From: Podarcis liolepis | Lineage: Eukaryota | DNA: 64,000 nt | NCBI GenBank assembly: GCA_965112155.1 | Contig: OZ218103.1 | Direction: 5' to 3' (one strand) | Part shown: positions 1-64,000 of the stretch, in pieces | Numbering within the stretch: position 1 is the stretch's first letter | Layout of the letters: every line of letters begins with the position of its first letter | Made by a program: the position numbers and the translations under genes | The notes under the pieces: model-generated | Told to the model about the DNA's origin: nothing | Databases searched by the model: none | The model's input: the letters and a program-made list of their open reading frames with translations, nothing else

Positions 1-879
1 CAGAACTCCTGAAGAGGATTAGCATGGCTAATTTTTTAAGGGAAGCGCCTTCCAGTAGCATGTTAAGGAAAGTTCTCTAACAAGTTTTATAAACTGCTGT
101 CTTAATAAAAGAGTCCAACACATCCTAAAGATAGACCTGAATAAATATAGATTTCTAATAATTTGTAGTGGGAAGGTGATTGGAGTTTTTAAAAACATAC
201 GCTTTGGCCATATTTAATTTCTTTCTCTAATTTCCTTAATTTTCTAATCAAGCCTTTAGTCTTTCAAATTGTTTCTATACATCTTGTTTAGGCTTATTAT
301 TTTTATTTCTGATTACGAATGAACATGGTTCATTAAGTAATCATTGTCTAATCATGATTCAAATGCATAGCCTGGCACAGATGCTCTATAACCACATAAA
401 GTATCATGGATTTTCATAAAGAAATTTATTTCAATAAAACGGTAAGGCAGCTATTAAACCAATTCAACTCTGTGCCTCTCCTAACAGGGCTATAGGGCAT
501 TCCAAGAACTTTTAATTGTAGTTGAAAATTTCTATTGAGATTTAGTCCTATTCATAGTTACCTAAGTAAATTCAGTGAGACTTACAATGAATGGGATTGT
601 GCTATAAGGATTCCCCCCCACACACACACACACTGTGAAGTACAATGTAATTAATTCAAAATTAGGGATAATATCCTTAAGATTTATCACAACATGGTAT
701 TACACTGTTCTAATTTCATTGCTAGCATTCAATGCTAACATTCAGTAAGCATATACATATAATGTCTCTGGCAGCCTCATCTTTTGTAAGGTTGGGGTGA
801 AAGATGGTCAGTGGGCCCTCCATTTTCATCATCCTTTTCTCCCCCAGTTCTCCCTCACAATCTGTTCTAGTAGGTCCTC

Positions 880-1200
880 CAACAATCCATGAGGTCTTCA
901 TGAAAATTCACCAGCATTTATCCTAATATTGTAGGCAATTTTGCCCAGCATACACATTTTCTTTCTCAAAGCAATTCCCTGAGTGCAATCCATTTTGTAT
1001 GCTATTTTCACTAATATATGCATTTTCATGCAAGCTTTACTGTAGTATATGCATTTTTGTACACATTGCTAGGCTGGAGAACCGCACTGCAAAATTCAGA
1101 GAATTTTGAATACCAAAGGATAGCCATGGTTTGGTTTAAGTATTGTTTCAGAATCTGCGAATTAGGTATGTTCTGAATCAAATCCTCACCAGATCCCTGA
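880..1200. repeat. Old dispersed repeat, unclassified; related copies at about 12050-12930 (interrupted) and 47645-48040
   Basis: Shared degenerate blocks such as tcatgaaaattcaccagcatt, ttttcactaatatatgcatttt, catttttgtacacattgct..gctggagaac.gca.tgcaaaattcaga and tgaatcaaat. Confidence 0.55.
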
Positions 1201-1339
1201 CTCACATTAATGGGAGGGAGAATCTGAGAGGACCAGCAGAAAACAAGGCAACCTAAATCACAAGGCTTTAGTACATGGAAGTACAACAAGTGCTGGCTGA
1301 CAGGTTGGCCAGTCAACCTCTGCTTAAAAACCTCCAAGG

Positions 1340-1466
1340 AAAGAAGGTTGTGGGCTATCCTCCATTGGGCTGGATGGCCACCTGTCATGGATACTTTAGT
1401 TGAGATTCCTGAATTGCAGGTGGTTGGCCTAGATGACCCTCAGGGGTCATGATTCTCTATGATTCT
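1340..1466 (+). mobile_element. CR1-type LINE 3' end
   Basis: ggctggatggccacctgtca...gagattcctgaattgcagg.ggttggcctagatgaccct followed by an ATTCTATG-like tail. Confidence 0.7.
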
Positions 1467-2875
1467 AAAACATTTTGAAACATCGCTACTTTCATGAGAA
1501 TTGGCAACATGAAGTAGCATAGATCTATGGAAACATGTCAAATTTGTACATATATTCTGAATGACACAGTAAGCTTTCAAAAGGCCCCCTCAAGCAGACT
1601 TGGCTCAAATTGAGTAATGCATTGGGCTTACCACCCAACTTACCCAATTAAAATTTGGGGTAAGCTTATCCCTAAATTCAAATGCAAGGTTTCAAGCTGT
1701 CCCTCTAGGCAAATTATCCACTCAAAGTGGCTTACTGTGTGTGTGTGTGTGTGTGTGTGCTTGTTATTGTAACCTGCCCTTCAAATACATTATTAGATGA
1801 GATTACAATAAAACACCAAACAATAACGAATACTCTGGTTACTTCTTTGCAAAATGAATGAATGAATAAAGATTCACTGTTAGGGAGTTTATTTCAATAA
1901 TATCCATCATGAACATGATTGAGGGATAAAACTACTGTTTATTTGCTGGATTTTGGGCATAGCAACATAAAATGCTTGTGAGCATATGTATATTTTCTTT
2001 CTTTCTTCTGGAAAACACAGCATGTGACAACTACACCTCACTAGATTTGTATAAGAGGTATAATTTTTGAAGATATATGTGGTTTTCATTTCTGAAAAAA
2101 GGGAGGTGACTTCTCTGTAATTAACCATCATTCATCAAATGGAAGAAAATGTGCAATAACCTAGTCATATTTTTCATATGAAAACATTTGCAATTAAGGC
2201 TGCAGTGATACACTCACTTTATGTGTTTCTGTTTTGCCAAGAGCAAAGACCTGTGTAGATAAAAATTAAAAGGAAAAAAGCAGGGGAGAAATAGTAGAAG
2301 TTTTCTTCAAACTGGAATGGTATGCAAAAGGTAAGTTTCTGTACCTTTAAGTGAAGAAGATGCAGTTATACTAGGATCCAAAATAACAATGTGGAGTTCT
2401 ACCTCATGAAAATGCATAGCCACTTTCCTAAATTTTCGTAATTACTGAGCTCACTTCATCCATATGAACATAGGCTTAATTTTAACTTTGCATTGCTTCG
2501 TCATTCTGTATGCTTTGTCAACTGCATACCTCACAATTCCAGCTATGTGATGGAGGCCCTGCATGACTAATTTCATAAGAAGTAACTCTGAAAGTAGGGT
2601 TTGTTTTGTGATGATGTTTGTTGCTTATTCTATAGAAGGTTCTGGTGGCTTGTAACTGTTGGTCCTTCCAAGATTCTGCTTCATAGGATAGCATGTGTTT
2701 TGTGTGAATAGTTGAGCATCTCATGGTACACAAACGTTGGAAGAAGGACTGTTGGCAAGAGAGCCAATAAATATTGGGTGTGCTCAACAACTGCCTTTTA
2801 CATCCAGGTGTTATATATCCAAGAAGCTAGTTGGACAACTGGTTGCCCCCAGCGTAACCTGTTGAGTGAGAGAGG

Positions 2876-2976
2876 GAATCATAGAATCACAAAGTTGGAA
2901 GGGACCCTGAGAATAATCTAGTCCAACCCCCTGCAATGCAGGAATATGCAGCTGTGCCATACGAGTATCAAACCTG
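2876..2976 (-). mobile_element. Short retroposon with CR1-type 3' tail
   Basis: aatcatagaatc...gttggaagggaccctgag...atctagtccaaccccctgcaatgcaggaat is the reverse complement of a CR1 terminus. Confidence 0.7.
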
Positions 2977-4520
2977 GCTGGTATCTATCGCTTCTCCTGC
3001 CTTCATCCCACATGCCAATACTCTCTTTTCATTTGAGCAGAAGAGCTTGTATCTTCATTATTGCTCTGTAAATTTGGATTAGCAGAATGACTTTAGATGT
3101 AGATCCACTTTCAATTTGCTGCCTTATTTGTCTATCCAGCTAATTCAAGTTAATTTTATTTCATGATGGAAACAATATTAAAGAGCTCCTTTTTTGCATT
3201 TTAATTGAATTCTGATTTTTCTCCAAATGCGGCTTGACAAAAAGCATTAGTAAAACTTAATTATCTAGTAAATAACAGAGATTTTCTAACATAATGAGAA
3301 AAGTAGAAATTAATTACTGATTAAGCCTATACTGTGCAAGGAACTTGTTCTCAGTTTGTGTGCGTGAGAATGTGGGGGCTGGGGAGGGGAGATTACCAAA
3401 CTCTGCGATAAGTGTCAGTGGAATAAATTGATACATCTGTCAAATTACTTTTGATTTACAGATTGTTTGAGTTGGAATATACTTAAAATATGGCTCTGTG
3501 TCTGAATACACTGAGGAAGCAGCAGAAATTATCACCAGTTCAATGAATTTTTTTACACCTCATTATTGCTTAAGACCTTTTTCTATCCTTCCATTGCGTG
3601 GTTTACTGTAACTTTCTGTGTGCAATAAATAGGTTCAAGATAACAAAATATATAATTGCTTGAATATTAAGGATTTTGTGTTCTGTTTTAAGAACCTCAG
3701 CCCCAGCAAACTTAACAGCCATAAAATTAGGAATGAGGAAATGGACCAGTTCCATTTTGTAATACTTCTGGGATTACACCTGGTTTAATTTTGTTTGGAA
3801 GTTGCAATTCCAGAATGCAGCTGGTGAAATTATGCACCTGTTACCTAAAATTAAATATATTTGTAGTTTCATTTCTGCACAATTAGAAGACTGTTTTTAA
3901 TATAAATGAAAACAGTAATGTTGATTTTTATGTACAGTGGTGACATTGTCTGAAGATACGGTATGTCTTCCTATCATTAGAACTTTTGCAACTGTTTGTA
4001 TTTGAAGGGTGGGTGAGAAGAGCTAACTGCCATCGGGGGGGGGGGGGAGACCCTGTTCTTTCAACAACAACAAAAAGTTCTGATTTTTCACCCCTCAAAA
4101 TACAAACTGTTGCAAACTGAAGGAATCCTCCAGAATCTTTCATGGTTTCTTTTTCCTGTGCAAGCCTATTTGCACAGATCCCCTCATCCAAGGAAAACTG
4201 AGCTGAGAATATTTCTTGCAAATTATACTTTTATCACAAAAAAATAGTATCAAACTGAATCATGGAAAAGAAGTAAAATTCCATCTATTTAGTTTATTAA
4301 ACTGAGCCAGTGGTTCTCAAAGGGTGTGACAGGAGAGCATGGCAAGTGTGGCGGGAAGATTCAAGGACTATTGCAGAAACATTTGACATTTCAGTGTAGT
4401 AAAGTATATATATAAAATTTTTTTGCAAAATATGGATAGATAACTTTTCGAAATGAGAGCAAGAGCATCAAGTGATACTGAGAATACTCCTAGTACTTTT
4501 TTATTTTTAGGATAATCTTA

Positions 4521-4860
4521 GTGGCACTGTGGTCTAAACCACTGAGCCTAGGGTTTGCCGATCAGAAGGTCAGTGGTTCGAATCCCCACGACGGGGTGAG
4601 CTCCCATTGTTCGGTCCCTGCTCCTGCCAACCTAGCAGTTCAAAAGCACATCAAAATTCAAGTAAATAGGTACCACTCTGGTGGGAAGGTAAACGGCATT
4701 TCCGTGCGCTGCTCTGGTTCGCCAGAAGTGGCTTAGTCATGCTGGCTACATGACTCGGAAGCTGTACGCCGGCTCCCTCATCCAGTAAAGCGAGATGAGC
4801 GCCGCAACCCCAGAGTCATTCGCAACTGGACCTAATGGTCAGGGGTCCCTTTACCTTTAC
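4521..4860 (+). mobile_element. Sauria (Squam1-type) SINE
   Basis: tRNA-like head with B box ggttcgaatcc, body shared with five other copies in the window, (ACCTTT)n tail. Confidence 0.92.
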
Positions 4861-7424
4861 TAGTCCTAATCCAGCTTCACCATTTGAACAGAGTGCTGTA
4901 GGTCTCGTTTATAATTATATTTTGGGAATGAGTCATGTTCTTATGTATTGCATTGTATTATACTTTTTGGATGTCCCATGATCACAAGGCAGTTGTGTTC
5001 TATGTTATAAATCAAACACGGCTAGGGGTTTTCTTTCTGTTTTCCAATGTATTTCTTGTCAATAAAAATTTGGTGCAGCGCAAACAAATATTCTGAAAGT
5101 GTGGCCCAGCTTTCTGGACAGCTTGCTTACCAGATTTTTTAAAAGCATACTTTTCCATCCCCATTATGATCATTTGTGCCATTACGCTGCAGACCTCTTC
5201 CACCCATTTTGGGGGGGATTTCTCTTCACATGGGAAGAGGAAGAAGAATGTATTATCTAGCTTTTAAGCATTTCAATGCTATTTCATGCCCCGTTGCTTC
5301 TTCCTCCCCATCCCCAATAGGTTGAAATTCAACCATTCCCTGTACAGTCTCCATTTTAAATTCTAACACCTTTGCTCTTGTCCTCTATTGTGTCACTCTT
5401 ACAAAATGAAAGCACACATTAGCTGGGGAAATATTTGATGCTGAATTTGAGTACTAAGGTTACTTCCAGTGTGTTGTGTACAGTATTATTACTGTTTTTC
5501 AGGTGCGTGCCTTCATCTTATTTGCCAGTGGACAAACTTGCTCTGATGCTACATCTGCCCACTTTTAGTTTGCTTTTTCCTACTGTGCAGGCAGACCTCC
5601 TCCCTACCAGAAGACATTCATTCTTTCATTCTATCTCAAATTATCAGTTGGCTGGAAGCCAGCGAAAGATGCTGATGATTTAACAATGCTATTATTTAGC
5701 TGTCAGAGGCCTTTTAAAACCAGCATCTAGCTTGATAATACCTGTGATTGACCAGTGACCAGGCTTGCAAAGCCATGAAAATGCCTGCAATCAGCTGTTG
5801 CTCAATCAGGGGCATCTCCAAAGACCATGTGTGGGGTGCAATTATGAAGCTGTGGGGTAAGCCTGAATTCCTTAGTTCAAACCTTCTAGGGGACCTGAAG
5901 AACAGCAGTCTGTGAAGCTGCACATTTTTAAAAGGATGCTTTTGAGTGTGCAAACTGCTACGAAGTCAAGCAATTTTGTGATTGCCTTGTGAAATGATTC
6001 AATGTTCTTTTTAAAAAGAGGTCTACTGTTCGCTCAGCTGGTGTTACCCCTGGGGGCTCCTGAAATGTTTTTGAACGCAATCAATAGTGTTCTTTACCAT
6101 GCATGATTTTGGACCTGTAAGCTTTAAAATAAAAATAAAAATCCAGTATTGTGAAACTTTTTAAATGAGCACTGTACATATTTAGAGGTCTTTCAGCCGA
6201 ATAACAAACAAAATTAGGACCGAGGGCACAATCTAAACTCCCTGCCATCAGCCGGATTTATGGAGACTCTTGCATTGCAGCCCTGATTCTCATAATGGCC
6301 ATGGTGGAGAGTCGGGCAGCAGGATGGTCTTTCCTGGTCCTTACATAATAACTGCATCAGTTCCAGGATCCAGGGCTGACTCAGCCCTCCCTGCCCTTGG
6401 AACACCTTATTTCTGGGCTTACCACAGGCTACCATGAGTGGGCAGCCCACCCATTGCTTGTCTGTCTGCCTGCACATTTGATCAGTGAAAGGGGGAGGTC
6501 AGTGTCAAAGGGAAGTCAGCTTAGCTAGGAAAACTGGGGAATGGGAGGGAGGACACCCTCTGCTTAATCTAACCTTTCTAACACAGTGTAAGTGGAGGTG
6601 GATTTCTCTGGTAACCCAGAGAATGTATATAAGCTGTATATAAATGTATATAGACGTTTAATTCAGTGCAGTAGAGCAAGATTGCAACAATTTGAGTAAG
6701 TAAAATAATTATGAACACATCTCTGGTTTCCTCAGTTCAAAGTTTGCACATTGACACATCTCGACCCTGCCCAGCATCTGCCTTTAGGAAGAGTTTGCAA
6801 AGATGTATCGGAAGAGCAACATTTCAGCCCATGTGCCCCAAAATTCCATAGAACTTGAAGCAGTTGTAACAGTGACTAGTGACTCTGGGTACTAGGAATA
6901 GGTTTTCTATGCTGACTCTTGTCTGGCATCACCACCACCATTATTTTGATTCATGTGTTTTGGTATATCTTAGTTGCGCAGTGGGGCTCCTCCCCTCCCC
7001 CACGCACCTCTTGTGATTGGCTAGGGAACAGGGGGTTGAAAGAGATCCCAGAGCAGTGTGCAGGGGAAAGAAAGGAAGGCTCAATCCATCTGGCAGGCCG
7101 AAATGCTTTCCCTGATGGAACAATTGCCTTAGTGAGATGTTCGATTCCTCCTCTTCATTTTTATTTGTGTGTTTGCTACATTGCTAAATCCATTACCTCA
7201 AATGTTGGGGTCATGGAGGCATCCATATATTTTAATGGGAAATTCCATTGTTTCGAAGCTGCGTTGTCATGTTTATATTTGTAATTAAAACCTCTCTCTT
7301 CTCTAAAGGTTGTCAATGATTACACCTGTTGAGGGTAGAAACATCAAATGTTGGAACATTGCGGATGCATTAAGCCACACATTATCCAGTCACAAAAAAA
7401 GATTAAGCAGCATATCAGTTGATG

Positions 7425-7582
7425 TATTTGTTGCTGGGAATCAAGGGGGGGGAGAGAGTTCAGCTGCACTCAGTTCATGCTTGCAGACTTTTCATAGGCA
7501 CCTGGTTGGCCAACGTGAGAGCAGGATGCTAGACAAGATGGGGTTCTGGTCTGATACAGTGGGGCTTTTCTTCTGTTCTTAC
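7425..7582 (+). mobile_element. Degenerate CR1-tailed squamate retroposon fragment
   Basis: ggcacctggttggccaacgtgagagcaggatgctagacaagatggg...ttcttctgttctta; similar to 11060-11187. Confidence 0.55.
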
Positions 7583-9123
7583 CCTGCTTGGTGAAAGGTA
7601 AAACTGCTTACTGGAGTTGTCTTGCTGTAGTAATTCCTATCCTAATCCAACAGGCGGGAACAGTAGACCCCCTCCAACCCGGCTGTGTGGAAGAAAGGAA
7701 ATAGGTCTTGAGTTATCTGCATACAGAACTGGTGTGAACCGAGTGGTTACAGTTCCATTTACTATACTTTCCCCAGTAGTTTTGTGGACGCAAAATGTAC
7801 CATGTGAACCAGTATGGCCAGTGGAAGTAGATTAAAGCACAACATGAAGTAAACAGATGTTTTGCAGTTAGGAAAGTGATGGGGAAATGTGTTGAACAGT
7901 GTGGAACTAAATGATTTAACAGGAAGATGTCTTAACAGCCTGTAAGCAAATCAGCATGAATGCTTATTGTCATATAACATTCCTGCAAACAAATCAGAAA
8001 GCTCAATAAGGACTGGATATATCTGTAAGCTTTGCACAAGGAAATCATGACAAATGTTAAATAAATCATTTTGAGGATCGCCTAGTCTAGGAGGCTCTCT
8101 TCTGCCCTCATGTTAATGGTGTCTATTCTGAAGCCAAATTAGAACAAGAGTAGAAGTTGGAAGCAATGCTTAATGTCAAATATTCTTTGGACAACAAATT
8201 TCTATCAACTTGACTCTCATTATAGGTTCCATAGTTTGACCTGCTGTAAGTGGTCTGCTCTTATACTTCTGTATTCTGGCACTCAATGACCATTACCCAC
8301 TGAAAATACCTTGGTGAATTCTTCTGACGCCATCATTTAAGAATTGCCAAAGAAGGCGTTTTGGCATTGCCGTCATCATCCCAAATTAACTGCACTGTTG
8401 AAAGAACATTTTTGTTAATGTAATTTATTGCTGTTTCCAGTTGAGCAATCCTTTCATTTCTTCTTTATGATATTTCTAATAAAAAATGAAATGAACAGGT
8501 TCTCTTTGTCCTCTGTTTTATCACAAAGCATTGCCAATGCAGTGTTCCTGTTTGGATGATGAATTGTGTAGGCCCTTCAGTAAGTAGATTTGTGTGTTGG
8601 GGTTTATTTTGCTTTTATCATTTGAGAATAGTATCCATGTTTTCCCCCGACACGAGTCTATTGCTTAGCTTCTTTGCGGAGCACTGGGGAGGTACCTTCA
8701 AGAACACCAAAGTTTGAAATTACTCCTTAAAATGCCCCCCCCCCCCCGTAATTCAATATTAGGGGGATTCTTTTTTTCAGCCCAGGGGATACATTCCCTT
8801 CTGACCACCTTGCAAGGGGCACATGCTAGTAGTGGGTGGGACAGAGGCAAAAGTAAATGGAGCAGTAACTTTGGTACTGTAGGTTACTTTCTGAACCCAC
8901 CTACCTCTATATCATCCATCTAGACAAGCAAGAGGCATTATTGGTAGTTCAAGGACACATTTCAGCCAGGCAAAAACACTTGTGCTCCAAGCAGAATCAG
9001 TGAGGTGTGTGACCTGAGAAGACAGAGTGTGGTCTGGGGTGCATTTTGAGGGCCAGAGACAGAGAGACTTGGGGGGCTGCATTTGGCCCCTATTCCTGAG
9101 GTTCCCCACTTCCCTAATTGATC

Positions 9124-9752
9124 GGAGCACAATTCAAAGTGTTGGTGCTGACCTTCAAAGCCCTAAACGGCCTCAGTCCAGTGTACCTGAAGGAGCATCT
9201 CCACCCCATCTTTCGGCCCGGACACTGAGGTCCAGCTCTGAGGAGTTCCCTCACTGCGAGAAGTGAAGTTACAGGGAACCAGGCAGAGGGCCTTCTTGGT
9301 AGTGGCGCCCGCCCTGCGGAACGCCCTCCCATCAGATGTCAAAGAAATTAACAACTATCTGACTTTTAGAAGACATCTGAAGGCAGCCCTGTTTAGGGAA
9401 GCTTTTAATATTTCATGAATTATTCTAGAGTGGAACCTCGAGTTGCGGACATAATCCGTCCTGGAGGCACATCCACAACTCGAAGTGTTTGCATCCAGAA
9501 GCGGCACTTCTGTGCATGTACACAGTTCAATTTAGCCCTTCTGCGCATGTGCAAGCGGCGAAACACAGAAGTAACTGTTCCAGTACTTCCAGGTTGCCGC
9601 GGGACGCAACTTGAAAAGACATAATCTGAAGCGGATGCAACATGAGGTATGACTGTATTTTAATATTTTGTTGGAAGCCTCCCAGAGTGGCTGGGGAAAC
9701 CCAGCCAGATGGGCGGGGTATAAATAAATTCTTATTATTATTATTATTATTA
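9124..9752 (+). mobile_element. L2-type LINE 3' fragment (family A), split by a MITE
   Basis: Decayed ORF2 end (FKVLVLTFKALNGL.P.YLKE...RAF...AP.L.NALPSDVKEINNYLTFRRHLKAALFRE), 3'UTR cccagagtggctggggaaacccagccagatgggcgggg and (TTA)n tail; near-identical to 27010-27286. Confidence 0.85.
9428..9655. mobile_element. Tc1/mariner-pogo (Tigger-like) MITE inserted in the L2 3'UTR
   Basis: TA|gagtggaacctcg ... gaggtatgactg|TA; removing it restores the L2 3'UTR seen at about 27190-27230. Confidence 0.85.
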
Positions 9753-11187
9753 CAACAATAGTTTTTAGGTGCTGGGATTTAGATTTGTGCCAGAGTCATT
9801 CCACCTGCATCCTGTTAAATGTGCATTTGGTACTCTGGTGTCTATGATGATTTAGCTTTTAAGCAGTGTGGCAGCTGAAAGGTGATACTGAAGCAGCCTC
9901 AACTGAGCTGGTCACGAGGGGTCCTTCTTGGTGGCTCATTTCTTCAGCTGTCATCTGCAGGAACACAGTCATGTAATCTTAATGAACAATGTGCAAAGCC
10001 ATTAAAAACTCAATTATGGCTTTCTTTTTTACTGTAGACATGAGAAAATGCAATCATAAAGTGCTGATGTGTAAACACAATAGGCACCATCTGCTACCAA
10101 GTACGATTTCGGCTCTGAAAAGAGGATATATGTTGCAGATGCATCAATAATAGGAGGCTTATCAAGGCATCATTATGCATCAGGGAGGGGGGAAATGAAA
10201 TTTATGAGCATCTAGGGAGCACTTCGTGGTTTAATCCCCCAATTTTAGTGATATATTCAATAACTGTAGCAATGCAAGGACCAGTTTAGGCTTCATTTTT
10301 TTTGTATATATATTTAAAAGAATTCATGTTCTACTTAATCCTGATGATCTAAGCATATAATAAAATTATATATTTCAAAAATCTTGATGAAACTGGGAGC
10401 AACAAATATTAATTATGCTAACCTGTTGATCAAACCACATAAACCAGGCAGACTTGATATCAACTTGCTTGAAAGACCATGTGCCCCTGTGTCTACATTA
10501 ATAAGTACAAAAACCCTGGCCTTTCACAGAATGCAAAATATCTCCTTTCCTCAGCTGTAGGATTATATTGTCTGTAGCCCTGACATGTTTGCAAATTTGA
10601 AGATGAAAATAGCAAATGGCAATATGGATGGATGAATGTTTAATTTAGGGAGGAAAATGATAAAACACAGATATAAGGTTGGCAGTGTTCCAGAAAACGA
10701 GTAGTGCTGGAAATATGAAGAGAAATAATATTTGATGTTATTCTCCGGTTCCTTTCTTCATTCATTCAGATAGAAAGAAATTCAGGTGATTCTTAACAGC
10801 AGCAAAATGATTGTTTATAACCATTCAAGTTTGACCAAAGTTTTCTTCTATGGCTGCAACTTAAAAGACATGTTTGCCGACCAGTCCCATTCAACAATAT
10901 GGCCATATTGTCTGAATGCATTTGGGAATGGGTTGCCTACACTAACTCTGTCACTTATGCATGTTTACAGCTTCTGAACCAATCCTGCATGCATCATCAG
11001 CATGCAACATGGTTGCTCTGGTCTGCCTCCGTGGTCAGAGGCTATAATCCTTTGAAATATCAGTCACTGGAAACCACAGGAGGGAGTGTGCTTTTGTGCT
11101 TGAGTCCTGCTTGTGGGTTTCTCACGGGCATCTGGGTGGCCACTGTGAGAACAGAATGCTCAACTAGATGGGTCATTAGCCTGATCC

Positions 11188-11542
11188 TAGTGGCGGAGGA
11201 AGGGGGTAGGGGGGTCATCACTGGGGGGTGTGTGTGACAAAATGAGTTTTGTTTTGTTTTTTTAATGGGCTTATGAAACCTTTTAGGAGTGACGTGGTGG
11301 CTTAGGCACCGGCAGGTTCCACACTGCCTGAAACGTCTGCCTACTTCCTCTCCCTCAGCTGCCCCACAGCTGAGGGGGAGGTGGCAGAGAAGCTCCAAGC
11401 GTTGGAGAGACTCGTCCTGCTCCCATGGGTGGATCGCCCTCCCCTATGGGCAGCTCGCCATGCCCCCACAGGTGGATTGCCCTGCCCCCAGCTGCAGGAC
11501 ATGCCCCTGCACCAGGCACCCAAGCAGCTAGCTACGCCGCTG
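11188..11542. mobile_element. Non-autonomous hAT element (355 bp) nested in an older retroposon
   Basis: Perfect 8-bp TSD cctgatcc (11180-11187, 11543-11550); termini tagtggcggag / ctacgccgctg. Confidence 0.85.
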
Positions 11543-11762
11543 CCTGATCCTTCTTTATGTGTTTAGTAGTTGGCTAGGTTCAGGTCAGTTTTAAGAGTAT
11601 ATGAATTTAGTGCTCTAAGTCTCTCTACATGGCCCATGTGACTTCTCCCAAGTCCCTCTATCAAGGCTGCATCCTCTTGTCTGATTGGAATATGTTCTTA
11701 AACCATGGCAATGCTTCTTGCTTGCCTCAGTAGAGGACAAAGGATGGTATATTAGATCAGTA

Positions 11763-12023
11763 CAGTCATACCTCAGGTTACAGATGCTTTGGGTTGCGCA
11801 ATTTTGGGTTGCGCACCGCGCTGAACCCATAAGTACCAGAACAGGTTACTTCTGGGTTTCGGCTGTTGCACATGTGCAGAAGTGCTAAATCGTGCTTTGC
11901 ACATGTACAGAAGTGCTAAATCGTGACCCGTGTGTGCGCAGACGCGGCACTGCGGGTTGTGAACTCTGCGGGTTGCGAACGTGCTTCCCTCACGGATCAC
12001 GTTTGCAACCCGAGCATCCACTA
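11763..12023. mobile_element. Tc1/pogo-type MITE
   Basis: TA|cagtcatacctcaggtt ... aacccgagcatccacta|TA; related to the 9428-9655 copy in opposite orientation. Confidence 0.8.
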
Positions 12024-13191
12024 TACTATTATCCTCCATATTTTAGGTGGTGGTGGACGGTTGAATCTTAAATTCAGTTCTCCACATTTCTGCTGGTATT
12101 CACATTAAAAAAAGATCCTCATGAAAATGATTCAGCATTTCATTTCATTTTTCTTCATTTCATTTTCCTAAAAGGTATACATTGCTTGGTTGTAAAAAAC
12201 CCCAACAACCCTCAAAGCCAACCCTCAAATCGAGAAAAATTTACAACAATACTATAAAACACACAAAAGTTAAAGTACCAAAACAGATTAAAATTCCCTC
12301 AGCATTTCTAAGCATCTGGATAGGATAGTCTAAACCAGAATGTTTTTAGCAGATGCCAAAAAGAGTACAGTGAAGGTACTTGCTTGATATTGTTATTATT
12401 TTTATTGAAGCTTAAACACAGTGCAATAAAAACACTATTCTAAATTACACACACACACACACACAGACACACACACCCTTGTCTCACACAGTGCCTTCTT
12501 GATATCAATAGATAGGATGTTTCAAAGCATAGATGCTGCCACACTAAATGATTGAGTTCTTATAAATGCAGAACAGGAATTATGTGGTACTTCTAGGAGT
12601 GCCAATCCCACCAATCGATTCTCCCAATTTTTGTATAAATTTCTAACATTTTGGTATGCAGTTTGAATAGCATCCACATCTTTGCAATCAATCTTGCCTA
12701 GTATAATGTATTTTGTATGTGGTTTTCACAAATGTATTCATTTTAATGCAGAATTTTACCTAATAGGCATTTTTTGTAAACATGATTTGGTTGGGAAACT
12801 ACCATAAAATTCGGATTAATGTGAATTTTGAAGGCCGGCTGTGTTTTGATTGCAATGTTGTTTCTCAACATTCAGATTTGATAAGATCAGCTTCAAATGT
12901 GAACTGAATCAAATTTCTCCCCCATCACTAGAAGAGACCTGGTGGATCAGTCCCAAGGCATCCTGTTTTCACAGTTACCAGCCAGATGCCTATGCAGCGC
13001 CCACAAGGAGGAGAGGATTGCAGCAGCAATTTCCCCTCTTCTGTTCCTCATGGAACTGTTGACCAATCTGCATAGCCCCGACTTAGCTGCTGCCTCAACC
13101 CCCCAGCAGTAATACCTACCAAGAAGCTACAGCCCTGGCTGTGCCCACCAAACATGCCCCTCTTGGCTCCCCAGCAATTGGTATTCAGAAG

Positions 13192-13699
13192 CATTGGCAT
13201 CTGTCAGTCTTGAGAGCCAATGGAAGAGTGTGCCATCAGGGGTGAAGTCAAACTGTTGGAGAGTTAGACTGCCTTCTGTGGCTGTAGAGACAGGAGATAC
13301 GTGTTTTATTGTAGCTGGAGCAGATGAAGATGTCTAGTTATGCTGGGGCAGATGCACCATGGAATTTCTTCTCTGCATTCCTCCCAATGGTCATTTCTCC
13401 TCTGGTCATTGCCATGGCTACATGTCCTAACTGTCTGTCTCGAGGCATTGTGGTCATCAGCAGGGGATTCCCATACATTGGCCTTCACGTTGCCAGCCTT
13501 CGTGCCACATCTTTGTAATGCGGGCCAACAGGCCATGTGCCCAAGGCCAGCTCTCCACTAAGCACATCATTGGGGATCCTGCCATCTTCCATTCTGTGTA
13601 CATGAGCAAGCCAGTGTAGACGTCGCTGAGACAGAAGTCTCAACATGCTGGGAAAGTGGACTTGGAAGAGCACATCTTTGTTTGAGACTCTGCCCTGCC
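13192..13699 (-). mobile_element. 5'-truncated RTE-clade LINE (ORF2 C-terminus and 3' end)
   Basis: WQGRVSNKDVL...LLSQRRLHWLAHVHRMEDGRIPNDVLSGEL is a typical RTE C-terminus. 9-bp TSD attcagaag at 13183-13191 and 13700-13708. Confidence 0.9.
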
Positions 13700-13754
13700 A
13701 TTCAGAAGTGCACTGCCCCCAATATTGCAGGTTGTACACCCCAGACATGATTAA

Positions 13755-14139
13755 GTTAAAGGTAGGTAAAGGACCCCTGGATGGTTAAGTCCAGTCAAAG
13801 GCGACTATGTGGTTGCAGCGCTCATCTCGCTTTCAGGCTGATGGAACTGGCGTTTGTCCACAGACAGGTTTCTGGGTCATGTGGCCAGCATGACTAAACC
13901 GCTTCTGGCAGAACGAAACACCGTGGCAGAAACCAGAGTGCATGGAAATGCCGTTTACCTTCCTGTCGCAGTGGTACCTAATTATCTACTTGCACCGGTA
14001 TGCTTTTGAACTGCTAGTTTGGCAGGAGCTGGGACAGAGCAAGGGGCGCTCACTCCGTTGCGGGGATTTGAACCATCGGCCTTCTGATTGGCAAGCCCAA
14101 GAGGCTCAGTGGTTTAGACCACAGCACCACCCGCATCCC
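13755..14139 (-). mobile_element. Sauria SINE
   Basis: Reverse complement of the family: aaaggtaggtaaaggacccct ... accacagcaccacccgcatccc. Confidence 0.9.
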
Positions 14140-14254
14140 AACAAGATAAGCATCCTTCATTGTAAATGGCAAGTGGCTAAATGGCATTGGTGATATTTGT
14201 ACTGGGGACTTGCTGATTTTCCACAGCTTGGTCTCTATTTAGGTATTTAGGATG

Positions 14255-14255
<1 letters not shown>

Positions 14256-14293
<38 letters not shown>
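14256..14293. repeat. (GATT)n microsatellite
   Basis: Seen directly. Confidence 0.95.
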
Positions 14294-14294
<1 letters not shown>

Positions 14295-15663
14295 GAGATT
14301 AAATTTATATCCCTTCCTCTGAAAGAACTGAAGATATCATAAACGGCAAAATTCAGGGCTGAATATTTGACTCTGAACCCCAAGAGCACAACCTTATCTG
14401 CTAGAAACAGAAGTTATTTTCACTGGATCTTAAATCATCTTGTAGGATATTTTAACTTTGGGATTTGGATTCAGAACATAGTTACTTAAAGCATTAGCTA
14501 ATAATGTAATATTTTTAAAAATCTAAAACTACCGTGCAACATAAAAACAATAAAGAAAATCATTAAAATAAAAAGACAGTATAAAACTAGTAAAAATATA
14601 GTATAAAAGCATATAAAATAGTAATTGAGGGGATTTAAAAGTTCCCAAAGGCTAAAATAAGTACAGATAAAGATTTTTCTTAAGATGGTGTCTGCTCCAG
14701 ATTATTTTTTCATAGCTGAATGCAGACTGCTCCCAGAGTACTTTGCTTGCTGTAAAACTGCTCCCCAGGTCCTGGAATATGTGATTTGGACTTTGGCCAA
14801 GCATCTATATGATGTGGTAAGCTCATTCATGCTTTTCCATTTAGCTGGGCTCTTCTCTTGAGAATCTGCATATTTTCTCTTGTCTAAAGGATGCTGTGTG
14901 GTTAGGAGACCAAGCAAGACTTCACATGCTTTTCCTCCACACCCCGAGTGTTCTCTTTGTATGCAAGTATGCACACTCATTCTCTCTCATCTCCATTTCT
15001 GCTGCCCATTGTGTCTATATTTGACACGATCCACTTTAAAACAGGGAGAGTCACACACATTTCTGTTGTGTGTAATTGCAAGGCAGTGGAAAAGCTTATT
15101 TGGGCAAATGCTGCCAGTGTCTCCTCCTCCTCTAAGCCTACTACATATGGCTGCTCATTGATCAGAAATGATCAGAATGTTTATCCGGCTCATCTGGGTG
15201 TCTGTCACACTGCTGCAACACGGCATACAAAAGAAAAAGTGAGGGGGGGGCCCTAACTTCAATAGGTTACTAGTGAGGCAAGCTTTCCCAGATTCAATCT
15301 TCTATGAACTGCATGGGGGCCAGCAGAGAGATAACGTTTGTAGCATGACTTGGCAGCTGCATCGGAACTGAGAATGTCAAGAGGGCTGCATTTGATTAAA
15401 AATTACTATGCCTGACTGCTGAAATAGATACTCTTTCTTCTCTTTCTCTGCCCCCCTCTCCCAATCTCTTATTACTTTTGCTAGCTTTCCTCAAGGCATG
15501 TGTGCACACATCCACAAAGCAGATCTTTTAAAGAGAATTAAACCAACAGTTCTCATTATTTTTATTGCTAGAGAGGAGTGTTTTTTGTCACATCACTGCA
15601 GCCATGAAAGGGAGAATTTTAAACGCCTTTCTCAAAATATTCTTCTGTGGATTCCCATAGTTG

Positions 15664-15665
<2 letters not shown>

Positions 15666-15702
<37 letters not shown>
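15666..15702. repeat. (TG)n microsatellite; others at about 619, 1737, 12447, 18566, 43756 and 49103
   Basis: Seen directly. Confidence 0.95.
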
Positions 15703-15706
<4 letters not shown>

Positions 15707-16005
15707 TATGAGAGAGACTAAGAGAGAAGGTCAACTGTGAGTATGGGTTGGAAAACAGCTGCAAATGTAACTCTAGCTGCACGGTGGGATGGACTGTAGA
15801 ATACAACCCTTATGAAGAAACTAATGAAGCATATTAGAGTTCTCAGGAGCACGAAGTTTTGAACCTGTATATGTAGTACAGTTTTGAACCTGTATAGTAC
15901 CTATTTATTCAGTACACTGTTGCCCCCTCACCACCAGCTACCCATTGCTTACTCTGTTTTTACTATTGTAGACCACCCTGAAACCTTAGGGTGAAGGGCA
16001 GCTAA

Positions 16006-16062
<57 letters not shown>
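16006..16062. repeat. (TAA)n microsatellite
   Basis: Seen directly; follows a short retroposon-like end gaccaccctgaaaccttagggtgaagggcag. Confidence 0.95.
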
Positions 16063-16063
<1 letters not shown>

Positions 16064-16388
16064 CTGCCAAGGCTATTTTCTTTAACAAGAGGGGAATATG
16101 TGCTAGATGATGCTAGGTGGAGCATCACAAGGTGATTTAACGTCCTTGGAATTGATTGGTTAATAAGTAGCAGGGTGTTGATCTGATTCAATTAGGATGT
16201 AAAGGAGACTGGTTTTTACATGTACCAAAATTCAGTTGCTTGGGGCCTTAGAGGATAGGATACCCTTCCTTCCTTTCAATTCAGGGTGGAAGCCAGTCAG
16301 GTTGGTACAGAATTCCTGTCTATGATTGCCAGCATTGGTCAGCTTAGCAGCTGTAGACAGATAAGAGACTCAGCTACATTTGTCAGTA

Positions 16389-16614
16389 CAGTGGTACCTT
16401 GGGTTAAGAACTTAATTCGTTCTGGAGGTCTGTTCTTAACCTGAAACTGTTCTTAACCTGAGGTACCACTTTAGCTAATGGGGCCTTCCGCTGCAGCTGT
16501 GCCGCCACTGCACAATTTCTGTTCTCATACTGAAGCAAAGTTCTTAACCCGAGGTACTATTTCTGGGTTAGCGGAGTCTGTAACCTGAAGTGTCTGTAAC
16601 CCGAGGTACCACTG
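16389..16614. mobile_element. Tc1/pogo-type MITE
   Basis: TA|cagtggtaccttgggtta ... taacccgaggtaccactg|TA. Confidence 0.92.
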
Positions 16615-18194
16615 TACAGCAATTTGAATGCAACACCAGATGGCACCAGAGAGCACAAAACCTTTCTATAGCATTTTTACATAGGTTTTTCTTTTCTTTT
16701 ATTATAACGTTTTAATTTCTGACTTACTTATAGTGGGTTTTTTCCTGTGTGTAGATCCATCCAAGGTGGATAATGGCAGACAAAGTGTGTGAACAAAAGG
16801 GAGGCAATCAGACAACAGAGCTTGGAACAGAACATAGTGGCCACTACTTTAAACTTTAAATTTAGTGAGACATAAACAAACCAACAATTTCAAATGGGTT
16901 TTTCCACCTTTCCCCAAAACGAACCATAATGAACATCCATCACAGTTTGCCAGTTTGGACAACACACAAGCTGTGGATGGTTAAGCAAAAACAGAAGTGA
17001 AAGCTCCTGCGCTTCTCCTTGCATCTGTGATAGAGAAGGAGAGGGAATGCACAACCTGCAAGGTCATTTAGTGTAATGTCTGAATGCGGCCAGTGCAGAG
17101 TTAGATTTAGGGCAGTGTGATCGGTTCCATTGCACTGGGTGCTGAGTCTAGCGGGCACTGCAGGGCATTGCAACTATGACTTAGTGAATTGAGTAGAAGG
17201 CAAGAAATGAGGGGGGACCAAAGTGTAGCTTTGCATAGGGTGCTGCTGAAATCTGAAAGATCCAAGTCTGCCCCTGACCCATGTCTCAGATAAAGTTTTA
17301 TTGGAGTAGAATTATGATCCCCACCCGATTCTGGAGACCCAGTAAAAACTGTAGCCAGATTGGGACTTAGGTGTGGCACCACCTGACAGTCAATAGGCAA
17401 GATTGCAAGCTTGGAAAAAAATAAAATGAGGAATTTAAACCCGAAGTTTCTTTCTCAGCTCATCCCAACTCCTTCCTTCCTTCAGTTTTTTTGTGTTTTT
17501 TTTCTTTGCCTCGCAGAAAGTGGTCGTTTGTTCATGAGACTCCTGGTGTTGTCCTTTCCAAACTGGTTATTTCCTTGTTTCTTTTACCTTTTGTGGAATT
17601 TCTTTGTGTGTTTAGCCTCATTTTTAGTTATTCTCAGCACTCCTTTCCCTGCTCCGGTGTTTTCACGCTGATTTCTTGAGACCTATTCAGTTGTTGGTTT
17701 CCTTCTCTACAGTCTCCTTAGACTCTATATTGTCCTTTGCATTGCTGACTTCATCCATAGTAACCTCTGGATTCCACCCCCCCCTCCAGCTTTTTGCTCA
17801 GTATAGGTAAAGCTTTTCAAACCTCTAGTCATTAGCTCTCAGTGGGAGGTTAGAGAGTTTCCCGTGTTTTTTGCTAACAATCACCTAATGATCGGCTATT
17901 GTTCAAACAGCTTCTTTTCCTGTGCTTAAATGGAAAGGCACAGAAGAAATGCACACTCTCCTGCCTGGAGCGAATTGCAGCAGCAAAATTACAGCCCATA
18001 AATGCAGTAGACAATATTACAGGTAGTTCTCCATCTACCCAAGTTTTGACTCCAGCCTTCCCCATCATGGTTCAGGAGCAGCACCTGCCACTTTCAACTC
18101 TGTTAGGCAGATTTTCCCAGCTTGCCAGCCTCTCCTGCCCCATCTCTAGGGGAGTTATATACAGATCATCTCAGAGCTAGATCAGGTGGTCCCA

Positions 18195-18948
18195 TGAACT
18201 CCCCTCATTCTGGCATCAGCTCTGAGAACCAATTGCAGCTGGGGAGGCATAGCCAGGGGAGTTGACCAGGTAAGGGACGGAACTGCCCACCTGGCACAAT
18301 AGAGGGTCCTCAGTCAGCTCCAGAGCTTCTCCCGCCCTACCCTCCCTTAGTTTGGGACATTTATTGCAGGTTAACAGCTTCTTTACAGGTATGTTAGCGC
18401 TGCAACGGTCATTGATGGTTGCTGTTGAAGGACCGGGAAGGAATTTCCCTGCATTGGCAGGTTTCGCCTTCACTGTAGCAAAACGTCACAACTTTGGTGG
18501 TTTCAGGCCTTGGGTGGAATCCTTTAGTCTATCTTCCCTAAATTGGGGGGGGGCATGAAGTGGTGACACACACACACACACACACACCCCCGCAGTGATC
18601 CCAGGATTCCCCGTTAAAGGGGTTGTGTTGAGGGGAGTCACTGGCCATACGCTGAAAGGTTGTCAGTACTCTCCCCTGTGTTGCGGCGAAATGGGGGGGG
18701 GCAGGCTCTCTGCTTAAACAAACTTCCAGAGCCAGCCCAAACCCCAGACAGATTAATTAACTCTGGTGTGCCCCAGATCCCTGGCTGGGGACTGGGAGGG
18801 ATAAACGCCCAATGCCTAAGCCAGGGTCTTCCTGCATCTGAAAATTTAATAAAGTTGTGGCTATTTTTAATCCCCTAGCACGTTGTCATGACTCATTATT
18901 CCACCTGGGTGTTGCCTAGGGTCGGGGGGTGTTCGCCTGGGCATGCAA
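18195..18948 (+). mobile_element. GC-richer terminal-repeat-like remnant, possibly DIRS/Ngaro-type
   Basis: Compositionally distinct block ending aataaagttgtggc...; no TG..CA ends or TSD found. Family assignment is from recollection only and boundaries are approximate. Confidence 0.35.
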
Positions 18949-21058
18949 TACAGAGCAATGCGGTTTGGCCTGGCCTCAGCATAGAGAGCATTCCCCAAAG
19001 TAGTGGTAGCCCTTGTTTCACACATCCATCTTCAGTGCATATTGCCTTTTCTTTACCTTGATAACATACTGATTGCCTCTGCATCAAACAAGAGGAGATC
19101 TTTATGTGAGCCTATCAGCCTTCTAGGATCACAACTTCGTGAACAACTACAATAAGGGCCTTCTCTTCCCTTTTTGCCAGTTGATTCATCTAGGAGGCCT
19201 CAAACACTCAAGCGGAGACAATTACGTTATCTCCAGAAAAAATATAACCAAAATTCTCTCAACTGTGTCCTCCATCCTACCCCATCAAGCTATCATTTTA
19301 ATGCTGTTGTCAAAGATGCTATGGCTAATGATACTTGCCCTACCAATGATGCTTTGGGGCAGACTTTGCTCATATCCCAGTCAATGGCTCCTCTTGCACC
19401 ATCAGAGATCCATTCACAAGTGCTTTTATGGGGTCTCCAGAAAAGTCTGTTAAACTTACTGTGAAAGGTGTTTCTGGATCCCATAAAAGCTGCCACCAGA
19501 ACCCACTCAGGCTGTCAGCAGCTGTTTATTCTGTGGCACCTCACCACTTTTTTTTGACAATAGTATGCTCCGTCAGACTTCTTTACCTTTCGTACCAGAG
19601 TGTCTCAGTGAGTTTTTAAGGCAACCTCTCCTGTTAAAAGCCATCTTCCATGCTCTTCTGATACTGAATCTCCTCATATTCTGGCTTGTTATTTAAAAAC
19701 TGAAAAAGGAAGGAGCAGCAAAGAGCTAAGATGGCAGCTTCCTGTTCTTTATTTTATTTTTTTGCTCACTTGCAATGTTACCTATTGACTGCCAGGAGGT
19801 GTGAAACCTAAATCCCAATCTGGTGGCTGCTTTTTACAGGATCCAGGAATACCTTGCACGATAAGTATAATGGAATTTTTTAAAAAATGCATTAGCAAAC
19901 ACACTGTCCCAAAGAAGAGACAAAAGTCAAGACAAGGGATTGGATTTGGTGGACTTTTCTTGCTTTGAGGTTCTTAAAATAGCTGTTCTTAAAAGGTTGC
20001 TTTACAAATGGCAATACTTTTCAGCATGAATCATTTCCCTTCTTGCTGTGCTACAGCAGTGCTATCTGTGTGACACACTGGAACTGAGTTTTTGTTGATC
20101 AGAGTCTCAGCAGCTGTTACAGCATCCAGTCTCTAACTCTTGGGCTTAAACCAAACAGAACTAAAAGTTAATATTTGATTGTAAAACTAGTAACATTTCC
20201 CTGTGTGGCCTGCGTTGTGTTAACTTTCCTTTCTTTCTTTAATTCACGAGGAACAAAAATAACATTGATGCCCACTCAAAAATTGTGTTCATTTGAGTGA
20301 TTAGATCAGAGACATGTACAAATTGACAATTCTAAATTGCAGGGACATGCACAAATTGATAGTCCTTAATTACAGAGAGAAGTCATGCATTCAAATGGTG
20401 CATCAGAGTTGTGAAATGGGCTACAAATGTAATTAAAATATAAGGAATTCAAACAGAGGGAGTGTCAAGGTAGCTGTTCCAACGTGGCTCCATTTGGTCT
20501 AAGGCTCTCCTTTCTACATCTTAAGCTGGTGAAACCCCACAGTAATCCATGGCCTGCTCAGTATTTTAAGCTGGTGAAACCCCACAGTAATCTATGACCT
20601 GCACAGCGGCTAATTGCTGCCGTCCGGTGGAGGAGTCACACTCCTTTGTGTGCCACTGTGCCTTGCTCTTTTCCAGTGATGTATTACAATACATTGGTAC
20701 AATACAAAGCAATAAATTTAGATGTGTTATAAAGGCTGTCAGCTTCATACTGCTTGAAAATGCCACTGGGAGAGCCTGGCCACTTGGCAAGAGGTTTGTA
20801 CAATGTGTATGCACTTCATGCTTGGTGTGGATATTTTACTGTCAGACAATTTGAAATCCAGGGTAGAAAATTTGAAAATAGTAATAAATAACCCTCTTTA
20901 AGTGATGGTGGAGGCAGTGGGTGCAAATTTATTTGCAGCTCCTGTAATTTTGATGTCTTCTTGTCTTTCTCAGATAAGTGTTGACATAAAATAATAGGTT
21001 TTCAGTTCTTTGAGATGAATACCTGTTTTGTTTTCTGACTGCTGGGCAGATTGTTTAG

Positions 21059-21580
<522 letters not shown>

Positions 21581-22442
21581 TAAATAACAGATAGCAGTAC
21601 TCAGAATCACACTCTGATTTAGCAGAGAGCAGCCATAGTATTTTCTGGGATTTGTCCTAATGCAAGTCAAGGAATGTTGGCATTTCTGTAAAAACTAAGA
21701 TAAATGCTAGAAATGTAATTCAGGTGTTTGCTTGCTTCACCAGACACCTGAATTTACATAGGAACACATTTACAAGTTTGCTGCTAATACAAATTTCAGC
21801 TTTAACAAACTGTTTTGTTGTGTTGTTGTTGTTGTTTGTTTGTTTTGCAGCAGAAACACTTAGCTGACATTTTCCTCACCATTGAGGGATACTGAGTACA
21901 ATTGACGCATGAAGACCCCGGGAGTAGGAGTGGTCAAATTTAGCCCCTTGCCCCTATACAGATAATTATATGGGGAATGTGGAGAAGTACACTTACAGAA
22001 GCCTTGATGGAAAGTACATGGAGAGACGTGTCATGAAAATAGTAGCCATAGTCAAAACTGAATATTCTTGAGGATGTGGGGTGCAGATGGAGAGAGAGTG
22101 TTTAGCTCTTTCTCTGACATGATCCTGACAAAAATGGCATCACTGAAGCAGCTGTTTACATTAGAGCTCCCATTTGTGCCAGTGAAATAAGTTGGACATT
22201 AATAGGATTTGTGCAGTCAACATCACATTTGGTTTGGCACATAGCTGACCACTGTTATGTACTTAACAATGAAGAGGTTGTCCTCTGCAAAGACGGATAA
22301 GAGGCAGGACTTTCTTCATCCAACAATTCCACTCCCCTTGATTTCATCCCTTCTACCTCCTGTATCTGGAGCTATGACCCACTGTGTGGATATCATTTCT
22401 TAAATATACACACATCTGATACATTGCATGCATGGACTAACC

Positions 22443-22578
22443 CAGGCATCCCCAAACTCGGCCCTCCAGATGTCTTGGGACTATAGTTCCCATCATCCCT
22501 GACCACTGGTCCTGTTAACTAGGAATGGGGAGAGTTGTAGTCCCAAAACATCTGGAGGGCCGAGTTTGGGGATGCCTG
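22443..22578. mobile_element. Palindromic hAT-type MITE (136 bp)
   Basis: 31-bp perfect inverted arms caggcatccccaaactcggccctccagatgt; TSD gactaacc/cactaacc. Confidence 0.9.
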
Positions 22579-22962
22579 CACTAACCTAATGAGAGCTGCT
22601 ATCTAATATCCTGGTGGGTCAGCTCAATACAAGGATCTTCTCTAGAGTAGTTAATACTAATTGAAAATTACATGCATTGTGTATTCCACATAAAATAAAT
22701 GTGGCTTGCTATTTATTGTGTTTCATTATATATATATATATTTCACTTCAAACATCCAGAGGCATCCCAAAACAATTTACAATTATAAAATACAAAATTC
22801 ATTTTTTAAAAAAGTTATAAAACAAGATGACATAAGCGTTCATCCAAAGAAAAAAAGGAATCTAAAACAGAAAAGAATTCAGCCCTTTTCACACAGAATG
22901 AACACCAGTACCCACCAAAAGCCCAGTCACCAGTGCTGCCCAGGAGCAGAAGTGCATTAAGG

Positions 22963-23098
22963 CAGGCTTCCTCAAACTTGGCCCTCCAGATGTTTTGAGA
23001 CTACCATTCCCATCATCCCTGACCACTGTTCCTGCTAGCTAGGGATCATGGGAGTTGTAGGCCAAAAGCATCTGGAGGGCCGAGTTTGAGGAAGCCTG
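22963..23098. mobile_element. Palindromic hAT-type MITE
   Basis: caggcttcctcaaact...agtttgaggaagcctg; TSD cattaagg/ttttaagg. Confidence 0.88.
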
Positions 23099-24619
23099 TT
23101 TTAAGGTGTCAAAAAGTAACATATGCATCAGGTCTGGCTAGCAGTACTGAGTACTTGTAAGCCCTGACACCGAGGATATTTAATCATTTGAGGTAGATGA
23201 GATTTCAGTGTTTTTCTTCTCTGGTCAGCATATTCCCTTAATATGGTTTACCTTAGGCTACTCTTTTCATCTTCTCTCAAGTTGTTTCAGTTTTGCCACA
23301 AATTTTCACATTGTCCCAGATTGGATGTCAAAGTCACTACTCAGCTATGTTGGGACATCCCAAAGTCCCAAAGAATGACTAATGCTGCATATTACATAAA
23401 TCACTTGCAACAACTTAATACTCGCAGTAATATCTTTGAAAACTTGCCTAAACGGAAAGAAATATTGTGTGTTACATCAAATGCTTTTTTTAATTAGGCA
23501 TATGCATATGAATTAGAAATGAGAAATACATTCATTTCATTTCTGATTATTAATCCTTTAAGCATAATTATATTTTGACAGAACAGTGAAAGATTATAAA
23601 TGAAATAAATGAGGAAGGTGACACAGTTTCATTTTAAACTGAAAGGGCTTCATTATTATTATTATTTTTTTAAAAAGTCTAATTCCAAACACAGAATATT
23701 TATAAATAAATTAACTTGGAAATGTTAATGTTTTTAAGACGTTTTTCACAAGGTTAATTGGCAAACATTCCTCTGTTGCTATGAACTGAAAGCCTCTAAA
23801 AGGTGAAGAAGGCAGGGAAGCATCATTGGGCATCAAAGGGGTTGCCATTTTGATTTATCCCATGTTTCAACAACAGCAAAGCCACCTTCTGTGATACTTC
23901 CTGGGTGCTCTATTTAGGGATCAGCTACATGGGAGCTGCTATTGAAATCAAATTGGAGATAGTACTCTGTTCCAGTGAGTACCAACACAGACACACACAA
24001 TTATCTTACAGATAACTTTATAAATTCAGTATTATTTTTAAAATATTACAGTTATCTATAAATATACTGAATAAATGCATTGCATATGTACATACATCGC
24101 ATACATGGTAAAACATAAAATTGTCAAATTTATGATCTATTTCATATATCTCCTAATAACAGATATGGATTGACCAGATCTTGCCCTTTATCATTCTAAC
24201 AAGCTCCATATTTCTGCAAACCTGACATGGCACTATTTATCTTCTCTAATTAACTTTGTCAACCTAACCTACGGACAGATGGATAGTGACATGTTCTGCA
24301 TGCCCAAATACGGCTCAGGTAGTTTATCCAAAGGTGTTCCCAGTGTGAAGTTCCCCTCCTTAAGTGTTGTATGCAATATTTGATGACTCAACATAATTAT
24401 ACTATGAGCTTTAGCATTTTTAATGACACAGAAGGAGAATTTACAGGGCAGCCATTTTGTTTGCGTGTTTCTTATAACACAGAGACTGCAACCTAATCCC
24501 AGGGAGTAAGCCCCATTGAATTCAATAGGCCTTGTTCATGAGTAGACATGGGTAGGACCGTGCTGTTAGTTCTGGCACTGAAATCCTTGGTCTTTGTCTG
24601 TTTTTATTAGCATTTAACT

Positions 24620-25366
24620 CAGCGGCGTAGCGTGGGTTATCAGCACCCGGGGCAAGGCAAGTAATTTGCGCCCCCTAACCCGGGGCAAGGCAATTAATTT
24701 GCGCCCCCTAACCCGGGGCAAGGCAAGTACAGTAATTTACTCTCCCAAGCAGCAGCAGCGAGGCTTCTCTTTCCCCCGCGCTCTCCTGGAGCTGCCTCTT
24801 TTCTTTCCTTTCGCTTTCTCTCCTTAATTGATTCCTCCTCCACACCGCAGCGTTTCCTGGCTGCTCCCCCACCTTCCCCTCTCTCTCCTCCTCGCTCTGC
24901 TTGCCTTGCCCTGCCTGAGGGCGCCCTGAGGAGACTCCGCTCTCCTTTTTGACCAGGCGAGGTGGAAAAGTCTCTTCCCGCCCCCTCGCCAGACTCCCTG
25001 CTCGGATCGGCTCACTAGCCAGGCGGCCAGTGGAGAGAGAGCCACAATTACCATAAAGCTCCTCTCCCTCCACTTCGCCAAGCTGTCAAAGCCCCGGCAG
25101 CAGCAGCAACGGCAGCAGCAGGCGCAGCCAGACCCCCGCCAGCCAGCCAGCCCGCCCGCCCGCCCGCCCGGCTTCCTCTCCTTTTTTTGCCCGGCAGAAG
25201 GCTTCGCTCTCCCCCTTCTGCGACCTCCTCGCCAAGCCGAGCGAGCGCAGGCTCCCTAACCCGTGGATTTTAGTAGGGGCAGAGAGCTGCTAGTGCGAGC
25301 GCGCCCCCCGTCCATGTTGCGCCCGGTGCGGCTGGCCCCCCTGGCACCCCCCACGCTACGCCACTG
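24620..25366. mobile_element. Young non-autonomous hAT element (747 bp) with GC/CpG-rich internal segment
   Basis: TIRs cagcggcgtagcgtggg / cccacgctacgccactg (16/17); perfect 8-bp TSD atttaact (24612-24619, 25367-25374); 33-bp subterminal tandem units at 24645-24738. Confidence 0.93.
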
Positions 25367-25723
25367 ATTTAACTCATTTAACTTGGCTTCATGCTTATGC
25401 TTAAGAGCAAATCAGTGTGGTTCCTCCCCTGCTCCCCCCCAAAGCTTCTTCCAAGTAGAAGTGTGATAGATATTTTCCGACATTATGTTCAGTGGAGACA
25501 TATTGGAACAGGACAATGTGTGTATTTTTCTTCCTTGCGCATTAATGAATAAACCTTCAAGGGGTTAAATTGGCTAGCTTATGAAAGCAATCAATATGTT
25601 GAGTTGTGAATCTCTGTCCCTGGATTTTGAACATTTTCAGCTTCAGCTATGCGAGAAAGAATAGGCGAGAGATCCTTTCAGACAGCTTACTTAAGCAGCT
25701 TGTTTCCCCCCTGTGTATTTCAG

Positions 25724-25805
25724 GTGATATTTGAATCGGTTTCGTTGAAGGGACACCCTGGGTACATAGCTGTGGATGAAGTCAGAGTTCTTGCCCATCC
25801 ATGCA
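25724..25805 (+). CDS. PTPRT: PTPRT coding exon (exon 4), end of MAM domain
   Basis: tttcag|GTG acceptor, A|gtaagc donor. 82 bp, [27 protein letters not shown]. Phase 0 start matches the previous exon. Confidence 0.96.
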
Positions 25806-27009
25806 GTAAGCATACTCCCCCCTCCCTTTTCCTTCCTAACCGTAGTAATGTGTTACACTCGGCCTTGCATCAAGAGGAGTAATTTGCCCAATTCAATCAG
25901 TTCTGAAACATCTTCTTTTATCCTTTCCAAATGCTTACAGAGTGGAAGCAATCAGCCCTGAATAAATACATAATTTATCAAGTTGTGCAACAGGCAGAAC
26001 CGCTACAAATGTGCAGCTAGTGCCAAAATCCTAGTCCGTTATTAAGGAGATATAAAGCCCTGATTGTTAGCTCTGATTCAGGCCATTGAAGGAGAAGAAT
26101 TGCAGGGTTCTGATGGTATCATATAGAAGTAAGTTAAAGGGGGAATTTTGGGATGTGGGGGAAGTTCTTTCATGTGCACACAACTAAGCAAATTAGTGCA
26201 ACATTCACTCTGGAAGAAATGCCCTGGAGTATACTTTCTTTAAAGGAATGTAAATCTTTTCAGTAGCTCAATGAAAGAATTTAAAGAATATGTATCCCTT
26301 TCAAAGCACTCAATTCATACTGTGAAGTATAGAATAAGTCAAAAGATTGTTTCACTACATTCCCTCGGCTGTTGTATTTTGTACCAGCCATTTTATCCAT
26401 GGAAACACTCAATTAGGAATTTGTATCTATTTGTTGTTACAGATGTCCAATTCATAACATTCAGATGCAAACTCCCCCAAATCCAGGACTAATTCAGAGG
26501 TAACACTAGGCTGATTTTTGTGCTCATGGTACCTGCCTGGTATCTAGAAGGCAACAGAAAGCTTAATACTTGGGCCAGTGCAGTCACAATGAAGCATATA
26601 TAAGTCCTTCTAATTTCAACAGGCAAAAACTATGTAATATTCTTTTAGACTTAAAAGGGATAAATATGGAAGATTTTGGGATCCAAAGGTGCCTTCTAAT
26701 TTCTGTTCATGCTTTATATTTATCTGTTTATTACATTTATATCCTGGCTTTCTGCCAGTCACCCAACACAGTCTACAATTTTAAATGCTAAAATAAGTGT
26801 AAAGTTGACTGAGGAAGGGACAGGACAATTCCAGCAATGTTGTTAGGGACAGCATATATAAGGCATTTATGTTCTCTCAAAGTGCTGTTGTGGTTTCTTT
26901 TAATACTCACTTCCCCAACATTGCTAGCTAGAAGAGAATTAGTTTGACTCATTAGAGTATTCTCTTAAAAAACTTTTTTGTCCTTTTGACTATCAGGTAT
27001 TATACTATT

Positions 27010-27286
27010 GAGAGGGCCTTCTGGCGGTTTCCTCACTGCGAGAAGTGAGGTTACAGGAACCAGGCAGAGGGCCTTCTCTATAGTGGCTCCTGCCTTATGG
27101 AATACCCTCCCATCAGATGTTAAGGAAATAAACAACTATCTGACTTTTAGAAGACCTCTGAAGGCAGCCCTGTTTAGGGAAGTTTTTAATGTTTGATGTT
27201 TTATCGTATTTTTAATATTCTGTTGGGAGCCACCCAGAGTGGCTGGGGAAACCCAGACAGATGGGTGCTGTATTATTATTATTATT
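27010..27286 (+). mobile_element. L2-type LINE 3' fragment (family A)
   Basis: TRQRAFSIVAPALWNTLPSDVKEINNYLTFRRPLKAALFREVF, then 3'UTR and (TTA)n. Confidence 0.85.
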
Positions 27287-27309
27287 AATCACATTTATTA
27301 ATCACATTT

Positions 27310-27343
<34 letters not shown>

Positions 27344-27819
27344 GTGATTGTGTTTGAACTCAAAGTCATCAACCATTTTTCCTTTCCTTTCCTTTATTCA
27401 TTTCTTCTTTTCGTTCCTTTTTAAAACTGTAGAGGACTCAGTAGCAGTAGCATTGCCATCAATTAAAAAAAGGCCCATTTTGATACACTAAAGCTAAAAG
27501 GAATGGAAAGTACCAACTGTCATAACGGTTTGCTGTAAATATTCTGCAAAAGCAGTATTGTTTTATATCAAGGCTTCTCCATTTCAGGTGACAGATGAAT
27601 GACCCTGTCTCAGCCAACAGCTAGTACATCAATAAATTGTGACATGGATAAACTACCGGCCAGCTAAAAGGGATGGCATAACTCTCTTTGACTCTGCTGG
27701 CCAAGTGATACTGCTCACCAAATTGTAGCTGGCCTTTCATTGTGACAGAGCCTGCGAAGCTATGGTCCTCCGTACGTTGATAGACTCCTCATTATTATCC
27801 ATGATAATTGATCATGGTA

Positions 27820-28185
27820 GGGATGTGGGTGGCGCTGTGGTCTAAACCACTGAGCCTTGGGCTTGCCGATCAAAAGGTCAGTGGTTTGAATCCCCACAAT
27901 GGGGTTAGCTCCTGTTGCTCGGTCCCAACTCCTGCCAACCTAGCAATTCGAAAGCACCCCAAAAAGTGCAAGTAGATAATAGGTACTGCTCCGGCGGGAA
28001 GGTAAACAGCATTTCCGTGCGCTGCTCTGGTGTTGGTGTTCCGTTGCACCAGAAGCGGCTTAGTCATGCTGGCCACATGACCTGGAAAAACTGTCTGCAG
28101 AGCGGACAAACGCCGGCTCCCTCAGCCTGTAAAGCGAGATGAGCGCCCCAACCCCAGAGTCATTGTCAGGGGTCCCTTTACCTTT
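27820..28185 (+). mobile_element. Sauria SINE with TSD
   Basis: Family sequence with ACCTTT tail; 14-bp TSD taattgatcatggt (27805-27818, 28185-28198). Confidence 0.93.
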
Positions 28186-29312
28186 AATTGATCATGGTGG
28201 CTGAGGCTGATTGGAGCTGCCCATTATGTGTTTCCCCCCGTTATAGCAAATAGTAGAAAAGGGGCTTGGAGGAAAAAGTTAAACCCTCCCTGTGCCAGTG
28301 CTGCAGCAATGATCTGATTGCAATGCTGCAGAGCTGGCCCATTCATGAGGCAAGCTGAGGTGACTGCCTCAGGTATCACGATCCACAGGCACAGCATATC
28401 CTGTCTCCAATGAATTCATTGCCCAGTGCTGCTGCCACAGCAACAGCCGTGCCATGCTCTTTGGGAGCTGGATCTGCTGACATCTTGGTAGTGCCTCTCC
28501 ACAAAATAGCCATTTTACAGAAGGAAAAATGGTGATGCTCAGGGCCTTTCCTCCCCAAAACCAGGCAAAGCCCCTACGTGCAACGCAAAACAAATAAAAC
28601 ATACAAAAAAGCAAGGAACAGTCCTGCAAAAAGAAAAGGCAGCACCCCTTCAAACAACAAAGATGCCAGTTAATCTCTTTAAATATAGAATATTGGGATG
28701 GGCCTTGGTGGGCACCACAGTGGGGTTATCTGAGGGTGTCCATGAGCACCACATTGAAGACCCCATATATAAAGCCTCTATGCTCTGTGTGCTTACTTGA
28801 ATGTTGGCCCCATTGAGTTCGATTGAATTTGGTAATGGTAATATTTTAATAGGGTTGGACCATATCAAGTTGCTGTTGTTAGTTGTCTGTGAGTAGGAAC
28901 CCAGGCTGCTTAGTAAAAAATATCTTGGCTCAGTTTTCCTTTGCCTACTTTTCCTTGTGAATGCCATATTCATTGATTTTGTACATATTATGTTATATGT
29001 ATTATATGTTTACATCCTTACACAGAAGAAATTTGCTATTTGCTTCCATCGTATATTAACTGAAATATATTACTGGGGAATGTTGAATCCTTTTGGTGCG
29101 GAAGCGTTATTTATAGCCCATTATCTGTGCCGAGATGGTTGATGCTTTTGTTTTCATACTGTTAGCTGAAAGCCATACTGTAGTATTTTAAACAAACCCC
29201 AAACTCAACAGTGCTATGATGAGTAGTTTGTTCTGTGGGAAACCGGACATCCTTGTTAAGAATGGCTGGTTCTCATAGCATACATATGAACTGTGAAGCT
29301 CTACCCAGATAA

Positions 29313-29453
<141 letters not shown>

Positions 29454-30281
29454 TAGAATGAGATTTTATGTGTTATTTTTCAGACACTCTAAAGAACAAA
29501 TAGAGCTTCCTATTTTTGAAGACCACAAAGCTCAAATAGATCTCCATACTTTCCAGGGTTTCTCTGTTCCTTTGAGTGACTGGAGTGATACTCCTCTGAA
29601 TTCCTTGACAGAGCATTTCCCTTTGTGCAAAACCAGCTGCATGCTTCTACTCAATACCTTATTGTCTCAGATTTGTGCATGGAAAAATTATTTAGCTGAA
29701 TATGCTGGGAACATTAATCAATTGGCACATTTATAGAAATTAACTACCCTTGTATAAATGCACCCCCTTTTCCTAATTTAGTCCATTTGCAAAAAAATAA
29801 AAAAATCAGAGTTTGGCAAATTAGAAGCTTGGTTCAAAGGCTAGGAAGACAAAAGAAAAACAAGACATTAAAAGTTGGCAAATGAATAGTGTAGAAGAGG
29901 AAGGATGAGACACGTGGAAAGGAAGGCAGGAGTCTTCAAAGATTGAGTTTCTAGTATTCATGTTTGTTGAAAAACATTGAACACACATGTGCAAAATATG
30001 TTGAAATTCTGAAGTTTGCTGTTTGAATGCCCATAAAGTTAAACCAAAGTAAATTTTCATTCTTTGCACTACCCTTTCATTTTATACTTGACTGTGCTAG
30101 AGAAATGTTATTATTTTTATTATTATTTATGAAATAAATAGTTTAAAAAGCTATAGATTATTTAATTAGCCATAGGCTAAAGCTGCATAATTGGCACGAC
30201 AATAATTTCCAGAAGAACCATGGCTATTCCCAGACCAGTAGGCACCCAACCCTGTGGTTTTCCAGATGTTTGGTCCACAGC

Positions 30282-30739
30282 TGTCAGGAAAGAGCCAGAA
30301 CGCACAGTTTTGTCAGTAGCAAGGGAGGGTTCTGAGCAGGAACTGGCAGAAGAGGAAGACAGGGAACTGATGCACGAAGCAGAGCAGGGGGCGAGGCATA
30401 GTCAGGAGGAGCAGGGGGTCAGGGATGGTGAAGAGCCCTACAACCCACCAAAGTTGGTAGGAGGAAGCTCAGCCTCAGAAAAGGGGGGGGGGGCTTTCAC
30501 ACCAGCACAGGCAAGGAGGGAAATGAAACGTAAAGAGCAAAGATGTATCGTGAGGTTTCTATGCCTACTTTGTTGGCACCGAAATCAAAGGAAGACATTC
30601 CCCGAATCTGACTCGACAGGTTCGGTTGCGTGATTTTGAATTGCAGCTGTTCTTTGTATATATGTAATAAATAAAAGACTGTAAATATCACGCTGCATAT
30701 TTTGGAGTTTTACTGCGAAGAGGGAACACCACCTTTACA
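30282..30739 (+). mobile_element. Solo LTR (458 bp) inserted into an old palindromic MITE
   Basis: TG...CA ends, perfect 5-bp TSD acagc (30277-30281, 30740-30744), overlapping AATAAA at 30666-30675. The flanks (about 30236-30281 and 30740-30833) rejoin into a degenerate copy of the palindromic MITE. Confidence 0.85.
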
Positions 30740-31308
30740 ACAGCTGGAATTATCTCTGACTATTGGACATGCTGGCTGGGGTTACTGGAGTCCTACAATA
30801 TCTGGAGAGCCATAGCTTAATTAACCACCCCTGTACTCAACCAAATATCCACTCTCCACATTAGAAGTGTCTTTGTTGCTTTCATTGTTTGTTCATTTCC
30901 CCAACGCCTTATTTCTGTTGCATTCGTAGCCCATTCAACAGATTCAATACATGACATGTATGGAAGATTAATCCCTGTCAGATAATAAAATGTATGCCTC
31001 TGATCACTGTGAACTCACAATTGCACCATATGTTGAAAATGGAACTGATGTAAATTTTCCTGGAAACGATGGCTCATACCCAACATTGTGTGAGCAAAAA
31101 GTAGCTTGAATAATGCTTGTTTCCGTTCCCCACCCCCACCCCCACCCCCAGCTATCTGCTCTATCTCCAAGCATCTCTGGATGGTCAGTGGGACCTGCTG
31201 AACATTGTGGCTGTGTTGTATGGGACTGCAGGGGGAAGCTGGAATTGGAAGTGTCATCTGCCATTGTTTAGGAGAATCTTTCTTCCCACTGTAGCCCATA
31301 CAATGCTA

Positions 31309-31539
31309 CAGTGGTACCTCTGGTTATGAACTTAATTCGTTTCGGAGGTCCGTTCTTAAGCTAAAACCATTCTTATCCTGAGGTGTGCTTTCTGCTAATG
31401 GGGCCTCCTGCTCCTGTGTGCAATTTCCGTTCTCATCCTGGGGCAAAGTTCACAACCAGGAGCAGCTTCTTCCGGGTTAGCAGAGCTCGTAACCTGAAGT
31501 GTTCGTAACCAGAAGCGTTCGTAACCAGAGGTACTACTA
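31309..31539. mobile_element. Tc1/pogo-type MITE
   Basis: TA|cagtggtacctctggtta ... taaccagaggtactacta|TA. Confidence 0.9.
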
Positions 31540-32449
31540 TATAACGCTTGGTATGTCCCCTGACCCTCTGGGCAGACATTTTGAGGAGTCAGTGCAGAAG
31601 AAAAAGGAAGAGAACCATAGGCCAAGATTGCCTTCCACTCATACAGTGTTGGGCACAGCTTAAAAATAAAATGTTGTGCTGTCCATGAACATCAGGGTTT
31701 CCAATTTTTCTTTAAACTGTCTTGAGCAATCTTGAGTAAGCAGACTGTGACAAGCATTATCTAAGTTCAGCATCACGACCAGCACCTAGGCAATCATCTT
31801 TGTTTCCTGCAACTGAATCCAGCCCTGCGAGCAGCTCCTTTTTTCGTGTTAGTTTCCCAGATAATTAACATACAACACAAATACTAAGGAACTGTTGGAA
31901 GAGTAAGAATTACTGTGAATTTCCTAAAAGGACTTAAAGGCAATAAAGGTTACCACCATTCTTCTATCTTTCATAAGCCATGCAAGGTCACAGGACATAA
32001 TGGAACAAAGTTCAGGCAAGCTTCTGGCTAGAATTTGTGCATATGTACAAACTGAAACTCTTGTTATCTATAGTGTTGTTGTTGTTTTTTACTTTATGTA
32101 GCAACTTGATTACTGCAATCCTAAAGAAGTTAATTACAAATCATTAACATTACTTATGCCAGATTAAGACTTCAATTAATTCAATCAGAACCACTTTGAA
32201 AGTTAGTAGGATGAAGGCATTAGAATAAGCAACTGTTATGAACACAGTATTAAATGCATTACATTTACGTGGTTCATCTTAAAAATGTATTGTGAGAAGT
32301 TAAAGATGCCTTTCACAACACTGGGCAAATAAGCAGTATCTGTGTGAACACATTCCCACTAATCTCACTAAAAATACTAGAATAAAAGAAGCAGGGGATC
32401 TAAAAATAATAATGAATATAAGAAGCATCTTCTCTCTGGAAGCTATTGT

Positions 32450-32485
32450 TGTTTGTTTGTTTGTTTGTTTGTTTGTTTGTTTGTT
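32450..32485. repeat. (TTTG)n microsatellite
   Basis: Seen directly. Confidence 0.9.
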
Positions 32486-33438
32486 GCTTTATCTTGGCCA
32501 AGGCAACCCAAAGTGACTTACAACCAACCTACCAATCAACAAGTTCACCCATAGATATATTAAAAACAAGGAGGAGGGATATATTAAAAACATCCCAACC
32601 ACTTTAAAAAAGGCCACAACCAAATCTCAATCATAAGTTTGTATGAGCTGCTCATGTTAAGAGCTGGTTGTGCCCAACGCATATGTACACTTTTGCTTCA
32701 TAATAGCTGACAATACATGCTTTATGTTTATTACTTTCTCAACTGAAGCCATGGAAGATTCCATGTCTTTTCTATTAGCACAGGGCAGATTACCTTATGA
32801 TCTGGCATGTCCTAAATTATAGGTTCCTGAAAAATGGGGATTGATTAGCAGGTAATAGAACATTCTGTTGAATTCTGTGGTTTCCTTGCAGGCTACTTTA
32901 CATATCCCTGCCCAGCAAAAATTAAAGTGTTAACTCAGAAATATTTCCCATTGTATTCGACTGCATTTAATGTGGTCTATTCTCAGACAACCACACAACT
33001 ATCTGGGAATAACTCCTATAGTGGCACTTTGAATCAATATGTATATGTTCCACCGCATGCTATTACAGTCTCTCTTTATGTCAGGAAAGAGGGTGTTAGA
33101 GTTCTCATTCAATGTTTTCATGAGCTGATTGAAAGATCCCACTAATGGAGTGGGGGGGGGGGAATAGAAACTATTCTGGTTTTTGTAAACGAACTGTCTG
33201 TTGTGGCAGCATTTGTTTATAGTGGCTTTTTTGGGTACAAAATCCTTTAAGACAAGGACTGCATGTCTCAGTAGAACTATTGAGCTTTGCTAATTTGTTA
33301 GAAAATTATTTAGGGGACGATTTCCCTGAATTTGTGTATGAATAAAAAACGATGAAGACTGAAGCATAAATGAATTAAATGACCTTCTTGCATGATCATA
33401 TCATATTTTCTCTCTCCCCTCCCCTCTGGTTGATTTGA

Positions 33439-33882
<444 letters not shown>

Positions 33883-34138
33883 TGATTTTTACGGACATCA
33901 TCCTGGAATCCACGTTTTAGATGAAGGTGCAGTTTAGAAACATTGAGGATAATTTAGGATTGAAATTTTAAAATATTACCAACAAATAACAACGGGTACT
34001 TATTATTAATGCTACTGATATTTATCAAATATGTGCAGAAGGAGTACTAGCTTTTGAGTGAAAGTATCTGCAGACATCTATCCTTAGATAGAGAAGGCAA
34101 GAGCTGGCCATTGTTGCTGCAACTGTAATGCTATAATG

Positions 34139-34276
34139 CAGCGGTTCTCAACCTGTGGGTCCCCAGATGTTGTTGGACTACAACTCCCATCATCCCTGAA
34201 CTCTGGCCTTGCTAGCTAGGGATGATGGGAGTTGTAGTCCAACAACATCTGGGGATCCACAGGTTGAGAACTGTTG
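34139..34276. mobile_element. Palindromic hAT-type MITE
   Basis: About 59-bp inverted arms cagcggttctcaacctgtgg...; TSD ctataatg/ctttaatg. Confidence 0.9.
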
Positions 34277-36506
34277 CTTTAATGTGAGCTGTAAACAGTG
34301 TTGAAGTGATGAACACCCAGGAGTCAAGACCTTGATAGATTTTATGTCGAGAGTAAACAGATGGGGGAGGTGGAGAAGCTGTTGTGGTAGACACTGCTGG
34401 TTTTTTGGTTGTTGTTTTTTAAGAGGGGGGTCAAGATAATTAAGTGCAGATCAAGTATTATTTTGCCAAGACTTACTTTTCTTTGTTTCCATCCTCTTAT
34501 TGATCAGGTAAATTTGTGAGAGCTTGATGCGAGGTTAGTCTAATGAAGTACTGCTATCCCTTTGTAATTGTATGGATCAGTGCTTCCGAAAAGACCTAAT
34601 TTGGTGAGGGTAATATCAAATTTGTAATGATGTGCTTGCACAGAATTTGAAATGAAAGCAAATTGGAATTGCCTAATCCCAAAGAGCCGCTTATTAAATT
34701 CCAGTGATGTGTTTGGATATACATTATATTAGTTTGTAATTGAAGACTAGGTCAATTGACAGTCTCGTCTCTAAATCTGTAGATCAAGGCAAGCTCAATT
34801 CACCCAAGTGCACAAAGGCAGAAGGGAAGTAAAATGTTCCTTTTCTCTTGTTGAAGAAAATCCTGCATGAAATACATGGCAATAGATGTGAAAGGGGGGA
34901 AATGTGTTCACTTTGGAGAAGATGTAAAACAAGATGGTCACAATTGGGGCAAATTTAAAAATCAGCATTATGCCAAAAAACTGAAGTCGTTTTCAAATGT
35001 TTTTTTTGAATTGGGGCAGCAACTTGATTAAAGAAAATTCATTGTTTGGGTGATATCTAAGGTGACTTACCACTAAAACTGTCGGTGAAATAGAGATGGA
35101 GGTAATTTTTGGCAATTCTCCTGCAGTACCCCATACCCTCCTTCATTTTTTTCTCAGAAGGGTTCCTATCCTCTACAACAGATTAAGACAGGCACTACAG
35201 AAGGATCGCTGGAAATTGTCTTCCCCCTTTACTACTGATTCCATCAGTGGACAGTCACCATTGAGTATCACCTTATGGGTTTTAGTTGATTATTGATCTG
35301 AATCTATTGATCTGAATCTATCTATCTATTTCACATGTCATAGAAGTGTGCATCACCTTAGAAGAGATATTATTTGTTATGAAAGAGAGAAAAGAGGGTT
35401 GAAGACTCTCATAGGCAGTTTTATAAGTAATTGTTTAAAAGTGTGTTTTTTTAAATCTACTGACTAATTAATTCATTTGATGATAAAGTTTTAAAATGTT
35501 CAAGCTAACACTCAATTAAAGATTGCAACCTTTCTTAAACTTTTATTTAAATGTTAGAATGGAGTCTACACTCCTTTCACTCAAGAATTCACAAATTGCA
35601 TGTGGAGTCTCTCTCTCTCTCTCCCCTTCTAACTTTCCAGGCACAAATTAATATGCTGGTATTTATCTTTAAAGCCCTCATGGGTTTGGCCTATGTGTTT
35701 CCTAAGGACCATTTCCTTCTCACATGTTCGATAGTTATCTAAGGAAATTCCCCTGATCCTTCAGTCTGGTGAGAGACAGCTGACTACTAACAGGGCTGCC
35801 CATTTTCTGTAGCAGTGGAATGCTTTGGCAAGCAAGATGTGCTAAGCCCTGCCATTGTAATGCTTTAGGAAGCTGGTAGAGACATGGCATGACTTTTCAG
35901 AAAGACCTTCAGCTTCTTTTTTCATTGGCATTCTATTTTGTTTTGTTTTGGGTTTCTTATGTAAATATTGTTGTATTTTTACAATTATGTCCAATTTGGG
36001 GATCATTATGCATTTTAAATGCATAATGAAGTGTTGCTTTGTTAACTACCTTCTTTGTTGGATTGTGTGCTTTCTTTAAAAATGGAATAGGCAAGATATA
36101 ATTGTTTGAAAAAGCAATTATTAAAACACTTGAAATCTGGGCTGCGTGTACACTACACCTGTAAAGCACATTTGGAGCACGTTCTTTCCCTCAAATAATT
36201 CTGGCCACTATGGTTTACCCTTCACAGGCTTAATATTCCCAGTAACCCATAAAAAAAACAAAGTTATAAAATGACTTTGTTAGTTGTTCAAGGCATACTA
36301 CTAAGTAAGTGTTTATTTTGTGATGAAAGAATATTTAAATAACATTTTTGTAAGGACTTTTAAAAATGCAAATTAATACAGGACAGATTTATGCAAATTT
36401 GACATGGACTGGAAATAGCCACTGATCCGTTTATCACTACTTATATGATCCCCCCCCCCCAATTGGAAATAAGGAAGCTAGTTAGATAGATTTTGCTTCA
36501 TGAGTA

Positions 36507-36753
36507 CCATCAAACCTTGGCTCCTGAATGCCTCCATTACTATACATTTTGGCTCCCGAATGCCGAAAATCCGGAAGTATGTGTTCCAGTTTTCAAACGT
36601 TTTTCGGAATCCGAACATCCAATGCGGCTTCCGCTTGAGTGCAGGAAGTTCCTGCAGCCAATCAAAAGCCATGCCTCGGCTGTCAAACATTTCAGAAGGC
36701 GAAGCCGAACAGGCTTCCAGAATGGATTACGTTCGACAACCAAGGTTGGACTG
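36507..36753. mobile_element. Tc1/pogo-type MITE (second subfamily)
   Basis: TA|ccatcaaaccttgg ... ccaaggttggactg|TA; internal gcagccaatca motif shared with the 39613 and 53952 copies. Confidence 0.8.
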
Positions 36754-37155
36754 TAATAATAATAATAATAATAATCAAGGCCCTCCACATTTTCATGAAA
36801 CCTTTTGTACCAGCATCGCTTTCCACACAGGTTAAGCAACAGTAATGAGAGTTTATCCCCCAGGGTTGAGTGCTATAGTATTGTATTTTCAGCTTCAAGA
36901 AATGTGACTCAGCCAGTTGAATATGAATGTATGGTTTGCTATGAGAAGCAAATCGTGGATTTGATGTGCTGTGCAATGAGGTTGCGCCGTTCCACCTCTG
37001 TGTGTGCACATGTGTGCATGTTTAAGCGTCCATAAAGGATATTGTGTTCCTGAGATAATTCACACATCTAAGGACAGCTCTGGTGTTATTTGATTTGGGG
37101 AAGGGAGAGCTGTTCCTTTATGTCTGCTTTTATTTGGTCATTGCAGTGAAGTGTT

Positions 37156-37292
37156 ACATCACAGAATCATATAATTGTAGTGTTGTAGTCCAACCCCCTC
37201 CAATGCAGGAATCCTGCCCACAGCTGTTCCTGTGTGGGCTTGAACCACCAAGCTTCTGGTTAACAGCCAAACACACTGCCCCACTCTGCCAT
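37156..37292 (-). mobile_element. tRNA-Asn-derived SINE with CR1-type tail (degenerate)
   Basis: The - strand ggctgttaaccagaagcttggtggttcaagcccacacagg resembles the tRNA-Asn(GTT) anticodon and T arms; followed by gattcctgcattggagggggttggact...atgattct. Confidence 0.65.
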
Positions 37293-39029
37293 AGACTGTT
37301 GCAGTCCAGTGCTGGGATTGACCTTGAAATAACAGGGAGAGGGAAGAAGGGAGCAGAACATAATTTTATTTTACTCATTCACTTCAATTTGTGTCACACC
37401 AGATTCTGAAAGTTCAAGGTGAATTTACACGTCTTTTGAAAAATAGTAGGGCAATAATTTGTGTCTCAACTGATTATTCCTGTTCATTTATAGCACTGTA
37501 CTGCACTCTTTAGCCAAAAGACTCCCAGAGCAGATTCATATACTATTAATTAGAATGAAGTGGCTACATTTTTCAGGAGGAAGGCCGCATTGACAGTAAG
37601 ACATCCATTCAAAGGCCATGTATTAGTGGCCATGTAGCCACATGTATAGACGACACATGTAGACTATGTGCACACAGACCACACATGCAGCACAAATAGT
37701 AACCAGAGAAACTTCTAGGAATGGGAGAGAAATCTGATTCAGTTCTCATTTATAGGTGAACCTAGTTCATTTATAGTTTCTGAAACAATATGCAAACTGG
37801 AACATAGCCATTTCCTGATCAGATCCAAAGATAAAGTTGCAGGGGCTGGCAGGCCACTCTCTGTGCATATACTGGCATAATTGTGTATAAAAGGTGTATG
37901 TTAGGAGAAATGTGTATGAATCTCCATGCAGACCTTTCTGTAAAACAAAGAAACAACAACCCTCAGATATTTTTGCAGACACTGTTGAAAACTGAAATTG
38001 ACAGATTCCCCCCCCCCATTTAGAATGTGGTTTTCCTTAATCTAAACTGTTGAATAGGTAACAATGAGAGTCGGATCTAATGGTAGTAATCTTGTTCCCA
38101 TGAGTTACCATGTGCTTAATTATAAATAATTTGTACGAATGTTGCAGACGAAACCATTGCTTTCTGGACATGAATAAAATGCACTTCACTGAGAAGGGTG
38201 AGCACATTCCATTTCTGTCACATCTTGAGAATATTCTGAGCACTTAATCTCTCCCATTCCCCCATGAAAACTTTGACATTTCTCTTTTTGAATTCCATTG
38301 TTAGTATATGCCCTGTTCTACAGAATTATTGTTTTTTAACTATTGATTCTGATTTTCCCCCCTTTGCTCATCCATCCTCAACTAACAACAGCAATCAATT
38401 TGCTATTCATCTTCTCAGCATTTGGATTACACATCCTGAGTGTGGGGGAAAGATGCCCACAGTTTCAAATAGTGCAAATCACCTTTTGTAAAGCCATTAA
38501 GGAGACGTTCTTTTGTTTTTTTAAGACAAAAATCCCCAAGGATAATTTGATACTGTGTTTAGACTTCTTTAGCTACAGCTGGTAGCTCAGAGATTCAGCC
38601 AGGTCTCCTTGGTAGCATATCTTCCATTTACACAGTCCTATTACTTAATTTTGAGTTAGAAACAGGAGCTAACAAATGTGCTAACTTTAATTTGTATGTA
38701 GTCAGAGGTGGTGGTGGTGGGCTATCCTTCAGTAGGAAAAATTTTATGTAAAAGAAGTGAAGTGGAACTGCATTGGCTATTCAGTGAGCCCTACAGACCC
38801 CTTCTGTACAAGGGAAGCAAACAAATTATAGGCAACTCTCCATTTGTGCGGGGGTTGTATTCCGGGTCATCAAGCTCACCAGTGAAGCACATGTAAGCCT
38901 GCCCTGCCCCATTCCACCCTTGTTACACCCCCTTTCGATGCTAGAAATGTGTGTGCATTGGTGGTCACATGCCAATCAAACATACAGGTTGCTTGCCTGT
39001 ATGTTTCATTTATGAATACCGGTATTATA

Positions 39030-39385
39030 AAAGGTAAAGGTAAAGGGACCCCTGACCATTAGGTCCAGTTGTGACTGACTCTGGGGTTGCGGCACTCAGC
39101 TCGCTTTACTGGCCAAGGGAGCCGGAGTACAGCTTCCGGGTCATGTGGCCAGCATGACTGAGCTACTTCTGGCGAACCAGAGCAGCAAACGGAAACACTG
39201 TTTACCTTCCCACCGGAGCAGTACCTATTTATTTACTTGCACTTTGATGTGCTTTTGAACTACTAGGTTGGCAGGAGATGGGACCGAGTAACAAGAGCTC
39301 ACCCCATCGCGGGGATTTGAACCACGACCTTCTGATCGGCAAGCCCTAGGCTCTGTGGCTTAACTCACAGTGCTACCCATGTCCC
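39030..39385 (-). mobile_element. Sauria SINE with TSD
   Basis: (AAAGGT)n tail at left; TSD cggtattata (39020-39029, 39388-39397). Confidence 0.93.
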
Positions 39386-39564
39386 TGCGGTATTATATGT
39401 CACTATAAAGGCAGAGCAATCCTATGGCAGAAGAATCACCACCCTGCTGGGCTAGAGCCATCCAAGATGGAGGGGTTGCATTTTACATTTACCTTTACAT
39501 ATATCTCTTTTTTCTACTTGGCTTTTCTTTTTCATTCCACCTCCCAATGGTTTCAGAAGGCAAA

Positions 39565-39988
39565 GGAACCTGCCATATACTGAGTCAGAACATTAGACCA
39601 TCTTGCTCAGTACAGTGGTACCTTGGTACTCGAACAGCTTGGCTCCCAAACAAATTGGCTCCCCAGCACTGCAAATCCAGTAGTAAGTTTTCCAGTTTGT
39701 GAACGTTTTTCAGAAGCTGAATGTGTGATGTGGTTTACGCGGCTTCCTATTGAGTGCTGGAAGCTGCTGCAGCCAATCAGAAGCTGCACCTTGGTTTTTG
39801 AACCGTTTTGGGAGTCAGACTCCTGGAACGGATTAAGTTCGAGACCCAAGGTACCACTGTATTTTCAACACTGACCAACAGCAGTAGTACAGGGTTTTAG
39901 ATGGGAGTCTTTCCCAGCCTTACTTGGAGAGACCTGGGACCTCCTGCATGCAAAGTAGCTGCTCTACAACTGAGCTATGGCTCTTCCC
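39565..39988 (-). mobile_element. tRNA-headed SINE (Squam3-like) split by a MITE; related fragments at about 45870-46013 and 47052-47160
   Basis: - strand head gccatagctcagttgtagagcagctactttgcatgcaggaggtcccagg; 3' part tactgagcaagatggtct...ctgactcagtatatggcaggttcc. Confidence 0.75.
39613..39859. mobile_element. Tc1/pogo-type MITE nested in a SINE
   Basis: TA|cagtggtaccttgg ... ccaaggtaccactg|TA. Confidence 0.92.
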
Positions 39989-41642
39989 GAATTAAGGAGA
40001 AGATTAATTAAGCCAGCTTCATGGTTTAAAGGTTTCCCTTCCTTTTAGACAATATATTAGGGGAACTAAAAGGCTTTGGATCCTGCAGTTCCAATGACTT
40101 TTTTATTTGCCCACTTTCATCCTCTGCTGCTCTGATGGCAGAGCTGCAATGGTGACAGATCTTTCTGCCTCTGTAACTATCTTTTGGTAGATATCCTCCT
40201 CCATCTTTGAACTCTCAGCATCTAGCAGCTCCTCAGCTACCCTCTCCAGGAGCTTAGGATTTCTCTACCTAAGAGAGCTTCTAACAGCTGTGCTAAGAAA
40301 GATATAAGTGGTAAATTGCTCAGCCTTCATTCAGTAATGTTGATGGGTCTTCTGCAAAGGTTTGGTATTGATACAACATACAAGCAGAGTTCAGCACATG
40401 AAATGTAAGGGCAGCCTGTTGATCCAAGAAAGGTGCAAATGAGTTGCATAGAAATTTTAAATGTACCTAATTCCCAGAGGCGAATAAAAATCTAGACTTT
40501 CATCTTCACTGGCAGCGTTCAACAGTGGAAGTAGAATGGAGCTTGATTATGCTCAGTTGTACTTTTTATTTCAATTGAGCTATTCCCCCTAAGCCATTTT
40601 CCCCCTTCTCATGCTGCAAATGAGGTTGTAAAGGCTTGTTTAAAGTAAAGTGCTTGGGATTTTTGGAAGCCAAACTATTAGTTAGAGCTTGCTCTGACAA
40701 CAGGCATGTTTCTGATGAGAACAAGTCAAGCCGTTTTCCACATTGATTTTTAAATGCACGGTTGTGCCCTTCTGAGCCATACCCATGTCAAAAAATTAAT
40801 CAAAAGAACGTGTTCCATGGAAAAAATTGTGAAGAGTAGTTCACGTAGTGAAAGAATCAAAATCTACTCCAGTTGCTACTGTACATTGGTATGTGTGGCT
40901 ATCACTTTTCCCTCATCTTCTACCAGGACTGATGAGCTTGGTATTGCATCATTATTCCCTTGCCTGACAGATTAACGCAACAACCGAGATGAGTATATGG
41001 AGAAGATTAATTTAGGAATTAGCATAAATTGACTTGGCTTTGTGAGCAGGTGATAGAGGTTTTTAAATGACTATGCAGCAGCATAATTTTGAAACATGCC
41101 CGTTTGAATTTTACCCAGGAACATGAAAGTGATAATTTGAATGAAAGGCTCACTATTTGATAAAAGCAACATGCCCTCGACTATCATTTTGGGCATCATG
41201 GACCCCCCCCCCCCAAAAATGCAAATTTTATTCAGGAACTTAAATGTGTAAGTTATCACATCTGTAGCCCTTTGGATCTTGATAGATTTCATGCAGGTAA
41301 TTGATGATGGATAGAAATATGTTGCCCATTATGATTTTAGGGAAGAAAGCACCTTGTAAGAGGGATAGGGGCAGAAACATGGCCATACCTTAAAATCTTA
41401 ATGTGAAGATAAGCCTTCAGGTTTTGCATGAAATACAAGCACCTGTTTCAGCATATCTGTGCCTGAAAAGCTGCTTTTCATAGCCCACCAACCCTCTGCC
41501 AAAATCTGGCACCTCCTCTTACCTTAGAAGAAGACATCCTCTGGCATGGCACCCCTTGCACTAAGAATTTAGGGTTCAGGAAACAGGAAGGAGTGCTTGT
41601 AGGAAGGTCTTAGGGCTCAAGAACAGCATGGCATGACACCCT

Positions 41643-42298
41643 ATAATAATCTTTATTGTGGTCCAACTATCCATAACATGGATTCAGAATAAAATACAGA
41701 TTCATACAGACAACCCCCAGGGAAGGGAGACTGAAACCTTATTTGTTTAGTCATGGGTATGTTGATCTAAATACTGCTATACCAGCTGCACTGGCTCCCG
41801 GTGGAGTACAGGATCAGGTTTAAGGTGCTGGTTTTAACCTTTAAAGCCCTATACGGCCTAGGACCCTCGTACCTACGGGACCGCCTCTCCTGGTATGTCC
41901 CACAGAGAAACTTACGGTCTTCAAACAAAAACATCCTGAAGGTCCCAGGTCACAGAGAGGTTAGGCTGGCCTCAACTAGAGCCAGGGCTTTTTCGGCTGT
42001 GGCTCCGATCTGCTGGAACACTCTGTCACATGAGACTAGGGCCCTGCGGGACTTGACATCTTTCCGCAGGGCCTGCAAGACAGAGCTGTTCCACCAGGCC
42101 TTTGGCCAGGGCACAGCCTGACTCCCTCCCTCAGCAATCTTCGCGGAGCTCTGGCTCAATGGTTGCCAGTGGCTTGATTTGAATTAATTTTATAATGAAT
42201 GATTTTAGAGTGTTGTTTGTGTTGTACTTTTGTACTGTTTTATTGTTGTTAGCTGCCCTGAGCCCAGCTTCGGCTGGGGAGGGCGGGATATAAATAAA

Positions 42299-42346
<48 letters not shown>

Positions 42347-43445
42347 CTTTGATTCGTATGACTACTGTAAAAAACTTTGCCAGGGCCACTGTGATATCAT
42401 TGGACTTGTCATCTAGAAGATATTTGGTATAGTAGACTTCAATTTGACCTGGCTGATTTGCCAATAGTGGTTTAATCAATAGTTCCCTAGCTTGATCATA
42501 TTGTCCACAATGCAATAAAATATGCCTCATGCAGTCAAAGTCCTGAGAGCATCCACAGATCCTATTTTGATAAGGGATACCTCTCAGTCTGTCGTTTAAC
42601 ACTTCTGATGGGAATATATTTAATCTGGCTTTGGTGAAAAGACGCCAATATGTTGGTACAGACAAATTTCTAAGATATGCAGGTGCCTGAATATTGAACC
42701 CATAGTGAATTCCTACTGCTAATGGGCCACAGATAACATGAGACTGAGATCAGAGATCACTATGTGATATGTCCCAGAGCCTTTGCCTCAGAGATTTAAG
42801 GGTGGTATCATAGCCCAGATGTTACAGGAGAGAAGGTGGCATACCAATCAAAGTGGCTTTTCTAACCATAATTTTCATCCATGAGCTGGTAAACTTCTCG
42901 TTGTTTAGGTATGGAAGTAACCCCTTCCCTAGGCCAAAGACTGAGATCTTGAGCCAGTAACTCAGGGCAGCCCACTATGCTTTAGTTGATAGAGGACATT
43001 CACCTGTTTCTAAAAATAGTATTGCATTTGGAACACAATTTGGAACTTGTAGGAGGGACCGGAGAAACTTTGCCTGGAAGCCATTGAACCTGGAGAATGA
43101 GCCATTGAACCAGGTGTTTGAGGCGTAGAGGAGTTGAGAGACAGATTTTGCATTAAATACCTTAATGGCTGATGGAACATAATGGCCTCCCTTTGTCTAA
43201 AAGAATGGAAGTATAGCCAGTTTGCTTACCTCCGCCTTTTGATAGGCAGTCTGCCAATGATGTTTCCAGGAACTGGAATGATGGAATAGAAGCCCTAGGT
43301 ACCGGAAGAATTTGGTCTGCGCTAGTTTGTGACCGTCCAGTACCCATTTACTCGGGGAGAATCTCTTCTCAAACTCCAGGACTTTTGATTTTTCGTAATT
43401 GATGAATAACCCATTACCAGAGCAGTAGTCTGAGAATTTCATGAC
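41643..43445 (-). pseudogene. Decayed non-LTR retrotransposon ORF2 3' part (RT end, CCHC knuckle, 3'UTR), possibly RTE-X-like; interrupted by the L2 at 41781-42346
   Basis: FSDYC..NGL.INYEKSKVL.F...F.YLG (RT C-terminal part) and FTKARLN..PS......R.C.C......HILLHC..Y...R (zinc knuckle). Removing the L2 restores ...IRIKDSSI*. AATAAA-containing tail near 41645. Confidence 0.8.
41781..42346 (+). mobile_element. L2-type LINE 3' fragment (family B), young
   Basis: Intact ORF2 end LHWLPVEYRIRFKVLVLTFKALYGLGPSYLRDRL...RAFSAVAPICWNTL...FRRACKTELF, 3'UTR and long (TTA)n tail. Confidence 0.9.
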
Positions 43446-43750
43446 ACCGTAGCAAGAAGACCTTAAAGTTGAGGAAACAGGAAGAGTGCTCCTTTTAGAG
43501 GCAGAAGAGAAACTTTTCTAAGGTAAGAATAGGGCTTTGCTTTTCATTTTTCAATCCCATGGTAGCAATGCCAAGGGGAAGAAAAAAGCTGTTGAGAACC
43601 CATTTCCTCTCAATTAGCAGAAGAGAGGGGTCTCTCTGAATATGTGTCTGTCTGATTGTGTGGCAAGTGTACATATGTGAGTGTGTGCTGTATATGTGGC
43701 TAGTATGTGGTATATACTGTATGTTCTGTATGTGTGGTTTTCATGTCGTA

Positions 43751-43790
<40 letters not shown>

Positions 43791-45068
43791 ATTAGCCATT
43801 TTGGCTACACGCCACTGGCAAGTAGCTCTTAGCTAAAGAATGAGATACAATATGGACCACTTCCCTTAAGAATCTTCAGGAATTTTTACAGGTATTAGCC
43901 TAACAGGAGCCTCTACAAAACAAAGCTGCAAGAGACATATTTAATGCTGGCAACCAGAACAACTTGACTGTCTGTCCCTGGCTGCCCATGGACGACTTGT
44001 CCCCCCACCCTCTTTCCTTCTGCATCCTCTTTGGGACTTGTCCTTAGTCTGTCTGACTTGAATGGATGGATTCCTTTTCTGAGGCTTCCCTGGTTATTTG
44101 TCTCATGTTCTTTGCCTGTACCACAGACCTCATTCTGTCCTTGATCCTCTGATATTGAAAGGCATTTAGAGCAGTAAATATTCTGCAACAAATTAGTTTA
44201 GAGCCATGCACTCATAGTATAGGATAGATGAAGGGAGGAAAACCTTTATGTGATCTGACAGATGAAGGGGGGAACCTTCATGGGATATGTCGTTGCTATC
44301 ACTAGTTGTGTTACTAGCAAAATGTCTGGGGAACAAATTGGGCTTTATGCAGATAAGTATTATAGTAGTTAACACTGATGGGAGGAGCTTACAGAGCAGG
44401 GCACAGTAAACTGGTGTGTCCTATTAGAGTTAATGTTTCTTGCACTTGCCCTGTCTATCCCTTTGCCTTTTCTTCAGGCAGATTATAACCTTGTTTGTTT
44501 TCAATGTATTTTCTGGTAAGTCTGCCGCAGGAAGTGTGTGTGTATGCATTTGAAACAGATGCAAATAGCAGAAAATTCTTGGGTTATCTATCCTTAGATC
44601 CCATAAATCAGACTTAGTGTGTGCTTTACTGCCCTATTTGGTAGCCTGAAGCTAGTATTGAATTGCACAACGGTACACAATATGCAAATTGTTTGTTCCT
44701 CAGCAGGCCTGTGTTGCTTTTTTCTGCTTTCTTTCTTTCCCCCATAATAGCAGATAAAAACTTTTTGTAATACCTCTCTGATCTCAATTTCCTTTGGAAC
44801 TTTGCAGAAACTCTTGGAAGCTGCTAGCAACATTATTTAGAAGTAGTTTATCATATAAATATGATGATTAATCCAAAGTTTTGGTGAATTTGTGTCTCTT
44901 TACAGACAGTAGGTCATATACAATACCTTTTTCTATGCTGTTGAAGGCAGATTCCAAGAATGTTAGTGTGTACTTTTCCCATCCCTGTAATACATGTGAT
45001 TATCTCATTGCACCTGGTTTCCAATTGCTCTTTATGTTTGACACTTTATCATGTATGTATGTATGTAA

Positions 45069-45395
45069 GGGACGCGGGTGGCGCTGTGGGTTAAACCACA
45101 GAGCCTAGGACTTGCCGATCAGAAGGTTGGCAGTTTGAATCCCCGCAATGGGGTGAGCTCCCGTTGCTCGGTCCCTGCCCCTGTCAACCTAGCAGTTTGA
45201 AAGCACGTCAAAGTGCAAGTAGATAAATAGGTACTGCTCCGGCAGGAAGGTAAACGGCGTTTCTGTGCACTGCTCTGGTTCGCCAGAAGTGGCTTAGTCA
45301 TGCTGGCCACATGACCCAGAAGCTGTACGCCGGCTCCCTCGGCCAATAAAGCAAGATGAGCGCCGCAACCCCAGAGTCGGTCACGACTGGACCTA
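45069..45395 (+). mobile_element. Sauria SINE, 3' end lost in the assembly gap
   Basis: gggacgcgggtggcgctgtgg head and family body. Confidence 0.93.
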
Positions 45396-45523
45396 NNNNN
45401 NNNNNNNNNNNNNNNNNNNNNNNNNNNNNNNNNNNNNNNNNNNNNNNNNNNNNNNNNNNNNNNNNNNNNNNNNNNNNNNNNNNNNNNNNNNNNNNNNNNN
45501 NNNNNNNNNNNNNNNNNNNNNNN
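45396..45523. other. Assembly gap (N run)
   Basis: Ns in the sequence. Confidence 0.99.
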
Positions 45524-46693
45524 TAACCCCCCAAAGACAATAGAAATGTAAGTTAGCAATAGAACTGCTTCATTGAACACTGCCATCCATCATTCTGCAA
45601 GGACTTCACTCTCTCTATATGTGTGTCCTTGTGTAGATCTGTTTTCTCACCAGTTGTCTATAACCCTCAACACATGTTTGCAAAAAAACCACACCCTTTG
45701 CTCACCAACAGCTCTCAAAGTTCCAATAAGTGGAAAACTAGGCATCCGATTTAAGTGTTTTGGTGAGAGAGAAAGATAAAAAGGTAATGAATAACAGAAA
45801 CAAAACCCTGTTGTCAAGAAGAAAGATTATACAGGATCTATGGACTAGGTTAATAGAGGTCTCGTAAGGTCTAGCTTAGTGGTAGAGCACCTGCTTTTTA
45901 TTGGGGCGATCCCTCGTCAATATCCTGTAACGCTGCTGCTCATGAGTGTGGATAATACTGAGATAGATGAACCAATGGGCAGACTCAATATAAAATAGCT
46001 TCCTCTGTTCTTATGAGTTGTAGCCTTGAAGAGTATTAGGAGAGCTGGTGCAGCATAATGGCCAATTGACTAAGTTGTGGATCCTGAATTATTCATTTTT
46101 AATCGTGCTTCTGCTATGGACTCGCTAGGCGCTCTTTGGCAAGCTGCACTCTCCCAGTTTCAGACCCCTTCTCCTCTGGGAGATAATATTACTAATTATA
46201 AGGTTATTATAAGGATTACATCCAGATAATGCATTTGAAGAGCTATGAGCACTTAGGTGCAAGTGCTGTACAAAGTGCTTATTAATTGTTTTTCTCCCGC
46301 TGCAAGTCTTGGTGGAAACATAGTGGAACATGGGAACAGTGAATGAAGATTAGCCACATATTATGAAATAGACAGGGAAATTATTCTATGACATGATGAG
46401 GTGATGAGGTGCAGCTACCTCTGCACACATCAGAGAGACATCATGAGCATGGTTTCTGAGTAAATGTTTAGTGGATTGCAGCCAGTGGCTGTGTTCAAAG
46501 CATTATTTTTTGGAAGCAATTGATTCAATAAAAATCTGTAGGATCCTATTCCAAGAAAATAGGTTTGGATCTAGGCCAAGAAGGATGATTTCCCCAACTC
46601 TGTTTTAAAAGTAGCTCCTTTTAAAATGGAATTGCTGTGATGGAATGTAATGGAAGGACGGTGAGCAGAGGTTTTGATTGTGTCTAAAGTTTA

Positions 46694-47046
46694 GGACCCG
46701 GGTGCGGCTGTGGGTTAAACCACAGAGCCTAGGACTTGCCTATCGGAAGGTCGGCAGTTCGAATCCCCACGACGGGGTGAGCTCCCGTTGCTCGGTCCCA
46801 GCTCCTGCCCACCTAGCAGTTCGAAAGCACGTCAAAGCGCAAGTAGATAAATAGGTACCGCTCCGGCGGGAAGGTAAATGGCGTTTCCGTGCGCTGCTCT
46901 GGTTCGCCAGAAGTGGCTTAGTCATGCTGGCCACATGACCCAGAAGCTGTATGCCGGCTCCCTCGGCCAATAAAGCGAGATGAGCGCCACAACCCCAGAG
47001 TCGGCCACGACTGGACTTAATGGTCAGGGGTCCCTTTACCTTTACC
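46694..47046 (+). mobile_element. Sauria SINE with TSD, young
   Basis: Most CpGs retained; (ACCTTT)n tail; TSD ctaaagttta(gg) at 46684 and 47046. Confidence 0.94.
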
Positions 47047-48067
47047 TAAAGTTTAGGAAAGACTCCTACCTGAAACCCTGGAGTCTGCCAGTCAGTGAAG
47101 ACATTATTGAGCTAGCTGGGCCAATAGTGGGAATCAGTTTTGAGGCAAAACAGCTTTCCATCTTCTTTTAAAAGTCGTAGGATTACTTTGGCTACATGTG
47201 GAAATGTCACAAAAGAAAGACCAAAGTGGTAACCTTGAGTCTGACTTTTCTTTCTCTACCCCAAAGCTATAACTTCTATAATTAACTTTCATCACTTTCC
47301 TCTGGCTTTTCAGCATATGACATGGATGAGTACCTATTCCGAGACACTCCATAGAAATAGGGACACAAGGAGAGAAGTATATGAGGCAGTAAGCTTTGCA
47401 TATTCCTCAGATTTCCTTGATTTGAGTAGCTTTACTGTAAAGTGTTCAGGAATTAATGGAGTTGTGGAGGGGAGCATAGTCACAATGCAATGTACTGTGA
47501 CAGGGTTGTGGGATTTGGGGCTGTCTGGCTTCCTCACTCCCACCAGCTTTCAGGCCTAATTTATATGCGACAGAAGCCATGAATGAAGAATTTATGTCCC
47601 CATGTGCCCACACCAGGTTTAAATGCACTTAACGTGTGTGCATGCTAGGGACGGATGAATCTGTTCATTTCTCCTTTCTCTAAGTTTCTCATTCCAATAT
47701 TAACTTCAGTACTCCACATTTCCACATTGGTTTTCTTTCTTCTTCTTCTTTTGAATGTCCTCATTAAAATTCATTAGCATTCAGTGTGGATTTTCCTCAT
47801 ATGCACATTTCTACAAGCAACCCCCCCAATGCATTTTTTGTATATTATTTTCATTAATCTATGCATTTTGCGGGGGACACACAGTTGCTAACATAAGCAT
47901 TTCTGTACACATTACTTGGCTGGATAACTGCATTGCAAAATCCAGAGCAGTGTGAATTTTGAAATTGCATTTATTATGCAGGTTTGTCTTTAAATGCAAA
48001 CTGAACTACATTTCTCTCTCCTCTCCCCTCTATTCCTAGTGCCAGCACACTGGATGCTAATGAATAA

Positions 48068-48383
48068 GAATAATAATAATAAATTTTTATTTATATCCCG
48101 CCCTCCCCAGCTGAAGCCGGGCTCAGGGCGGCTAACAACAATAAAATAATACAACATTCTAAAATCATTTAATTATAAAATTAATTCAAGTCAAATTGAT
48201 GGCAACCATTGGGCTAGAGTTCTGTGAAGATTGCCACAGGAGGGAGTCAGGCTGTGCCCTGGCCAAAGGCTTGATGGAGCAGCTCTGTCTTGCAGGCCCT
48301 GCAGAAAGATGTCAAGTCCCGCAGAGCCCTAGTCGCCTGTGGCAGAGCGTTCCACCAGATCGGAGCCACAGCCGAAAAAGCCC
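48068..48383 (-). mobile_element. L2-type LINE 3' fragment (family B)
   Basis: Reverse complement of about 41984-42310 with a (TAA)n tail. Confidence 0.88.
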
Positions 48384-49099
48384 TATGTTCCCCATAGCTT
48401 AAGGCTGTGTGTGGGCCCACGATAACTATAGAGAACCGGAGTCAAGGAACAGCCATTGTACTCAAGTATGGGTTGTTTTTCATCTGGCTTGTTCTCTGCT
48501 CAGTTTTTAGCAGGTTCTTGAAGCATTGCAAAGCCTGTTTCAAGACTATGGTGGGCAAAGGCAATTCTGTTGTACCACCACAACAGGCCAGCCTGAAAAG
48601 CAGTCCGCTACTATAGAGGCTAACCACAAAATATGTTAACAAAGGAGATGTTGGATTTTTAATTTTTTTTTTAATGTTGACTAGGCAGAGTTTTGTACTA
48701 CAGAACCAGTGGTCAGGCCTGAAATGTGGATGCAGCAGTTGGCAGCAAAATTGGTAGAAGCAAAACATCATGTTGGGCTTAATGTGAAACAAGAAAATAC
48801 TGTGCTGTTTAGAATGAATATAATAGGGCTGCCATAAGTCCTGATTTTCCAGGAAATGTCCTGGAATGTGCCTCTGAAAATGGCATCCTGGATTTTTTTT
48901 TTGGAAATCGGGCGATGGGGGTTAAATCATGCTGAATATGCCTCAAAAAGCTCCAGGTTTTTTACTTTTGGAAACATGGCAACCTTAAAATGTAACCCTT
49001 ATTTAGTTAGTGACAATTATACTATCCTTCCCCCCCCCCCAAGTTTTGAGGCTTAGTCTGCAGGTTGTATTGAACTTCTTTCCCTTTCCTTTCTTACCA

Positions 49100-49138
<39 letters not shown>

Positions 49139-49763
49139 AGAGAGAGAGAAAATAAAATTACCAAAACTTGTATGCCTGTCATTTCCAACCATTATCATTA
49201 TGTGCACACACAATTGTAATGATATCAGACATTCAAACTTTTATTACCACTTCAAAATGCATTTTGCAAGGGAAAAAGAAAGAATTGATCTTTCAGTCAA
49301 ATACTACATAGCCCCTTGTGGAGAGCAAACTAAATAAAGAAACATGTTTAAAAGTTTAGCTTTCAACTGATCGCTTGTACATCAAAAGCAGGGGAGCTGG
49401 TCAGCACTGAGTAGCATGTACAGTGTTTCTGTCTTACCCGGGCTGACTCTTCATCCTGCCAAAAGTAGAAAGAGGAAAGTGGAAAACGGGGTACCATAGG
49501 GGAAGTGGGGTGGGGGTTTTGCCGCTGACTTTGGCTCAAATGTACAGGCTACATATCCTCAAGCAAGCAGAACCAGCCACCAGGATTTAAAACTGTAGTA
49601 TCCTATGTTTGCTAGTTAGCTTTCCATTGCATGAAGTTAATTTAGGCAACAGCTCGAAAAGGGGCTACATATCTGGAATGCAAAATTTTACCCTTGGTTG
49701 GTGTCCAGGAGCATACAGAAGGGTTTATCTTAGTGGACAACATGTCAAAAATGTAACACTGTA

Positions 49764-49928
49764 CAGTGGTACCTCGGTTTACAAACTTAATCTGTTCCGG
49801 AAGTCTGTTCTTAAACCAAAACTGTTCTTAAACTGAGGCGCGCTTTCCCTAATGAGGCCTCCCACCGCCGGTGCCTTTCCACTGTTTGGATTCCATTCTT
49901 AGACTGAGGTAAAGTTCGCAAACCAAGA
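49764..49928. mobile_element. Truncated Tc1/pogo-type MITE
   Basis: TA|cagtggtacctcggttt..., matches the 16389 and 31309 copies; right TIR missing. Confidence 0.85.
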
Positions 49929-51794
49929 CATTGGTGTCTTGCTCAAATGCCTGCTCAAATGCCTCTATCACAATTCTATCATAGCACTCGTCTATGAAGT
50001 TCAAAGCCCCATTCCTTGGTTTAATCTCATTCTGTCTTCAAAATAACTCTGAGAGGTTAGGATGAGATCCTGGGCCATGATGATTTCTCAGTAAACTTTA
50101 TGATTGCAGTAGGATTTGAACTCAGGTCTCCCCATTCTAGACCCAGCAGTTTTCACCTTACTGCTTCTGAAGGCACATCACTAGTAGCAACAAAGTAATC
50201 ATAAAGGTTATCTGCAACCTTTATGCTTTGAGGCATAATCTGAATACATGTTTTCACCCCCAGAATAGTCCCCTCAAGTATAGCATTGCACAAATGTCAA
50301 GGTACAAACAATTTCATTTCTTCTTGCCCTACTTGCAAAATATGGATTGTGCTGTTTGAAACAATTCTTATACAATTTATCACTAAGTTCTAGCTTCTAT
50401 TCATTCTCGAGTCCAGCTGAAAGCTTTTGATAAGGGGAGACAGTGATTCTTTTATAGTGGCAGTTTCTGTAATTCTCTGAGGTCTTCTTGTTCCATGTTA
50501 ACTTTTTCTGAGACCTGCAATTCCATTGAAAGACATTACCCATTTATTGCCATGTTTCTCAAGATCAGCAGGTTTAGCCATGGGAAGGCAATATTCTTTT
50601 TAGCAACTTGAGGGACATCTGAGGGAAAGGATAGCCTTGGGATTTTCTTACAGAATGTACTTTTTATGTTTTATGCTAACAATAAAAAGTAGTTATTTTT
50701 TGCAGTACTGTATAGGAGGAATCGTATGTGAAAACATGAATGATGTTGGTAGATTTTCAAATAAGCAGTAGGACATTAGTAGCTGCCTTCTCTCTCCAAC
50801 ACGCCCCCACACACACCCCGGCGCAGTCCAAAATAGTGACACTTGTTGCTCTGGGATTTCATGCAAGAAAGCAAGTAGAAGATACTTAATGTAAGTGATC
50901 TGCTCTTCCATTTGTTTATGCACAAATATTGTCAGATATGGGACTGTTTGTCTTCTATAGAAAAAACTGGAATGTTGATCTAAGCATAAGTTAAAACTAG
51001 ATTGGAAACCATTCCCAAATCAGATAACTAGAAACATTCTGTCAATTCTTATGTCAATACTGGCTGCAAAACAGATGTGTGTGGGCATATAAAAGAGAGC
51101 AATAAGAGGTGACATAAATTAACCCTTCTAAAATAGCTGTGGCTTCTCATTCAGAATGTGCCCTCCAAAACACTGTCACATAACTGTAATTCAAACATGT
51201 GATTCAAAGCACATAGTTCAGAATATAATTGAAATTGCTGCTATGCCACTCTACAATTGTAGACAACAGTGATTCAGTACTGAAACTAAGAATTTCATGA
51301 CCACCCAGTTCCATCTATAGTACAGTCTCAGTGGTGCAGCCAGCAGATTGAGAAGAGTACACAGTGGATATTTCTCCCCCAATCCTCTCAGATATCATGC
51401 TTTACAACTTCTGCACAACCACATTACTGATCCATTAGTAAAATCAACAGCAACATAAGTCTGGCAATCCACTGAGCACCTGCAACCATGTACATAGTTT
51501 GGGAAACGTGGTGAAGTAGATCATGTTATTAAACTATAATTATGTGGGAGCGGAGGAAAGACACTCTGCACATGATTAAGGACACTCCTTATTACTTAAC
51601 ACATCAATATTAAAGTCACAATTAAGATTTCTCTCTCGTTTCCATTCTGCTGCATGCTGATGTGTTAGGGTAAAGTTGGGCAACTTGTATATTCTGGTAA
51701 CCTGTATATTTTTAAAAACAAAAACAAAAAATAAAATGAACATCAGTTACTATGTGGTTGTCTTATGGACTACTTGTGTAGTTAAACAAGACAC

Positions 51795-52180
51795 TGTCAT
51801 GACCTGCAGCCCAGAAACCATGCTCTAAATGACTCAGGTGATAGTAAGACTTCAGCTCTGTTCTTGAAGGAAGAACTGCCAGAATCATCTTCCGGAGCCT
51901 CCTGTCCAAAGGACACATTCTTACCAACCTCCTCTAATTCAGAGAAGGAGTAATCTACAGTTCCCTAGTCTCCGTGGCTCCACAAAGGGTCTGCAAAAGA
52001 AGTTGAAGACCCTTTAACCAGCCAGCACTGGTGCTCATAAAGCTTCTGGTAGGAGACTGGGAGCTCTCCAAGGTCCTGCAGGTGCTCTGAGTGCCTTGAC
52101 ATTTGTTGGGACATTAGTGGGCTTTCCTTGCACAGTCCTTTCTGCAAAGAGGGAAATAAAATGCTTGGAGGCAGATAACA
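51795..52180 (+). mobile_element. Possible old solo LTR
   Basis: tgtcatga...aaataaaa...ataaca; architecture similar to 30282-30739; no TSD recognisable. Confidence 0.4.
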
Positions 52181-53064
52181 TGTGTAGGATCAGTGCATCC
52201 ATTGCAATATTTTACAAAAAAAAATGACTTTCAAATAAGAATTATACTCCCTATAGGAAATATATTTTTTAAATGTGTGACATATGGACAAATGTCAAGA
52301 AAGCCAGGGCTAAGTTAATTGCATTTAAGGTAGCCTTGTAGACTTTCTCCTTTGATTCTTAGAGTTATCAGTTCCTGTTATCTCAAGTAGCTAAATGCAA
52401 GAAGGTCGCTAATCTGCCTCCAAGCTCCAAGTGTATATCACTTTTGACCAATTAGCATTTTATTTCCCTCTTTGCAGAAAGGATTGCAAATTTAGTTAGT
52501 CAACAAATGCCTTTCTTGTTCTTTAAAGGAAGCCTTAGGAGGAGCCGTTTTCATTTAGGTTAAAATTAGATTCAGTGTTTTTAATAAGGTCAGTCTGGAT
52601 ATTGTAATGGTTTATTTTAATACAAGAAGCTTTCCTACAAACTGATAAATGAAAGTGCCAAACACCTCATTAAAATTATATCACTTCCATGGAACATTTT
52701 GCTGGCAGGGGTGGAGAGGAGAGGAAGAATTATTTAAGATATACATTAAATAACATTGCCATCTGTTCTCAATCATTTATTTATTTATTCAAAATGGGCT
52801 GCAAGTATGGTTATAAGAACTCAAGCAATAATTAAAATCATGTTAGGCTCTTCTAGACTAAATTGGGGGTTACCTAAGCACATTAAAGTAGATGCAATTT
52901 GCTGTAAGCTTTTCTTGCTTTGTTTGTATTTATAGCTTCATATTAGAAGAGAAATTGTGGGAAAGTAGCTGCTTAAAACCTGAGAAGGAGGATTGAGGAC
53001 AGAAGGACAATTATTTGCAGTCAATGAACCTTGACAGTAATAACAGCTTTGGTTCCTAAAACCA

Positions 53065-53198
53065 NNNNNNNNNNNNNNNNNNNNNNNNNNNNNNNNNNNN
53101 NNNNNNNNNNNNNNNNNNNNNNNNNNNNNNNNNNNNNNNNNNNNNNNNNNNNNNNNNNNNNNNNNNNNNNNNNNNNNNNNNNNNNNNNNNNNNNNNNN
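53065..53198. other. Assembly gap (N run)
   Basis: Ns in the sequence. Confidence 0.99.
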
Positions 53199-53267
53199 GC
53201 TCCCATGCAGTGATTGATGCAGGGATGCAGTGATTGTAAAGTTAGATGCAATGTTGGCTAATACTTA

Positions 53268-53466
53268 ATTTATTTATTGCATTTCTATACTATGTTCCTC
53301 CATGGAGCTCAAAGTGGCATACATGGTTCCCCCCCCCCCCGCCATTTTATCTTCACAACAGGTTAGTCTGACAGACAGTGACCGGCCCGAGGTCACATAG
53401 TGAGCTTCGTGGCTGAGTGGGGGATTCAGGTCATAGTCCAACACTCTAAGCATTACACTGGCTCCC
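53268..53466 (-). mobile_element. MIR/CORE-like SINE remnant; similar at about 50020-50150 and 46050-46250
   Basis: ccattttatcttcacaaca..ggttag..tga.agacagtgac.ggccc.aggtcac..agtgagcttc.tggctgagtggggatt. Confidence 0.6.
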
Positions 53467-53697
53467 TCAGTTAGAACATGGGAACAGAGTTTGTGAATAT
53501 TTAGCCCCACCCTCTGATTTTTTTCAAGTCAGTCTATTAAAGTGGGTGAATGTTTGTGCTTCATCCCACCCATGGTGCCATAGTCACATGCCCTTTGTCT
53601 TTGTCCTTCTCCTTGCCAGCTATTTTGCCCATGTGTATCCTTGACAGGCTGATTATTTAGTGTCATTAAATGAATGAACAAACACCGCTATTTCTAG

Positions 53698-53698
<1 letters not shown>

Positions 53699-53744
<46 letters not shown>

Positions 53745-53910
53745 GTATATTACTTATATCTTTGACCAAACTGCGGGAGGCAGTGGAAGACAGGAGTGCC
53801 TGGCGTGCTCTGGTCCATGGGGTCACGAAGAGTCAGACATGACTAAATGACTAAACAACAACATTACTTATATCCCGCCCATCTGGTTGGGCTTCCCCAG
53901 CCACTCTGAG
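53699..53910 (-). mobile_element. L2 family A extreme 3' end with (TAA)n tail, split by a Bov-B fragment
   Basis: tatatcccgcccatctggttgggcttccccagccactctg is the reverse complement of about 9683-9722. Confidence 0.75.
53761..53862 (+). mobile_element. Bov-B (RTE) LINE extreme 3' end, 102 bp
   Basis: Matches the last 100 bp of 59302-59740; 12-bp TSD attacttatatc (53749-53760, 53863-53874). Confidence 0.9.
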
Positions 53911-53951
53911 TGGAAGGACAGTAATTGTGTAGCCAATTGGTTATGTCTATG

Positions 53952-54192
53952 CAGTAGTACCTCAGAAGTCAAACGGAATCCGTTCCGGAAGTCCGTTTGA
54001 CTTCCAAAACGTTCGGAAGCCAAGGCGCAGCTTCTGATTGGCTGCAGGAAGCTCCTGCAGCCAACTGGAACCCACGTCGGACATTTGGGTTCAAAAGAAT
54101 GTTTGCAGACTGGAACACTCACTTCCGGGTTTGCAGCATTCAGGAGCCAAAACATTCGACTCGTAAGGCATTTGACTTCTGAGGTACGAATG
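53952..54192. mobile_element. Tc1/pogo-type MITE (second subfamily)
   Basis: cagtagtacctcagaagtcaaa ... tttgacttctgaggtacgaatg|TA. Confidence 0.85.
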
Positions 54193-55351
54193 TATAACAA
54201 TATTGGCAAGGACAAGTTAAACTTATGAGGAGTGCCCTCACACTTAAAATTGCCTTCAGTGATGTCATCATTTAGATTGTACAGTGTCACTGGGGAATGT
54301 GACAGTAGAAGGAAGTACAAGTGACTGAAATAAAACAGCACTCCATGGGGACAGCAAAGAGCTGTTAATTGCTGCATTGTTTCTAAATGATGTACAGTTT
54401 TGAGAAACTTCAGAAAACCATATCTGCAATCACCCTTTCATGTATGTAGTGAATTCATGCAGCCATTCATATGGGAGTGTCCAGGAAGACAATAATAGAT
54501 GAAAAATATTGTTCCTTTAACTGAATCCACATATGCAGTTGACCATATATTAGCACTGGAAAAGAAACTGCTAAAAGATTAAGAGTAAAAATGGGGGGGG
54601 GATTACTGAGTGTTAAAACACTGTCAGATTTTATATATTCTTGGTGGAGCTGTTTTCAGGAGTTCATGCCTGCTAAAAGTAGAGCATGATTAGGTGTGGG
54701 GAGAGAGAGATACAGTATCATAGATGGTAGAAAACTGCAGTCATCAGTACATTGGTCCATATCATGCAAACAATGTAGAGAGGGGCAATGGAAATTGAAC
54801 ACCAAAGTGACACACCAGAGGCCAAAACCAGCTAACTGAAGCCTGGGAAAACCAGCAAAGACTGGATCCTGATGAAAAACAACTGGAGTAGCTGGGCAGT
54901 AAGATTTCTGATAAGTTCAAGTGCTCAAAGTGCTTGTGATATACGTGATAATGGGACTGCAGTTGCACATTTTCTTGACTACATATTACAACAGACTTTC
55001 CCAGAGCCTGGCACCCTCCATATAGTCTGGAGCATAGTTCCTGCCATCCCTGACCACAAAAAAATAGCGTAGTAAGAAACAAATACAATACTCCCCCCCC
55101 CCCCAGTTTTAAATGCCATAGATTATCATTTGATGCAGTCTTACCAGTGCAGAATAGAGTGGAACTATTACTTCTTGTGATCTGTGCTTTTGCCTTTGTT
55201 GCTCACCTGAAAACAGAGAAAGGCCAGCCTAAGCTTTTTAATCCCCCCCCCATTTACTAAATTTCTATACCACCTTTCATCTGAAGATCACAGGGTGATT
55301 GACAACGTAAGTAACAAACAAAAACAACCCCCCCCCCATTACAGTTTAAAC

Positions 55352-55489
55352 CAGGCATAGGCAAACTCCGGCCCTCCAAATGTTTTGAGACAACAATTCC
55401 CATCATCCTTGACCGCTGGTCCTGTTAGCTAGGGATTATGGGAGTTGTAGTTCCAAAACATCTGGAGGGCCGGAGTTTGCCTATGCCTG
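55352..55489. mobile_element. Palindromic hAT-type MITE
   Basis: caggcataggcaaactccggccctcc ... ggagggccggagtttgcctatgcctg; TSD gtttaaac/gtttaaaa. Confidence 0.9.
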
Positions 55490-58400
55490 GTTTAAAAGGC
55501 TATAGATGGTTTAATTAGCAAAAAACCTTGGGTGTGAGTTCTATTACTAGGGCGCTGCATGCAAAAAGCCCCTGTTACATATCACCACCAACTGCAGCAG
55601 TCCTGGTGGCAGACTTGAAGCAGGGGCTTGAATAAGGACCACAATTGATGGACAGGGGTATGCAACAGAAAGACAGTGCTTCAAATACCCATGTCACAAG
55701 CAGGCCCAGCCCACCCATGAAGCAGGGTGAAGTAGCCTCCTCAGGTGGCAGAAGCCACTGAGGCACTGCCCCCCACAGGTGCCCCACCTACCCCGCTGCC
55801 TCCACTGCATATCAGCACCAAAACCAGTGGTGGAGGTGGTATGGCAGTACCATTGTAAATGGATGGTGAGGAAGCAGTGTGGTTGGAGGCAGGTGGCACA
55901 GCGGCACTGCCAGTGGTACAGGTGGACGTGTGAGTGGCGAAGCAGAGTGGGGTTGCACTTCCTGTTTTGCCTCAAGTGCACCACCCCTGGTCACAAGACA
56001 TTTAGGAACTCCTAGGTTGGTACATCATGAGAAGCTGAGTCTTTCTCAATCTGATCACAATACTCTGGAACGCCTTCTCCTGAGAATTTTCTATAGCCCC
56101 TTCACTAACTGTCTTTATGAAGGGAGCTAAAATCCTCTCTTTTCCCAGCAGCTCTTCTTGATGTATCTGGTTAGCTTTGCTCCTGTTGTATTCCATCTGG
56201 TGATTTTTTTTATTGGTCTTAAAAGCTTTATATCTCTGTATACTCCTTTGGAAGGTTTTGTTCTTTTCTTTTTTTTAATTAAAAGTGGTCATAGTGAAGT
56301 TTGAAAATAAATGAGTGAATATAGCCAGGGGAAAAGAGGTTCAGATAGAATTCCAGTCAATCTGCTGTGATATAATATGATTTGCTTTGGATTAGATGGG
56401 TCAGTCGGGAAAAACTGAAGATTATCCCACCCTTCTAGTGTCCAGGTACAACTTAGGGTGGCTCCTTGATAAAGATTCCACACATTTTTAAAATCAGTTT
56501 GCTGTTTTTTTTGCTTTCAAAGCTTTTTTGGTGGTCCCAACAATTTCCATATCCTAGGTAGCGATATTGATAAATGCTAACTCAAAGAATGATTTGTTTA
56601 AGTCAAATTGGAGAAAGCCTATTAATTATGCTGATTGTGGCTGGGATTTTGAAAATACTTAAATCCCATCTTCAGAAGCCTTTCTAGGAGCTTAAACCAC
56701 TTACTGCAGAATAATCCCATAATTGGGTCTGAAAGCCCTCAAGCCATGATGAAGTCATTTGAACTCAGCCCAGAAAGCCAGAAGTACTCTGTGGAGAATA
56801 GTTGAAGAATTGCAAGGAAAATCTTTCAGAAAACCAGTAAGACTAGGCTTTGAAGTTAAAAGTGTCATAATGTATAACATTGTCTCGTGTGTGCACTGCT
56901 CCAAATGAAAGATGACCCATGATTCTGCCTTTAAGGTGTTAGCTATTGAAAGGCACATGTGGGAGACTTAACAGATGAAAGTGAGCTATATAATTTTGAA
57001 GCAAGTCTGTATGTTCTGAAATCCAAATGAATTTTAAACTGTCAAGAGAAACCTAATATTACAAAGTACTCTGCACTGCATTGTTTTTGCTTTCTGGAGA
57101 GAAGAGAAACTCTATACAAAGATAAATATTTGAAAGACTTTGCATGTGCCATTTACATCTCAATCATATACATGCCTACTCTGAAGTAAATCCATCTAAG
57201 TTCAGTAGCGCTTACTATAAGGGTAAGTAAGTGTGGGATTGCAGCCTTAAAGTGCCTTTGAGCCTCTCCTCTCCTCTTATTGTACATTTGTTTGTTTGTT
57301 TCATAAATTTATATGAAATATAAGCCCAAAGAAGCTCCTAGGACAACTAACAAATCCAAAGCATTAAGGGCAACAAACTATAATCTTCAAGCATGATAAT
57401 AATGGCAGAACAGCAACATATGAGAAAAGGATATTAAAAGCAAATAAAAAGTAGGGCCAGCGAAAATGCAAACCGTTATTAAAACAGCATAACAACAACA
57501 ACAAAATGTTTAAGCCTGGTGCTAAAAAGATAGAAGGCATCAGATGAGCAGTCTCCAATTAAAATTACAATTTCACCACCTTAGTTTTTCTTTTTCCTCA
57601 AAAGAATATGTATGCAAAATAGTGCGTGCATGCGTGCGTGCGCGCGCGCGCGCACACACACACACACACACACTTTATTTAAACAAACTCCCAACTCAAC
57701 ACTTGGTGAGGCATCCATGAAATTGAAAATCTTTCCCCTGATACTGTTGATTTCCCTGGAGAGCATTGACTCTCTGGCACAGAGAGACCAGGGCAAAGGA
57801 AATTGGAATCAGCGAAACTGACAAGAAATTGAGAGGCTCAAGAGACTGGGAACAGTGAAGGAAATGGCAGTGGATATGTATGCGGACATGTAGGAGAGTC
57901 TCCATTAATGTTATGGTAGCTCATTTTGAGAGCTGGTTTGGCGCATAACAGTAACTTTGGGTCAGCAGACTGGGCTGAAAGGCTTATTAGCCTGCCTAAT
58001 GTCTACGATTCCATGATCACCAAAATTGGAGAACCCTTAAGCACAGGCTATTGGTTGCTTACATAGAGTGCTTGATTAAAACTCCATCATTCAACTGTGA
58101 TTTTTTGAGTGGTAATGAGTGGTTGACTTGTTGTCTGCTTCTGTGCCCCTTTGCCACTGATATGGAAATGAATCTACATGCAGTAACACACTGGTATGTA
58201 AAATATTAATGTCTTTCAATATGATAATACACAATAAAAAAATAAATGTTTTACTGTGTGTGTGTGGGGGGTATTTTTTAAAACCAATTTTGCCCACAAA
58301 CTTATTTTGCAATTGCATAAGGAACCTATGTTTTACTCTTCCCTATTACCTAGTTCTGTCTAAGGAATGTTATACGCACTTTTAAGACCGTTGAACTGGC

Positions 58401-58605
58401 ACACAAAATCATAAGCAGCACAAATTTTCCCAATTATCCCACTCAGGGGTGCAATTAACTGCACTTTTCCTGGGTGTCTTTTTTCCTCTTAAGTGAAAAT
58501 TACTAGGGAGGCTTTAAGCAAATCAGCCGTCATTCTCTTCCATTCTAACTCGCACAGGTCCTGAGGAAACTATATAGTTTTTGTGGTTGTTTTTGTCTCA
58601 AAAGC

Positions 58606-58606
<1 letters not shown>

Positions 58607-58657
<51 letters not shown>
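58607..58657. repeat. (GA)n microsatellite
   Basis: Seen directly. Confidence 0.95.
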
Positions 58658-58663
<6 letters not shown>

Positions 58664-58960
58664 GAAGAACAATAGCTCATCAAATTCTTCATCTTTCTTG
58701 GAACAAAACAAAATGAATGTTGACAATTCTTACCTAAATCTTGATGTGCGTCTTGCTAAAACACACATCACCAAGTGCTCCATCATATCCTAGACAATCT
58801 GGCAGCTGTTTCTGCACTGTGATGTGGTAACTCAAAGCACAACTCAGGAAGTCCACCTGCATTGTGTTCCAGCGCTGACTGGAAGGAGAGAAGAATTATT
58901 ATTCCTATGATCAACATCAGAAGCTGCCTTACAGAAGGTCAGGCTGTTTTGCCACCTAGA

Positions 58961-59082
58961 CCAGCTGTGGGGATCCTTTGACCCTCCAGATGTTGTTGTA
59001 CTACAACTCCCATCATCCCTGGCCATGGTCCATAGTTTCTAGGTGTTGTTCAGCAACATCTGGAGGGCCAATGATTCTCCAC
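58961..59082. mobile_element. Degenerate palindromic hAT-type MITE
   Basis: ccctccagatgttgttg.actacaactcccatcatccct ... caacatctggagggcc. Confidence 0.7.
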
Positions 59083-59301
59083 AGCAGTATTATCTACTCT
59101 GAGTGACAGCAGGGGCTCTCCACAGTCTTGGGAAGAAGTCTTCCGCATCACTTGCCCCATCCTTTAAAACAAAAACAACAACAACAACAACAACAACAAA
59201 AACTGGAGATGCTAGGACCTGGAGAAGCAACCTGGGGCCTTCTACAGACAAATATGTTCCGCCAAGTAAATGACCGTATTTACACAAAAGTAATGTGCAC
59301 A

Positions 59302-59740
59302 TTTTCCCAGTAGTGATGTATGGAAGTGAGAGCTGGACCATAAAGAAGGCTGATCGCCGAAGAATTGATGCTTCTGAATTATGGTACTGGAGGAGACTCT
59401 TGAGAGTCCCATAGACTACAAGAAGATCAAACCTATCCATTCTTAAGGAAATCAGCCCTGAGTGCTCACTGGAAGGACAGATCGTGAAGCTGAGGCTCCA
59501 ATACTTTGGCCCCCTCATGAGAAGAGAAGACTCCCTGGAAAAGACCCTGATGTCGGGAAAGATGGAGGGCACAAGGAGAAGGGGACGACAGAGGACGAGA
59601 TGGTTGGATAGTGTTCTCGAAGCTACCAGCATGAGTTTGATCAAACTGCGGGAGGCAGTGGAAGACAGAAGTGCCTGGCGTGCTCTGGTCCATGGGGTCA
59701 CGAAGAGTCGGACATGACTAAACGACTAAACAACAACAAC
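59302..59740 (+). mobile_element. 5'-truncated Bov-B (RTE) LINE
   Basis: FPVVMYGSESWTIKKADRRRIDA.ELW.WRRLLRVP...KLRLQYFG.LMRREDSLEKTLM.GKMEGTRRRGRQRTRWLD...WRALVHGVTKSRT, (CAA)n tail, 10-bp TSD aatgtgcaca (59292-59301, 59741-59750). Confidence 0.95.
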
Positions 59741-59931
59741 AATGTGCACAAATTAGATTTGCAAAATTAGATTTGATGGTGCACTGGCATTCACCAGCAA
59801 ATACTTTTTTGGTTTCAAGGTTTTGAAAATTGAGGTGCGCATTAGATTTGATGACGCATTAGATTCGCGTAAATACGGTATGCTTCCTGTTAATAGCCTG
59901 AATGACTTCCCCTCTTTTCTAGCCCATGCTA

Positions 59932-60448
59932 TGTCCTGAGTACACACGCAGCCCAAGGAGGACAAATGGCTGGCAGTTTAATTCTTTATTTACAAAGCAC
60001 AAACTTACAGTAGTAGTGCTAGAGGTGCACAGACCCACATGCTTCTGGTAGCTAGGCAGGTGCTACCCTCCCTGGTCTTATGCTGGGAGCTGAACTGTTG
60101 GAGCAAGCGGTAGCCAGGCCACCACCCTAAAAACCCTCACCTGACGACATAAGCGCATGCAACCTGTGACTCTTTTGACGCAGAAGTTGTCATTTTGCCT
60201 GCCTCTTCAGGCCCCTCCTGGTCCCAGGGGACAGCGAGGGAAGGAGCAGAGGGAATTCCACCCCCCTCCTTTCAGGCACTGTCTCTCCATCAGCTCCTGG
60301 CATCTCATGCCCTTCATCCCCCATCATCCTCCAGCTCTGACTCCTGTTCACGGGAGGCACAAAACCCCATCATTCACTACCCCCTGGATCAGTCTCTGGC
60401 CCAGCTACCTCTTCTGCCCATTCCACAGAGCCCTGCCAGTCCCTGGCA
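59932..60448 (-). mobile_element. Probable solo LTR (about 517 bp)
   Basis: The - strand begins TGCCAGGGA and ends CAGGACA, is purine-rich in its 5' half and has AATAAA about 55 bp from the end; TSD degenerate. Confidence 0.6.
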
Positions 60449-61551
60449 TCCTTTGACTTGTAGGGCAGAAAGGGCAGAAATGTAATGCGGCCTCTTGGAT
60501 CATTCTTCAAAAAGGGGGGATGAAAGGAAGGATTTCTTAACACTGATGAATAAGGGCTTTTGCTCTCATTTTGCATTGAGCACAGCAGAAGTAGTCTTCA
60601 GTGTGGATATCAAACGGGACAGTTGGAGGTGGCATCTAACAGAATTTTTCATTCTTATTTCCTTAGTGTAGCTTCCAGCCTCAGCTTCAGTCTTAACAGT
60701 CATTGCGAGCACCAACCTGTTCATCACTTTCTTTTTAAGCCCTGTTCTGTCTTTAAATCTCTGCTGTGGGGGATTCCCTCCATCTGCCTCCTTTTCTCTT
60801 TCTACTTTGAGAACAGATACCAAATGCTCAAACTTTTACAGGCTTATTAGATGTGCTCTTGAGATCATTCTCATGTAAAAAAAAATATACTGTTTGCTTA
60901 AAACCAAATAAAAACACTATTAATTGATTGAACTAGATTGTTCAGTCTCGAGTGCATAGAGTTTTTAAAAGGACCATTCAATACAAACAAATGCTTGTCC
61001 TATGGGGTTAGGAAGATAACTATCTCTAATCATATTTAGATAAGAGATTTTGTTTTTCAAAGTAGAATGAGTTTCCAAAAAAAAAAAAAGTAGTTTGTGT
61101 GCATCTTTTTTAAAAAAATACATGTCATAACTGGCAAGTTACACAGCTATTGCTAGAGTGAATAAGTGTGTTTCATTGTACAGATTAACAACGCAGTTTA
61201 AAACTTAATTATTGCTGTGGTTCAGCATTAATGCTAATTGACTGTCAAATCCGCTGTTGCCAGTTTTGATGTGTTATCAAAATTCCTAATCAGTGTATTG
61301 CTTACTATGTCAACATTGCCATACTCAATCAAAAAATGAATGAATAAGGTGGGAAAATGCTTCAATCTGGCCTTTGTAACCTGATGGCTTCGTGCATGCA
61401 GCCAAAGCTCAATGAATGGGCACATACATTGCTCAGAGCAGATCTCAGGTTTCCATTTAGCTAGGTTTGGATGTCTCAACCAGGCAGGAACCATATATGT
61501 TCTGTCACCTTAATTCCCCCCCCCCCAGCTTACAGTTCTCTGAAGCATTGT

Positions 61552-61942
61552 TGTTGGGAAACTGCCAGGGAGATAGTGTCCATCATGAGCCCCCAAGCCG
61601 GAGTTCTGGACGATCCATCGGCCTCCCGTAGACAGGCAGATCCAGCAGTTAGCGACACGAAGCCTCTGGAAATTCCTAGCCACATTCCAGGGCTGGGTGT
61701 ACACTGTTTATCAGCAGAAACACAGCCAAAAGCTTGCACCGCAGAAGAGCATAATTTACAGACTTTATTAGCGTTTAACAGAACAAAAGAAAACGTGACC
61801 GTTCTGTGTCAGCATCTTCGGCCAACTGAGAAAACGAAAGGAAAAAACAGCAAGCATAAACATCCTGTGAATAGGACATGCGCAGACTCTGTTGCTTACA
61901 AAAGCCTGCTCCCTTTTAAGGTGGAACGGAAATATCCTAACA
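61552..61942 (-). mobile_element. 3' LTR of the copia element (391 bp)
   Basis: On the - strand it starts TGTTAGGA immediately after the PPT and ends TCCCAACA (7/8 inverted termini). AATAAA at 61764-61769 (-). The pol stop codon falls in the first bases of the LTR. Confidence 0.85.
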
Positions 61943-64000
61943 TCCTCCCCCTTTCCGTGTAACCTGTTGTACCTGTGGTTCACTCAATTGCAACCTTTGT
62001 ACATAAACCTTATGTTGTTCTTTGTTAACAACCTTAGACAACAGATCAGCAGGGATTTCATTTCCTGCCATGTAGGACACCTGAATCAGTCCTTTCTGAA
62101 TACACTCTCTTGCACGATGTAGCTTAATCTGCAAGTACTTGGTTCTCTGCTTGCAACTCTCGGAGTTCAGCAAAGCCAAACACGATCTATTGTCTTGATA
62201 CACTTGTATAGGACATTTCACAGAAACCCCGATGTCCTTAAACAGTTGCATCAACCATTCACAATCCATGAGTGAAAATGACAGAGCATTGAGTTCTGCT
62301 TCACAGGAACTTAGGCTCACTGTTGTTTGCTTCTTGCACAACCAGTCAAACAGGCAGTGGTTGTACATGTAGCATACTCCAGAAGTGCTTGTACCATCCG
62401 TGGTGTCACTTCCAAAACTTGCATCTGCAAAGATTTCAAGACCTCCAGTCTTCTGACTGGTGAACCTCAGCCTGTAGTGCATAGTCCCTTTCAAATAGCG
62501 GGCTATGCGCTTCAGAGCTTTCCAATCCTGAACCGTAGGATTGTTGGCATGCCTGCTAAGCAAATTACAGCTTACAGCTATGTCAGGTCTTGAACATCTG
62601 GCAATGAAATTCAGCTTGCCTAGAATGCATCTATATAGCGTTGTGTCAGAAAACGCTTCAGCAGTACTGTCTACCTGGTAACCTGTCACCATCGGTGTGT
62701 CTGCTGGGTTTGCATCAACCAAATTCAACCTGGTTAATACATCAGCAATTTTCTGTGTTTGGTGTACCAGAAAATTACCTGCTTGGTCCTTCTCCACCTG
62801 CAGAGAAAGATAGTTGGATACCTCACCAAGATCCTTCATGTCAAAGTGCTCCTTCAGTTGAGCTAGGGTGCTTTGGTAAAAAGCCTGATTCTTCCAAAAC
62901 ATCAGAAGATCATCAACAAAACATAAACAATACAGTTTGTTTTGCCCCTCCTCCTTGACAAACACACATGGATCAGCTTTGCCCTGGTGAAAACCTAGAG
63001 AAAGCAATGTCTCAGTGAGTTTTGTGTTCCAACACCTGGCACTCTGTTTGAGACCATATAAGGATTTCCGCAGTTTACAGACCATACCCTTCTGTATCTC
63101 CATCCCATCAGGTGGAAGCATGAACAGCTCCTCCCCCAAAATCCCATACAAAAAAGCTGTATTAATGTCGTGGTGAGAAACATGCAGTTTCTCCTCCGCA
63201 GCGATCTTGAGCATCAGCCGAATGCTCTCATATTTGACTGTGGGTGAGTAGGTCTCATGGTAATCCTGTCCTGGTACCTGTGAAAAACCTCTGGCAACCA
63301 ACCTGGCTTTGTGTCTGACTACCTTGCCATTCTGGTCTGTCTTGGCCTTGAAGACCCATTTGCTGCCAACCAGTCTCATTCCTGGGACTACCGGTACCAA
63401 TTCCCAAGTTTGGTTCCTGTTCAAGGAATCAACTTCAGCCTTCATGGCATTAAGCCAAGGCTCAGCATCTTTAGAGGTTAACTCCTGAACCTCTTTGAAG
63501 CTTGAAGGTTCCCATACCTTCTCTGAGCTACTAAGAACAGCTGTTGCTGTCTTAGCAAACTCATCAGCATACCTCTTTGGAGGTCTGCCCTTGGTCGCCC
63601 TTTCAGATCTGCGTACTAGACGCAAGTCTTCTGGACTCATCTCCTCTTTCTTAGGAGAAAAATGACCAATGGTGAACAGTGGTTCTTCCAGTTCATTGTC
63701 AGACGCATCAGATGGTCTGACTGAGGCCTGTGCGCTCTTGTAGTCTGCTGTGTCATCACTTTCACTGACATCAGCAGCAGCGCCGCCCACTGAACTGGAA
63801 TCCGAACTCTGATCATCATCATCCTCATCCTCATCCTCATCCTCATCAGCAGCAGCAGCTTCCTCAGCTTTAGCTGCTTGCTTGACATCACCTTCATCCT
63901 CCTCTGGGTAACTCTGGAAAATTCCCACATTTTCCCCCCACTTAGGATTGTACTCAACACTCCTTGTGAACTTAATGGACTTAGAGTCAGTCATCCATAC
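61937..64000 (-). CDS. Ty1/copia pol polyprotein, 3' part (integrase C-terminal tail, reverse transcriptase, RNase H); runs off the window
   Basis: Stop-free frame of at least 685 aa, open to the window edge. Copia motifs: WLNAMKAEVDSLNRNQTWELV, KWVFKAK, KARLVARGFSQVPGQDY.ETYSP, D..TAFLYG, LRKSLYGLKQSARCWN, FVDD, RPDIA; RNase H FADASF, SSCEAE, YQDN, ADLLSK. Domain order IN-RT-RH. Confidence 0.97.
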   Translation of the reverse strand, partial: VWMTDSKSIKFTRSVEYNPKWGENVGIFQSYPEEDEGDVKQAAKAEEAAAADEDEDEDEDDDDQSSDSSSVGGAAADVSESDDTADYKSAQASVRPSDASDNELEEPLFTIGHFSPKKEEMSPEDLRLVRRSERATKGRPPKRYADEFAKTATAVLSSSEKVWEPSSFKEVQELTSKDAEPWLNAMKAEVDSLNRNQTWELVPVVPGMRLVGSKWVFKAKTDQNGKVVRHKARLVARGFSQVPGQDYHETYSPTVKYESIRLMLKIAAEEKLHVSHHDINTAFLYGILGEELFMLPPDGMEIQKGMVCKLRKSLYGLKQSARCWNTKLTETLLSLGFHQGKADPCVFVKEEGQNKLYCLCFVDDLLMFWKNQAFYQSTLAQLKEHFDMKDLGEVSNYLSLQVEKDQAGNFLVHQTQKIADVLTRLNLVDANPADTPMVTGYQVDSTAEAFSDTTLYRCILGKLNFIARCSRPDIAVSCNLLSRHANNPTVQDWKALKRIARYLKGTMHYRLRFTSQKTGGLEIFADASFGSDTTDGTSTSGVCYMYNHCLFDWLCKKQTTVSLSSCEAELNALSFSLMDCEWLMQLFKDIGVSVKCPIQVYQDNRSCLALLNSESCKQRTKYLQIKLHRARECIQKGLIQVSYMAGNEIPADLLSKVVNKEQHKVYVQRLQLSEPQVQQVTRKGGGC
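61943..61956 (-). other. Polypurine tract of the copia element
   Basis: GGAAAGGGGGAGGA directly abutting the TG of the 3' LTR. Confidence 0.9.

What the first reader, a model, noticed from the sequence alone, without database searches (positions are those of the whole stretch)
24620..25366. Pack-type hAT transposon carrying about 500 bp of CpG-island-like cargo in PTPRT intron 3
Seen: near-perfect TIRs, a perfect 8-bp TSD, two complete 33-bp units (acccggggcaaggcaagtaatttgcgcccccta) and a third unit that breaks after ...taattt (24738) and resumes as ccctaacccg at 25254. The intervening 24739-25253 is GC/CpG-rich and non-coding, with (GCA)n, (GCCA)n/(GCCC)n runs, GC boxes and pyrimidine tracts; it reads like a vertebrate promoter or 5'UTR rather than transposon DNA, in an otherwise CpG-depleted intron. 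Established: host-sequence capture by non-autonomous DNA transposons is well known in plants (Pack-MULE, Pack-CACTA) and much less described in amniotes. Inference: an active lizard hAT family captures and moves regulatory DNA, here dropping a ready-made CpG island about 360 bp upstream of exon 4.
Basis: partly seen in the sequence, partly recalled or inferred. Interest (0 to 1): 0.75.

Follow-up and report, generated by a model that had tools for sequence, protein, structure and literature searches.

The report
Young transposon subfamily carrying captured DNA
A recently inserted 747-base jumping element in an intron belongs to a multicopy subfamily whose GC-rich middle was likely captured from elsewhere in the genome, a behaviour already described in frogs and lizards, and nothing found here shows that it regulates the host gene.

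Summary
The element is real: 24620-25366, 17-bp TIR (1 mismatch), perfect 8-bp TSD, the window's only CpG island. A relative's single-copy contig holds the empty site with one TSD copy. The 515-bp interior is not the standard interior: short family members skip it and vastly outnumber it. It is not a one-off capture either: it runs at about 50-75 times single-copy depth in organism A, is joined to the left end in organism B, and its words are held under 11 organism labels. One 9,960-bp public contig is colinear with interior 24962-25247, stops matching 6 bp before the junction, and continues 550 bp without transposon end: a candidate donor homologue, gene unnamed. Best reading: one earlier capture into a hAT MITE, then amplification; this copy is one insertion, likely methylated (4 of 7 differences lose a CpG, p=0.012) and neutral. 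Precedents: frog Pack-hAT-N8_XT (5'UTR cargo, 3 copies) and Anolis hobo families. Only the copy number and species spread look new. Interest 0.4.

The parts
24612..24619 (.). Left target-site duplication (ATTTAACT)
   Evidence: single copy at the empty site in run X1 record 1
24620..24636 (+). Left terminal inverted repeat, 17 bp, one mismatch to the right arm at 24623
24637..24682 (+). Left subterminal part shared with the very abundant short family, including 33-bp unit 1 (24645-24677)
   Evidence: summed depth about 1e6 in X1 and 4e5 in X2 in bin 24627-24683
24678..24738 (+). 33-bp unit 2 and broken unit 3 (local duplication beside the interior)
   Evidence: X2 record 16 bridges 24699-24782
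24739..24961 (.). Interior, left part: pyrimidine-rich, multicopy, no outside homologue found
   Evidence: depth; P0001 begins only at 24962
24962..25247 (.). Interior, right part: colinear with a non-transposon-ended public contig (spurious ORF P0001); best-conserved core about 25038-25094
25254..25349 (+). Right subterminal part; 25273-25313 is a subfamily-specific piece that many short members skip
   Evidence: joints to 25273 and 25314
25350..25366 (-). Right terminal inverted repeat
25367..25374 (.). Right target-site duplication
25724..25805 (+). Host exon (82 bp, end of MAM domain of a type-IIB receptor tyrosine phosphatase; PTPRT exon 4 by recall), 358 bp downstream
21164..21435 (+). 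Upstream host exon (about 272 bp, MAM domain; exon 3 by recall)

Best explanation
This is a young non-autonomous hAT-type insertion belonging to a multicopy subfamily whose 515-bp GC-rich interior was likely captured once from a non-coding host locus and then likely spread by transposition, and this copy is probably methylated and neutral. Shown: insertion into an empty site with an 8-bp duplication; a far larger pool of short relatives that lack the interior; the interior at tens of times single-copy depth in another organism; a homologue of interior 24962-25247 that continues past the junction into unrelated sequence. Inferred: in an ancestral short element, a break or stalled fork inside the subterminal 33-bp unit was repaired by template switching to a promoter/5'UTR-like locus, duplicating the unit and replacing about 5 bp with the interior; an unseen hAT transposase acting in trans then amplified this form before or around the split of the species that hold it; capture did not happen at this site.
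For: Empty site: X1 record 1 (depth 11) joins 24611 to 25367 with 612 and 70 letters on the two sides; flanks differ by 24 of 975. Short members: 14 of 15 joints shown (27 in all) skip 579-632 bases across the interior, in raw reads with 50-62 letters on the short side from 12-22 starts; loose ends after 24682 read on directly into the motif found here at 25260. Multicopy interior: X1 record 3 (24875-25005, 0 differences) depth 813 and record 5 (25158-25254) depth 561, i.e. about 74 and 51 times the flank contig; interior/ends depth 0.0013 in X1 and 0.019 in X2. X2 record 16 bridges the left junction with 40 and 44 letters. 20 runs, 11 organism labels, 12 studies hold 0.20-0.54 of 50 words (3 of the 20 laid). 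Outside homologue: P0001, E 2.5e-7, one contig of 9,960 bp; frameshift alignment score 219 vs 76.6 +/- 8.3 (max 101 of 40 shuffles), 59 of 91 codons identical, ending at 25247; its residues 100-277 do not align to the element on either strand (52 and 35 vs 62 +/- 9). No interior copy elsewhere in the window. CpG loss: 4 of 7 differences from the majority of both DNA runs remove a CpG (p=0.012), two of them polarised as derived by P0001. RNA of organism B: interior/ends 0.011, not above the DNA ratio, no pile-up of starts.
Against: The donor's DNA, gene and species were not obtained; P0001 is one spurious ORF on one contig, and three further protein searches found no second homologue. The left 223 bp of the interior have no outside homologue. 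No donor-type loose end is among the 24 of 287 shown. The right junction is not bridged by 31 letters in any piece shown (best 8). A 10-bp motif at 24673, 24706 and 25254 would equally let the short form arise by deletion from a long one. Contig depth is a rough copy proxy and the source individual's run was not listed. The CpG count uses 7 of 18 element rows from a table showing 40 of 91 rows; only 3 of the 4 losses are transitions, one difference (24623) gains a CpG, and 50 CpGs remain. The RNA run has no reads on the flanks, so it says nothing about this locus.
Confidence: 0.66

Rival explanations
1. The interior is native non-coding DNA of a longer hAT parent (autonomous or long non-autonomous); the short family arose from it by deletion between the repeated 10-bp motifs, and P0001's contig is a diverged long copy. 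No host capture.
For: Repeated motif at 24673, 24706 and 25254 permits the deletion; interior is multicopy and in many organisms; most Anolis non-autonomous hATs are deletion derivatives (PMC3014272 passage); ends are as CpG-rich as the interior.
Against: Interior-bearing copies look young and uniform (0 differences over 131 bp at depth 813) inside a diverse family with many linkers; P0001 homology ends 6 bp from the junction and is uneven, with a core of 17 of 19 identical codons; a 9,960-bp unbranched contig suggests low-copy DNA; no transposase in any frame.
Confidence: 0.15
2. The interior was captured, but from another repeat (for example the GC-rich 5' UTR promoter of a LINE or an LTR) or is a mosaic of two donors, not from a host gene's regulatory region.
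For: Anolis hobo cargo often contains other TEs (PMC3014272); in X2 depth falls from 4,000-10,700 over 24741-25025 to 660-1,500 over 25026-25253, so the halves have different histories; left part lacks a homologue.
Against: P0001 spans the depth step and has no Pfam match over 277 aa; island-like conservation fits a constrained host element (inference).
Confidence: 0.13
3. One reading: this copy acts as an unmethylated CpG island, alternative promoter, enhancer or cryptic exon that changes the host phosphatase gene.
For: Meets both usual CpG-island sequence thresholds and is the only such island in 64 kb; 358 bp from an exon; three + strand acceptor-like sites (24956, 24992, 25197) are as pyrimidine-rich as the true acceptor (97-99th percentile of 2,174 YAG sites); homeodomain- and TALE-like motifs in the core (motifs recalled).
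Against: CpG loss excess in this copy; no strong splice-donor pattern between 24620 and 25723 (simple pattern); family-wide RNA share not above DNA share and no start pile-up in one run; absent in a relative 2.5% diverged.
Confidence: 0.06

Closest known systems
Multicopy Pack-TIRs, e.g. Pack-hAT-N8_XT of Xenopus tropicalis (Tan et al. 2021, PMC8277862)
   Same: Non-autonomous hAT ends around a few hundred bp of non-coding cargo (291 bp of CAPSL 5'UTR there), small loss of TE sequence at the break, later transposition, GC-rich bias of multicopy cargo.
   Different: Only 4 multicopy cases in 100 genomes, the example with 3 copies; here about 50-75 copy-equivalents in one organism and presence in several. 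That study listed 0 Pack-TIRs for anoCar2 and thaSir1, with only 77 and 3 DNA TEs counted. Here the parent locus is not identified.
Anolis carolinensis hobo_AC and hobo-N1..N13_AC families (Novick et al. 2010, PMC3014272)
   Same: Lizard hAT families with similar ends, different interiors, incorporation of genomic DNA, and amplification of cargo-bearing forms.
   Different: Those are 1.3-15 kb and their cargo was marked by old TE fragments; the passages read mention no exon or CpG-island cargo (0 hits for 'exon', 'CpG'). TIRs in the table rows seen differ from this one; the table was seen only in part.
Plant Pack-MULE / Pack-CACTA
   Same: Capture of GC-rich 5' gene fragments by non-autonomous TIR elements, often multicopy (as summarised in PMC8277862).
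   Different: Different superfamily: 8-bp TSD and 17-bp TIR here.
Domesticated hAT/Harbinger/Kolobok MITE enhancers in Xenopus (PMC12676858, abstract only)
   Same: Non-mammalian MITEs spreading potential regulatory motifs.
   Different: There, open chromatin was measured and the motifs are the MITE's own; here there are no chromatin data and the motifs lie in likely captured DNA.

Membership tests
hAT superfamily (non-autonomous) | 8-bp target-site duplication | tested here: met
   single copy at the empty site
hAT superfamily (non-autonomous) | Short TIR beginning CAG/TAG | tested here: met
   17 bp, 1 mismatch; Anolis hAT TIRs also begin CAG/CAR
hAT superfamily (non-autonomous) | Cognate autonomous element with hAT transposase and the same TIR | not testable with these tools
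   no genome held; none in the 53 window frames scanned; subgroup (Tip100-like by recall) untested
Pack-TIR (Tan 2021) | Consensus TIR element exists without the internal sequence | tested here: met
   14 of 15 joints shown skip the interior; ends exceed interior 50-770 fold in depth
Pack-TIR (Tan 2021) | Parental copy of the internal sequence identified, not associated with the TIR element | tested here: inconclusive
   P0001 contig is colinear over 24962-25247 and lacks the right end; its DNA, left side, gene and species were not obtained
Pack-TIR (Tan 2021) | Internal sequence is not itself TE-derived | tested here: inconclusive
   no Pfam or Rfam match; no Dfam/Repbase search available
Pack-TIR, multicopy class | Several copies at different loci with distinct TSDs | tested here: inconclusive
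   multicopy by depth and one bridged junction; individual loci and TSDs not seen
Pack-TIR, single-copy gap-filling class | Cargo-free element at the orthologous site and donor nearby | tested here: not met
   orthologous site is empty in organism A; no donor in the 64-kb window
Pack-TIR (Tan 2021) | Microhomology between donor and element at breakpoints | not testable with these tools
   donor DNA not available
CpG island | Length, GC and CpG o/e thresholds (thresholds recalled: 500 bp, 55%, 0.65) | tested here: met
   515 bp, 0.639, 0.68
CpG island | Unmethylated, open chromatin, promoter activity | not testable with these tools
   indirect only: CpG loss 4 of 7, p=0.012; no start pile-up in one RNA run of another organism

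The most novel reading that the evidence does not exclude
A hAT MITE captured a conserved promoter or enhancer module of a host gene and spread it, CpG island included, to tens or hundreds of sites across a species radiation, with some copies active as regulatory elements: a Pack-MULE-scale amplification of regulatory DNA in an amniote, with present/absent alleles as built-in controls.
Probability: 0.15. Interest if true: 0.72.

Novelty: new member of a known kind. Interest (0 to 1): 0.4.

Why it matters
Multicopy Pack-TIRs were counted as rare in animals (4 in 100 genomes, about 3 copies), but the two squamates in that screen had almost no annotated DNA transposons. A cargo-bearing hAT subfamily at tens of copies in several species would show that squamate MITEs amplify captured non-coding DNA on a larger scale. 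Many near-identical CpG-rich copies in different places, absent in close relatives, would directly test whether CpG-island sequence alone resists methylation when it sits inside a transposon. For the host gene itself, nothing found here suggests a consequence.

Tried and rejected
No whole genome held, so no genome BLAST. Window self-search: no second interior copy. Rfam: one weak RNase MRP hit outside the element, E 0.65. Coding cargo rejected: 0 Pfam families in 8 interior frames and P0001; Atlas blank for P0001 1-100. Further homologues: none with P0001 at near lengths, the longest minus frame at near lengths, or the two-sequence profile against 1.84 billion proteins; the other frames were not searched. 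Collection scans empty: viral contigs, metagenome contigs. Motif search of papers gave one raven primer sharing 14 bases only, taken as chance. Inverted 12-mer between interior 24900-24911 and the 33-bp unit: 25 of 1,000 shuffles reach 12 or more; weak, not used. No RNA holder on record was listed; not used as evidence. X15 was indexed as holding 0.26 of the words but showed no depth over 24684-25082 when laid, and its matches at 25095-25129 are a simple-repeat hit; a filter removes human-like records, so the hole is neither for nor against. Four look-ups of earlier findings returned nothing. Literature: nine searches listed no paper describing this family; subscription papers and Repbase/Dfam were not searched.

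Full report
Observation. The element spans 24620-25366 (747 bp) between two perfect copies of ATTTAACT, with 17-bp inverted ends that differ at one base. It is the only pair passing a window-wide scan for an 8-bp duplication around inverted ends with at most 2 mismatches in 11. Two 33-bp units (24645-24710) are followed by a third that breaks at 24738; the unit's end motif resumes at 25254. The interior has GC 0.639 and CpG o/e 0.68; the ends are equally CpG-rich; the flanks are depleted (0.19, 0.27); no other CpG island lies in the window. None of 8 interior frames has a Pfam match. The element lies between two MAM-domain exons (about 21164-21435 and 25724-25805) of a type-IIB receptor phosphatase related to, but not identical with, PTPRM and PTPRK.

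It is an insertion. No genome was held, so I used public runs. In run X1 (organism A) one contig of depth 11 covers 24000-24611 and continues directly at 25367: the site is empty, with one copy of the duplication. Flanks differ by 24 of 975 bases (2.5%). This also excludes the single-copy gap-filling route of Tan et al., which predicts a cargo-free element at the orthologous site, and no donor lies in the window.

The family mostly lacks the interior. Summed contig depth at the ends is about 700,000 in X1 and 270,000 in X2; the interior is 0.0013 and 0.019 of that (median of 7 interior bins, 2 simple-repeat bins left out). Fourteen of the 15 joints shown (27 in all) skip the interior; contig joints have short sides (18-30), but raw reads of X23 give 50-62 letters from 12-22 starts. 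Loose ends after 24682 read on into the motif that follows the interior here.

But the interior is itself multicopy. In X1 one contig covers 24875-25005 with no difference at depth 813, and another covers 25158-25254 at depth 561: about 74 and 51 times the flank contig (a rough proxy, not a count). In X2 (organism B) a contig bridges the left junction with 40 and 44 letters; the right junction is crossed by only 8 letters in the pieces shown. Twenty runs under 11 organism labels and 12 studies hold 0.20-0.54 of the 50 sampled words, none all of them; I laid 3 of the 20 plus one raw RNA run. In X2 depth drops about fivefold after 25025, which suggests variant subfamilies or filtering; unexplained.

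Where the interior comes from. A search with the + frame 24930-25256 gave 1 hit among 537 candidates: P0001, an unnamed 277-aa ORF seen on one 9,960-bp contig (E 2.5e-7). It is a chance reading of non-coding DNA (no Pfam). A frameshift-aware alignment places its residues 1-94 on 24962-25247, score 219 against 76.6 +/- 8.3 in 40 shuffles, with 59 of 91 codons identical, three frameshifts and a core of 17 of 19 identical codons. The match ends 6 bp before the junction, and the remaining residues (about 550 bp) match nothing in the element on either strand. That is the expected footprint of a donor locus in a more distant species. It is one record, its DNA could not be read, the left 223 bp of the interior are not covered, and three further protein searches, four collection scans and a motif search of papers found nothing more. 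No donor-type loose end is among the 24 of 287 shown, where human-like records are filtered. The donor gene is therefore unnamed.

Direction. A 10-bp motif at 24673, 24706 and 25254 lets the short form arise from the long by deletion, so the sequence alone does not fix the direction. Capture is favoured because interior-bearing copies are uniform inside a diverse family, the outside homologue runs past the junction, only about 5 bp of the unit are missing, and the unit is duplicated beside the break, as fork-stalling models predict (inference; model).

Function of this copy. Of 18 element rows in the difference table (40 of 91 rows shown), I kept the 7 where most depth in both DNA runs differs from the window; I dropped 11 (24880, 25105, 25219 one run only; 25122, 25145 RNA simple-repeat hits; 25310-25313 and 25342-25343 subfamily blocks). 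Four of the 7 (25044, 25072, 25291, 25333) remove a CpG, against 15% expected (p=0.012); P0001 shares the majority state at 25044 and 25072, so the window's states are derived. Only three are transitions and one difference (24623) gains a CpG, so this is a weak sign of germline methylation. About 1% divergence means recent, not necessarily current, activity. In RNA run X23 (organism B, 12% read) the interior/ends ratio is 0.011, not above DNA, with no pile-up of starts; it has no reads on the flanks, so this locus is untested. Three acceptor-like sites lie in the interior in the host gene's sense, but no strong donor pattern precedes the exon.

Comparison. Tan et al. 2021 (PMC8277862; I read parts 1-3 of 10, twelve passages and searched the supplements for five terms) report 370 animal Pack-TIRs, 208 of them hAT, four multicopy, including a frog hAT with 291 bp of 5'UTR in three places; both squamates scored 0 with 77 and 3 DNA TEs counted. 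Novick et al. 2010 (PMC3014272; passages only) describe Anolis hAT families that incorporate and amplify genomic DNA. PMC12676858 was seen as abstract and outline, PMC4636899 as one passage; other papers as search listings only. Nine searches listed no description of this family; Repbase and Dfam could not be checked, and it may be catalogued there.

Verdict. It works like a multicopy Pack-TIR; membership is met for the element, the cargo-free family and the empty site, and inconclusive for the parental locus. Capture from a host non-coding locus then amplification, neutral here: 0.66. Native interior of a long hAT: 0.15. Captured from another repeat or mosaic: 0.13. Regulatory effect on the host gene: 0.06. 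New member of a known kind; interest 0.4. The boldest reading, a conserved regulatory module spread to many sites and active at some, has probability 0.15 and interest 0.72.

Noticed in passing
window 11188-11542: A second, older-looking 355-bp element with the same type of ends, flanked by an 8-bp duplication CCTGATCC (11180-11187, 11543-11550), with a different interior and 22-bp repeats at 11412-11490. My note gave its start one base off.
   Followed up: partly
window 61940-64000, minus strand: Open frame of 687 aa with RVT_2 (Ty1/copia-type reverse transcriptase, E 9e-69), running off the window end: a young LTR retrotransposon in the intron.
   Followed up: no
window 24456-24569: A short interspersed repeat just upstream of the element (depth up to about 1,400 in X1 against 11 in the flank).
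   Followed up: no
window 4521-4860, 13751-14142, 27817-28186, 39030-39386, 45068-45395, 46691-47050: Six copies of a roughly 330-370 bp repeat, 72-92% alike; SINE-like by size, not classified.
   Followed up: no
window 25026-25253 versus 24741-25025, run X2: Interior depth falls about fivefold after 25025 in organism B, and in X1 a variant skips 24806-24846; several interior variants seem to exist.
   Followed up: no
run X15 on window 24684-25082: Indexed as holding 0.26 of the interior's words but no contig was laid there; a filtered, human-like transcript contig is one possibility and would be a lead to the donor gene.
   Followed up: no
window 25273-25313: A 41-bp piece present in some short members and skipped by others, possibly an earlier small capture.
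   Followed up: no
window 45396-45523 and 53065-53198: Two assembly gaps (262 N in all).
   Followed up: no
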